From Diplonema japonicum (taxonomy: Eukaryota > Protista > Euglenozoa: Diplonemea), in contig OZ025704.1 of assembly GCA_964019335.1 (NCBI GenBank), positions 310,001 through 374,000 on the forward strand: a stretch of 64,000 bases of DNA, written 5' to 3'. Shown here in pieces: positions 1 to 64,000 of this stretch (the first letter of the stretch is position 1; the number at the start of each line of letters is the position of its first letter). The notes beneath the pieces were generated by a model. The model was given only the letters and a program-made list of their open reading frames with translations, was not told the origin of the DNA and did not search any database. The position numbers and the translations under genes are program-made.

Positions 1-131
1 GCCAGGACCCCGGCTGCGAGAAGTGGCCGGGCCGTATTGCATTGAAGCCCTTTGCGCAAAAGGTTTTTTATTTTTTATTTTTTTTTATTCAAATCGTCTA
101 TTTTTATAGACGCTCGATGGTAGGTGGTTAA
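1..131 (-). mobile_element. Terminal (5') end of a piggyBac-family element, truncated by the window edge
   Basis: Bases 3-131 align by eye to 48738-48847, the end of the full piggyBac copy (shared ggccgggccgtattgcattgaa(a)gccctttgcg and caaatcgtcta..tatagacgctcg). Ends in cgatggtaggtgg followed by TTAA at 128-131. Confidence 0.85.
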
Positions 132-537
132 TATATTTTATACTTCCAAACAAATTTACAAAAGAAAAAAAAAGGGAGAGGGGAAGGTGGAAAAAAAAAA
201 AAGGAAAAAAAAAAAGAAAGAAAGAAGAGGAAAAAAAAAAAAAAAAAAAAAGAAATTGCTGATAAGCTCTCTTCCTCCCCTCCCTCCCTCCTCCTCCTCC
301 TCCTCCTCTCCCTTCCCCTCTTTTTTTTTTATTTATTATACCCTTTGTTAAACCATTAGCTTAAAAAAAAAAAGAAAAAAGAAAAAAGCACCTTTTTTTT
401 CTTCTTCTTTTTTCTTTTTTTTTTTACCCCGTTTTTTTTTTTTTTTTTATTATTATTTACTTTTTTTTTTTTCCTTCTCCTCCCACCTTTGTTTTGTTAT
501 GAGGCTTAATAAGTTTTTTTTTTTTTTTTTTTTTTTT

Positions 538-790
538 GCTATTTACTGGTCAACAGTAGTTTCACGTTACCTCTCTGTTGCGGGCCCTCGACGGTGAACG
601 CAAGATCTGAGAGGACGGCGAAATCATCTTTCATTGGCGGTAAGTAAGCGAAAAAATTTTTTTCACGACACTCTAAGTTCTTCACCCTCAACGCTTAACC
701 CTAACGTGTACTCCTGTATCTGAAGGACAACCCCTGATTTTCGCCTTGGACGGGGTCTGGAGTGCGTTAAGTAATTTCAGAAGAGTGTAA
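538..790 (-). mobile_element. Short, degenerate copy (A) of an unclassified inverted-repeat/hairpin element, inverted relative to copy B
   Basis: Its reverse complement matches both ends of 3682-4414: cactcttctgaaattacttaacgcact vs cactcttcagaaattacttcacgcact, and agagtgtcgt..cttacYtaccgccaa..gaggtaacg..cagtaaatagc. The interior is much shorter and part of the hairpin is deleted. Confidence 0.75.
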
Positions 791-1019
791 ACAAAATTAA
801 CTTAAGAGAAAGAAAGAGAAGTGGAAAAAAAAAGGGGGGGAGGGTTATATTAACTCAACGACTTTGTCATTTTCCTCTTGATTTTTGTTCTTGTTTTCCC
901 TATCTTGTAGCACGCAAGCAGAAGAAGGAGGACAAAAAAAAAAAATGAAAGAGGGAAAAGAGTTTTTAAAAAAAAAAAGATAGGGCACATTATAAAGTTT
1001 TTTTTTTTTTGCAAGTGCC

Positions 1020-1067
<48 letters not shown>

Positions 1068-1171
1068 CATTTGGGTGTGATTCTGATGAGTTTTCAAAAA
1101 AAAAAGTTTTTTTTTTATTCGGGTTTGGGTCGCTGCTCAAACTTCTCTCCCTATCTCACCATCATAAAAGC

Positions 1172-1213
<42 letters not shown>

Positions 1214-1321
1214 ACTCGTAAAATCTAGCCTGAGAGATAAGAGCAAAACATGAAAAAAAAAAAGGGGAAACACTCATACAAAAAAGCTTTAGTTTTTCCG
1301 TAAGAGAAGGTTTTCGGGCCC

Positions 1322-1354
<33 letters not shown>

Positions 1355-1430
1355 TACGAAAGGGTCATTTTAAAGGTGTCTGTGCTGTGGGTCTGAACTA
1401 CCATACTGCTGGAAAAAAAAAAAAAAAAAG

Positions 1431-1466
<36 letters not shown>

Positions 1467-2400
1467 CTACACAAAGAAATGTACAAACTCAGCAAAAGAC
1501 AAATAAACAACAAAACAAAAAAAGGAAACAAAAAAAAGGAAAGAATCAAGCCTCCCCAAAGGAGGGCCAAGGGAATTTCTTGTTTGTAATGTAAATCGAA
1601 CTGTGCTTCCTGAAATTTGTGTTTCCTCAGGTTGGCGTATACGTTAGCTGTGAAGCACACTGCAACTGTCTAGCTATTTAAGAGGAGAAAGGCGCGGGAC
1701 GAATTGCCCTAATGTAATGCCAAGAGAAAAGGAGAAAAAAAAAAGGGAAAAAAAATGAGGGAGGGAAAGGAAAAGGCTAGCCAACTCTTTCTAACGATGC
1801 GCCGCGATTCGCAATGGGAAAAAAAAAGATTTTTTTTTTCTTTCTTTCTTATTGTTGATTTACATTTTTTTTTTTGTCAATTGCGATGGTTGGGGGGGAA
1901 AAAAAATTGCTGAAATCCATGTATTCATCACATTTTTTTTTCCCCGAGCCTAGTCGCTTTTTTTTTTCAGCGGGGGGGGCTATGTTGGCAAGAAACGGGG
2001 AAACGTTTTCTGTTTCCGTTTCCTTATTTTTCAAAAAAAAAAAAAAAAAAAAAAAAAAAGAAAAGAAAAAAAAAAAAAAAAGAGAAAGCTTGGAAACGCG
2101 TTTCCTTACCGACATAGCCCTAGGGGGGAGTTGACTGCACTGCCTTCAAAAAGAAAACATTTGTACTTCTCCCCCCTCGAGAGTTCTTTTTCATTTTTTT
2201 TTTTTAACCGCTGCTGAAAGGGGATAGGTGCAGGTAGAAGATGAGAACAAGGGGGCGTCTCACAAGACTTCCTTTACCTCATATATTTTTTTTCCTTATC
2301 CTACTATCTCGATTCAGATGCCATCCGTGCATGAGAAGGGTAAGAATATGCAGAAAGAAAGAAGGAAAAGATTTCAACTGGAAACCCTGCCTTCGTGTTG

Positions 2401-2431
<31 letters not shown>

Positions 2432-2601
2432 TCCTTCTTTCTTGAGAGGTCTTCGAATATAAGGTGAATCCATTTTCTATTTATTTTTTTTTTTCTTCCC
2501 CCCTCAGTTATTATTATGTGACAGTAACCAAGCTGTGGCTATTTTAGGAAACTGAAGTAGCCAGCTTCGCAGGGTAGCTAGTGATGGCTGCCTTGTGTTC
2601 A

Positions 2602-2635
<34 letters not shown>

Positions 2636-3635
2636 TTGCATTCTCCTTCTCCTCCTCTCCCCACTTACTTCCCCTACCCCATATGGTTAGGGATTTCTTT
2701 TTTTTCTCTTTCTTTTATACACTAAAGTCTGGTGTAGAAATAAGTACCCGGGATGCGTGAGAGGAACGATTTTTTTTTTTTGCATAAAATTTTAAAGGGA
2801 TTGAGGCAATTTCGGGGTGGGTCTTTTATTTATTTATTTTTATATTTTTTATTCCCCTCTCCTTTTCTCTCTCTCTCTCTCTCTCTCCCCCCCCCCCATA
2901 TTTATTTTTATTGTGTTGTGGGTCAGTCTTGGGAATAAAAGAAGAAGAAGAAAAAAAAGAAAAAGAAAAAAAAAGAAAAACACATTGTTTAGAAGAACGA
3001 AACAAGAAGAAGAAAAAAAAAAAAGAGAGAGGGTAAACACAAACATACCTCTTTTTTTTCTAAAACGATCCAGCTTTATATTTTTCATTTTTCGTTTCCC
3101 CTCTTTTTTTTGTTCTTTCCCCCCCCCTTTTTTTTCTCAAAAGATTTGGGAACCAAGGTACAGGCGCGAGGTACTAAGGTTTTGCTAAAGAGAGGGGGGG
3201 TGGGGAGGGAGGAAAAAGAAAGAAAAGCAAACTTAGAGCTTTATTTTATTTTTTAAAAAAAATATTTTTTTTATATATATCTCTGATTGAGGGTGTTGAT
3301 GAAACAATTGCACAACCCACATATGGGTCTTTTTCTCCTTTATCGCTTTCTTGTGAAATTCAAAAACACCGAAAGCTGAAAAAAGCAACACGTGACTCAA
3401 GTTTCCCCGCTTGTGGCCAGAAGGAAAGAGAAAAAGAAGAAGAAGGGGGAAAAAAAAAGTGCATTAGAGACTTTTATTTCCAGGGCAGTAAGACTACTCG
3501 CTTTAAAACGCTAAATGTGCCAACGCTGTATTTGTTGGTTTTTTATTGAAGACATAAAGGAGAAAAAAAATCTTTTTAGAGATAAGTAGACAAGGGGGAC
3601 GTTCCAAAACAGGGACCTCCTTTTATCTCATCTCT

Positions 3636-3679
<44 letters not shown>

Positions 3680-3681
3680 TT

Positions 3682-4414
3682 CACTCTTCAGAAATTACTT
3701 CACGCACTGGGGGGCCCATTACTTCACGCTAAATCTCATTACTTCACGGTGAAATAATGGCCTGTTTTCCGTGGAGTAATTGGGGGTTTCCGTTAAATAA
3801 TATGCCTCGGTAGGCCAATTTTTGCCTCGGTTCGGTTCCCAGTGGGGCTACTTTTTCCTCTCAGTTTGCTATTTCCCCCCAGGTTCAGCTCAATTGGCCA
3901 ACTTTTGCCTCGGCTCAGTTCCAAGTTGGACTACTTTTTCCTCCCAATTTGCCCACTTTTGGCTAGGCCTTATTCCCAGTTTCTGTGGGTAACTCTTCTG
4001 TGGGTAAGGGTAACTTAGTCAGCTTACCCAAGCACCCCAAAAGACTTCAAAATACCGAAGCAGCAGAAAAAAAGGAGCCAGCGGCCGCGCCAGGTATGGG
4101 AAGGCCTGATTAGAGATGGTGACAGTGGCAATGCCAGCGACAGCGGCAGCTCTTAGTCAACAAAAGGAGGAAAAACAACTTGTATTGTAACCTTTGTAAC
4201 CCCTCTCTTGTTGTACCCCTTGTCACCCTGTTGTGCCCCTCGTGGTGAAGTAATTTCAGAGTGTCGTAAAATAAAACCACTTACCTACCGCCAAGTAATG
4301 CTTTACCGACCTCTCGGTTCCGCATTTTACCATCTCGGGCCCTGCGGGCCCTCGACGGTAAAATGCGGAACCTCGAGGTAACGGTAAAGTCATTACTTGT
4401 TGGCAGTAAATAGC
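3682..4414 (+). mobile_element. Non-autonomous element (copy B) with ~20-bp inverted repeats, short motif arrays and a long terminal hairpin; superfamily unassigned
   Basis: Inverted repeat cactcttcagaaattacttcac (3682-3703) / gtgaagtaatttcagagtg (4245-4263). Three attacttcacg copies plus inverted degenerate copies near 3694-3800. Hairpin at 4292-4399 with a perfect 16-bp stem (4316-4331/4357-4372). No ORF. A second copy lies at 538-790. Confidence 0.75.
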
Positions 4415-4785
4415 TATTTTTGTTCGCAAACAATGTTTATTGTCGAGAAAAAAAAAAAAAAAAAAAAAAAAAAAATAGTTAATGGCAAAAACGTAATGAG
4501 TTATTTTTTATTAGGTAAAAAATACCGCTCGTGCGCACTAGCAAAAATGAAACGCCAAAAAACTGTTTTTTTTTAAATGGGGGAGTACATATTTACAAAA
4601 GAATTGCGTAGCTTAACTAACAGGCGGGCTTGTTCGGGTACTTCTGGTCACATCTCCTCCTTCGGGACATCACCTCCACCACAGAGAGGAGCCTGTTGAA
4701 GCCTCTGCAATGGGCGCGTACTGGTCACGGGCAGTCGTTTAGGTCCAAAATCCGAAAAAGAAAAGTACATAATTTATACGGCAGA

Positions 4786-4822
<37 letters not shown>

Positions 4823-7400
4823 CATTCCCCCTCCCCCCCGAACATGCATATTTATTGTATTTTTTTTATTTTTTTGCCAACAAAGGGTTTTGGATTTTTT
4901 GGGTCTTATCCCTCCTCCTTCTCTCCCATTTTTTCTTTTGCAGAAAAAAAAAAAAAAAAAAAAAAAAATGGGCGTGTTCAAATGATAAGGGAACGTTGGC
5001 AAGCTTCTCCAGGTTTTTACCTCTAAAGTAACAGCCAGTTCCTCTAGAAAGGTGTCACATAACAGTATATCTCTTTATTTTTATTTTCTAAAAGAAAAAA
5101 AAAAGAAAAGATTGACTCTGCAGCATGATGACAAAAATAACTCTATATCCTACTTTCTATTTCTTTCTTCCTTCCCGACTTTTCCCTCAAAAAAAAAATC
5201 TTTTTGCACACGGTCTTTTCAGGTAATACAAAGAAGCACTGAAAGAAGCAAATAATCATGGGACGAGGATGGAACGGCAGGCAGCTGGCCTCCTTCTTTC
5301 TCCCCTTTTTATTTTTCCCCCGGCAGTACAAACAAAAAAAAAAAAAAAAAAGAAGACGAAAAGCAAAACCTTTTCCCTGCACTCCAAATATTCTTTTTTT
5401 TTTATTATTTTCCATTACTTTTTTTGGGATCCGGAAAGGCTAATAAGCATGAAAACGAGAAAAAAAAAAGAAAGAAAAAAAAAAAAGAAACAAAGAGTAA
5501 AATAACTGGAGAGGAGAACAAAGAATGCTCAGCCCCCCCCCCCCCCCCCCCTTTCCCCCCGTTTATATTCTTCTGCATCCAGCCGATTTAAAAAAAAAAG
5601 TTCAATTTCTTTTTTTTTTTTAGAGTAGAGGAATTTTTTTTTTTGCTGTTTTCTTTGGTGCCCAATACATGTATGCAAAAAAGCAGGGGAAAAAAAAAAA
5701 GAGGAATTGGGCTCTCCCTTTTTATTTGTTTTTTGTCAAAAGAAAATTTTAAATCGGCTGAAACCCCCCCCCCCCCCCCCCCACCACCTCCATCCCATTC
5801 GAGCAAATCCCCCCTTTTTTTTCCTCAAAGACTTCTTTTTTTTTCACTTTTTTTTGTTAGTGCGAAAAAAGTTTTTTTTTTTCCTTCACTCGCCTACTAT
5901 CAAGGTGGATTTCTTCCCCCTCACTCCTTTTCTTACCTTCTTTCTGCAGTATCTTAACACTATTGAGGTACTGATACTTATTTATTAAGCTTTTTCCTTT
6001 TTTGCTTTTTCCTTCTGTTACCCTCCCAGTGCGGAATCCTCGAAGCCTTGGGAAAAGATGTCGTCACTTGTTGAATAACACTAGAAAAAAGAATCCTTTA
6101 TGTGGTCTTAGCACTTTAGCTACCGTGGCTCTCATGTCATTAGCTGTCTATTTTGTACTACATATTATACACAAACAAAAGTTTTTTTTTTTTCTATTTC
6201 TTTTCCTCTTCTTCTTCCTTCAGGTACTTTACGTTATTTTTTTTTTTTTGTTATAACTCCCCCGGCTTGCTTTACGAAATAGTATCCTTCCATTCCACCC
6301 TGGTGTGCAATCGCGCTCTTTTCTCATTTTTTTTTCCCCCCGCCCTTCCCCCTCAGCTTCTTCCTGAAAAAATCAGAAGTTTTTCTTTTTTTTTTAGAAA
6401 AGGAAGAAAGACAAAGAAAAAAGTTTGGGGAAAAAGAGAAAAAAAAAAAAAAAGAAAAAACAAGAAAGATAATGAACAAAAGAGAGTGAATAGGAAGAAA
6501 CGAAGAAGGAAGAAGAAGAAGAAAGATTTCCCCCACCACTTTTTGAGGGGAAAGAAAAAAAGAAGAAAAAAAAGCAAGTTGTTGTGGATGTCGTACTTCT
6601 TATTTTTATAGGGGGGTATCTCCCACTCCCCCCTTTTTTTTTCTATTCGGGGTGGTGGGGTTAACACGGAAATATACTTTTTTTTTTTTTTTTTTTTTTT
6701 TGGAAAATCACACAAATATTATGGGAGGAAAAAAAGCTAAAAACATCACACTCCCCAGTCTTGTGGCAGTGCGATCAGCCTAGCCTAGTTTTCTTTGCTG
6801 AGTTCGGGATGGGTATTCAACTAAAGAAGGGTCGATAGATAGAAAGTCCGGCCATCCCTTGATCTGCTTCCATTCGCTTTATTGTTTTCCTCCACCCAAT
6901 TTTTGCCTTTTCAACAGCAGCCCATGTCAGTTCGTAGCAAATACGGGTTTTCTCTCTAAATTGTCGTCAGTAAGTCACAACATGAAAAAGAAAATATGGA
7001 GGGGTTTTTTTGACCCGTTGCTGCTGTTTTCTCCCTTCCCTTTCCTTCTTTCTCTCCTTTCTTTCCTTCCTCTACTCCCAACCCCCTCCCCCCCCTTACT
7101 GAATTCCTTCTTTTTTTTTTTTATTATATCCCTCCCTTTTCACCATATTTCTTTTTATTTTTTTTTTTATTATTATATTCCCCATCCAGCTGTTTTCCTC
7201 TTTCTTTTTTTTTTGTTTTTTTTTTTTTTCTTACTGCTCATCTCATTTTTTTTTCCCCCCCAAAACTCTTGTTTCTTCATTTTTCTCGTTTATTTCCGTT
7301 GTTTAAAAAAAAAAAGAAAAAGAAAAATAAAAAAAGAAATTAAAAAAAAGAAAAGACAGATGAGGGGGACAAAGCAAAGGAAAGAAAAAGAGAGAAAAAA

Positions 7401-10007
7401 ATGGGGATAATAGATTATTGCGTTTACGGTGGAATGCTCGCATTAATAGGGGCAGCCAAGGTGAACAAGTACCACGCTGGCACTAGGGAGAAGAACAAGA
7501 GAATAAACGAAAGACGGTCCACCCGCGAGGTAATGACAGTAAGGATACCCAGGACAGCTAACCCACGGCACAAAATTATTGCGGTGAAGATAATAACATG
7601 GGTGGCCATGATGTTGCGAAAGGTGATGGGCCACCGGCTGTGGAGGTGCCTATTTTGCGAAACAGTAAACGAGGCAGCGCTGCCCTGCAGGAAATGTGGA
7701 TTTTCTAGAAAACAGCGACGTTTCTACACCGACTCACCAGCAGCTCTTCCGGAGGTTCCTGAAGAGGATATTCGCTACTTAGTGGGAAGCCTTCTCTCAT
7801 GGCCAGCCACCGCTCACACTATGCAGCTTCGTTCTTGGATTTTCTATCGTGACTCATCACCCACACATATGCTTTGGACATGTTCTTCTTGTGGCACCAT
7901 CAACAGTAACATCCTTGTTTGTCGGCGTTGCCATGTTCCTAGAAAGCCTCTGCAGATACACACCACAGCGAGCTCCTCTTATTTACTGTTTAAAAACATC
8001 CCTTCCAGTGTCGTTGTCCCCGCTTTTGAGAAAGCCGTGTGGGAGCTCACGGCGCAGCATGTTATCTCGAGCCTCCCTGCTGGGCATAAACCGTATTCGT
8101 TGCTGTGCTGCTTTGAAAGCCAGCTTCATGCCGATCGTTGCCTCAATCATCTTGGCGGGGGTTGTTTCAAATACCTTGGGAAGCAGATCGAGGTAACCCC
8201 CTCCAAATGGGGGCATCGAAAGGCCCACATCGCGCAGAAAACAAAACTGTCGCACATCAAAGAGAGCCCCCTCGAGAACGGTGACGCTAGTGACATCAAA
8301 CACGCGGTGGGGACAACCACACAGCTGCCACAACACCAGCCGCATGTGATGGACCCATCTGAAGTGATTTACGTGAAAGGCCTCCCGTCATGGGTGTTCA
8401 ACGACCCTTTGATAAGCCCTGGCGACGTGAAAGACTACATTGAAGATCTGTGTGGAAAACGCCCTGTCCGGGTGGACAAGATAGACATGAACCGTCAGGG
8501 TTACACAGCAGCTGTGCTGCTGCAGTTCAAAGGCCCGCAAGCCATGAAAACAGCTTATAATAACCTGTTTTCCACGCAGGAGATCAAGCTCGACGTGCGG
8601 TGGACGCACACCCGGAAGAATCAGCAACGTCGCTGCGACCCTGTCCACACGGACTACCTCCACGACAAGGTGACGGCCATTGTGAGGGAGTGCAAGTCGG
8701 CAGAGGTGCGCGCATTAAAGCGCCCGTCTGAAAGAATAAAAACAAACATGCCTGCGAAGAGCATATGGTTGGTGCACCCACACGAAGGGGTGCACCTCGT
8801 GTGCATGAAGAGCAGTCTCATTGGTGACTCGGTTAAGGACCCTGTCGCCCCCCAAGAATGCGGCGATGCAGGTGGTGAAGAGTACCAAAAATGGTTGGCG
8901 AGTGACAGGGCAAAGCCAAGGCAAAACCCTTGGACATGGAATTACGAGCTGCCATATGATGCGCCCAGCACCCACAGGGTGGCACGGGACCTGCTGGAAC
9001 GGGGGGCCGTCTTCAACGACAGGACGCTATCTGCCTTGATCACCTACACGAGCAGACAGTGGGCTGGTGAGCTAGGGCAAAAGAACTACCGATACTTAAA
9101 GATTCCTGTTGAGGTTGTGGACGATCTCGTGAATGGGTTCACAGAGGTCCTAGCAAGCGATAAACATGATCTGATAGGTTTACGGTCGTACTGTAGCATG
9201 TTCACAGCGATGAGGGATGTTTCCCCGACAAGATGGCTGCATCTGTACGTCCGCTTCAGGCAGCATGTAGAATCTTTTGAGAAGACCCCATGCCTGGTGG
9301 CAGGGACCGACAGAGAAGGGCTGGAGTACCGGTGCATATACGAGTACCGGAAGGCCATCAACACCAATAAGAACCACGCGCCGAAAATGGTTAAAGTGAC
9401 GGACCACATCAGCAGGGTGTACAGCAGGCTGATGTCGTCCTGCGGGCGGCGGCACGGGCTGCAAAAAAGGCAGAACAAAAAGGTATGGGAGACATTCCTC
9501 CCCGTATTCCCGGCGATGCTCGTCAGAGACTTCGAGCAATTTGGGTTCATCCCTTCCGAGAGACATAAGTACCTTCTGTTTAGAGCATACACGGACTTGG
9601 GTACCTTTGAGAAGGCCTGCAACATGATCGAATGGGATGACAGGATCCTGGTGCCGCGTAAGGATTGGAAGGTGTCGATTAGTGATTCGCTCGTGCTGCC
9701 TGGGCTGGCCAATGCAACCCGTAATGAGGCTCACCTAACGGAGTTCCTGAACCTTCTACAGGCGGCGGGCGTCGAGCCTTGTTTTTACACTTACAAGAAT
9801 CTCGCGTATGTTACGAAGAACTGGTGGGACACACCCTCCCCTGAGCTTTCTGAGTCCTTTTCCAAGCTGGCCGACGAGCTGACTCCTAGCACCCCGCCTG
9901 AGAATCTCAACGCGCTGCTTGTCTCGAGCCCACCTCTTGGCATTTGCAAAATCGGCGCCGACACCACCCCATTGGGGCCACGCTCCCCGAGGTATATTCT
10001 CAGGTAG
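7401..10007 (+). CDS. 868-aa putative RNA-binding protein: two RanBP2-like zinc fingers, two RRM-like segments, C-terminal PPR-like helical repeats
   Basis: Long ORF with coding-type composition. Zinc fingers WRCLFCETVNEAALPCRKC and WTCSSCGTINSNILVCRRC. RNP2-like YLLFKNIP and VIYVKGLP. PPR-like GAVFNDRTLSALI, VYSRLMSSCGR, GFIPSERHKYLLFRAYTDLGTFEKA and GVEPCFYTYKNL. Confidence 0.75.
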   Translation: MGIIDYCVYGGMLALIGAAKVNKYHAGTREKNKRINERRSTREVMTVRIPRTANPRHKIIAVKIITWVAMMLRKVMGHRLWRCLFCETVNEAALPCRKCGFSRKQRRFYTDSPAALPEVPEEDIRYLVGSLLSWPATAHTMQLRSWIFYRDSSPTHMLWTCSSCGTINSNILVCRRCHVPRKPLQIHTTASSSYLLFKNIPSSVVVPAFEKAVWELTAQHVISSLPAGHKPYSLLCCFESQLHADRCLNHLGGGCFKYLGKQIEVTPSKWGHRKAHIAQKTKLSHIKESPLENGDASDIKHAVGTTTQLPQHQPHVMDPSEVIYVKGLPSWVFNDPLISPGDVKDYIEDLCGKRPVRVDKIDMNRQGYTAAVLLQFKGPQAMKTAYNNLFSTQEIKLDVRWTHTRKNQQRRCDPVHTDYLHDKVTAIVRECKSAEVRALKRPSERIKTNMPAKSIWLVHPHEGVHLVCMKSSLIGDSVKDPVAPQECGDAGGEEYQKWLASDRAKPRQNPWTWNYELPYDAPSTHRVARDLLERGAVFNDRTLSALITYTSRQWAGELGQKNYRYLKIPVEVVDDLVNGFTEVLASDKHDLIGLRSYCSMFTAMRDVSPTRWLHLYVRFRQHVESFEKTPCLVAGTDREGLEYRCIYEYRKAINTNKNHAPKMVKVTDHISRVYSRLMSSCGRRHGLQKRQNKKVWETFLPVFPAMLVRDFEQFGFIPSERHKYLLFRAYTDLGTFEKACNMIEWDDRILVPRKDWKVSISDSLVLPGLANATRNEAHLTEFLNLLQAAGVEPCFYTYKNLAYVTKNWWDTPSPELSESFSKLADELTPSTPPENLNALLVSSPPLGICKIGADTTPLGPRSPRYILR

Positions 10008-10141
10008 GCTTCCCCCACATTCTTTTTTTTTTTTTCTTCTTCTTTTTTTTTTGGTTGTATGTGATCATCGGGCGGAAGATTTTCAAGGATTTCAATTTTT
10101 TCTTTATTCTTGTCAGTTAACCCCACCCCTCCCCCAACTAC

Positions 10142-10546
10142 ATGTCTCAGGGAATATGCATGAAAGACCCGTACATTATAGCGGGGGGGCGTCGGAGAGG
10201 GAGGTACTGCAGAGTAGTCGGGAGGTGCACAGTTGAGAGCGTGCTGCATGATGCTGGAAAGCTCGGAGAGTTCATTCCGACACAAAGGGCGGTCATGCAC
10301 CAAAGAGTCATGAAGACGACAACACTGCTCCACGAGAGCAAGGAACACATGGAGGTGAACATGTGTAGAGTTGTGCGCGTCCCTGGGGTCGCTGTGCAGC
10401 AAGACGCCAGCAGAGCCGCGGGTGAAAACAACGTAAGCGAAACCAACAACAAGCCCCCCTACGACTCATCTATATACAAATCGAAATCAAGACGAAGACT
10501 CGAATCTGCAATGGCCTGGGTCAACATGGCACGATTCACAACTTAA
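10142..10546 (+). CDS. 134-aa hypothetical protein, possible KOW-like motif
   Basis: ATG-started ORF of complex sequence between low-complexity spacers, preceded by a pyrimidine tract. YIIAGGRRRGRYCRVVG loosely resembles a KOW motif. Confidence 0.5.
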   Translation: MSQGICMKDPYIIAGGRRRGRYCRVVGRCTVESVLHDAGKLGEFIPTQRAVMHQRVMKTTTLLHESKEHMEVNMCRVVRVPGVAVQQDASRAAGENNVSETNNKPPYDSSIYKSKSRRRLESAMAWVNMARFTT

Positions 10547-10980
10547 AAATAAAAATAAAAAAGAACAAAAGAACAACCCCTTTATCAAGGGGAACGGGGG
10601 GGATAGAAGAAAAAAAAGAAATGAGTTAAAGGAAGTCTTTGTAAAACACCCTGCATCTATCGCCTTTCAGCTGCGGTTTCTCCTCCTTGTTCCTGCTTTT
10701 TTGCTTTCAGGGCTGCGTCCCGAAGGCTGCTCCCCCACTACTGCCCTGCCAGCAAGTGTCTTTGCGTTCCTTCAAGTCGTTTCTTGACAGCTATCGGGAT
10801 ATGCTCCACGGTGTCCGTGCGCCACCGCATGTGGTCTTCACAGTTTTCCAGCTTAACTATCTACATGTTGAGCTTCATCCAACCTTGCAATGTCGTCCAA
10901 AACACGAGCAACACGCAAAAAAAGAAAAAGAAAAAAAGAAAGAAAGTAATAAAGGGGGAAAAGAGGGAGGGGAGGGAAAT

Positions 10981-12444
10981 ATGTATGACTTCCTTCCGGA
11001 GCTTGAATTTTCCCCGCTTAAAAAGCGTAAAGTGGTGATCCCCACACAGATGCCCTGTACACCGTGCCTCATGCATCCGAAGCCCGAAGAATCGTTAACC
11101 CAAGACGAAGACCTAGATATTTTTTGCACGCAGCTTGGCTCGCAGAATATCTACAGGTTCAACTTCGAGGGTGTGAGCATGGGTCAAGGCCCGCCTCCTG
11201 AAGACGCATCAATCTTTTCTGAAACACCCGAACGCGCTCGGGAAGTGGGTCGGACGCAAACACCTGCCCGGAGCGTGGATTCTGTGTTAAGGTTCGAGGA
11301 CTCGCTGAGGGAAGCCACCCCGTGTGTGACACAAACAGTGGACTACCTTAAGACCTTTGTATACAAACGGCAAGAAGCTTTAGACATGGCTATGAACAGA
11401 AAGGACCTGAACTACATCTTGGCAACGGACGCCGGTAGCGATGGGACGAAGAAGTTTTCTGTAGTCCCCAGAGGGTCCGTGAGGGACATCGTGATGTCGC
11501 AGGATTTGAAGGACCGGTGCTTTTACGCGGTCCTACCGCCATGCACGCCTGTTGATATCTACCTTGATATAGACAGAAAGCTGGCCCCCGGTGAAATCGT
11601 TGAAGTGGTAGAACGAGAGAAGATGTTGCACGGTGTGCTGAAGCAGCTGCAGAGCTCCCTTGCAACAGCTTACAACGTAAAGATCGAAAAGTTGCTGCTG
11701 TTAGATGCGTGCACGGCTTTGAAGGTGTCGTACCATGTTCATTGCGTGCTGGCCAACGACGTCGCGTTTGAAAACACGACAGCTCTGCAGAACTTTCTGA
11801 AAACAACGTTTCAAAACGAGCGGTGGGGGTGCGTGGACACCGCGCCTTACGGCAGGTACGCCTGCTTCCGGCTACCCGGATGCGTTAAGAGAGGCAAGAA
11901 CAACCCCCTCACCCTCATGAACTGCAACAACACGCACCACGAACCGCTTAAAGAACTGATTTTCAAGCACACCCCGCTTGTGTGGAGCGACGGCGGAGTT
12001 ATAGACATGTGTCTCATCACCAAGACAAGGCTATCGCGGACCGTCACGGGATACGGTGGTTTAAAGGAGATTCCCAGTAATCTCCCCACTGGCGCAGCGC
12101 TTGGCATCACAAAGCAACCAACATCACCGGAACCCGAAGAAGTCGTCCTTGGCGTCTTGAAGATATTCCGGGCTCTTTCACCCCACTATGCTAGGCTGAG
12201 GCCTGCTGATATCACCGTGAAGCGAAGACCCTCTGGCGGTGTACTCACGGCTTCCCAAAAAGCCACTACGTGGTGTAACCAAGTCGGACGGAAGCACTCA
12301 CATGCAATGACACACATTGCCATCTGCCGAGAAACAATTGCGGTGAAGTGCTGGTCTTCACGGTGCCCCAACGATGTCATATTGAACACCACCTCCTTGC
12401 CCTGCTACTCGGAGGGTCTTGTTGCAACGCTATTTGCTAGATAA
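10981..12444 (+). CDS. PRIMPOL: PrimPol-family DNA primase-polymerase (AEP domain + C-terminal zinc finger), ~487 aa
   Basis: Motif I IYLDID; motif II KVSYHVH; motif III VDTAPYGRYACFRLPGCVKRGK; C-H-C-C finger WCNQVGRKHSH...KCWSSRC. Start placed at ATG 10981 because the upstream part of the ORF-track entry runs through purine/low-complexity sequence. Confidence 0.9.
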   Translation: MYDFLPELEFSPLKKRKVVIPTQMPCTPCLMHPKPEESLTQDEDLDIFCTQLGSQNIYRFNFEGVSMGQGPPPEDASIFSETPERAREVGRTQTPARSVDSVLRFEDSLREATPCVTQTVDYLKTFVYKRQEALDMAMNRKDLNYILATDAGSDGTKKFSVVPRGSVRDIVMSQDLKDRCFYAVLPPCTPVDIYLDIDRKLAPGEIVEVVEREKMLHGVLKQLQSSLATAYNVKIEKLLLLDACTALKVSYHVHCVLANDVAFENTTALQNFLKTTFQNERWGCVDTAPYGRYACFRLPGCVKRGKNNPLTLMNCNNTHHEPLKELIFKHTPLVWSDGGVIDMCLITKTRLSRTVTGYGGLKEIPSNLPTGAALGITKQPTSPEPEEVVLGVLKIFRALSPHYARLRPADITVKRRPSGGVLTASQKATTWCNQVGRKHSHAMTHIAICRETIAVKCWSSRCPNDVILNTTSLPCYSEGLVATLFAR

Positions 12445-12541
12445 TGTGTAGATACGAATGTTATTATTATTATTCTGTTTTTGCATCCCCCCCCCCCCCC
12501 CCGCCTCTCTTCAAGTTAACAAGGCAAAGAAAAAAAGAAAG

Positions 12542-12910
12542 ATGTTGAGGGTCTTGACACCGCTGGCCACAAAGCCGGTGTCTGTCGTGGGTGGATGTCC
12601 TCGTGTTGCAGCATCTGAGCATGTGGAGGAGATCAGGAGGGAACGTGATGAGCTGCGGCATCAGCTTCGCCGGTTGAAAGATGAGATCATGGGGTACAGG
12701 GAGATAGAGATAGAGAACGCTGAGTTGGCGAAAGGTGGCTGCATGCTGGATTGCACTCCCCCCCGGATGCTTCTTGGGGACACCCGATCGCCTTTCACTC
12801 CGTTCACGCCCCACACTCCGGACCCGCCTGCTTCCCTGCCTTATCACCGAGCCATGCCCCCAAAGTCCACTCCTCCTGTTCACGGCTTCAGACGGACGTT
12901 GGTATTCTAG
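12542..12910 (+). CDS. ~122-aa hypothetical protein with a short coiled coil and a Pro-rich tail
   Basis: ATG after an A-rich leader. EEIRRERDELRHQLRRLKDEIMGYREIEIENAEL shows a heptad pattern, followed by several TP/SP sites. Confidence 0.6.
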   Translation: MLRVLTPLATKPVSVVGGCPRVAASEHVEEIRRERDELRHQLRRLKDEIMGYREIEIENAELAKGGCMLDCTPPRMLLGDTRSPFTPFTPHTPDPPASLPYHRAMPPKSTPPVHGFRRTLVF

Positions 12911-13278
12911 AAGGAGTGTTGCGACCTATTCCGAAACTAAGAGCTACCTACAGTGCGGTCTATACTCCCCTTTTATATAGGGGTCTGCGGCTCTCGCGGA
13001 GAGCTTGCGTTCGATTTCTTTTTTTTTTTATTCTCTTTTTTATCGTTACGACAAAAAAAAAAGTACCCCCCTTCCCTCTCCCCATTGTAGATCACCCTAA
13101 TTGTTCAAAAAGTTTTTTTTTCATTGTTTGTTTGTTTTTTTTTTTTTTTTTCCCTTCGGCACGAAGGAGTACGGGCGTGCCCTTGTATTGTAGGAAAATC
13201 CCACCCCCCCCCCCTTTTTTTGGTTTTTTCGGAAATACTCACAGCATACTCAGAAAGGGAGAAGTAAAAATAAATAAA

Positions 13279-14721
13279 ATGTTACGCGGTCTCATGAAGC
13301 AAGCAAGGTGTTTTGGCCAGGTCCCGGGGTGGATCGGGAACCTTCACGAGGCGCAGAAGGCTGACAAGGGAACATCTGTGAACTATGATATCAAAATGTA
13401 CGACGAGATTCTTTACGAGCCTGCTAGGTACATCTTCGACGAAAAGGTATACGAGGGGCTGACCCTCGCCGCCAAGGCTGCTTTCTGCGGCAACGACACC
13501 GATAAGGAATACGTGTGCATAGGGGAGGCCTTTGCCTTTCCCGACTGGGGGGATAATCCCGTGGTTAACGACCCGCAACATCCCGCAAAACTTTGGTGGG
13601 ACCCTTCTGTGGGAACGGAGAAGGTGATGGTCCAGCTTGGACCTCACATACCGCCTGCTTTATGGATACCCATTCGGCCTACCCATGAGGCTGTGAAGCG
13701 ACTTTTCAGTGATTTCACGACAGTTGATGCTATTCACCTTGAGCGGTACCTTACTAAGTTTGAGGAGACGCAGCAGAAGTATGAGGAGCAAACCAACACG
13801 ACCCTTGTCGAGTCTGGGGGGAACTTCCGTGCGTCCGACCATTTCCGCGACGGGCTTCGTTTTGGCTCCGTCGCTGAGCTTCGCAAGGACTACCCCTTGG
13901 CCACCACCTTGTACCTCGGCACAGTGGATCACCCGAGCGACATCGAGAAACGGATTTTATCAGACCCTCCAAACACTTGTCTCTTCTCATGGCCAATTCT
14001 CTCCGCAAAGCAGGATGAAACAGATGTTCCCAGCTACACTGCCTTCCGTTCGGTATTCTCGAAATCGATAGTGCTGTTTATGACGCGTATGGACTTGTCC
14101 CCTGCTTTCGACTGTCCTGAAGGGCTTTCTGTCACATCTGAAGCTCCCGTTTTTGCGCACATTGTGTACCCGGAGTACCCCAGGATGAGTGGGGGGAAGC
14201 AGCTTATAAAACGTTTCAACGCAAACTTCGGTGCTGAGTTCCCTGATGACATTCCTGTAGACGTTGCAGCGGCGTTGTGGCGGTTCAATGCTGTAGGGAA
14301 GGAGAGGCTGGCTGCAAAACTTGAGAGAATGATCTCGACTCTGCCTGAAAAGCTCGGGAGGACCACAGATGAGAGGAAACAGATAAACGAGATCGCGACA
14401 ACGACAGCAGCCCTCGCAGGTGTAGGGGACGAAGGGTTTGTCCAACGTACTGCCACTCTCCGCACCCGACCGGAACCACAGCTCCGTCTTGCTGTCGCTG
14501 TTGGTTACAACATGCTCGGGCTTGCTGATGAATTTGCTTCAATCCTTGCCGCAGAGACCGACCCCGAGGTATCCTCTGCTATGGAGTCACACTCCACACG
14601 CTCAAAGGGCCTCACATCCTCGTTCACCCTCAGCGACCACTCTTTAGAGACTGCCTCCAACGTTATCAACCCGACCTTCACGGCGCAGTCACCCGAGGAA
14701 CTGGATGCCCAGAAGGAATAA
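13279..14721 (+). CDS. 480-aa hypothetical protein, probably mitochondrion-targeted
   Basis: Long ORF with strong coding composition. N-terminus MLRGLMKQARCF resembles short euglenozoan mitochondrial presequences. No recognisable domain. Confidence 0.7.
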   Translation: MLRGLMKQARCFGQVPGWIGNLHEAQKADKGTSVNYDIKMYDEILYEPARYIFDEKVYEGLTLAAKAAFCGNDTDKEYVCIGEAFAFPDWGDNPVVNDPQHPAKLWWDPSVGTEKVMVQLGPHIPPALWIPIRPTHEAVKRLFSDFTTVDAIHLERYLTKFEETQQKYEEQTNTTLVESGGNFRASDHFRDGLRFGSVAELRKDYPLATTLYLGTVDHPSDIEKRILSDPPNTCLFSWPILSAKQDETDVPSYTAFRSVFSKSIVLFMTRMDLSPAFDCPEGLSVTSEAPVFAHIVYPEYPRMSGGKQLIKRFNANFGAEFPDDIPVDVAAALWRFNAVGKERLAAKLERMISTLPEKLGRTTDERKQINEIATTTAALAGVGDEGFVQRTATLRTRPEPQLRLAVAVGYNMLGLADEFASILAAETDPEVSSAMESHSTRSKGLTSSFTLSDHSLETASNVINPTFTAQSPEELDAQKE

Positions 14722-14980
14722 ATTTCTGGTTTTCCGAATGAAAATCATTGAGTTGGGCTTGCTGGTCTGCTCTGCAGTGTTTTTTTTTTTTTTTTTTTTT
14801 GCGTTTTATTCTTCTTTTTTCTTTCCCCCTCTTGACCCTCAACCCCCATAAAGGAGACGCTGCACATAAAAAAAAAAAGGAAAAAAAAAGTGGGCCACAA
14901 CGGGAAAGCAAAGCCAAAAACGAAGCGTCTCAACAAACGGCAAATGTCTGCTTAACGAGTGCAAGGTATCTGCAATTAGC

Positions 14981-17900
14981 ATGAGCGGCGAGACTGACTA
15001 CGTGCAACGTATAGGGGAGTATGTGGCGCAGCTGAAGAACGGCAACCATGATGAACGAATGAAAACGAAGAGAGCGGTGGGGACCCTCATGCGGCAAGCG
15101 CTGGTAGAGCTAACGCTGGACAAGCTTCAGGAGATTGAAAGATGCATCAACTTTGCGATCTACGACTGTTTTGTAGATGGGGTGCAGGTGGCGGGGCTGC
15201 TACTTATAGACGAGCTGGTGGACATCGACTACATGGAAGGGGCACTGAAGACAACAAGGTTTGCAAACTACCTTCGCGGTGCTTTGCCCACCGAGCACCC
15301 AGCCCAAGCGGAGCTGGTGGCAACAACACTTGGGAAGATAGCCATGGAGGGCGGCATCCTCGCCTCGGAGGTCATCGAGGCGGAGCTCCGCCGTTGTGTC
15401 GAGTGGCTTGCCGTCGTCACCTCTATCACCGACAGCGGGAACAGACGGTACGGTGCCATCTTCGTCATCAATGAGCTCACCATCCGTGCACCGCACATCA
15501 TTGCTACCCGTTTGGAGGTTATTCTTGCTCACATTTCTAATGGAATGAAAGACATACGCCATCGTGCACAGCAGACCTGCTCCGTCATGCTCGGCTCCCT
15601 CCTCAAGCTCCTCAGCGACCGGTCTCTCAGAACGCGAGACATGTACTTCGGACGCCTTTTCGAAGACGCCTGCGAGCTCATTGACTCCTCTCGTTCCCAG
15701 GTGATGACCTTCACTCAAACAAGCAAGACCACCACCGTGCAGCTCTCCCACCAAGAGGTATCCGAAGCATCCTTCCGAGGCGGGTGCCTCATGCTTCGCG
15801 AGCTGTACGCCGTGCCCCCTTCCAGAAAGCACCCCATCTCCACCCTGCTTCTGGGGAAGTTCTCGTTCATCCTCGATACCGTACTGGAAGACCTGCCCAA
15901 GTCGAAGGGCTCCCTCGGCAACGTGCTCGAAGCGATGACACGCCTGCTGACTGTGATGGCGAAGTTCCACTCCGAAGGCTTCGGCCAGAAGTATCTCGGC
16001 AAAGCTGTGGACGTTTTCTTCTTGTTGTGGAAAACGAACCCGAAGAACGCGACGAAAGCATCTCTCTTGAAGATGATTGGCAACATGTTCAAGTCCATCG
16101 GCGCAGCTGAGCCGGTGAAGCTGGACCCCCAGAAGGCAAGCTCCATCACAAGCATCCTGCGCACGGAGATAGCGTCAAAGATAGGGTGCAGTGCTGCTGC
16201 TGTTCTGTGCGTCGCAGACCTGGCTAGGTCACTACCTGCTTCGGAATATGAACAAGACGCCCTGCAGCTCATCACACTTGGCTTGGAGAACATGGGTGTC
16301 ACAGCAGAAGTATGCGAAGCAGTGTCCCAGACGGGGATCGTGCTCACTGGTGTGAAGGACGAGCTCCACAAAAGGATGCTGTACACTATACGGATGATCT
16401 TGGCACCAAAGGAAATTGCACCGCTACCAGCAAAAGGCAAGAAAGTGGTGCAGCCCAGGCGGTACACCGAGAAAGATGTGAAGCTGGCGATCATGATGCT
16501 GAGCAACGTTGCAGCTGTGGCCCCAGAGCGTGTGATGATGAACAAGCTTTGGAACAGCGTGGTACCGTACCTAACACACGAGAGCCTAGGGCTGCGGATG
16601 GCCGCCATCAAGACAACAGGGGAGCTGCTCACGGTGTCGCTTCCCGGCCTCGGAAACGTCAGGAGCCCCATCGCAAGCGAGGTACTCGAAAAGATGCTTG
16701 CGGTCGCCGCTGCTGACATAGACTCAAACGTCAGAATGGCAGCGCTAAAGATGCTGCCGCCGCAGCTAGATGACTACCTTTGCCGTCCAACTATTATCAA
16801 GATGCTGGTCACAGCGGCTTATGATATGACCGAACCCACTCTACGCTTCACAGCACTGAGCGTGCTTGGTCGGCTGTCCACAAAACAACCAGGCATGATC
16901 TTGCCCCCACTGCGAAAGCTCCTTATCAGCGTGCTAAACGAGCTGAGTCACCCACGCGACAACATAGCGCATCAGCAATCCTCTGAAGTCCTCGGCCACA
17001 TCATCGCCTCGGCACCCAAGCTGGCGCACATGTACGCTGTGGCCATCCGCGATGCACTTCTCCCAAAGCTAACGTCCACCACAGCTTCACTGAAAACCGC
17101 CGTGATGTGCACGTTGAACACACTAGCGTCGGTAGGGGGCAAGGATATGATGAGCGTGGATGAGGTGATGATAGTGGTTATGAAAACGTTGGAAGAGGGG
17201 AAGCCAAGCCTGCAGAGGAGGTTGGCTTGCTTGCAGTGTCTCGCCAGTCTGATGCGGGCGGTCGACTGGGAAGTGCATCCTTACGAGAGGTTCCCTGGCC
17301 TGCTGTCGCTGCTGCTGCGTATTTTGCAGCTACCGCAACCGAACCCGACTGCGGAGGACGAGATCAGGGGGGGCGTGCTGAAGTGCTTGGGTGTGGCTGG
17401 TGCCTACGAGCCGTACAGGCTGCGGTACCAGGCATCAAGGTCGAAGATAAGGTTTGACAAGAGGAGCATGCAGGTGCTGTCGTCGCTTGCACCGGGCAGG
17501 GGCGTAGTAGGGGAGACAGACTTGTCACCGCTGATCCCTAGCTGCGGAGGTGAGCAGCTAGCATCGCACCTGTCACAGTACAACCCCAACCTGAGTATCA
17601 GGGTGCTGCTGAAAGTCGTGGACGACAGCTCGCTGTCCTCTTCCAACCACAAGATGGCTGTAGGGGCCATTGTCATGGTCGTGCATCGTCTGGATCCGAA
17701 GGAGTACCCCATGTACCTGGAAAAGATCTACAACGCCATCCTCTCATCTATGCAAGACACAGACGACCCTTCCTTGTTGTCCTTCATCATCCAACAAGTA
17801 CGCATCCTCTCTGAGATCGTAGGTCTCCACAGCAGGCCTTTCTTAGAAGACATCATCAACGCCGTTTCGCGTTTGTGCAGCACAGCGATGAAGCTCGAAT

Positions 17901-20900
17901 ACGAGCTACTGATCCAGGCACTGTCCCTTGTCATCGACCTCAGGATTCTATGCAGAGAGAGCTTCCTGCCGCACGTGAAGAAGGTGGTACCTTTGATCGG
18001 GATGGCACTGACGCAGAGAAGGGTTGTGAGCGTCTCGAAGGCGCTGCTGGCCATGGAGGTTATGGGATCGTTCTTGGAAGGGTTCCTCACAATATTGATC
18101 CCTCTGGTGCTGAAGTGCATTGGAGAGGAACAGCTAAAGTTGATTCACCATGCTGGGAAGGCGAGCCCTGCGACTCCCACGCACAACACGGAGAGAAAGC
18201 GCTCATCAGGTGCCTCTTCGGCGAGTGCTCGAGGCGGCATTGCGGTGGTGCAGCCGAGCGACAGCGAAGCTAAGGAGCGGCTCAACCTATTCAAGGTGGC
18301 ATCTCGAGCGCTTCACACCATCCACGCCTTGTCGTTCAAGGTTAGCTTGCGGGAATTCTCTGCGAAGATTCTGCACGCCCTCCTCCGAATTCTGACCACC
18401 GACCCCACCGAGCGGCAACGGCTTCACATCACACCGAAGTCATTTTCCCGGACTGCCTCCAATGAAGAGGCGCCCAAACTGCACCGCAGCAGGGTGCACT
18501 CCCTTGACAGCAACTCCCGTGACTCCCCCGACACCAAGATGGAGACCCTTTCGCTGATCCACCAGCTGGAGATTGAAGCGGTCCACGTACTTTGCGGTGT
18601 TGTGCCAAATATGCAACCGGAGGCCAAAGCCATTGAAAACACGCTGATACGCGTGGTGAGGACGAAGAATCTCCACACAGACACCTTCTGCCAGATTGTG
18701 ATTAACCACGGGACACCCCTGGAGAGGCCGGCGGAGCCCATCCACAAGAAGGTCCTCAGCACCATGACAGGCGATACGAGGGAGCTGGTCTGCAACCCGC
18801 GTGCCCTGAGCGGCGTCGTTGATGTGAGCAGCCAGACCACACCAGGGGAGTGGATCGAGTGGCTACGGGTGTTGAGCATCGAGCTGGTCAGGGAGAGCCC
18901 GTCACCTGCTTTGCGTGCATGTGCGAACCTTGCGCAGGTGAATTTGTCGGTAGCAAAGCAGCTGTTCAATGCTGCCTTCGTTTCGTGTTATCTGTATCTC
19001 CCACAGCCGCAGAAGGGCCATCTTCTGCAGGCAATCATTCTTGCGATCCAATCCCCCACTATTCCCCCCGATGTACTGCAGCCACTTTTGAGCTTGGCAG
19101 AGTTCATGGAGCATATGGAGGTCAGCGAGGAGCCCACTGCAAAGGCCAAAGCCTCAGTGATGTCCCCAACCTCGTTTCAGCGTGTGGAAAGCTGTCAGAT
19201 GGCAGTCTCAGAAGTGTTTAGTATGCCGTGTAGCGAAATGGAGGGAGAGACTCTCCCGCGGTCGGAGGTGCTGCAAGGCACCCCCCAAGGCCTTTTCGAG
19301 ACCACGAGAGCTGATGTATTCAGACCGCCACCCGCTGCCCCACAGAGCAAACCGGTGAGGAAGGCATACGAAGCTGTTCACGTAACACCACCTTTGCCTT
19401 TACCCAGCGAAATGGACTTGGACATGCTTGCAGAGAAGGCAGAAAATTGCCAAATGTACGCGAAAGCCCTGCACTACAGAGAGCTCATATTCATCGATCA
19501 CTTGAAGCGGGAGGTAGGTGGGATGTTCGGGCAGTACGTGGACGGCTACGTGGTACCCTTCACGCCCATTCAAAGCATGCTGGAGCAAGGCCTTGTTGAA
19601 CGCACGTGGAAGGGCTGGGTGGGGCATGTTGTCAAAATCGTGAGGTTGCACCAGCACCTTCGGAACCATCACTCTGCCCATGGAATCCTGTCCTTTGCGT
19701 TGGCAAACTTCGACAGAGTTGTGCTCTCCGATGGGCTGTATATACCAAAGGTAGAAGCCTCTGTGTACGAGGAGTTACATCAGTGGGACAGGGCAAAGGA
19801 AGAGTGGCTCCTTGTCCTGGAAAGGCTAGACGCTGAGCGTGCACAAAACGCTTTGCAGCAGACACTTGACATCACGCCCAACGGTGTGAGGAATGGGTCG
19901 TCGCCACGTATCTCGTCTTCCAGATCGTACGAGATGAAAGGCTTCAGCAGCACAAACGAACTGTGGTCCAGCGGGACCCCTTCGAACTCCATCACGAGCT
20001 CAGCGACGCCGAGTCTCTCGCAAATCGCAGCAACGTACAAATCTAAGTATGTTCACACACACCTTTCCACCTTTTCTGCAGCAAAGTTGACTGTGATCGT
20101 TCCCGAGTCATCCAGGGCCTCATCAAGGCGTGCAGGAGCCTTGGTGAGTGGTCCGAGGTTCTCCGTTTGGCGGAGCAGCTTCCCCATGACCACTACCACG
20201 TGGACACCTTCGATGAGGTCTCACGCGCCGCATGGATGCTGCAGGTAAGACGAAAAAAAGAGAAGAAAAAAAGAAAAAACACGCACCCCGCAGGAGTGGG
20301 ACGTCTTGTCGAAAACCACTGCCAAGATGCACCCTGAAAACGTCCAAAAACACGTATGGCATGATCCTCAAGGTGGCATCACACTACAGATACACGAAGC
20401 GGTCCTTGCTATCCACAAGGACGCCTTGCCTGAAGCCACTGCCTCCATTCTAACAGCACGGAAGTGCATCCAACCCGACATCGGCGCCCTCGCCTCGGAG
20501 TCGTACTCGCGTGCGTATCCCCTTATTGTTAAGCTGCAGGTTCTCGCTGAACTTGAAGAAGTGATTGAGTGGAAGCAGAGGGGTGGCATCGAAGCGCTTG
20601 AGCCAGACCAGCTGGAGGGCTTGCTGGGCATGTGGAAGGCTCGTCTCTATGCTATTGAACGACGCGCCAGGTACTGGGAAGAGAACCTGGCCATCCGCAG
20701 GATCTTGGTATGTCGATTCCCTACTAGAAGTCTTTCAACCACCTACAGGTCCCTCCCCAGCAGCAGCTAGACTGCTGGCTGAAGTTCGTCTCGATTGCAC
20801 GGAAAGCGAACAAGCCAGACCTTGCACGAAGCACGTTGAAGGAACTACTTGAGATCAGCGCCGAAGAAAGTATCAGGCTGAAGGTGACCTCTGTGGACCC

Positions 20901-23813
20901 TCTCCAGAAGGTATGGCCGCTATGCACACCACAAGCAACCAATAGGACTCACCTCATCCATACCTTGTGTGCGCGGCGTGCGAGTATTTATGGCACAAAG
21001 AAGAGAAGGAGATGGCCCCTGGGTTATTGTTTGACTACCTGGACAAGCTGAGTGCTCTGCAGAGCACTGAATTCGACAGCGTGAAAGGGAAGTACTACAG
21101 GAAGCTCGGGGAATGGTACCAAGAACTGCACCCTGACTCTTATTGGCTGCCGCCGCAGCGCGAGGTGGTCATGCGGTACCTGCGCAAAGCCACGCACTAC
21201 GACCCAGACTCGTGGAAGGCATGGCACCGCTGGGCGCTGATGAACCATCGAGTAATGCGGCGGTCCATGATAAGGGACCACCGTATCGTACCTTTTGTGC
21301 TGCAGGCCGCGCAAGGCTTCACGAGGGTAATCCAGCTGGGCACAAGCAGCTCCATCCAAGACCTGCTGCGCCTCCTAGGGCTGTGGTTCGCACATGGGCA
21401 TATCAAGCAGGTGGAGGTGGGGATGCGCAGGGTGTTCGAGTCCATCGCGACGAACAACTGGCTTCTCGTTATCCCGCAAATAGTAGCCCGTTTGCACCAC
21501 TCGAACAAGGCAATCAGAAGCTTGCTGCAGCAGCTGCTCGTCACACTAGGAAAGGAACACGGACAGGCTGTTGTGTACCCATTGATATGCGTCTTGTGCA
21601 GCGAGGATCCAAAAAGGGCGCAGGCAGGCGCAGACGTGCTGGATAAGATCTCTACATACGACCCAACGCTTGTGGCCGAGGGGCGGCTGGTGGCAACAAG
21701 CCTGGCAAAGGTCGCCCTCATCCTTGCAGAACAGTGGAGCTACGGCATCGACGAGGCACGATGGCTGTGCTTCAATGAAAAGGACGTGGGCGGCGCGATA
21801 AAGACCTTCCACGGGCTGCACTACTTGATGGACGCGAAGCCCGTTTCAGAGCATGAGAAGATGTTCCATAAGCAATTCTCGGTGCAGCTATCCAAGGCGC
21901 ATGCCTATATGCAGGCAGCAGAGAGGTACGTCGAGATGACAGACACCGAAAAGGCTATGGAAAGCTTCAAGAAGTCCCTTGACCAGGCACTGCTGATATA
22001 CAGCGAGGTGTACAAGGACATCGACAAGAAGCTGTCGAAGATGCCCTCGCTGGATCTGGCCTTTGCGAACCCGGACCTTTGTAAGTCGAAGAACCTTTCT
22101 ATCGCTGTGCCGGGCACCTACAGGCCCACCGAGCAGGTCGTCACCATCAAGTCGTTCAACCCGAAATGCTACATCATCCCCTCAAAGCAGCGTCCAAGGA
22201 AGATCTCTATCAACGGCAGCGACGGGCAGGAGTATATCTTCCTCTTGAAAGGGCGGGAAGACCTCAGGCAGGACGAACGTGTGATGCAGCTATTCACGCT
22301 TATCAACCAGTTGCTCAACGAAGACAGGACAACTGCAAAACTCCTGCTCTCCATCGAGCTATACCCCGTGATCCCTCTGGCGTCATCTGCAGGGCTCATC
22401 GGCTGGCTCTGCAACGCGGAGACGCTGTACTCCATTGTGAAGGAGTACAGGCGGTCGCACAGGATGAGCATCACCCTCGAGAAGGGCCTTGTCCCGGACA
22501 TGGTGGAGCCAGAGGGCTACGACAAGCTCACGCTGTATCAGAAGGTCGACGTGTTCGAGCACATCTTGGAAAAGACAAACGGCGACGATCTTTCGCGCAT
22601 GTTGTGGCTCAAATCGCGGAGCTCCGAAGTGTGGCTGTCGAATAGAACAACGTACACAAGGTCACTGGCAGTGATGTCGATGGTGGGGTTCGTGATGGGG
22701 CTCGGCGACAGGCACCCGTCAAACCTCATGCTGGACATCGACACCAGGAAGGTCATTCACATTGACTTCGGCGACTGCTTCGAGGTTGCTTCCAGGAGGG
22801 CAAAGTTCCCAGAGCAGGTGCCCTTCCGTCTCACACGTCTCCTCATCAAGGCCATGGACCTAGCAGGTGTGGAAGGCTCCTTCAGGAAGACCTCCGAGGA
22901 TGTTATGAGAGTTCTCCGCAAGCACAAGGACAGCCTGATGTCGATACTGTCTTCCTTCCTGCACGACCCGCTCATCAACTGGCGTCTCATCGACCCGGGT
23001 AAGCTGCGCGACGTAGCTCCTGACGACAACCACCCCGCGTGGGAGCCGTACAACGATCTCCTGAACAACGAAGAGTCCTACTCGGCGAACTTAGGCCCGT
23101 CGATGGATATGGAGCTGAGACACAGAAGCATGCGTGAGCAGGCTGTGCGGTCGGTGATTTCAAGGCGGACCACAGAAGTGCAGAACCAGTGTCAGCAGGT
23201 GGTCACACGGCAGGCAGTTGACGCGCTGAACAGGATACGACGGAAGCTGGACGGGATCGCGTTCAAGATGAAAATGGACATCATGGAGATAGAGGGGCAG
23301 CAGTTGTACACCTTCGACTACCATGACCCACTATTCGTGGGCGAGACGGCTGGGGTGGTCAGCGAGGCTGGCATCTGTGGGGAGTGCGAGGTAGAGCCCT
23401 CTGTCATGAAGTGCAACGAGTGCAACGACACCTTCTGCGGGCAGTGCTGCGAGACAGTCCACCAGAAGCGTCGGAATCTTCACCACAATTGCATCCAGAT
23501 CAACGCAAGGCCGGTGGCAGACTTCGACTGGCGCAGTATGGACCTCTCGCATCCCTTGGCTCCCGAGGCAGAGGCTGCCCTTGAGCGCATTGTAGTCCGG
23601 ATACAAGCGATCGTCCGTGGGCATTTGGTGCGCAAGACACGGCCTCAGATCGGCCTGTCACCTACCCTCACCCCTTCTGAGCCTCCACCAGGCCCAGACG
23701 CCACGGGTCCCCAGCCTATCGACCCTGCCGACCAAGTCAAACGGCTCATCCATGAGGCCACCGCACACGAGAACCTTGCTGTCGCATATGCAGGTTGGTG
23801 TGCCTGGTGGTAA
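14981..23813 (+). CDS. TOR: TOR-family PIKK kinase, 5 exons (14981-20046, 20082-20244, 20294-20707, 20749-20910, 20946-23813), ~2890 aa; HEAT-FAT-FRB-kinase-(B-box, IQ)-FATC
   Basis: TOR-like motifs: WIEWLRVLSIELVRESPSPALRAC..LFNAAFVSC, YAKALHYRE, ESYSRAY, SKQRPRK, FLLKGREDLRQDERVMQLF, GLGDRHPSN, IHIDFGDCFE, VPFRLTR and terminal ATAHENLAVAYAGWCAWW. Removing four GT-AG introns restores one continuous frame (8673 nt) with TOR-like FAT sequence in each small exon. Confidence 0.96.
20047..20945 (+). other. Four tiny spliceosomal introns in TOR: 20047-20081 (35 nt), 20245-20293 (49), 20708-20748 (41), 20911-20945 (35)
   Basis: Donors GTATGT, GTAAGA, GTATGT, GTATGG; acceptors GCAG, GCAG, ACAG, ATAG. 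Phases are compatible and the spliced peptides (LGEWSEV, AAWMLQEW, CWLKFVSIARK, HPYLVCA) match TOR FAT segments. Confidence 0.88.
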
Positions 23814-24034
23814 GGCAATGCAACAATAAAAAAAAAAGGAAAAAAAGAAAGCAAAAGTGTCGGTCTTCGCCTCGTCTTTTCATTTTTCTTTTTTTTTTTT
23901 TTTTGCCATAGCCTCTGTTTCTTTTTTTTGTTTTTTCTAGTTATATTTCCCCACCCACCCCCCCACCCCGTTTGCATTTAAAAAAAAAAAAAAACCAGAA
24001 AAAACCCTACACAAAAAAAAAAAAAAAAAAAGAA

Positions 24035-24940
24035 ATGTCAGGAGTGTCTGCAGGTATCTTGGGAGGTCTGGCGGCGATGACGGCGAGCACGCTGACACAC
24101 CCGGTGGACTCCTTGAAGGTGAGGATGTTCTTGCACGGGGAGGGCAAGGCCGGGAGAGGCGCGGGCATGGGGATCGTGAAGACTATCTACAAAACAGAAG
24201 GGATCAAGCAGGGATTCTACAGGGGCGTGACCGCCACATGGCTGAGACAAGCACTCTTCAGCACATCAAGGTTCGGAGTGAACGACCTGCTCCAGGGCGC
24301 CATGGGCAAGGGGAAGGGCAAGGACATCAACGTCGTCAAGAAGGTGGTTTCAAGCGCTGCTGCTGGCGCAACCGCTGCATGCTTCTCCTGCCCCGCTGAC
24401 CTTGTCCTAGTAAGGATGCAAGCCGACGGTAAGCTCCCAGTGGAACAAAGAAGAGGCTACCGCAACGTCTTCCACGGTATCAAGAGCATTGCTCAGACCG
24501 AAGGTGTCTCCCAGCTCTACAGGGGACTGAGGTCCTTGGTGATGAGGGGCTGCTTCGTCACAGCTGGACAGTTTACCACTTACGACGTCGCTAAGCGGAC
24601 CCTCCTCACAAGAATGAAGTTCAAGGATGGTACCAAAACCCATCTTATTGCTTCTACCATGGCCGGGTCTGTCTCCACTCTCATTGTAAACCCGATGGAT
24701 GTGATTAAGTCACGCATGATGCAATCGCAGTCCATCCCGAAGAACTCAGCCACTATTACTCCCACTCTCATGACTTACACCTCAGATTTGGACTGTGTTG
24801 TAAAGACTTACAAGTACGAAGGCATCAGAGGGTTTTACAAGGGTCTTATCCCTTGCTTCATGAGGCAATGCCCCCAGGTTATCTTCATGTGGGTAATTTT
24901 CGAGCAGTACAAAACTCTGTGGGCCAGAGTCACTGTGTAG
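24035..24940 (+). CDS. DIC: Mitochondrial carrier, dicarboxylate carrier (SLC25A10/DIC)-like, 301 aa
   Basis: Three carrier signatures PVDSLKVR, PADLVLVRMQAD and PMDVIKSR. GKLPVEQRRGY, LRQ...TSRF and RGCFVTAGQFTTYD are typical of the DIC/OGC subfamily and closer to DIC. Confidence 0.9.
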   Translation: MSGVSAGILGGLAAMTASTLTHPVDSLKVRMFLHGEGKAGRGAGMGIVKTIYKTEGIKQGFYRGVTATWLRQALFSTSRFGVNDLLQGAMGKGKGKDINVVKKVVSSAAAGATAACFSCPADLVLVRMQADGKLPVEQRRGYRNVFHGIKSIAQTEGVSQLYRGLRSLVMRGCFVTAGQFTTYDVAKRTLLTRMKFKDGTKTHLIASTMAGSVSTLIVNPMDVIKSRMMQSQSIPKNSATITPTLMTYTSDLDCVVKTYKYEGIRGFYKGLIPCFMRQCPQVIFMWVIFEQYKTLWARVTV

Positions 24941-25723
24941 GGTTTTTTTTTTATTTTTTATTTTTTTTTATTTGTTCAGATCATCATTTTCTTTTTTTTT
25001 TATATTGTTACTCCTACTTTTCCTATCCCCTGCAAGCAGAAGAAGAAAGGGGGAGAAAAAAAAAAGAATTTTTAAAAAAAAAAATTTAAAAATAAAAAAA
25101 ATAAAAAGCCCCAAAGTACAGAGCGCGCTCGAAGCGCGTTTTTTTCTCTTATGGAGGAGCCCTGTTAAGGATTCTATTTTTTTTTTTTTAAATTGGTTTT
25201 TTTTTTTTTTTTTTTTTATTATTCTTTTTTTTTATTCCCCCCCCTTTGTAAAGCAACAAAAAAAAGTTTTTTTTTTTGAGACTTTATTTTTTTAGCGACG
25301 TGATTGAGAATTTTATTTTTAAGAGAGGAGGAGAGAGGAAAAAAAAAAAAAAAAAAAAAAAAAAGAAGAGGAAGAAAAAAAAAGATAAAGATTTCTCTAT
25401 CGTGAGCCGTAGGATGTTCAGGCTGGTAAAAGAGTGGAGGATAGCTAAAGGGAATAGAATATGAGAAAAAAAGAAAAAAGAAAAAGAAGAAAGGCAGCTT
25501 CGGGAATAGATGAAAGGCCCACATTTAACAAAAAACCAAACAACAGAGGCGAAGTACAAGTTTGGGTGCACGTTAGGAAACAGTGGAGAAAGAAAAAAGA
25601 AAGGGGTTGTCCCAAGACTAACTGGTGAGGCGCGAAATCGCAAAAACCTTAAAAGTCTAGTTTTTCTTTTTTTCTCTTCTCTTCGTCAGCAGCTGACTTA
25701 ATCCCTCAGGAAGTGTTTTTTAT

Positions 25724-25768
<45 letters not shown>

Positions 25769-26298
25769 GCGCCTTTCGATTTGATTCCCTTTTTTTTTTC
25801 AATATTTTATCCCCCCCCCCAAACTAGTGTTTATTATTATTTTTTTTTTTTATTATATTATTCATTTGAACTATTTTTTTTTCTTCATTTTCTTTCCAAA
25901 AAAAAAAAAAAAAAAAAAAAAACAAATCAGAAGAACAACCCCTCCCTTTTTTTAACCGTTGTTTGCTTCCATTCATTTTCCCTTTCACCAAACTGCTCTT
26001 CTTACCCCCCTTTTTTTTGCGTGTCTTTGCAAAAAAAAAGAGGAGGGATAAAAGGAATTGAAAGGTTCGGACGAATTGGATATTAGAGAGGAGAAGGAAC
26101 GGAGGGGGGATGGTGAACGAATGAAGAAAGGACATTTCTTTTTTTTTTTTTAAGCCCCTGTGCTACGAAGGGGGAAACTTTAGAGGGAAAAGATTTTTTT
26201 TTCTTTTCCCCGAAAAGAACGAATAAAATTTAAAAAAAAAAAAAAAAAAAGGAAGAGGGAAAAAAAAAGTCTTTGGTTTCTTCCCGCGCAACACTTCG

Positions 26299-26353
<55 letters not shown>

Positions 26354-26998
26354 TTTGTAACGAAAAACTATGATTTTAAACTTTTTTTTTAAGGGGATGG
26401 GGGAATACCATACTTGACTTTATCACAAGAATTCCCTTCCCCCCCCCCCCTATTTTTCCACCGCACTCCTGAGCACGGAGTAACGCACACTTTTGGGGGG
26501 AGCAGGGTAAAAAGAAAGAGAAAAAAAGAATGGAGGGGAGGCAGGGGACATGAGTAGTGCTTCTCACTGTTAGCGGCTTCTTAGTGATCTTTCTTTTTTT
26601 TTTGAAGGAGTCCTCTATCTCCTCCCCCCCCTTTTTTTTTGCACTCCCTCCCAAAAAAAAAAAAAAAAAAGAAAAGAAAGAAAGAATAAAAAAACACAAA
26701 GCGACCGAGAGAGGGGTACTTTTTTTTTGTAGCCAAAATCACATTTAGTCCACTATTAGAATTCTTTTTTTTTTCTTTACATTTTTTTTTCTTGTTTTTT
26801 TGAATTAAGCTATTCTGTGTGTGACGGCCTGAAATCCCTGTTCATCTTTTGGTTTTTTTTCTTTTTTTCTTTTCTTTTTTTTCTTTTCTCGTTGTCACGT
26901 GTGAAAAACGAGTGAGCCCGAGGTTGCACTTGAAAATGACACAAGGTGTGGAATATTTCTTCCTTTTTTTTTTTTTTTTTTTCTCCTTCTGCAACAGT

Positions 26999-27041
<43 letters not shown>

Positions 27042-27693
27042 CCAACTGCTCCGTGTTCCCTCTTTGCCCCCCTTTTTTTTTGGTTTTGATTTAAAGAAAG
27101 GTCCTTATGCGAAACTGAAAGAAGAGTGACCAACTTGTATAAAGGAGGGGGGACTAATTCTGTTTTACTCCCACCATTTCTTTTTCTTGTGTTATTTCCC
27201 TTTAGTTTCAAATTGTTTCCACCCCCCTTTCTTTTTTTTTCTTTTCTCCTTCCCACTCCCCGTATCCTATGTAACTCATGTTTGTTTCAATGGATACAAA
27301 TACCCCCCCTTTTTTTTTCCTTCCTAGCTTGGAGAGAAGGGTTGATGTGGGCAAAATAAAGAAAAGGCCCTCGTTGCTTTGAGCTTTTTAAAAAAGCTCT
27401 AAACTTGCGTGCCTTCCCCTAAGGGTACAAAAAAAAAAAAGAAAGTACAGAAGAAGAAACGCCCGCAGAACCCTTCTCATCCTGTGTGTATTTTTTTTTT
27501 CTCTCCATAATTTCTTTTTTTTTTTTTTACTTCTTCTTTACGTAAGGTTTCATCTTCCCTTTTGCTTTTTCACGCTTGTTTTCTTTCCCCCCCCCTTTTT
27601 TTTTTACCATTCTTTTCATATTTAATGTTCTTTTTTTAATCCTAGGTCCCTGTCTTTCTTTTTGTTATTTTTTTTCTTCTTCTTTTCTTACAT

Positions 27694-27729
<36 letters not shown>

Positions 27730-29146
27730 CGCTTTTGCTCTCTAGCTTGTTCCGAAGTTTGCATATTTGCTAAACCACATTGCACCTTCGATTTTTTTTT
27801 GTGCTTCCGTTATCCTCTAAAATTCTCTCTTTTTTTTTCCTTTCTCTCTTTCTTTTTTTTTTTCTCTTTTTTCTATTCACTGAGCTCCTCTAGCCAGTAT
27901 GCTACTTAAAGCGGCAAGGGGCTTGTTGAAAAGGAAGATAAGAAGGAAGGAAAAAAAAAGGAGGAAGAAGTAAAAATAATATGAGAATATCTTAGAACAA
28001 CAACATTGGCAGGGGCATTTTTCTTTTTTAGGCGATCCTGTCACATACTGCAGGTTCCCTCAAAGGCGTCTTTTTTTAAATTTTACAGGAAAATAGTTTT
28101 TTTTTTTTACCCCCGTCTTCTTTCGTGACCCTCGCAAAAAGCAAGCTAAATAAAATGGAAAAAGAAAATATGGGGAGGAGGAAAGTAAAGTCGTTTCATT
28201 TGTTTTAAAAAAAGGAAAAGAAATAAGAAAGAAGAACAAAGAGAAAGAAACGAGAAGAGGAAAAAAGAGAAAAAAAAAAGAAAGGTAAAAAAAGGAAATG
28301 GTCTTTACATAAAGTAGAACTTTTTCTATTTTGCTTTTTTTTTTTTTTTTTTTTTTTCCTCTTCTTCTTTTTCTTTCTCTAGCGTTTTTCTCCTTTTTCT
28401 TCTTTTTTTTTTTAGATCCGTGCTTTCCCTTTCTCTCTGTACTCCCCCCCTCTCCCCCCTTTCTTTTTTTATTGTTTTTTTTTTTGTCTCGCAATTGCAA
28501 AGAGGGCAGAAATATGGAGGGGGGGAAAGGGACTAGGAATTTTCTTGAGGAAAAAATATACAATAGTGGTGGCAAACATTTTCTGGAACGCATTTGCATT
28601 TGAACATCAGTGCCCTTTAAAAGGAAAAAATGAAAGCTATGGAGGAAGGAGGAAGGGAGGGAAAAAATAAAAAAGAATGGAAAAGTGGGACTTTTCACTT
28701 TGTGGATTTTTTTCATTCCCTTTTTTTTCTCCTTTTTTTTTTTTTGTTACTGGCCTACCCAAGAACTATCTAGGCCCTTTCTCCGAAAGGCCTTTAGGTA
28801 GGGAACGCAAAAAAAAAAGAAAAGGGAGAAAAAAAAGTAAAGAGAACAAAGAAAAAATAATTCTTTTTACTTCCTTTTGTTTTAAGAGTGTGGTGGAAGG
28901 GGTGCTTCTTCCCCCCTCCAACATAGGAAAAGAAGAAAATACTTTTATTTATTTTCTTCAATTTTATTATATGCACGAGAACCCAAACAATGAAGAACAA
29001 AGGGGAGCTTTCGTAAGATGTGCAATGAGGGGGGAAAAAAGACGAGGGGGAAAAAAAAATATATAATAAAAAAAAAAAATGCCTTGTTCTTATTTCCCCC
29101 CGATACCCTAAACTTCCTTACCCTTTTTTTTTTTAGAAAAAAAAAA

Positions 29147-29186
<40 letters not shown>

Positions 29187-29415
29187 TTTTTTTTTTCTTC
29201 CTCCTTGCTTCTATCTTTTTTTTTTAAACAACCTTTTTTAGCCCCCCCCCCTTCCATCCTCTTTTTTTTCTCATCCCCTCTTTCTTTCCCCCCCCCCCCC
29301 CTACCCAACAAAAAAATATTTAAAAAAGGATTTTTTTTAGGATTAATTAACCAAAAAAAAAAGGAAGAAAAAAAAAAAAGAAAAAAATGCAAAAACCTGG
29401 TTGTTCTACAAAACA
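24941..29415. repeat. Low-complexity intergenic DNA with dense poly-A/T and poly-C/G homopolymer runs (same character at 132-7400 and in other spacers)
   Basis: Many runs of 10 to more than 40 identical bases (e.g. T at 26300-26352). All ORF-track entries here are K/F-rich by-products of those runs. Confidence 0.9.
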
Positions 29416-32400
29416 ATGGAAGTAAGCGAAATATGGAGTGAGTATCAGAACAAAAGGGTGAGGGTGTTGTCGGTGGGGACCCGTCCGGGGCAGTTCAAGA
29501 GCATAGGCCGCGCCATCGGTTGCGCTGAAGAAGGGGACCGCATTGAGGTCGCCGGCGGGAAATATATCGAATCAATAGTCGTCTCTAAGCAAGTTGAACT
29601 CGTAGGCTGCGACGGCGAAACCCCTGAAATAGGCTATCGAGGCACAGTGGTTGCCTTCATAGGCAATGTAACACCAATACTGGTAGGGTTCGACATTTCC
29701 CAACATGACAGGTCTCGCGACCACCCTGTTATAACTGTGTCAGATGGGTCTCCTCGAATCGTCGATTGCAAATTCCCTTCAATCCTAGTGAGCGGCACGT
29801 CGACACCTGTACTTGTCAATAACACAATCTCCCACGCCATACAAGGTTCAGGAGTGCGTGTTAAAGGAAAATCAGGTGGTGTGTTCAAACGAAATCGTAT
29901 CCACTCCCACGAGGAGTACTGCGTCGAGATCGACACTGTAGGAAGCGTCACCTTCGAGGACAACAGAATCTGGTCGCCGGAGCCGGTTGAGGCAAAACCG
30001 CACCTCCGTGCTGTGCAGAAGGAACGCGGGAAGGGCGTCGTGATTATCTCCGCGAGAAAAGCCGGCTCCGCGTGCAAACCAATCTTCCGTGGGAATTATA
30101 TATCCGATGCTGGCGAGATGTGCGTTCTTCACTCCGCGCCGTTTTGTCTCGGCGCCCCCGCATCACGTTCCACAGTGTGGATCGCCAATGACAGTGGTGG
30201 AACCTTTGAAAGCAATGATCTTATCGGCGGTGTGACTGCCATTAGGATCTCTCCCGGAGCCGCCCCGCTCATCAGCGACAACACGATCTCCAAGCAGGAT
30301 CGGTACGGTGTTTTGATCGAGGCGGACTGTACCGCTGCCGTCGTCGAGAAGAACCGTTTCGTGGACTGTTCAGTGTCGGCGATTCACCTAGCAGGCTCCA
30401 TACGCGTCTTTCAGAATTTCATAGGTGGGTCGCTTACTGGGAACGGGATTTCCATTGGAAGCGAGGCCGCACCTTGCATCGAGCAGAATGTCATTGACGG
30501 TGTTGCGAAGGTTGGCATCAAGGTACACTCTCTTGGGTCCGGGTTCGTCACGAAGAATGAGGTGAAGCGTTGCGAAGGACCGTGCATCTTGTTCGAGGGC
30601 GGGGCGACGCCTGTCATCGAGGCGAACATCATCACCGACGGCAGGATGCAAGGCATCGTTGCTGTCAACAGCGCCGCTGGTGTTATCAGCAGGAACGAAG
30701 TCATCGGTGCCGCCGCCGCTGGCATCGCGGTCCTCAAAGGATCCGACCCCTTTGTTGACGGTAACAGGGTCAGCTCTTGTGTGGAGGGCATACTCGTCTC
30801 TGCAGATGCGAAGGGCGGATTCAAGGAAAACATCATTGAGGACTGCGGCACGGCCGTCATTGTGACACACTCATCTGCACCTATCTTCGTGAAGAACAAG
30901 GTCCTGACCAGCGACGGGAATGGGTTCTGCATCAAAGAACAGGGCAGAGGGGTTTATAAGGAAAACACTGTCGAGAACTGCAAGTTGACCGGAATGGTGG
31001 TGGCAAGCATGGCTGACCCAGAGGTGGGGGACAACATCTTCCTTGGAAACGGTGAGTACGGCATCGAAGCGCAGACGAATTGCCTGGGCATATTCGTACG
31101 AAATAAGTTAAACAGCAACACCATTGCAAACGTGCACGTGGCGACGGGGGCAGACCCAACCTTCCGTGGCAACACGATCTCATCGACGTCTGCAGGGGAC
31201 GGGGTCCGCATCGACGAGGGAGGTCTGGGCCACTTCGAGAAGAACAGAATCATCGACGTCAGCAACGGCGTGGTGATCCGCCATCTTCACACAGCGCCTG
31301 TTCTACTCCGGAACATCATCACGGGTTGCAGGAGGCATGGGATATCAATCAACGAGGAGGCGGCAGGCACCATCACACGCAACAACGTATCGGGTTCCCA
31401 CGAATCAGGCATCGTGGTGGCGAGTGGCGCAACGCCCCTCATCGCCGAGAACCAAATCCACGAAAAAGTCCACTCTATCGTTATGACAGGCAAAGGCACA
31501 AGCCCCGTGGTCCGAGGGAACAGTATATCAGGATGCGGTGGGCCTGCGATCGTAATCAGAAAGCAAGCCAACCCGCAAGTGACACGGAACAGCCTTGTAG
31601 GCAATCTTGCAGACGGGGTGCTCGCCGAAGACGGGGCGCAAGGTGTCATCGATGACAACGAGCTTCGAGGAAACGCTTGCGGGGTGTCCATCGCGACAGA
31701 CGCCGCACCGGTACTCGAACGCAATTCCATCACAGGCTGCACCATAGCGGGGGTTGAAATCCGAAGCGGCGGGGCTGGGATGGTACGGAACAACACGATC
31801 TCCGAGAACGCAACGGGCGTGTCATCAGTGGGGCACAGCGTGACCACAATCTTCGAGGCTAATACAATGGAATCGAACACATACGCAGTGAGATGCAGCC
31901 GCCCGCAAGGGATCCAAGGAAAGCAAGGCGAGGTCATCCTCAGAGACAACACGATCACCACGTCTGCCGTAGTCAACGTCCTCATCGAGAACCACGGGCG
32001 CATCACATTGGAGTCCAACGATATCTCGTCAGCGCCTGTGGGCGTTCTGTGCAAAGCTAGAGGGCACGGAGTTCTGAGGAAGAACACCATTCACACCCAT
32101 GGTGAGGTGAACCTCCGGGTGCTGACCGACGCAAACCCGACCGTGGAAGAAAATGTAATTGATAGATCCAAGATTGGCATAGAGGTGACAGACCACGGTA
32201 GGGGTACCTTCATGGGCAACGTCCTGCGTGGAAATGACTTGCAGATGTACGTGCTTCGAAAAGGCAACCCGACCGTGAAGAACTGTGAGATGAGCGGGTC
32301 CACAGGAAGCGGGCTCGTGATCCGTCAGGAGGGGTGTGGGACGTACCTTGAGAACAATCTTAACGGAAATGCGTTGTCGGGGATGGAAATCGAGATCGAA

Positions 32401-35400
32401 TCGAACCCCACCGTGCGGGGCAACACTTTCAACGACAACGCGATGCACGGCATCTTCATCCACAAGAACGGTCTTGGCATCATACAAGGTAACACCATCA
32501 CGGGAAACGGCAAATCCGGTGTTTACATCTGCTCTGGTGCCCGTCCCACACTCTCCGGCAACACCATCCAAGCCAACGCCTTCGGCATAAAACTCGAAAA
32601 GAACGGTTATGGATACATTACAGATAACACTATCCATGGGAATAAAGAAGCCGGAATCGAGCTTGAAGAGGGCGGTGATCCTTTCGTAGGCGAGAATGAC
32701 ATTTTCCATGAATTAGTTGGGATCGTGTCGAAGCACGCAGCAAGGGCGCAGATCCAGGGCAATAAGATTCGCGATTGTCATGTTGGTGTTGAAACCTCTG
32801 CCGAAGCGTGTCCCGATGTGCGGGAGAACACGTTCACAAAGAACCAGGTGGCGTGCAAGGTGTTTAAAAAGGGCGGCGGCACCTTCACAGCAAACAATTT
32901 TGTGGGGAACGTGGTGTCCATGGAGGTGCAGTCGGACGGTGCCCCCAGCGTGCTGCGAAATATATTTGACGGAACTAACGAGCAATGCATCGGGATCTCC
33001 ATTCAGGGCGCTGGGGACTACCGCACAAACACCTTCACAAGGCTCCAGCACGGCATCTATGCGTCATCCACCACCCCGACACCTGCTGTTGTGAACGATA
33101 ATAAATTCCGTGGGAATATAGTCGGCATCACAGTGACAACAGGGTGCACCATTAACATTGTCAACAACACCTTCACGAGCAACGAGGTCGCCGGCTTTGT
33201 CAGCAGAGACGATGGGAACCCCCTCTGCCACAGCAACACCTTCAACAAGGAAATGATCGCTTGCCTGGTCGAGCTCAGCAGGGGCGACTTCACACAAAAC
33301 CACTACGACGACAACGAGCAGGGCGCTGTTATCAAAGGCAAAGGCTGCACGCCATCCTTTAAAGGGTGCAGGTTCCTGAACAACGACCGAGGCTTTGTCG
33401 CCGAAGATCACTCGTCGCCGGCGGTAGAGCTGTGCTACTTCGACAGCAACGAGCGGTGTGGTGTGTCCATCGTGTCGTACGCACTTCCGCAGGTCACAAG
33501 GTGTTTTTTCTGCAACCACACGGGGGCTGCCGTGGAGGTGTCACAAGGCGCAGGCGGCGAGCTTGTCGAAAATGTGATGCTCCGCAACGACGTGGGGCTG
33601 AGCATCTTGTCGCACGCCACTACAAGGGCATACAGGAACCACTTCGTACAGTCAGCAACAGCGGCTGTCAGCAGCACGCACTATGGAAAAGGTAGTGTCG
33701 ATGAAAACATGTTCGAGGACAATGGGACAGACGTCGAGGTGGGTGTATCAGAGACCGTTTTCACGGGGAACTATCTCCCTTCGCAGCGCGCTGTGACTGC
33801 GAAAGACAGCACGCGTGCCATGTTCATCTCCAACGTCATCACCGGGAAGGTGGTGATCAACAGCAATGCGGACCCCATCTTTAAGGACAACATCTTCACG
33901 AACTTAGGTGTGCTGGTTGAGGTTGACGGGCTCGGCTGCTTCGACGGAAACACGTTCTTCAAGCCAACGGACAAGCTCGAAGCGATCCTGGAGCTGAGGG
34001 GCGGAAGGCCGCGTGCTGTCCACAACACGTTCATGCAATGCGCCAGAGCTGTGCTGACAATGGCGGGGGGACAAGGCCATTTCAGCAAAAACACGTTCAT
34101 AGGGGGAAAGGTTGGCATTGAGGTGCGCGAGGGAGGCGACCCTTATGTTGGTGCGGGAAACGTTCTCGAAGGCCAAGAACGTGGTGTCGTGGTGACGGGG
34201 CAGGGCGCCAAGGGCAACTTCGAGCGCTGTGAGATAAGCGCGGCGACCATATGCGGTGTACTTGTCGAGAAGGACGCAACCCCGACATTCCTGGCGGCTG
34301 ATGTGTTTGACTGCAAAACTGGGATCCACATTAGCAAGAGGGCAAAAGGCCTGTACAAGGACTGCAATGTCTTCGACAACTGCCTCAACGGGGTCCATGT
34401 GGATGCTGAATGTGCACCACACTTGGTCCACTGCAAGCTCTCCTCGGCACTGGAGATAGGCGCCCTGCACAGGGACATGGGTGCCAACGGGACTTACGAC
34501 AACAACAAGGTGAAACATCTCTTCTCCCCGGTCATGCAGAAGCGGGCATGCCCACGTGACCGCTGGGACACACGCAAGAACAACACGCCATTAATCAAGA
34601 AGGAAATTGCAAGCTTCGACAAGAGAATAGCGAATCTCATCTCTTGCGCGGGGGAGTGGTGCAAGGTGTTGGCGTATCTGTTTGTCAAGTGGGGCATACC
34701 GAAGGTGGTTTCTGGAACGCCACAGACCCCCCACACCCCCCTGTCCGTGAACTTAGCCGCGAGACCCAGCTTCAAGCTCCCCTCGTCTGATACTAAAAAG
34801 AAAAGTGTTAATCTCATGGAGCGCAACCCGCCGACCCAACGTGCCGCCTCAGTGCCCCGCAGACGGAGCATGCCCAACATGCGCCGAGGAAGCAGCTCAG
34901 ATCTCAAAAAGCCTGCAGATAGTAAACCGGAGTTGAAGAAGTCAAACAGTCTGATGGTTCCTCATGCACCTGAAGGCACTCCTATTACCAAGAGCCTGAC
35001 AAGGCGGGAGAGTTTCGCAAAGCGAGGCACCAGAACGCGAAGCGAAAGCCTCCGAAGGAGGTCGTCGCTTGCTAAATTGTCGAAACGAAACTCAGGGATC
35101 ACGCGGTCCACGTCTATTTCAAAGCCTTCTATTAGTAGATCTGGCTCGCTGACTAGGTCCTCTTCCATCACAAGGGCATCTTCAATAACAAGGACGAACT
35201 CCGGAATGCGGAGGTCTCAGACTTTTACTAAAAAGAGGAAAAGCAAGCCAGCACCTGTTCTGTATCCTGGGGCAGAGGCACTCGCCTCACTTGGGGAGCC
35301 GACCTTCTCTGTTAACACTTTGCTGTCCCCGAAGAACATGCTTGAGTCTCCGGACAAAGGAATGGACATACTGCCACGCAGGTCCTCTGGCCACTTGCAC

Positions 35401-38219
35401 AGGAAGCTCACGATGTACGCTGACCTCATGACGCCACCTTCGGAATATGTAGGGGCAAAGAAGAAGCAAAAGAAAGAGGTACAGCAGCAACCGCCGTTTG
35501 AGTGGGGCAAGTCGGAGAACATCTTAGAAACATGCTTCAGCCCAACGCAGAGCGCAACGAGAAATTACCATGCAGAAAGACCAAGGTATGGAGAAAAGCA
35601 CACGCTTGTATTTATTCCAACAGACCGAAAACTGCGGTGAAAAAAGTTGTTCCCGCGAGGTTGGATTTGCGGCAGCTGGAAGACGGCCTCTCACCTCCGA
35701 GAACGCCGCAGTCAGGTTCGATGTTGCCTGTTATTGTTTCCCCAACTCAACTACAAGGACAGAGGCAAGGACAGACTCCGCAAGGCATTCTTATGTCGGC
35801 CATGACTTCCCCCTACGAGCTACCCTTCCAGACACCTGAGATGCGAGCGCCTGCGAACACACCTATCATGAGCAACATCAAACTGCCTATTGCCAATTAC
35901 TCAACGCAGCAGGCACCTGAACAGTCGGAAGATGGGTCAGCTGGGGACGAGAAGTTGGAATATCACGACCAGAAAGAGTACGACCAGCACATGATGTGCA
36001 TGCACGAAGACACACCGTCTGTGGGGGGCATGAGTGACTTCGAAGATCAACTCAACGACTTCACATTCGGAGAAAACGTTCCCAGAAAGGCTAAGTTGAC
36101 GCAACGCTGTGTCTCTCCACCTACTGCACCCTCCGACAGGGCTGACGCTCATAAACAAGTCCCTGTTCCTGTCAAAGCCAGCTTGGCAAATGGTAAGAAG
36201 TTTGTTCACGAAACTGAAGAGCAGACGTTGCAACAAGAAGAGGTGCGAATCGAGATTAATTATGAGCCCGAAGCTCAAATCGAGGATGAACTGCCTAAAG
36301 TGGAAAAAGAGCAACCGTGCGGCGTTCCTGAGCCACAGCCAGGTGTACCAGAACAGCCGTCACAACAGAAGATGCACAGTGTGCCCTCGCTGGAGGAGCA
36401 TTCCCAAGGCAGAACTCAACAGGAACACGAAGCACATGAGGTAAGTGAGGCACTGCCTAAGCAAAGTTCTTCCCCAAGGCGAGACTCCGAACCCAAAAAG
36501 CCGCTAACACAGTTGCCCTTGGAGCCGATCCAACACAAACGACAGAATCAGAATCCCAAACCGCAGAACACTCCCTTACAAGCTCAGCCTGAACAGCAGA
36601 TGAACCAGCCACAACAGAAACAGAGTGATTCTAAACAAAAGCATGTAGTGAGGAAACAGCCACAGGTGGAGGACCAGAAGGAGCAGTTTCCACAACAAGA
36701 GCAACTGCAGAAGGCTCCTGAACAGCTATCCGAACATCCTCCACAGACGCCACAGAAAGAGCAGAAACGGACACCTCCCAAGCATTCACAGGATCGTTCA
36801 CCTCGACACAGGCTGCGTTCGTCAGAAGAAAAGGCAAACCCCATAGCACAACAGCAGATTGTGAATCCAACTCAGGGCATACTAATGGACGAGAGACAGG
36901 TCGCGATGGGTGGAGCAGTGGAAGGTGTCGCTTCCGTGTCGCATGAGGTATCCGAAATCGAGTTGCGGGAATACGTTCCAGAAACGGAAGCAGGATTCCC
37001 AGCTACTACACCGCGAGAGATCACCTTAGGCAACGGGGTTGTCGCTGCCCCCGCGACCCCTTGTGGTCATGGCACGTTCGAGGTGCCCGAAGATGAGCTG
37101 TTCATTGTCTCGCCTGCTACAACGCAGAACGTGATGTCGCCACCGCCTGCGGCCATGTCGCAGACCCCCATCGTGTCACCTGAGAGCGACATGGATAGGG
37201 GGCTTGTTCCCACACCACTGCAGCTGCTGATGCACCAGCAGGGGGGACAGCCGGATGCGCTTCCAACTGCAATTACAGAGGCTGAGGGCAGAACACCTGT
37301 GTTTGAAGAGGAGGCACAACCACAACCACAACCACAACCACAACCTGCCAGGCAAATGTCGTTCAAGTCGCCGGAGGTGACACCAGCGACACCGGAGATG
37401 CCCGCAGAAGAGCCTGTGCCACAGCATGCAAAGGCGCTTGTGGATGTCCAGGAGTATGAAGGGGACGATACTATCGGGACGGTGTCGATCTCGCCGCTGA
37501 CGACACCCAACGTGGCACTGCTGCCGGGGGGGCTGAGGCTGGGGTCCCGGCGGAGCCTTTTGAGCGCGCAGTCTGTGCCGTTCACAGTGTCGGAGGCTAC
37601 GGCCTCGTTCCAAGGCTCGCCTTGTATGGACGTGAGTGACGACATGGAGCCACTGTCAGGGTTCCACATCGAACAGGTGGCAGAGGAGGGCGACATGTCC
37701 GACTGTGAGTGGTTGGATGATGAGGATAAGGTGACGAAACGTGTAGAAAAACAACACACACCCCCATCACCTCCAACAGCCGTTGTAGTGAGACCCAATG
37801 AGGGTGACACCCCGTGGATGGAACATTTGAACACCTTAGTGTCGCTGAAAAAACATAGTGGTGAGGATGACGCGGAGTGCTTGCTGCCAAGGCTGGGCCC
37901 ACCGGGGAGCCACCCTCATAGGAAAGCTGCTTCCAACCACCCTCTCGGCAGTAATAGCCACAACAAGATAAAGAGAAAGAGCTACAGCGAGACGCTTCCT
38001 ATAGACCCAGCATCCGTTCCTGCGCCTTCGGGGTTTCTCTCGAGGGAATGGGGCACTATGCCGGCGATTTCTTCCAGCCCTGATCCTGTCTTCCCGCCGC
38101 CCATTGCTCAGCCGAAGCCTATGCATCTTACTTTCACCCCACGTGTGCCGGGGCAATCCCGGCCTTGGTCGACTGCTACAACAATTTCCACTAGACGGCC
38201 ATACAGCGCGAAACACTGA
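29416..38219 (+). CDS. ~2921-aa right-handed parallel beta-helix (PbH1/CASH-type) repeat protein with a long disordered tail; exons 29416-35585 and 35624-38219
   Basis: About 1690 aa of alternating 'G(I/V).(V/I)....P....N.I' and 'G.G....N.I' repeats. Intron 35586-35623 (38 nt, GTATGG..CAACAG) joins the 2079-aa and 905-aa ORFs in frame. The tail is S/R-, Q/P- and E-rich. Confidence 0.85.
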
Positions 38220-38956
38220 ACTGTTGATTTAGTTTTGGTACGTTTTTTTTTGCAAGAACGAGTCTTTGACTTGTCTAAACAAAAGGGGAACGTTGGCAAC
38301 GTGTTTCGGGTTGACAAACTTCTCCAGGTTCTACCCGGCACGTACAAACAACGGCCAGTTCCTCTTTTTTTTTTTTCCAACTCTTGCTTTGCCATAAGCA
38401 TTGAGAAAAGGTCATGCGAAGTGAAGAAAGAAAAATGAAAATGAAAAAAAAAAGAAAACTGAAAAAAAGAAGAGAAAAGAAAATAAAGGTGGTACACAAA
38501 CAGTATATAGCAAGTCTTTTCTCTGGGGGGGGGAGGGAGACAAGAAAAGGAAAGGGGGGGGGAAAAAAGGGGTGTGCCTTGTCTATCCCCTCAAATTACT
38601 TCCCTTTCCAGCGGCTCTTTTTTTTTTTTCCCTTTCTTTCTGCAATCAATGTTATTCCCATCTCCCCATTTCCCATTGTGTCTATTTTTTTATACCCCCC
38701 ACATCCTTCGATTCTAGTACAGTACAATTTCCCTGCTTTTTTTTTTTTTTTTTTTTTTGAAAAGCCTCCATGAGTGACCAGAATATTGTTCTTCTTCTTC
38801 TCCTTTCTTCAAAAAAGGAGATGGTTTTCTTTTTTTTTTTCTTCTTCTTCTTCTTCTTAGTGTTTCTTTTCTATACATATTTATGTGCCTCTTTAAAAAA
38901 AGAAAAAAAAGAAAACCCAAAGGTACAACAAAAGGAGGGGGAGGGGAAAAAGGAAA

Positions 38957-41369
38957 ATGGCAACGAATTCACCACGTGACAAGGTGAAAGGGTTATTCAA
39001 TTTATACCAAGACGAAAAGAAAGCAGAGGCGAAGACGAAGGGCACCCTTCGACAGCTACAGGACAACTCAGACGAAGTTCTGAGATCGAAGCTGAGGGTG
39101 ATCGAAAAAATGCTGGACATAAAGGTGAAGGACGAGCTCGCAGTGCTTCGCCGTACCACAAACATCGCCGTAGTCGAAGCAGACAACGGGTTGGTCAAGA
39201 AGAAAGCACAGGACAGAATAATGAGAGAAGTAGATGCACTGGTTCCATCGGCACGGGATAAATATCCGGACGCGTTTGTGTCGCACTTTGAATCAATGGC
39301 TTCTGCTGATGAAGCAGATGTACGGCTTGGCATAGCTCACGCCGTGAGCGACCAGCTGGACAACGAATTATCGGTCTTAAAACAACGCCGCACCGCCGCA
39401 CAGCACGAACCAAACAAAATCGAGGCTGTAGAACGTGAAACGGAAGACGTTATTCTTCAAGGCGAACGACAGCTTCTTCAAGGCCGTACCGATCAACGCC
39501 ACCAGGAGCACCGTGAGAGAATCGCCCGTGTGAAGCGGTCTGAGCAACGTCTCCTGAAACCCAACGAGGTTCACTCCGGATCCCTTTCGGAGCTCATGGA
39601 ATGCCTCCCCGTCAGCTACAACACAAACATCGGCAGGCTCGAAGCAGAAATCAACGATCTCCGCAATCTCATCTATCAACAGCGGTCCGAAGAAGAGAAG
39701 CTCCTCCTTGAACGGTCCACAAAGATCAACACCATCGAGAACGAGCAGGGCGAGCTGCAGGACAGCGTAGCCAACCTCACCAACCTCCTCACAGAAATGC
39801 AACGGGAGCTCGAAATAAAATCCGAAGACACCATCGAAATGAGAGAAGCGCAGGTCCCACGTATCGGGAAGTGGGCCGTAGAGATCAAAGGTCTTGAGGA
39901 ATCCGTAGACTACGGCACCGAGGAGGAAACAAAACTCAAAAGAGACTTCGAAGGCGTTGCTGCTGCTGTTGACTCCGTCGACGCCGACAAACGTCTTCTG
40001 GAAGAGAAGTTCAACCAGGAATTCGAAGAGCTGTCCAACCTTCAGGAACAATACAGAACACTCGTGGACCAGATCGAAGAACAGCTGACCACTTCGAAGG
40101 ACAAGGTTCAGAGGATACGACAAGAGATCCTTCAAGACACACGCAGCATAAACGACTTACGGTGGAAAGAAGGCCGCGGCGGGGAAGATATGCGCGACAC
40201 CAAAAGAGCACTCGCAGAACGTCTCAACCAGTCCATCAGCCAGCTCGCCATCGAGGAAAGGCTCCAGTCCATCCTGCAGGCAAAGATCATCCTCGTTGAA
40301 CAAGGCTCCGACAACCTGAAGCAGACATGGAACGCACAGATATCCGATCGTATGTGAAACAAAAAAAAAGAAAAATAACAATATAAAAAAACAGAGGTGC
40401 GCGAAACGGAGAATATAAAGAAGCTGATCGACCAGAAGTGGAAGACAGTGCATAGCTTGACCGATGAACTTGCAGACCTCAAGACAGGCATGCAAGCGGG
40501 TGTGTCTGCTAGCAGTGCGCCTTACTCTGCATCGCAGTACAAGGAAATGATCGACGAACGGTTGAGGCAGTGGGCAGCTATTGTATTCGATACAAGCAAA
40601 CAAGTGAGCGACACGAAGGCGAGGATCCTTGTGAATGAGGAGGAGAACGAGATGCTGCTGGACGACATGGGGCACATCGTGGTGACAGGGCGCCTTCTTG
40701 AGAAGGAAGGCCTCGATATTGAAAACAGCACGAACGCAGAACTGGCTGCCACTGCCAACCGCATGTACGACGACCTCGCATCAGCTAGCTACAGGGAATC
40801 AAAGCTGAACCAGCTGATACGCATCTTCAAGGACATTGAGGACCGCCGTGCAAGAGGTGAACCAGTGCCGAAGCTCACAGGCAAACGCTTCCTTACCAGA
40901 GCGGAGAGGCGGAGCAAGCGTAATGTGAAGGAGAACAGCTGGCTTGCGAAGGAGATCGCCAAACAAAACATAAGTTTGCAAGCCGCGTTCCCTGCTGGTG
41001 ATGAGGTATGCACATTAACCATTTCACTATGAACTACCACAGCGCCCTCTTCAGCAAGTATCGCCCAACAGGCAAGGCACAGAGCAGCCGTCGTCCACAA
41101 TCGAGCAGGAACATAAGCTTCGTGTCATCAATTTCATCAAGTCGGAGATCCAACCCCTCTACGACACGGAGCAGATCACCAAGAAGAGGTTCATCGACAT
41201 TGTGGCGAGGGCCTCCACCGCCTTCCTTGAGACTCACCCCGCCACGCCTTCTCTTACAGCTGAAAACCAACAATGGCTTGCACGCAAGATCCAAGAGGTC
41301 ATCACACTGCAGGACGAGGCGAGGTCGAGACGCCGCGCAGACAACTCCCTACTCAGGTCGGGGAGGTAG
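38957..41369 (+). CDS. ~776-aa coiled-coil protein with a C-terminal SRI-like helical domain; exons 38957-40349, 40395-41005, 41043-41369
   Basis: E/K/L/Q-rich heptads. Introns 40350-40394 (45 nt) and 41006-41042 (37 nt), both GTATG..ACAG, give a continuous 2331-nt frame. The last exon is absent from the ORF track and reads RVINFIKSEIQPLYDTEQITKKRFIDIVARAS...WLARKIQEVI. Confidence 0.82.
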
Positions 41370-41488
41370 AAAACAAAGAATAGAGCTTATCGATATACTC
41401 CCATCCCCTATAGATTGTTGTGATACTTTCCCCCCACTTACTCTTTTAAATCACACTTTCTTGATCGTTAGCACTATAAAAAGGGAAT

Positions 41489-42352
41489 ATGAGTGATATG
41501 CCTGAGTTGGGCAGGTCGCTGCTGTCAGCGGAAAGCTCCATATCCGATTCGCCACAGAGGGCGAACGGGAATATGGTGCCTGTGGGAAACGTGGTAGCGG
41601 CGTTGAAGCTAAAACTGAAACAAAAAGATCAGGTGATCCAAGAGCTACTGTCTATGACAGAGGTGGTAAGCAGCGATTATGACAGGCTGCAAGAGAAGTA
41701 CAACGGGAAGACAGCGGAGCAACGGCACCAAGAAGAGGTGAACAGCTTGAAAACAAAACTGCGCGACGAACGGAACTACAGCAGCATGCTGGAAAGGAAA
41801 CTAAACGAAGCAGAGTGCACGGTTCGAAGAGCGGAGTGGGCGCTAGAGATGTGGGACAGACACCGCAGGGAGAAGGACACGCAGGACAAAAACTTTAAGA
41901 CAGGTGCCGAGGAAACCGAGAGGAAGCTGAAAAAACACACCGAATTGCTTAAGATAACACAGGAGAAATACCTGGCGGAAGGGAGAGAGCTATTGAGCTG
42001 CCGGATCAAGGTAAAGGCCCTCGAAGAAGAGCTGCAATTGTCCACTCGGTTGGGAACAACCTTGGACGCGTCATCTACATCAGATATGGCTTACGTTGAA
42101 CTGGCTGCCTCCAAGCAAAAGATTGATCAACTGGAATCGGAGCTGGAGGGCTTGCGGAATGTGCAGTCGAGCAGCGATAGCGAGCTTGTAAATGCTGAGA
42201 AGAAAATTAACCTGCTTGAGAAACAGCTCAGGCACCAAGCCCGTGGGAGGCAGTCTACCTCCTCTGTCGAGCGTGTACCATCTATCAACCACTATCCTGA
42301 GTCCGACTCTCCATCTGCCCATTCTCCCACAAGTGACGGTGGGCAGGTATGA
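41489..42352 (+). CDS. ~287-aa coiled-coil protein; possible extra last exon 42400-42462 via intron 42347-42399
   Basis: Heptad-rich ORF. CAG|GTATGA at 42347 followed by an A-rich tract ending in AG at 42399 would add TSDANLPLRSTSGSRRAVSL*. Confidence 0.78.
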   Translation: MSDMPELGRSLLSAESSISDSPQRANGNMVPVGNVVAALKLKLKQKDQVIQELLSMTEVVSSDYDRLQEKYNGKTAEQRHQEEVNSLKTKLRDERNYSSMLERKLNEAECTVRRAEWALEMWDRHRREKDTQDKNFKTGAEETERKLKKHTELLKITQEKYLAEGRELLSCRIKVKALEEELQLSTRLGTTLDASSTSDMAYVELAASKQKIDQLESELEGLRNVQSSSDSELVNAEKKINLLEKQLRHQARGRQSTSSVERVPSINHYPESDSPSAHSPTSDGGQV

Positions 42353-42789
42353 TTTTTGAGTGGGGAAATAAATAAAATAAAATAAAATAAAATAAAAAGA
42401 CATCCGATGCAAACCTTCCTCTCCGCTCTACCTCCGGCTCCAGGCGAGCAGTCAGTCTGTAAGGAGATGATTGGGTTTTCTCTTTGAGTTTTTCTTTTTA
42501 TTGTACAATTCCCCTTTCAATAGGGGCTCAAGAAGGGGGGGGGGGGGGGGGGGGTTTGATTGTTTACTTTTTTGGTTTTTCTTTTATCCCCCCCCCCCCA
42601 ACACGCACACACCCTTTTCTCCCACTTTTTTCCCCTTAACTGTGTTTTTTTTCATACATTTTTTTTTTTGCCTCCATTCTGGGGCCCCTGTGCTGGTGCA
42701 AGAAAAAAGAAAAAGATGAGATAAGAGGTTCCTGTCCTGTAACGTCTACTTATCTACCCCTTTCCCCCCTTCTGGGGCCTCGGCCTTTT

Positions 42790-43530
42790 CTTTCTTTTCG
42801 TGTTTGCCTTTTTTCAAGTGTCTTCCCTTTCTTGCCACTCCTACGCAGTTTTTTAAAGTCCTTCTTGGTATTCTCTGGTGCAAAAAATTGGCCTGTCCCA
42901 CCCAGACTCTTCACCTATGGTCCTGAGCGCGTGGCTCTCCGCTGGAGGATTCGCTTGCCTCTGACCTTCTTCTGAATGCGTTCCAGGATGTCGTGGAAAC
43001 TTCATATGATGTCCTCCCATGTCTTCATCACATCACTGCATTCCCATAGTGCGTGTTGTTCTCGTCCTCCTGCACACACGCCGCATGTGACCTCGTCTGT
43101 TGTCGTGTCTCGTCTTTTTTCTCATCCAAGCTGTCTTCGCTTCGCTCTGTTCGTCCTCTGGGTACTCGTCGTAAGACGCTGTCTTGGTGCCATGCCTACG
43201 GGTGGATATAAAAGACCTTTCTACCTCGATCCTCTAGAGGTCTCGCTGCCATCGCTCCTCGTGGTCTGAGTCAGATATCAGTTCTTGCCACAGTCGTTCG
43301 TGTGTGGCATCGAGCGACTTCTGTCTGTATTGCTTCGCGTAGCTTCCAGCTGATTTTGGGAACCACCGCTTCATCGCATTGCCTATCGGGCCTAAAGGTG
43401 TCGTTCTTGTCGGGCCTCGTGTCCTTGGCCAGGTTTTTGGCGCCGTCCAATTTTTGTCTTGTTCTGTACCTTGGTCCCCACGCGCGCGATCGGTGTGTAT
43501 CCCTCTGACGGCAATGCGAGAGCAACATCA
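42790..43530 (-). pseudogene. Probable degenerate 3' fragment of a non-LTR retrotransposon (LINE) ORF2
   Basis: GC-balanced, coding-like island on the minus strand broken by stops. 43085-43017 translates to CGVCAGGREQHALWECSDVMKTW, resembling the CxxC..H....C.....W knuckle downstream of LINE reverse transcriptases. Boundaries are approximate and no RT motif was seen. Confidence 0.45.
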
Positions 43531-43675
43531 GAACGAACAAAAGAAAAGAGATACGCGAGGGGAGGGGACTGAAATAAATATCGAATGTTTTTTTTTTTCT
43601 TTCTTTTTCACTTTTTTACATCCACGACACACTGAAAGAAAAAGCACTAAGCACAAAAAAAAGAAAAAAAGAAGC

Positions 43676-45990
43676 ATGCATGCTACCTTCAATAGCGTAT
43701 CGGGAGACGGCTCTCAGCCCCTACACGTTGAATTGCAACCGTCGGCGCCACCTCAACAGCGCTTTGATTCACATAACGGCGTTGAAGGCTTCCTGCTGAA
43801 CAGAGGGAAAGGAACACCTGTCGCCCCCATTATCACAGTACACAACTATGAAAGCCGATCAAGTGCGTGCCTTGAAAGCTTGAAGATCCATGTGGACATC
43901 CAGTTGGCTACAGCTTTCGTTACATTCAAAGGGCTAGCGCGGATCCCAGATAACCACCCTGCTTCTTTGACACGGTGGAAGCTTTTGACACCAATGTCCG
44001 AAGAGGCAACAATGCTGTCATGCAGCATCCACATAAACCCTGGCAGACGGGGGCAATCTCCTGAATCGTACTTTGAAACAGTTGTCGCTGACAATGATGC
44101 CGCTGCAGAACCAATCAACAACACCAGCAATGCCGGCATAAGCAGAGACGATGACCCCTTCATGTCGAAGGTGCCCTTTGACGCATTGCCCTTTGATTAC
44201 GTCGAATTCACCACCAGCTATATGGAGCCTCTTGTTTACGATCACTCCACTTCCTTGTACACGTTGGGAGTCCCCCTACTTGGGTGCACCAACAGGTTTG
44301 CCCCCAAGCTGCAACCCGGAGTGACGCTTAGCGAGATAGTTTACGTGACATGCCACCTCAATGGTTACGGCATACAATATCAGCCGAACACCTCTTCCAT
44401 ACCCCTCAACAAGATTGCCGGGGCTTCCAATAACTCTCAGTGGCTGCAGTCTGTTCCCGGGAGGTGGGAAGGCAAGGACCTGTTCGTGAGCTACATGGTG
44501 AAGAAAGCGGAAATGATCACCGGCTGCTGCCTTGTGGAAGACTCGAGCATGAACGTGACAGTTCCGCGTGGCGTCCCAGTTTGGTCTGTGGAGAACGCAC
44601 AGACCTGCAAGAATTTCAACCCGTACCCCGACCACTCGAATTTTGCTATTTTGCTCAACCCGCCTGTGAAGCCTGCTGGCCAGACAGGTCATTATGCACG
44701 CAACTTTGTTTATTTGCTTGACATCTCCGCCTCCATGAATGGCTCTCGCCTCTTAGCTGCGAAGAAGGCTCTATGCACCGCTCTTGATGACTTGAATCCT
44801 GCAACGCGCGATTTCCCTGGTGACAAGTTTGCCATCATCCTTTTCAACCACGCAATGCAGATCTTTTCCCAGTTGCAGATAGCCAGCACTGAGAATGTGG
44901 TGGCTGCCAAGACAGGGCTCCTTCACGTTTCCGCGAATGGCGCTACAGAGATATCCAAGCCTCTCCAGGAGGCTTTCAATATGTTAGACAACTCGGCGGG
45001 GGCACTTCCTTTCATTGTCTTGGTATGTGGCGCTTTTTTTATTAATATTGTTTAGCAACACGACAGGTGACTGACGGGTGTGTACACAACGAGCCGCAGA
45101 TTGTGAAGAAAACGACGGAGAGGTACACGGCACTGGCGCAGAAAGGGGTGTCGCTTGTGCCCCGTATCCTGACATTCGGGATCGGGAGCAACTGCAACCG
45201 GTACTTCCTGAAGATGCTCGCAACGATCGGACGAGGACACAGCAGCATGGAGCATGCCACCAACGAAGGTGCCGTCGCCTGGAAGATGCAGAGGCTAATC
45301 TTAACGGCGACAGGACCGGTCCTCACGAACATTGTTGTAAAGGATCAAAACGGGGCGGAGCTGCAAGCAGAGATGACACCCTACCCCGTTCCGGACTTGA
45401 CATGCGGTGCACCTGTCGTTGTCTCAGGGCGTGTTCCTATCCACAACCTGCCCAACACAGTAGAAGTGCAGGGGATGCTGTGGGATGGAAGCCCTTTTTC
45501 GATGTCCTTTATCCCCGAGCGTACACACTGCCCTATACAGAAGGTGTTCACACGGTTACACCTGGAAGCCCTCATAGCCCGCATGTGGATGGAAAGAACA
45601 CTGGGAAGTTCTGCACAGGCCGACATCCTGCAGAGGGACACCGTACTGCTGTCGACGTCGACAGGCGTTCCATGTGATGTGACGCGTGTTGTGTCCGTAC
45701 CGATGACCCCACAGCAGAACAAGCAGTACCACGAGAAGCGGGACCAGTCACGGTCACAGGAGGCCATGGCGGACGTCGTCTCCACCTCTATCTGCGAACT
45801 CTCCAACTACTTAGTTGTCTGCGCGTTTGAAAACCTGGATGTGATCTTCGGGCAAGCGGACGTTCTCACTACAGAGGTGCTCTCGGCACTGGCGGACACA
45901 GTGGACAAGGGGGGCGATTCAGGGAGCGGATGTTCCTTTTCCTGTTGCAGTTGCAGCTGTGGAAGTTGTGGAAGTTGTGGGAGCTGTTAA
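43676..45990 (+). CDS. ~756-aa von Willebrand factor A domain protein (VIT-like N-terminus; ITIH/vWA5A-like); exons 43676-45022 and 45067-45990
   Basis: MIDAS motif YLLDISASM, plus NGATEI and FIVL|VTDG rejoined by intron 45023-45066 (44 nt). RILTFGIGSNCNRYFLKMLATIGRG and PYPVPDL are also typical. Cys-rich C-terminus. Confidence 0.9.
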
Positions 45991-47039
45991 AGGTGAGCTC
46001 TTAAAAAAAAAAGAAGGATTTTTTTTTTTTTTTTTCAAGGGTGGTCCTCGAGTGGGATTTGCCCTTAAACATCGCCTTTTTTTTTTTTTTTTTGCTTACA
46101 AGAAACTGAGCATGCTTTTTAGAATAACAAAAAAGAAGAGTATATATTATCTTCCACCATTCACTGTCCTGTATCTTTATCACCTTGACGGCACTGTGCA
46201 GTGAGCTTCATTCGCTGCGCTAACCGTCCTCCTATACCTTCCTCCCTAGTAACAATAAACATCAAAAATTAAAGAAAAGAAAAAGGGGGGGTAACTGCAC
46301 AATCAAACCCTTAAATTGAATGGTTTTTCTTCTTCTTCTTTTTTTTTTTTTTAAATCGGTTTGTCACATATTGCTCCCCATTCCTTGGTGTGGTTTTATT
46401 TTAAAAAAAAAGAAATGAAGTTGTTTTGCTGTTGTTGACCCCCCCTTTTTTTTTTCCCCCCCAGGAGACAGTGCTTTGTTGGTGTAAGCTCTAAACGACA
46501 AAAAACTGTTTTTTTCATTTTTGTGTTGCGACTTTTTTTTTTTTTTTTGCTTGAACAAGAAAAACAATTGATAATGAATGGTTATTGCTAAAAAAAAAGA
46601 CCCGATTGTGCACAAAAAAACGCCCTCAAAAGAATAGATGTGGTTTTTCTCTTGTTTTTTCTTTTTTTCTTCTTTCCCAAAACCTCTGTGCCTTGTGTTT
46701 TCAATGCTCCACTCCCGCAATTTGCAAGGGAATTGCATTAACTTTTTTTTTTTGTTACAAATATTTATCTTTCAAAAAATGATTTTGTAACTATATGCAA
46801 CTTGTGCCGAGCAAAAAACCTTCGCAGCTTTTTAAAAAACCTTTTTTGCTCGTGCGAACAACAAAGACATATAGTCATAAAGAATTTTTTTTCTTTGAAA
46901 GAGAAAAAGAAGGTATTTACTTTACTTTTGAGTTTCTCAGAATTCTCCCCACACTACTCTCTTCACACTTAATGCAATTACTTTTTTTTTTTCTTAAGAA
47001 GTAGAAATTCAAAAAAGAAAAGAAAAAAAAGACAATTAA

Positions 47040-48843
47040 CCATCTACCAACGGACCATTTTTGCCCACCAGGGGGTAAATTTTCAAAACTTCAAAAAAAG
47101 CCATTCCAGCGCAACGCCGGGGCTATATGCCCCCGGAAATGCCTCCAGATGTCCCAATTCTAGAGAGAGGGTGCCCACAGCAGGGTCCACCCCCACAACA
47201 TTGTCAAAAATATCGTTCCTGAAGTGCCCGAGAGGGGATACAAAAAACAAGTCAAAAAGAATCGACTGTAAAATTCTATAAAAAGCTATTTAAGGCCTTC
47301 TTGACGCGGTTCGTATGTGCCCCAGGGCTGGGGGACTTCTTTTTTGACCCCGGGAGGGGTTTCTGGGGGGTATCCCCGGCAAGGTGGTAGTCTTTGAAGC
47401 ACGGAGTCACGCAAAGTTGTACCAAGCAGGCTGAACACTGAAATAGGGGTCTTTTCGACTTGCAATGCTTGCACCGCACGTTGCACTACTTTTTCGGGGA
47501 AATGGTCCCAGAAGGTACTGTCACGGCGCATTGGGGTCTCAGAGCACTCGTTCTGTGTTTCGGGGCATGGTATTGGGGCAGCCTGCTCTGTAGTTGACTT
47601 TATCTGTTGTTTAGACTGCCTCCCTAGTAGCCCTTCGATGACTGCCTCTTTGAAAGGCGTAAATCCACTGTCGTTCGTACTCAGGGTGTTGGGGGGCAAG
47701 GCTTCTTTCCAAACAAGCCAAGCATTCGCCAGAGATTTACCTAACAAGTACAAAAATACTTTTAGGGGCCACTTTTAAGTCATAAGGGAGCGTTTATGGC
47801 GTTTTGTCACAGCATCACCCAGCGTCGGTTCCGCCCATTGCGGTGTTGTAAATATGCACTTGGTGGGGGGCGGGATGTCCTTTCCGGCTTTCATTCTCTT
47901 TTGGCGGACACGTCAAATTCGACTTCACCGGAACATCCAACGTCGATAGAAAGCACGCTGGCATGATGTCATGCCACGTTGTGGTGCAAAGGATGCTCGC
48001 GTGCTGGTGGAACTGGGTGTCCCCACGGGATGCGCGTCCTTGGCATGCGGCCTCGCTTCTTTGGGGCATCCATGATCTCCGGGAGGCCTTTGCGATAAGT
48101 AGAAGTCAGCACGCTTGTTTGTTTCGCTGTGGAAACACAGATTTCCCAGAATAGTCAAAAAGCGGTCTCTTGACATGACGGTGGCGTACCCAGGGGTGTA
48201 GTTGAGAGACGTGGCCAGTGTGCCAGTAATCAGAATAATCTGGCTTGATATCCAAGTCCATCGACAAAAGGACACCTAGGAAGGTATGCAGAGAAGCAGC
48301 ATCGAGATCCAGGGAGACACCTTTTTTAGCCGCATTTGCCACATTGTTCGAAGTTATGACCCGAATAACGTTTGGGACGAGCATTTGGAGAATATATGGT
48401 ATGGCATTGAGCCTTTGATGTCAAAACAGGGTCCACAAGGATTTCGATCTTCACGAAACCGGATGCCTTCCAACTGCTCCGGCTTTGCCGTCCAATCACC
48501 CTGCTGTGACTCGGAATCGGTCGAATTCGTATCAGAATCACTGTTTGTATCAAAATTGCATAATAGGGATGAGCCATCAGTGCTGCCATCACTCATAACG
48601 TCCTCTTCCAGCCTCTTTCCGGGCGCCTTTTTTTGAAGTGATTTTTAAGGGTAAATTTGGGCTGGCGTTTTTTTCATTTTTTCATTTTCTTGTTAAGTTA
48701 GGGCAGCATTTAGTTTATTTTTTTCATATTTTCCGTGCAGGACCCCGCCGGCAAGAAAGGGCCGGGCCGTATTGCATTGAAAGCCCTTTGCGTAAAAGAT
48801 TTTTTTTCAAATCGTCTATATATAGACGCTCGTTGATAGATGG
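47040..48843 (-). mobile_element. piggyBac-superfamily DNA transposon, 1804 bp, with both termini intact
   Basis: TTAA at 47036-47039 and 48844-48847. 13-bp TIRs ccatctaccaacg (47040-47052) / cgttgatagatgg (48831-48843) with one mismatch. Internal transposase remnants. Confidence 0.93.
47276..48596 (-). pseudogene. Frameshifted, internally deleted piggyBac (PGBD-like) transposase
   Basis: Fragments in order across different frames: acidic N-terminus; FLGVLLSM...PDYSDYW; MSRDRFLTILGNLCF; WHD..FLST; P..VHIYNTAMGGTD; KWPLKVFLYLL..LANAW; C-terminal Cys-rich CKHC..CSAC.VQLCVTPCFKDYH. Confidence 0.9.
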
Positions 48844-49672
48844 TTAAGTGTTTTCGAACCCTTTGTGTACAGAGCGTCATTGCAGTCAGTGCAAACATTG
48901 AAGAATGTTGAAGTCCGGTACACAATTACCTTTCTACAAATGGACCAAAAGAACAAGCCTTTTGTTGACAATCGTTTCTTTTTTTTTCAGGTGGTGGGGA
49001 TAACATGAAAATATAAGAAAAACATCAGATGTGTTGTTCGCTGTTGACCTCCTCGTCGGTCATCACCGGTAGCGCCCGAGTGGAAGAACATAATGCAGAT
49101 GCTCAGGGTGACGAACAGGCAGCAAACTGCACGAGCGCAGAATCTTGGTTACCGGGACGCACCGGCTGGGGTTGAGCTGTACACCGCACGCATTAAGGAC
49201 ACGACGCGGAACGCAGAAGAAGCTACAACTCGGCCGCGGCGCGCCCCCTGTAATCAAGTAGACAGTTCTTGTGCAGAGCGCCGCCAACACCGGCCTCCTT
49301 TAACTCATATATATATATATTTTTTTTTTATAATGAATGGACAGAAACACTTGTTTGTTGTAGTTATCCAAAAGAATGTTTAGCAGGCGTTATGCGTTTG
49401 CAAATAGTTCTCTTTATTAGGAAGAAGGTCTTGTTACCCGTTTGCGCACAAAAAAAAAAAACAAGGAATAAAACCCCGCCCTTTTATTTTTTTTTCCCCC
49501 CCTTCTTTTTTTGCAAAAAAAAAAAAAAAAAAAAAAAACCCGACTAACAAATTATACGTTTTTTTTTGCGCTTTTTCTAGCTTTTCTCAAATTTCCTATT
49601 ACCCCACATCTTTATCGCAACTGATCGCGCACCCCAACAAAGCACACAAAAAAAAAAAAAAAAAATAAAAAT

Positions 49673-50611
49673 ATGCTCATAAACACGATAGCTGCCATTG
49701 CAGTAGCGCTATGGATAGGCACGCACATGTCGGTCCATCAGATAAGAGAAGGATATGTAGGCGTGTACTGGAGGGGGGGAGCCTTGAGACCGTCCATTTC
49801 ACAACCAGGGTTGCACACAATGATTCCCCTGTACGACACCTTTGAAGAAGTCCAGGTCACCATGCAGACGGATTCCGTGAGCAGGATACCCTGCGGCACC
49901 TCCGGTGGGGTCATGGTGACCATTGAAAACATCGAAGTAGTAAACATGTTGAAGCCCGACAAGGTCCTCTCCACCATCAAAAAGTACGGTGTTCATTATG
50001 ACAAGATATGGATATTTGACAAGATCCACCATGAGATCAACCAGTTCTGCTCGAAGCACACGCTTCACGAAGTGTACATCGAGAAGTTCGATCACCTTGA
50101 TGAGATGATCGCCACGAAAATTCAAGAAGGTTGCGATAAACACGACACTGGAATTGATATCATAGCAGTTCGAGTCACAAAACCATCAATCCCCGCTAGT
50201 ATCGCTAAGACATTCGTCCAGCTTGAAGAATCTAAGCAGAACTTACTTCTCCAAAAAGAGCAGCAACGATTGTTAGAAGTAGAACAAAAAACAATTCTCA
50301 TGAAAGCAAGGGCTGAAGCTGAGCGGGTCAAGGATGTTAAAGAGATCTCACTCAGCCAAAAGATCATGGAGGCAGAGTCGTCAAAGAAAATCGCAGCGCT
50401 CAATGATGAAATGATCTCGCATCAGATTCGTTCGAAAGCAGACGCTGAGGCCTACAGCATGTCAGTTCTTGCGGAAGCTGAGAAGCAGCGGCTTACCACC
50501 AACAAGCTTCGGGAGACACTTTATCTCTCTCTCGCCAACAACACCAAGATATACTTCGGGGACTCGATCCCGAACATGTTCAACCCCTTCCTTGGCGACC
50601 AGAAGATTTGA
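49673..50611 (+). CDS. ERLIN: Erlin (SPFH/band-7 ER membrane protein), 312 aa
   Basis: N-terminal hydrophobic anchor; GVYWRGGAL, QVTMQTD..IPCGTSGGV, IEVVN, DKIHHEINQFCS, AVRVTKP and NNTKIYFGDSIPNMF are characteristic erlin motifs. Confidence 0.95.
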   Translation: MLINTIAAIAVALWIGTHMSVHQIREGYVGVYWRGGALRPSISQPGLHTMIPLYDTFEEVQVTMQTDSVSRIPCGTSGGVMVTIENIEVVNMLKPDKVLSTIKKYGVHYDKIWIFDKIHHEINQFCSKHTLHEVYIEKFDHLDEMIATKIQEGCDKHDTGIDIIAVRVTKPSIPASIAKTFVQLEESKQNLLLQKEQQRLLEVEQKTILMKARAEAERVKDVKEISLSQKIMEAESSKKIAALNDEMISHQIRSKADAEAYSMSVLAEAEKQRLTTNKLRETLYLSLANNTKIYFGDSIPNMFNPFLGDQKI

Positions 50612-50672
50612 AAGGAAAGCGGGGGGAAAGTGTTTTAGTGGTGAAGGTACCTCTTCCTAACCTGGGGGCTTT

Positions 50673-50713
<41 letters not shown>

Positions 50714-51201
50714 ATAGAGAGAGGAAATTGAAATAAAGATAAAAGGGTGAGGAAGATACATAAAAGTGAAACTTTTGTGCACCGCCGAACTAGGTTTTTT
50801 TTTTTCCTTCTTTTCCACCGCAGGCACCAAGACGGCAACCGCATAGCGGTTGGCCGATTGGTGTGAATTTCTTCCTGAACAGTAAGCACTCCCATGCACA
50901 CTGAGATTTTATCGAGGTTTTCTCTTTTTTTTTTTTAAATTTATCTCTTATTTTCTGACAAGAAAGAAAGATCGAACGTTCAAAAGGGGGTGCAAAGTGA
51001 GGGCTGGGGAGTATTTCTTTCTCTTTAAACAAGTCAAAGAAAGAGGAAAGCAAAAAGGTTCACCTTTTTTCTCTTCTGGGGTGACACGTCAAGGGGCAAA
51101 GAGAGACGACAACGGGGTAAGGTTTTTTTTAAAAGAGATTACTATTGTTTCTAGATTTGCAAATTCAATCCTCTTCAGCACCATGGAGTGAGCAAAGCAA
51201 C

Positions 51202-54200
51202 ATGAATAGATGTATGCAGGCCATGGCCATGCTGGCATGGGTGTGTGGTGTGGGGGGTGTCACAAGGACGGCTACATTGACGCAGACTATCAGCGTCAGT
51301 GTTCCCACGAATACTCTCACAGAAACGGTTTCGCTACCCACAGGCACTGTCAGTGTAACCATGCCGACAAGTACTTTCACGGAAACAGTGTCGCTAACGG
51401 AGTCTGTGAGTATTCCAACTGGTACCACCTCGGAGACTGTGAGTGCTTCGCTACCTACAGGCACTGTCAGTGTAACCATGCCGACAGGTACTTTCACGGA
51501 AACGGTGTCGCTAACGGAGTCTGTGAGTATTCCCACGGGTACCACCTCGGAGACTGTGAGTGTTTCGCTACCCACAGGCACTGTCAGTGTAACCATGCCG
51601 ACAAGTACTTTCACGGAAACAGTGTCGCTAACGGAGTCTGTGAGTATTCCAACTGGTACCACCTCGGAGACTGTGAGTGCTTCGCTACCTACAGGCACTG
51701 TCAGTGCAACCATGCCGACAGGTACTTTCACAGAGACGATGAGTATTCCCACGGGTACAGGCTCAGAGACTGTGAGTGTTACACTACCCACGGGTACTGT
51801 CAGTGCAACCTTGCCGACAGATACTGTTACGGGGACGATGTCTCAAACAGAAACTTCGAGCTTTTCAGAGTCAGTTTCTGTGAGTATTCCTTCGGGTACC
51901 GTCACGGGGACAGAGAGTGTTACACTTCCTACGGGCACTGTTAGTGAGACTGTTACGCTGCCGACAGGGACGGAGACATTTACTGAGACAGTGTCGCTGC
52001 CAACTGCGACAGAGAGCACGTCGTACACAATGCCCACTGCGACGGGCTCTGTGACACGGACGTCAACAATGACAGAAACGGCGAGCATGACGGAGACAGT
52101 CACACTCTCGTTGCCCACTGCCAGTGGGACTGCGACAGTCTCGTACACGCAACCCACGAGCACTGCGTCGAAGAGCGTTACTATGTCACTTAGTTTGTCG
52201 GCAACTTTCTCTCTCTCCTTCACCGACTCTGCGTCGCTGAGCATGACGCTGCCCACCATGACGTCCTCTGATACCATGTCCTTGACCCTCACCGACACCT
52301 TCTCGCTCACAAGTTCCTTTTCACTGACGCAGACCTTTTCACTCACAGCAACAGCTTCTTTCTCCGAATCGGCCACATTCAGCCAAACCTTAACCGACTC
52401 CCAATCCCTATCTGCGACCTACTCCGAGTCACTCTCCACCACCGACTCCGTCACGCAAAGTCTAACGCAAACCTTCACCGAATCCCTTACCGACACCTTC
52501 TCTCTCTCGCAAACCTTCTCGCTGTCCCTCACCTTTTCCATGTCGTTGACAAGTACTTATTCATTGTCTCAGACCTTCTCCCAAACGGCAACCTTTTCCG
52601 CGACAGCGACCGACTCCTTTTCTTTGACGGAGTCAGCGTCACTCACGGCTTCGGCGTCGCTGGTGGGCGACCCACCCGACGGGAGTATGGTGGTCAACTT
52701 GAAAGGCGGGGTCCTTATACGGTCAGGATGGGTCGCACGAGACGGGGCATATGGTAGCTCAGACGATGCACCGTGTGACACGATGGAACAGTCACTGGAC
52801 CTTGGTCCTGGACAGTCTGTGGTACAAGTAAACACGTCACTGCCGCGCGGCTCCCTGAGTGTGGGTGTGTGGGCACGTTCCGTGACAAACAGCAGCAACG
52901 GTGGTAATGTAGTCTCCATCGATACCCAAAAGCTGGGCGGTCCTGCGTGCTTCGGGTTAGCTGTGTTCAAAAGTATAGTCATGATCGTGGATTGTGATGG
53001 TGGTCCGGTTGCGGAGAGCAGCACCGCAGTGCCCGAGGTCCCCCTGGGCTGGTGGGTGCATTGGGGCGTCGTGTTCAGCAATGCGAAGCTGCGTGTGTAT
53101 ATCAACGGGTGGAGTGTACTGAACCACACGTGGAGTGATGTGCATAGCTACGAGGGGGCTTCAGAGGTGCTGCTGGGCAAGGTGGGGAACGCAACTAATA
53201 CAGGCGTGTGGAGGTTCAACGACTTCCGGTTGTACTCGGGGACGGTCTTTCCAGGGTCGATGATGGGGGGGTGCACCTCAGAACCGGCAAAGCTGCCTGG
53301 CATGAAGTACGTTCGAGTGCCAGGCCAGATCGCGTTGTCACCGGAGGTCCAGCTGTACATCGGGCTCGGTGATTGCTTGGAGCAGTGCACCGCCTTGGGC
53401 TGTGCTGGGGTGGAGTGGATCAGCCCCTCGCGCAGCGACCCCGCTACGTGCAAGGTGTACTCGGATGCTGAGCTCAACACCTATGCCGTGTCGTCTTATG
53501 CGTCAACTAGATCTTTGTACCTACCTGCAAACCCGGCTCACGCATTCCGTTTTGAGGGAACACCCCAAGACTCCATAGGCACCCTGCGGTTCGACAACTT
53601 GCAGTTCTCACATAAAGGACGCTCAGGAGGGATGGCAGCGCACCTCACAAGCGGTGTGTCTGCGACGACTGAAGGGTCTGAAGGTAGACTCCCCAGCGGG
53701 TCAGCGCCTTGGACGGTCTCCATGTGGGTTTACAAGATATCAACCCCGTCTGGCAACGGTCGTGCCTTGTGGTCTATAGGGGAGAACTCCACGAATGTCG
53801 CGCTGATATCTCAGCCCGATGACACGCTGCGGGTGTCGTGGGGGTCGGAAACGTGGTATCCGAATGTCACGCTCCTAGCCGGGTGGCACATGCTGCAAGT
53901 GGGTTACGATGGGAGGATGCTCCATGCACAGGCAGGGTGCCAGCACTTCGACTCTATCGAGGCGGACGTGACCACATCTGGTGGGGCGTTGAAACTTGGG
54001 CGGAGGGTGAAACGAATCTACAGCGGCGAATGGCTAGTGGACGATCTGGTGGTTTACAAACACTTCACGAGGGACTGCGGCGAGCTGAACGTATTGGAAA
54101 ACCCAACTGCTCCTTACACAGTGACACTCGTCGGCGAGCCTACGTTTGTGAAGAATGAAAAGTACACGACCAGAAAGCCGGACTTCCCTTTGAGAGGTGC

Positions 54201-57200
54201 CACACCATTCTCGCTTGACTTTTCTGTGTTGTGGTATTCTAGTACCTTCTCACGGTGTCACTTTTCGTTCGGAAGTAGCGGTACGGACTCTGTCTTGTCG
54301 TTGTGCACCATTAACACGGTGTTCACAGTCTACCTTAGCGGCACGTCGTACCCCATAGCGAAGGTTGCTTCTGATGACCTGTGGCATACCTACAACATAC
54401 GGCACGATGGCACGGTGTTGCAGATAGCCATAGATGGTGTGCGGCAAGAAGACTTCCCTGTCTCGCTTGATATAACATTGGGCGACGTAGCTTTCGGTTC
54501 AAGGCTCATTGTTTCAGGATCAACAAATAACTGGGGTAACTGGCAGTACAAAGACGCGGTGCTCACCACCGCGTACACACCTCTACCTGCCGCAACTGAG
54601 GTGAAGCATGCTTTCACCACTACTGCAGAACATAAACTGTTCGGCAGGTGGCCCTTTGACCACAACACCCGGGACGCTGTCGGTGCGTCGCATTTCAACA
54701 CCAACGAGAACAAATACGGCCCCCCCATGCAGGGTATCTCTTCAATGCTGATCCAGGAGGATACAACAAGCACCGCGATTTCGCAAACGTCAGACCTTAT
54801 CGAGTTGCCGTACTCTTTCACTCTTGGCTTCTGGCTCATGGTGGTGGGCGGCTCTGGGACCTCTACATCTACCATACTTGCTGTCGACACTAACAGGTTC
54901 CTCATCAGAATCACCACCAGCTACACCCTAGAGATGTATGAAGCACCCTGGGCAAGAACCAGGAGCATCGCAATCGACCTCTCAGACACGAAGTGGCATC
55001 TGGTACGTCTGCAAGTTACCACTTCCTCTGTGGTGGCGCAGGTAGACTGGGATACCACCACCGTGTCATTGCCGCTCAAGTATGCCCTTGGAGGCGGAAC
55101 CATGAAGGTAGGAGATGCAGGAGGCTTCCGGTACCTTTTAGACGACATGAGGATGTACACGAGTGCTGCCCCGCAAGATCTGTGGTACGAAGGCGCTGCG
55201 CTGTCGGTGAGCAGCGTGCCTGGGTTTGCAAGTGAGTGGTCTTATTGCTCGGACGAAATGGGGGAATGTATGTGTGACACTGCAGTTCGGTACGGCAATG
55301 GGAACCGCTTTATGTATGGCCCGCTGCCGGCACACAGGCAGTACACTGAGTGCACCCCCGCAGCAGTGTCTGCTCTCTCGTCTGGTGCCTCTGGCGGTGC
55401 TACCTTCTCAAGAGTGGCTTATCGATGCCCTGTGACAAGCAACGTTATTGTCAACGGGAGCATGCCCTATCCCACTATTTCCGAGTGCGAAGGTGTATGC
55501 GCTTCTGATGGGAGATGTACTTTGTGCGCTTCTTATTGCGGTGCTGACTACGTGAAACACTACTATATGTTGACAGAGTGCACCACACGTACACCCGAGT
55601 ATGTGAGGGGTGGGTCTGCCTGCGGGGGTGGCATTAGTGAAAAGTCTTATGTGAATGACCCGGCCTCGGGGTACACAAAGACGTGTCAGTGCAAGCAACC
55701 AAAATGGACGTGGTGCGCAAAAGAGAACGAGCAGTGCGTGTGTAGGAACGGACGGATGAGGTTCGGGTACAGAGACAGCTGGACGAATGCCGTGCGGGAG
55801 GGTAGCGGGCTGTGCTCTGCTGAGATGTTTCCACAAACCGTTGGTACAGAACAAACACGGAGCTGTTATTGTTCTGGTGATGTGAAGTTCTCACGTGTGT
55901 GGCGGGGCACTGCAGGGTTTCAGTGCACAGCTGGTTCAAATGTTTACAGAAGACTCTCTCTTGACAAATGCAAAAAGAAATGCACGCCGCAGACCTGCAA
56001 GGGTTTCTCAATTGACAGTGTCGGGGACTGCTATGTGCACAGCTCTGGAGAGTCGTGCTATCCCTCGAGGGCTTCGCAGAATATTACCTACTACACTTGG
56101 TCGGCAGCAGGCAGCTCGGGGCACGATTTGTGGGGTGTTGTTGGGAGGTGCTCTGATGAGCCGTTGGCGGAGACGACGAGCTACGATCTGTACGACTGCC
56201 AAGGGGTGTGTGACAGTACTAGCACGTGTTCGTATGTCACCTACAATGTGCGAAGCCTCACCTGCACCTTGTTCGAGACTTGCGGCATCACAGACGCGAA
56301 TGACCTCTACAGTCACGGCAGGGTATTCAAAAGGCCCAGGATCGATGCGACTCTTGCTTCATGGGAATCAACTGATTGCATACGAGGCGACTGCTCTTCA
56401 GTTCTTAGTACTGGTGCCCTGCATACTGGTGAAGGATTCACATTGGGTTTACAAGTCTTGCGCGTCACAGGGCAGGGAGACTTGACTGTTGACGTGGGTG
56501 ATGTGACGCTGTTGTTGTCAGCAGACTACACAACGCTAGGGCCGAACAAGACGTCAACTACAGTTGCGCCACTGGGTGAGTGGCAGTTGTGGAGGCTGGT
56601 CTACGCGGCAAACGAACTGCTGCTCTTCAGCGACGACACGCTTGTCTTCGCCATGCAACAAGAAAGCGTCCTCACGTTGAGTGCCCTCTCTATCATTCAC
56701 AGCGCAGCTTATCGTTGGAGGGATGCGAAGCTTCTCCGTGGGTGGGGTGCAAGGCACCATTGGAGCACAATCGTCAACAGATGGGATTTTGAGACCGACC
56801 CGTCCAGCAGTCACGTCATAACCAAGGATATTGTAGCATACGTGGGCAGCCCTCGTGAGGGGACTTTTGCTGCCACCTTCAATGAAGACGGCGAGATCGA
56901 GTTGGCGCTAGGTGACGTGAAGCTCTCCGGGAAAGATCCCATGACTCTCGGCCTTTGGGTGTACTGGTCGGGCGGCAGTTCAACCATCACTGTGATCAGT
57001 TTGACGTGCGAGAGCGGGGACCTGAGCATGGGGGTCAGCTCAGAAGGCAAGGTGATTGTAGCAGGCACCACCAGCACGGCCTATAGTATCGCTCAGTCTG
57101 CTTGGGAGCTGCTTGTCATCACGTCTGATGGCAATGGCGTGGTGCGGGGGTACCTGAATGGCATGCAAGTTGAGAAGGTCTCTGTTACGATGTCGGGGAG

Positions 57201-60200
57201 GTGCTCGAGGCTACGCCTCGCTGCTGACAACACAGCCCACGGCATTTGGCTAGTTGACGACGTGCGCTACTACTATGGGTTGCTAGGGGCTCAGTCGTGG
57301 AATCCTTCCGGGGGGGACCTACTGGCAAGATTCCCACTTGCAGAGGACGTCTACGAGAAGAGCAACAAGGGATTCTTCAGCACTGCTATCCCAGTGGGGA
57401 CTACTATGTACTACAACAACGAAGGTGCGACACGGAAGGCAGTGCGGAGCAACACCCTGCATACCGCTGCAAGCACGTCTACTCCTTTCCTAACTTCTGA
57501 CGCCCTGAGCTTGACTGTTGGAGCGTGGGCACGGTGCATTGCCGACTGCGACAATCCAGGTGCGGCAATAGTTGGGTTCACCTCTAGCTCTGGTAAGCTC
57601 GCTCTTGCTGCTGGCGTAACACTCAGCGGCAGCATGCCTGTCCCGTCCCTTGTAGTATCGAGGCTCAACTTCCGTGCGAACGCAACGCACGATCTGTACA
57701 CAAGCACCCGTTTGGGCGTAGATCCCACTTCGTGGCTTCTATACCGCCTTGTCTTGACTGATGGGCTTCTTAAGGTGTATGTGGGCGGAAAGCTGGGGGT
57801 GCAGCTCCCCATAAACGTCACAAACGTGCTCCCTGTGAACGCCACTGTGGGGTGGGGCGACGTTGCAGAAGCTACATACGCTATTCATGACGTGAGGGTA
57901 TATTCAGGGGTTGCGGAGGACATCGCGTGGCTTGCTCCTTATGGCACGTCTCCTGTCACCGTTTCAATGGGAACAGACTACACAGCAGGGACGTTGGACA
58001 TCATCGATATCCACCCTGAAGGGTGCTCCAACGCAACACTTGAAGCACCGCACGCAGGCACCACTCATGTACTTCACGTTGTATGCAGTGGGAGGCCGGC
58101 ATCTGTGAGAACTTCAACACGCTACTTAGACGATGACCTGCACATTGCAGGGCTGGGGACGGACACCATCATGGAGAGCGTGTCATTCAACAACAAGGAT
58201 GAGAAAAGCGGTTGGCTGAGTGGGGATCGAAGGTCTGCTGTGTGGCGTGACCCCGAAGCACAGACATGCAATGGGTACATGCACTACAACAAGGTTTGGG
58301 AAGATGTGTTGACCCTGAGCGACATGGGGTTCACCAGCTATGATGCACCCGCTGCACTCACTGAGAGGCTGGACGTCAGTGCATTGCCTAATACCACCCA
58401 GACAGGCATGATGGTAGAGACAGATAGCACTGTGGTGCTGTCGGACTCTGTGTCATTGAAGGTGACAAACCCCACCACAGACGCCGGCTACGCCCCTGTG
58501 TACAACCTGTGGCGTCCTGTCCACGAGGAGCAGTATCATCCACGGTTTGTGTCGTACTGGACACGTGTCCTCAGCCTACCTGAGATCTCTCGCAACTCCA
58601 GTGGTCTGCTTTTCAGCGGAGGAAACTGCAGCGGATCCTTTATTGTACTCATGAAGACATTAGCAACTGGACAAAGCTCTCTAACCGCCACGGGAACTAG
58701 CTGCTCGAATTTTGTGCAAGCTTCGTACGGCGTTGTGCGTGCAAATTACTGGCACAAAATAGAGATCCACTGGCCACCGACAGGACACCGCAGCAAGGGC
58801 TACGGCGATGCTGCTGTCGCCCTCATCTACGTCGATGACCGCCTGGCCATAAAACTACCCTTGCACTCTAGCACATACTTGGCAGGTGTTGACATTGTAG
58901 GGTACGTGAGCGGGCCCGTTACTTATTTTGACAACTTTAAGATGTGTTCGTCTGAGTGCTTCCCGCTTCGAGCTGAAAACCTAGACCGGCTGCTACCCTG
59001 TAACAAACGGGCAACTTCCTGGAGGGTGTCGTGTGGCGGGCGTACTTTGTGGCTCAGCGGTGATATCTCACTCACCTCTGGCGAAGGCCTTCGTTGTTCA
59101 CTCACTGACAGTTTCGAAAGTGCTTCACATGGCAGCAGCTGTGTGAGGCAAGATGGCAACGGCAACACAGTACTGGGAGACGAGTATGCTGAGCGCGGCG
59201 CTTTGATAGGTGCCAGACTCATGCAGTGCTTCAGTAGCATCGATGCCTATTCGCAGAGCAGAGGTCCCTCTACCGTCATCAGCGCATCACTGACATGTCA
59301 CGATGGCATACACTGCTCAGGTCGTGGGCGGGCTGAAAAGGTGAGAATTGGCACGTGCAAATGTATCTGCAGCCAAGGGTGGGTGGGCCCTATCTGTGAC
59401 AAGCGAACAAGCCCCACTTACCCGTTGGGCCCTCCTAGCGGGTTGGCATCGCGAGTCACTTTCGATGCTCCAAGAAGGATTGTAGAAGTACCTGACAAGC
59501 AGCCTCGAATGTGCTCCATGATGCTGCCGCGGTATGCTTGCGGAGGCACCGTCGTGACGACGTGGGATGGTGCGCAGGATGTGCTGACCTCTACTGATGT
59601 TACACAATGCCTTGCGAGCTGCAGGAACTTCACCAGTTGCTCAGGGGTGCAAGTAACTCGAGCAACAGGAGTCTGTTCTTTTCAGTCAGGCATGTTAACA
59701 CCCGTGGAACACGACTATCATGATTGCTACAGGATGGACACTGTAGAGGGCTGTGGCAGCCGAGCGATTACGGTGGACAACAAAGATGTTTGCAAGGCAG
59801 CCTGCAGGGGGTGCAATGCCTGGTGGTACAACCCGAGCACAAAGGAATGCCGTGTTGTGTTACATGACCATGGATGGGGGGAGAGCCCTGGCGTTAGTGG
59901 GTACCGTGTGCATCCGGTGCTGAGTGATGCCGTGACAGGTGAAGCACTAGAGACACCTACTGTACCAAGGGCTGTTTTCCCTTTGGGGACTTCGTGTCCT
60001 TCGCAGGGGTGTATGAAGTACGGCAGCATCCAGATATCGGTTTCACTAAACGAAGAGTTCACAATGTCACTGTGGGCATGGGTGGATGCACTTACGGACA
60101 AGCCCTATTTACAGCTTTCTACGGGCGCTGCCTACGGTAGGCGATGCGAGTGGGAGGAGTCCTACGGCACGGCATTGACAAGTGGCTTTGGGCTTGGCTG

Positions 60201-62527
60201 GTCGCAGTCAATGTTAGGCTGTAAGATGAAGTGTTCACAAACACAGGACTGCTCAGCTGTGAGCTACTCTGGGTATTACTGCACTGGAGGTGCGGCTAAT
60301 ACGCCTTTAACAGCTACGAATGCGACCATAACCTCTGTGATGACAGGAAACTGTACGTGGGTAACCTCGCATAGGAGCTGCACTTGGGAACTTCTACTGC
60401 ACACAAGAGTGGTCACTGATAACACCAGCTACATATGGCTAGGCGACGTGACAGACGACGAGGAGTGTTGGCAGCGGTGCGAGCAGCACGCCCTCTGCAC
60501 CGCTTTCACGTATGATGCGCTGCTGCCTACGTGCTACGGCACGTCGTCTCTCGCACCCGATGTCTTGTCGTCCTTCAACAGTACTACTAGTGTCGCGCAA
60601 GGTTGCAAGCGACATGTCACTGCGGCCGACTACTCGCACAGTACAGAAGGCATCCTAGTATACCCTGAGGGGATCGAGATGAGGTCTCGAGGTCATGCCG
60701 AGTCATTTTCCTTGCCACCATTGACCCCCAAGCAGTGGACACATGTCGTGCTGCAAGCTAGGGGAAGATTATGGAAGATCATGTATAATGGTGAACAGGC
60801 TCGTGAGTTTGAGGCATGGCAGCACCCTGCGGCCTACCTCTCGATGGCAGGAAAGGTTGTGGTTGGGGGTTCGGAGGCGGCTGTCGATGATTTTTGGTTG
60901 TGGCACTCTACACTGCCCGATACCCTCATCAAATCTGCCATGCTGCGGAGAGAGCTCTTGCCACGCGAGGAACCTGACGAATGGTACGTAGCATCCGAGA
61001 TCCCAGCGACAGGCTTACTGCCCGAAGTTCAAAAGGGCACTGTTTGCAGTGCACTGGACAGTGTCACCGACATCATCGACCCCTGGGCCGCTATACAATG
61101 GTGGTCCAAGGATGATGTGGCTGTACTCCTTGAAACTACTGTTGGTGCCTACGTTCTGCAAAAGGATCCCTGGAAGCTGCTCCCTCCAACTGGCGACGCA
61201 GACTGCTTGCAAGACATCACTACTGGCGACACCACGGTACACATCAGACTAGTGAATGCCTCCGGGCTTGTCTCGTTGTTTGTAAACGAAGTTCAAGTGT
61301 GCCAGGGCACCATGTTTCCAGGCGGGCCCCTGGTTCTTGCCATTATGGACCGCAGCAAAGTGAGCAGCCTGCAGATCTGTCGGGTGGTCCACAGCGAAGC
61401 TCGCCCAACAGTATCTCTCACCAGTCTGCTTACTATTGGGGAACAATACAGCATCTGCCCCCTGCTGCAAGATATGGTTACGAAAGATGCTGTTTTCAAG
61501 CTGACTTGCAAGACAGGCAACACTGCTGCTGAACGGTACTTCACGGGGATCACTCTGCGCGACATGGAGCCCGGCAGCTTGTTCACCGACAGCGTGAGGT
61601 GTTCAACTACTGAAAGGTTCCTACCACACAATACACTCGAAGGGTCTGAGTGCAATGTAATGAACTGGAAGCTATCGCACCACAGTGGTGGGCTGTTTCT
61701 CGAACAATGCTTTGGTTTCAACGAGACCACTGACCCTACACTGCACGTGGCACACCGCTCGACAGGCTCTATCAGCTTCAAGATGATGTGCATACTGAGT
61801 GTACACTGTGGCATAGGTGCTACATCTGTTGCATGGGCAGGCGAGGGGTGCTTGTGTGTGTGTGCAAATGGTTTCGAAGGTGAGCGGTGCGACAGGTGTG
61901 CGTTCGGGTACGCGGGGTTCCCGAACTGCGACACTGTAGTCACAGGTGTGGCAGGGCAGTCCGTGTACCACCTTGTACGTCTTGCTTCCAGCAATGACGT
62001 TGAGCTGACAGGCAGGCTCACAGGGATACGAGGCGTGGCACTATCTCACAACTGCATGTCGCAGCGTACATGGGACTCACTGCAACACACGTCCAGCACC
62101 ACAGCCAAGGTGACGTTCACACAAACAATAAACGAAGCGGAGTTCAAGATCTGCGCGCTGCGCAGTGACAACATAACCATTACCGTTGCCACAGCTATTT
62201 CCATAGTGTGTGTCAATGGCTACCCTTCCAACGAAAGGTGCGTTTGCTACTCTGATGTAGTCCGGGGACATTGGGCAGGCTCTGCCTGCAACTACTGTAA
62301 AGCAGGCTACAGAGGTATACAACAATTAAAAAGAAAAGGAAACGAAAATCACAGGAAATATGTGCCAGCAGAGATATAGCTGTGTGGAAGCACAGTACTT
62401 CACACCTTACGACCTGAGATGCTGGGACTACGACGAGGTACGCGAGGCCTACAAAGGCAGCCGGTGTGTATGGTCCGGAGTGGTTGTGTCACAGCACGGC
62501 CGGAAGCATCACTGTGTTCCTCCTTGA
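51202..62527 (+). CDS. ~3761-aa secreted/surface multidomain protein: signal peptide, Thr/Ser-rich stalk, multiple LamG/ConA-like, PAN/apple-like and EGF/laminin-EGF modules; exons 51202-62314 and 62355-62527
   Basis: Signal-like MNRCMQAMAMLAWVCGVGG. Repeated LamG ends (FNDFRLY, VDDLVVY, LDDMRMY, VDDVRYY, IHDVRVY, VDDFWLW). PAN-like C...C.....C..F.Y motifs. EGF-like CICSQGWVGPIC and CVCANGFEGERCDRCAFGY. Intron 62315-62354 restores CNYCKAGYR|GNMC. Confidence 0.88.
51328..51740 (+). repeat. Coding tandem repeat, 117-bp (39-aa) unit, about 3.5 copies
   Basis: Units start at 51328, 51445, 51562 and 51679: (V/A)SLPTGTVSVTMPT(S/G)TFTETVSLTESVSIPTGTTSETVS. Units 1/3 and 2/4 share diagnostic bases. 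Confidence 0.92.
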
Positions 62528-62559
62528 TCGAAAATAATTTCAGTTCATCCGGTTGCCAG

Positions 62560-62631
62560 TGCTTCTTTTCTTATTCGTTTCTTCTTCTATATACTTTGTT
62601 ACGACCTGCTTCCTACTACCCCCTGTAGACT
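62560..62631 (+). promoter_or_regulatory. Candidate trans-splice acceptor (polypyrimidine tract + AG) just before the EEP gene start
   Basis: cttcttttcttattcgtttcttcttct...cttcctactaccccctgtAG (AG at 62627-62628), then act ATG. It sits in a spacer of only ~100 bp after the previous stop codon. Confidence 0.5.
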
Positions 62632-64000
62632 ATGAGTGGACTTCATGAAGAGATCGAGCGGCATGGTTATGGGTTGGTCTTGCAGGCTTTGGAAGCCATT
62701 GATTTCGGTGTGAGAAGCGATGAAGATGAGATAGCGTTCGCGGCAGAGCTGGTGCAGAGTGTCGTCGGGCGGGACGATCAAGAAGTCCTGCAAAGGCTGA
62801 AAGAGTTGTTGGAGAAAAGGAACGAGTGCTTCGTGGGCGGGGTGTGCCTCACAAGCGCAGATTTTGTCATGTATCACTGGCTGCGCAGCTCTTCCTTGTA
62901 TCCACGGTTCCTCCCTCACGTCAGGGGGACAGAAAACCTAAGAATCAGGACGTGGCTCAAACTCCTCGGTACCACGATCCTTTCGAAGCTCCCAAGTGGA
63001 AAGTACTCCATGCACGTACAAGACGATGGTAAGGCCGAGCGATCACCACTCTCAGTTGTTGGCGTCAGTGAAACTTGCGAGCCGGAAATGCTGTTCAGAG
63101 GTGACAGAAAAAGCGACTTACGGGTGTTGTCCTTCAACATCTTATCAGAAGAGGCGCTCACAAGGTACAAGAATGAGTACGAATGGCTAGTAACCACCGA
63201 AGCTGACGAACGCCGCCGGTCGTTACAGTACATTGTAAGATCCTACAATGCAGACGTCATCTCGTTGGTGGAGGTAGACGCTGACGCTGTGGACTCCTGG
63301 AAGGCGGTGCTCAAGGGGTACCGCATGAAATTCTTCCCCCGCCCGAAACTGCACACGAAAAGGAAGGGGTCGCAAAAACCTGACGGGATCCTCGTCGCGT
63401 ACAAGATCGACACGCTGAAGCCCACCTGTGAAGAGACGAGATACCTTCTTGATGACTATCTTCCATTAGCTTCCGAATTCCGTGCTCCTTACCCCGAGCC
63501 GGGCACACGCAACATTGCAATCATCTTCACTTTTGAGCATCTGAAGACGGGGAAGGAGATTATCTTCGCAACGACTCACTTGTATTGGAACCCGAAGTAC
63601 GAGCGGTACAAACAGCTGCAGGGCTCGCTTGTGAAAGGACTCTGCAAGAAAGCCGCCGCAACACGGGACTCTCCGGTCATTGTGACGGGGGACTTCAATG
63701 CTGCAGCGGGGACGCCGAGTTATTTAAACTTTGTCAGCGATGTGGGGCTGGCATGGGAGAACATGCCCACGCACAACAAAGCGACTGTTTTACCTCAGAA
63801 GATGTCGGATGGGACGTACATGGTGGAATGTACCACATCCTTCCATGAGAAGTTCACAGCACTGCTGTGTGACATGCGGTTTGTGCTTGATGGCATCAGA
63901 GTCATGGGTGGATCAGCGTCACCGTTGGTTGTCCTGACCATCAATGATATTCCCAGAGAGTGCGAACAAGAGGCTGTTGAAAATGGTGTGAAACTGGTAC
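62632..64000 (+). CDS. CCR4/Angel/nocturnin-like exonuclease-endonuclease-phosphatase (EEP) protein with an N-terminal GST-C-like domain; 3'-truncated by the window
   Basis: Open frame from ATG 62632 to the window end; missing from the ORF track because it has no stop. Motifs LRVLSFNIL, ADVISLVEVD, KPDGILVAY, RNIAII, ATTHLYWNP...KQLQ and PVIVTGDFNA. Confidence 0.85.
   Translation, partial: MSGLHEEIERHGYGLVLQALEAIDFGVRSDEDEIAFAAELVQSVVGRDDQEVLQRLKELLEKRNECFVGGVCLTSADFVMYHWLRSSSLYPRFLPHVRGTENLRIRTWLKLLGTTILSKLPSGKYSMHVQDDGKAERSPLSVVGVSETCEPEMLFRGDRKSDLRVLSFNILSEEALTRYKNEYEWLVTTEADERRRSLQYIVRSYNADVISLVEVDADAVDSWKAVLKGYRMKFFPRPKLHTKRKGSQKPDGILVAYKIDTLKPTCEETRYLLDDYLPLASEFRAPYPEPGTRNIAIIFTFEHLKTGKEIIFATTHLYWNPKYERYKQLQGSLVKGLCKKAAATRDSPVIVTGDFNAAAGTPSYLNFVSDVGLAWENMPTHNKATVLPQKMSDGTYMVECTTSFHEKFTALLCDMRFVLDGIRVMGGSASPLVVLTINDIPRECEQEAVENGVKLV

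What the first reader, a model, noticed from the sequence alone, without database searches (positions are those of the whole stretch)
23376..23640. TOR kinase with a B-box zinc finger and an IQ (calmodulin-binding) motif inserted between the kinase domain and FATC
Seen: after the kinase C-lobe (...LNRIRRKLDG) and before the FATC (DQVKRLIHEAT...GWCAWW), the same frame reads CGECEVEPSVMKCNECNDTFCGQCCETVHQKRRNLHH, a CxxC..CxxC..CxxC..H..H B-box pattern (23376-23495). It then reads IQAIVRGHLVRK, a full IQxxxRGxxxRK consensus (23601-23636). Established: canonical TOR/mTOR has only a short linker here, and this region packs next to the active site. Trypanosomes have extra TOR paralogues, TOR3 carrying a PDZ domain, but I know of no TOR with a B-box plus IQ. 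Inference: this is a lineage-specific TOR paralogue that may be gated directly by calmodulin/centrin or Ca2+ and scaffolded through the B-box, i.e. a possible new TOR complex.
Basis: partly seen in the sequence, partly recalled or inferred. Interest (0 to 1): 0.9.

Follow-up and report, generated by a model that had tools for sequence, protein, structure and literature searches.

The report
Diplonemid TOR kinase with B-box and IQ insert
A marine diplonemid protist has an extra, expressed copy of the growth-control kinase TOR that carries a small zinc-finger (B-box) and a calmodulin-type docking helix (IQ motif) next to its catalytic cleft; all sampled diplonemids keep this layout, and I found it in no other TOR and no paper.

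Summary
Window 14981-23813 (+) is a six-exon TOR gene of 2878 codons. Its last exon reads, in one frame: kinase domain, helix k-alpha-10, a 158-residue insert, FATC. The insert holds a C-x2-C-x8-C-x2-C-x4-C-x2-C-x4-H-x7-H B-box (23376-23486) and IQAIVRGHLVRK (23601-23636).

- **Exonic:** spliced RNA-derived contigs from three studies remove five 35-49 nt GT..AG introns upstream but run unbroken through the insert.
- **Conserved:** orthologues in Diplonema papillatum, Flectonema, Lacrimia, Artemidia and two unnamed assemblies keep every zinc ligand, the same spacing and Q-x3-RG-x3-R. They form a 100/100 clade.
- **Restricted:** a HMMER scan of 1.84 billion representative proteins found no other TOR with this insert.
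- **Fold:** AlphaFold2 gives a confident B-box (best match COL2 B-box, Z 7.7, rmsd 0.9 Å) and a helix over the IQ motif. Pfam scores are borderline in this protein.
- **Context:** the genome holds seven TOR paralogues, and the same junction is variable among them.

Binding of calmodulin or another partner is untested inference. Orthology to kinetoplastid TOR1-4 could not be tested. I rate this a new variant of a known kind, undescribed in the papers I could search. The scan had not noted it before on other DNA.

The parts
14981..23813 (+). Whole TOR paralogue gene: six exons, 8637 coding nt = 2878 codons plus stop
   Evidence: ORFs and spliced contig X1. The exon lengths 5066+163+60+318+162+2868 are divisible by 3. 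Pfam finds mTOR_dom in exon 1 and FAT, FRB, kinase and FATC in exon 6.
14981..20046 (+). Exon 1: N-terminal HEAT region with the mTOR_dom and the first part of FAT
   Evidence: PF11865 mTOR_dom 84.7 bits. The donor at 20046/20047 is used in contig X1. Relatives of the N-terminal part are only diplonemid-like proteins and canonical TORs.
20047..20945 (+). Intron-rich stretch: introns 20047-20081 (35 nt), 20245-20293 (49 nt, A-rich), 20354-20389 (36 nt), 20708-20748 (41 nt) and 20911-20945 (35 nt), separated by four small FAT-domain exons
   Evidence: GT..AG joints are seen in the RNA-derived contigs of X1, X2 and X3. The DNA contig X4 is collinear with the window. Sequence read.
20946..23813 (+). 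Last exon (955 codons plus stop): end of FAT, FRB, kinase, PRD, insert and FATC in one unspliced piece
   Evidence: X1 covers 20944-23820 with one piece, X2 covers 21652-23820 and X3 covers 23219-23600, all without joints. Of the 40 listed differences to a related strain, 36 are synonymous.
21702..22028 (+). FRB domain
   Evidence: PF08771, 55 bits in the own-genome scan and 50.2 bits in hmmscan.
22233..22985 (+). PI3/PI4-kinase catalytic domain, with the catalytic-loop motif GDRHPSN and the HIDFGD motif intact
   Evidence: PF00454 229.6 bits. Aligns to mTOR 2171-2435, E 1e-107. D588, R589, H590, N593, D607, F608 and G609 are invariant in A2.
23172..23252 (+). Helix k-alpha-10 (...QAVDALNRIRRKLDG), the last element of the PIKK regulatory domain before the insert
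   Evidence: AlphaFold2 helix 743-769, pLDDT 70-82. R763, K767 and G770 are invariant across 26 TORs. Naming follows PMC7619004.
23307..23342 (+). Clade-specific conserved motif YTFDYHDPLFVG in the linker before the B-box; function unknown
   Evidence: Conserved as Y-x-F-D-x-[HY]-D-P-L-F-V-G in six of seven orthologues. AlphaFold2 gives pLDDT below 50 for it, both alone and in context.
23376..23486 (+). B-box (B-box1/ANCHR-like) zinc finger, C-x2-C-x8-C-x2-C-x4-C-x2-C-x4-H-x7-H
   Evidence: All eight ligands and their spacing are identical in the seven orthologues. phmmer hits to true multi-B-box proteins reach E 2.4e-26. It is 46% identical (pairwise E 3e-13) to a Pfam-positive B-box protein of the same genome. 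AlphaFold2 pLDDT is 85-91, and the best structural match is the COL2 B-box, Z 7.7, rmsd 0.9 Å over 46 residues. Pfam ANCHR-like_BBOX scores only 20.4 bits here, below the cut-off of 27.
23562..23639 (+). Predicted 26-residue helix that carries the IQ motif IQAIVRGHLVRK (23601-23636)
   Evidence: Q127, R131, G132 and R136 are invariant in A1. [ILMV]Q-x3-RG-x3-R is present in all orthologues. The helix has pLDDT 84-87 alone and 57-75 in context. Pfam IQ scores 20.6 bits on the 170-residue piece (cut-off 20.3) and 18.2 bits on the 948-residue ORF translation (window:20967-23810).
23721..23810 (+). FATC domain (...DQVKRLIHEATAHENLAVAYAGWCAWW), followed by the stop codon at 23811-23813
   Evidence: PF02260, 46-52 bits. 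Aligns to the C-terminal 40 residues of human mTOR, GRDFSHDDTLDVPTQV...CPFW (residues 1126-1165 of chain 3jbz_A).

Best explanation
Shown:
- This is a real, transcribed gene under purifying selection. It is a diplonemid-specific paralogue of the TOR kinase, with intact HEAT/mTOR_dom, FAT, FRB, catalytic residues and FATC.
- At the junction between helix k-alpha-10 (the end of the PIKK regulatory domain, PRD) and FATC it carries a 158-179-residue cassette: a conserved linker motif, a B-box1-type zinc finger, about 40 variable residues, an IQ helix, then a variable linker.
- The cassette was already present in the common ancestor of Diplonemidae and Hemistasiidae.

Inferred:
- The cassette was probably captured from the free-standing B-box/IQ proteins that exist in protists, some with the same B-box-to-IQ spacing.
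- It most likely acts as a flexibly tethered regulatory or docking appendage on the C-lobe, beside the substrate cleft.
- The IQ helix would bind an EF-hand protein (calmodulin, a calmodulin-like light chain or centrin). The B-box would bind a partner or mediate self-association.
- Kinase output or location would then become Ca2+- or partner-dependent. This is analogous to how PRD elements and the SMG1 insertion control other PIKKs.
For: - **Exonic:** the contigs splice out five introns yet run unbroken across the insert, in three studies. The DNA contig keeps the introns.
- **Selection:** 36 synonymous against 4 non-synonymous differences to a related strain; all 5 differences in or near the insert are synonymous.
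- **Orthologues:** P0001-P0004, P0081 and P0082 have the same layout. They are named Diplonema papillatum, Artemidia, Flectonema and Lacrimia.
- **Invariant residues:** all zinc ligands and the IQ residues, with identical spacing.
- **Phylogeny:** 100/100 monophyly with a species-tree-like order.
- **B-box identity:**
- **Predicted structure:** a confident B-box and IQ helix joined by low-confidence linkers.
- **Possible source:** free-standing proteins with a B-box, about 45 residues and then an IQ motif (P0053, aligned over 99 residues), and proteins combining IQ with B-box and EF-hand or WW domains.
- **Site:** the PRD is a known regulatory site beside the cleft, and SMG1 has a roughly 1200-residue PRD insertion that inhibits activity (PMC7619004). 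Ca2+/calmodulin already acts on mTOR signalling in trans (PMC9959742).
Against: - No binding data exist. IQ is a 12-residue motif with borderline Pfam scores (18.2-20.6 bits against a cut-off of 20.3), and the D. papillatum version (MQSVGRGWRARA) is degenerate.
- The B-box Pfam score is below the cut-off here (20.4 against 27) and reaches it only in Lacrimia (27.2).
- AlphaFold2 does not place the module against the kinase (pLDDT below 50 in the linkers), so closeness to the active site is topological, not modelled.
- The RNA status of runs X1-X3 is a guess in the records and is inferred only from intron removal. These runs come from about 1.5% divergent strains, not this strain.
Confidence: 0.55

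Rival explanations
1. The cassette is a pure protein-protein or assembly module with no Ca2+ or calmodulin input. The B-box mediates self-association or recruits a paralogue-specific subunit or substrate. The basic 'IQ' helix is simply part of that interface, or a membrane- or kinase-docking helix.
For: The best structural neighbours include the PML B1-box, which forms multimers, and the TRIM and CONSTANS B-boxes, which are interaction domains. IQ scores are borderline. The conserved YxFDxxDPLFVG motif suggests further interfaces.
Against: The strict conservation of Q-x3-RG-x3-R, while neighbouring residues vary, is the signature of IQ motifs. The same B-box plus IQ pairing recurs in proteins that also carry strong IQ arrays or EF-hands.
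Confidence: 0.3
2. The insert is an autoinhibitory extension of the PRD. Like the SMG1 insertion or the ATM k-alpha-9b pseudosubstrate, it occupies or shields the substrate cleft until it is released by phosphorylation, redox or zinc status, or a ligand.
For: It has the same topological position as known inhibitory PRD elements (PMC7619004). It is cysteine-rich, and it sits on flexible tethers long enough to reach the cleft.
Against: No model shows docking in the cleft, and no pseudosubstrate-like sequence was identified. This reading is compatible with, not exclusive of, the main explanation.
Confidence: 0.1
3. Artefact or neutral filler: an unrecognised intron, an assembly error, or a functionless lineage-specific expansion segment.
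For: PIKK linkers are often variable. In this genome the same junction ranges from about 8 to more than 190 residues among the paralogues.
Against: The insert is retained in spliced transcripts. It has invariant ligands across deep diplonemid divergence, synonymous-only differences and a confident predicted fold.
Confidence: 0.03

Closest known systems
Canonical TOR/mTOR (FRAP family of PIKKs; human mTOR, yeast Tor1/2)
   Same: N-terminal HEAT/mTOR_dom, FAT, FRB, PI3/PI4-kinase domain with catalytic residues, k-alpha-10 and FATC. The kinase domain is about 60% identical to TORs from all over the eukaryotes.
   Different: The canonical proteins have about 14-17 residues between k-alpha-10 and FATC. 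This one has 158, containing a B-box and an IQ helix. It is also one of seven TOR paralogues in its genome.
Kinetoplastid extra TORs (TbTOR3/TOR-like 1 with a PDZ domain; TbTOR4 without FRB)
   Same: Sister-lineage precedent for expanded TOR families with accessory domains and non-canonical complexes (PMC5461346).
   Different: There is no PDZ hit and FRB is present. No kinetoplastid-length TOR shared the B-box/IQ region in the 1.84-billion-protein scan. Orthology was not tested because no kinetoplastid sequences could be fetched.
SMG1 insertion domain and other PRD elements of PIKKs (ATM k-alpha-9b, ATR PRD)
   Same: A large lineage- or paralogue-specific insertion between the kinase domain and FATC that regulates access to the active site (PMC7619004).
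   Different: The SMG1 insertion is about 1200 residues and has no B-box or IQ. Here the insertion lies after k-alpha-10, is about 160 residues, and is built from two recognisable modules.
B-box zinc fingers (PF00643 / PF22586; TRIM B-box1, PML B1, CONSTANS/COL, ZFYVE19/ANCHR)
   Same: The eight-ligand cross-brace pattern, a beta-hairpin plus helix fold, and structural matches of Z 6.0-7.7. The nearest sequence relatives are B-box proteins.
   Different: It is embedded inside a PIKK kinase domain region rather than in a TRIM/RBCC, CONSTANS-like or ANCHR context. It has no RING or long coiled coil beside it.
IQ motifs (PF00612) of myosins, ion channels and IQ/B-box/WW protist proteins
   Same: [ILMV]Q-x3-RG-x3-R on a predicted helix. 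The spacing to a preceding B-box is the same as in the free-standing protein P0053.
   Different: It is a single motif, the hydrophobic residue at position 14 is missing here, and its partner is unknown.

Membership tests
TOR (FRAP) subfamily of PIKK kinases | FAT + FRB + PI3/PI4-kinase + FATC in this order, with N-terminal HEAT repeats and the mTOR_dom | tested here: met
   Pfam: mTOR_dom 84.7, FAT 51.9 (last exon only), FRB_dom 50.2, PI3_PI4_kinase 229.6 and FATC 46.2 bits, all above the cut-offs. The best PDB relatives are mTOR and Tor2, E 1e-107.
TOR (FRAP) subfamily of PIKK kinases | Catalytic-loop D-R-H-x-x-N and the D-F-G magnesium-binding motif are intact | tested here: met
   GLGDRHPSNLMLD and IHIDFGDCFE are present. 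D588, R589, H590, N593, D607, F608 and G609 are invariant in A2.
TOR (FRAP) subfamily of PIKK kinases | Assembles with Raptor/LST8 or Rictor-type partners and phosphorylates substrates | not testable with these tools
   Needs affinity purification and kinase assays.
B-box zinc finger (PF00643 / PF22586) | Eight Cys/His ligands with B-box spacing | tested here: met
   C-x2-C-x8-C-x2-C-x4-C-x2-C-x4-H-x7-H, identical in the seven orthologues.
B-box zinc finger (PF00643 / PF22586) | Score above the Pfam gathering threshold | tested here: inconclusive
   Window protein: ANCHR-like_BBOX 20.4 (cut-off 27) and zf-B_box 15 (cut-off 24.1). Orthologues: P0082 27.2, which passes; P0004 25.9 and 23.2. phmmer from the insert reaches Pfam-positive B-box proteins at E 2.4e-26 to 1e-4.
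B-box zinc finger (PF00643 / PF22586) | B-box fold (beta-hairpin plus helix, cross-brace) | tested here: met
   AlphaFold2 pLDDT 85-91, strands 61-63 and 68-70, helix 72-79. Structural matches: COL2 Z 7.7 at 0.9 Å over 46 residues, CONSTANS 6.6, PML B1 6.6, TRIM28 B1 6.0. RING domains score 4.7 or lower. The Foldseek E-values themselves are not significant.
B-box zinc finger (PF00643 / PF22586) | Binds two zinc ions | not testable with these tools
   Needs metal analysis of recombinant protein.
IQ calmodulin-binding motif (PF00612) | Consensus [FILV]Q-x3-[RK]G-x3-[RK] on an alpha-helix | tested here: met
   IQAIVRGHLVRK. Q, R, G and R are invariant. Predicted helix 113-138 with pLDDT 84-87.
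IQ calmodulin-binding motif (PF00612) | Score above the Pfam gathering threshold | tested here: inconclusive
   20.6 bits on the 170-residue piece (cut-off 20.3) but 18.2 bits on the 948-residue ORF translation (window:20967-23810). P0004 scores 19.0.
IQ calmodulin-binding motif (PF00612) | Binds calmodulin or a related EF-hand protein | not testable with these tools
   No multimer modelling or assay was available.
Kinetoplastid TOR3 (TOR-like 1) / TOR4 | A PDZ domain (TOR3), or no FRB (TOR4) (PMC5461346) | tested here: not met
   No PDZ hit at E up to 1. FRB is present at 50.2 bits.
Kinetoplastid TOR3 (TOR-like 1) / TOR4 | Phylogenetic orthology | not tested
   No kinetoplastid TOR sequences were returned by the capped searches.

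The most novel reading that the evidence does not exclude
Diplonemids, among the most diverse heterotrophic protists of the ocean, have a TOR complex whose catalytic subunit has a built-in Ca2+ input. A calmodulin-family protein would sit on the IQ helix at the PRD/FATC junction and, together with the zinc-bound B-box, open or close the substrate cleft or recruit substrates. That would be a cis-encoded version of the Ca2+/calmodulin control that animals impose on mTOR only in trans, and a fifth kind of TOR complex beyond TORC1/2 and the kinetoplastid TORC3/4.
Probability: 0.25. Interest if true: 0.8.

Novelty: new variant of a known kind. Interest (0 to 1): 0.62.

Why it matters
- TOR's domain plan is among the most conserved in eukaryotes. 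Accessory domains inside the kinase/FATC unit are almost unknown, the kinetoplastid TOR3 PDZ being the textbook exception.
- Here a zinc finger and an IQ helix sit at the PIKK regulatory domain. That is the element controlling substrate access in mTOR, ATM, ATR and SMG1.
- The arrangement is conserved across a whole, ecologically important lineage.
- If the IQ helix binds calmodulin or centrin, it would show that nutrient/growth signalling and Ca2+ signalling can be fused in one polypeptide. It would also give a natural handle on how the k-alpha-10/FATC junction transmits regulation.
- The question is testable, because Paradiplonema papillatum has the orthologue (KAJ9469159.1) and is genetically tractable.
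- The seven-member TOR family in this genome, with a different insert at the same junction in several members, suggests diversification of TOR complexes by swapping PRD modules.

Tried and rejected
**Readings rejected**
- Intron or artefact reading: rejected by the spliced contigs.
- 'Documented across many TORs': rejected. In the scan of 1.84 billion representatives, only diplonemid-type proteins match across the whole C-terminus. Of the 120 best TORs, only four (all diplonemid) cover the insert.

**Searches that gave little or nothing**
- Sequence-only PDB search with the insert gave only non-significant hits: MID1 and PML B-boxes, HERC2 ZZ.
- The ESM Atlas look-alike search gave nothing usable.
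- The metagenome scan found no environmental TOR with the cassette, only IQ/WW/B-box giants (L017, L018) and unrelated B-box loci.
- AlphaFold2 of the whole last exon did not dock the insert or the YxFDxxDPLFVG motif onto the kinase, so I make no spatial claim from models.
- The search with the N-terminal exon returned no kinetoplastid TORs, so a TOR1-4 phylogeny was not possible.
- Literature searches found no description of this architecture. The D. papillatum genome paper does not mention TOR, rapamycin, calmodulin or B-box at all.

**Limits on what I could run**
Exons were searched separately by reference, and only exon lengths were summed.
Full report
**1. The observation**

In one open frame it reads ...LNRIRRKLDGIAF..., then GICGECEVEPSVMKCNECNDTFCGQCCETVHQKRRNLHH, then ...RIVVRIQAIVRGHLVRKTRP..., then ...DQVKRLIHEATAHENLAVAYAGWCAWW*. 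The B-box begins at 23376 and the IQ motif is at 23601-23636.

Pfam on this frame gives PI3_PI4_kinase 229.6, FAT 51.9, FRB_dom 50.2 and FATC 46.2 bits. The upstream 1755-codon ORF gives mTOR_dom 84.7 bits. The kinase aligns to human mTOR 2171-2435 and the tail to the last 40 residues of human mTOR, GRDFSHDDTLDVPTQV...CPFW. The catalytic DRHPSN and HIDFGD motifs are intact.

From 'KLDG' at the end of helix k-alpha-10 to 'DQV' at the start of FATC there are 158 residues. The consensus of canonical TORs has KLxGxDF + 9 residues + LDVxxQV, and human mTOR has GRDFSHDDTLDVPTQV.

A loose B-box pattern occurs once in the six-frame translation of the window and never in 50 shuffles. The bare IQ pattern is short enough to arise by chance (0.82 per shuffled window), so its weight comes from conservation.

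**2. Gene structure and expression**

The gene is not one ORF. Between 20047 and 20945 the frame changes several times. I laid public contigs on 19800-24000.
- One 3986-nt contig of run X1 skips 20047-20081 (35 nt), 20245-20293 (49 nt), 20354-20389 (36 nt), 20708-20748 (41 nt) and 20911-20945 (35 nt). All are GT..AG.
- The same contig then lies on 20944-23820 in a single piece.
- X2 has the last joint and an unbroken 21652-23820 piece. X3 has the 41-nt joint and an unbroken 23219-23600 piece.
- X4, the best DNA holder, is collinear with the genome, introns included.

So molecules that have lost the true introns keep the insert: it is exonic. The records only guess that X1-X3 are RNA; intron removal is the evidence.

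The six exon lengths sum to 8637 nt, which is 2878 codons plus the stop. I summed lengths only.

X1-X3 differ from the window by about 1.5%. Of the 40 listed differences in the last exon, 36 are synonymous, including all five in or next to the insert.

**3. Relatives**

- A word-based search with the last 256 residues found one protein, P0001, with kinase, B-box and FATC.
- The HMMER scan of 1.84 billion representatives with window:23100-23810 found three proteins matching from k-alpha-10 to the C-terminus: P0002 (E 6e-51), P0003 and P0004. Every other hit matched only the B-box, only the IQ or only the FATC part. The only other TOR-length hit (P0029) had its best-scoring match in the FATC segment (query 201-237).
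- A search with the C-terminal 612 residues of P0002 ranked 3915 TORs. Only P0002, P0081, P0082 and P0003 cover 100% of the query. The rest cover about 45%, which is the kinase.
- Cluster look-ups name them: Diplonema papillatum KAJ9469159.1 ('Target of rapamycin'), Artemidia motanka, Flectonema neradi and Lacrimia lanifica.
- P0001 and P0004 come from unnamed ENA assemblies. There the gene model is split in two: the N-terminal parts are P0197 and P0198, on the same contigs.

In the alignment of the C-termini, CGECE, C63, C66, D, FC71, C74, H79, RRN and H87 are invariant. So are Q127, R131, G132 and R136. The ligand spacing is identical in all orthologues, while the linkers vary in length and sequence. 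A further clade-specific motif, Y-x-F-D-x-[HY]-D-P-L-F-V-G, precedes the B-box.

A maximum-likelihood tree of the kinase domain puts the seven B-box TORs in one clade (100/100). Artemidia (Hemistasiidae) branches first, and the window sequence lies next to Flectonema and D. papillatum. The cassette therefore predates the split of the sampled diplonemid families.

**4. The organism**

Earlier notes of this scan call the genome a diplonemid, probably Diplonema japonicum. I did not verify the species. The following are consistent with it: the orthologue tree, same-strand gene arrays, and GT-AG introns of 35-49 nt, one with an A-rich tract. The published description of D. japonicum gives a median intron of 41 nt, 98% canonical, with A-rich tracts (PMC12621601).

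**5. Is it a B-box?**

- Pfam is below threshold in this protein: ANCHR-like_BBOX 20.4 against 27, and zf-B_box 15 against 24.1. It reaches threshold in Lacrimia (27.2) and nearly so in P0004 (25.9 and 23.2).
- The phmmer hits to query residues 87-135 are true B-box proteins, for example P0005 with five B-boxes at 112 bits.
- The same genome encodes a tandem-B-box protein whose first box is 46% identical to the insert (pairwise E 3e-13) and scores 42 bits in Pfam.
- AlphaFold2 on the 195-residue tail gives pLDDT 85-91 for a beta-hairpin plus helix.
- Foldseek's top ten matches are almost all B-boxes, though with non-significant E-values. VIA-align gives COL2 B-box Z 7.7 (rmsd 0.9 Å over 46 residues), CONSTANS 6.6, PML B1 6.6 and TRIM28 B1 6.0. 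RING domains score 4.7 or lower.

I accept it as a B-box1/ANCHR-like zinc finger. Zinc binding itself is untested.

**6. Is it an IQ motif?**

The consensus is complete, lies on a predicted 26-residue helix (pLDDT 84-87 alone, 57-75 in context), and its four defining residues are invariant. Pfam is borderline: 20.6 bits on the 170-residue piece and 18.2 on the 948-residue ORF translation (window:20967-23810), against a cut-off of 20.3.

Supporting context comes from other proteins. The free-standing protein P0053 has B-boxes followed, at the same distance, by a strong IQ motif (30.3 bits). It aligns with the insert over 99 residues from the B-box to the IQ. Other hits combine IQ with B-box and EF-hands (P0014), or IQ arrays with WW and B-boxes (P0008; seawater contigs L017 and L018). 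This suggests the cassette was captured from such a family. No partner was tested.

**7. Where it sits**

By the PIKK nomenclature reviewed in PMC7619004, k-alpha-9b, a disordered loop and k-alpha-10 form the PIKK regulatory domain (PRD). FATC follows and folds back on the C-lobe. FRB, LBE/LST8 and k-alpha-9b wall the substrate cleft. PRD elements inhibit or gate ATM, ATR, mTOR and SMG1, and SMG1 has a roughly 1200-residue insertion there.

The diplonemid cassette lies exactly at the k-alpha-10/FATC junction. AlphaFold2 of the whole last exon (pTM 0.71) keeps the B-box and the helix as folded units, but gives pLDDT below 50 for the tethers. The module is therefore best described as flexibly attached. 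I make no claim of a docked position.

**8. Family context**

The genome has seven loci with FRB, kinase and FATC. Their k-alpha-10-to-FATC spacers are:
- about 8-16 residues in C69 and C5a, which is canonical
- 40 residues in C26
- 88 residues in C5b
- 158 residues in C112, a different cysteine-rich insert with no Pfam hit
- 158 residues in this gene
- more than 190 residues in C94

The junction is thus a hot spot for paralogue-specific modules. Kinetoplastids are known to have four TORs, TOR3 with a PDZ domain and TOR4 without FRB (PMC5461346). This gene has FRB and no PDZ.

**9. Interpretation and limits**

Shown: a real, expressed, conserved, diplonemid-specific TOR paralogue with a B-box plus IQ cassette in the PRD.

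Inferred:
- The IQ helix binds a calmodulin-family protein.
- The B-box binds a partner or itself.
- The cassette makes activity, substrate choice or location of this TOR depend on Ca2+ or a partner.

Ca2+/calmodulin control of mTOR signalling in trans is known in animals (PMC9959742). Rival readings are given separately: a pure interaction module, or an autoinhibitory plug.

Not done:
- A phylogeny with kinetoplastid TOR1-4.
- Complex modelling.

I found no paper on this architecture. The sequences themselves are public.

Noticed in passing
G000 contigs C5 (two loci), C26, C57, C69, C94, C112; loci L002-L007: The genome encodes seven TOR-type genes with FRB, kinase and FATC, more than the four known in kinetoplastids. 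The spacer between k-alpha-10 and FATC ranges from about 8 to more than 190 residues among them.
   Followed up: partly
L006:916-2922:+ (G000:C112): A second TOR paralogue has a different 158-residue cysteine-rich insert at the same junction (...SCCECEYD...CYQCKK...CCPTCAIDVCPDC...). It has no Pfam hit and may be another zinc module.
   Followed up: partly
window 23307-23342, and the PRD loop around 23090-23170: Two clade-specific conserved motifs of unknown role: Y-x-F-D-x-[HY]-D-P-L-F-V-G before the B-box, and DL-x-HRS-x-RE-x-x-VRS-x-x-SR in the PRD loop. AlphaFold2 gives the first one low confidence.
   Followed up: partly
window 20354-20389: A 36-nt in-frame GT..AG intron lies inside an apparently continuous ORF. 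It is visible only through the spliced contig. All five introns of the gene are 35-49 nt, and one (20245-20293) is A-rich.
   Followed up: yes
P0053, P0008, P0014; L017/L018 (seawater metagenome contigs); L010, L012, L014, L015 in G000: B-boxes of the same 'CGECE...VH.KGRR..H' type are common in this genome and in marine protist proteins. They are combined with IQ arrays, WW, EF-hands, calpain (L012) or TLDc (L015). P0053 has the same B-box-to-IQ spacing as the TOR insert.
   Followed up: partly
P0197+P0001 and P0198+P0004 (ENA contigs of 508,806 and 1,382,796 bases): In two public assemblies the orthologous TOR is annotated as two separate proteins, an N-terminal part and a C-terminal kinase part. 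This is probably a gene-model break at small introns.
   Followed up: no
window 29401-35640 (+): A 2079-codon ORF made almost entirely of right-handed beta-helix/NosD repeats (Beta_helix 453 bits, 14 stretches).
   Followed up: no
window 7401-62379: All 14 large ORFs lie on the + strand and are separated by AT-rich spacers (GC 34-40% against 51-57% in coding regions). A mitochondrial-carrier gene (23972-24940) starts only about 160 nt after the TOR stop. This is consistent with polycistronic transcription units.
   Followed up: no
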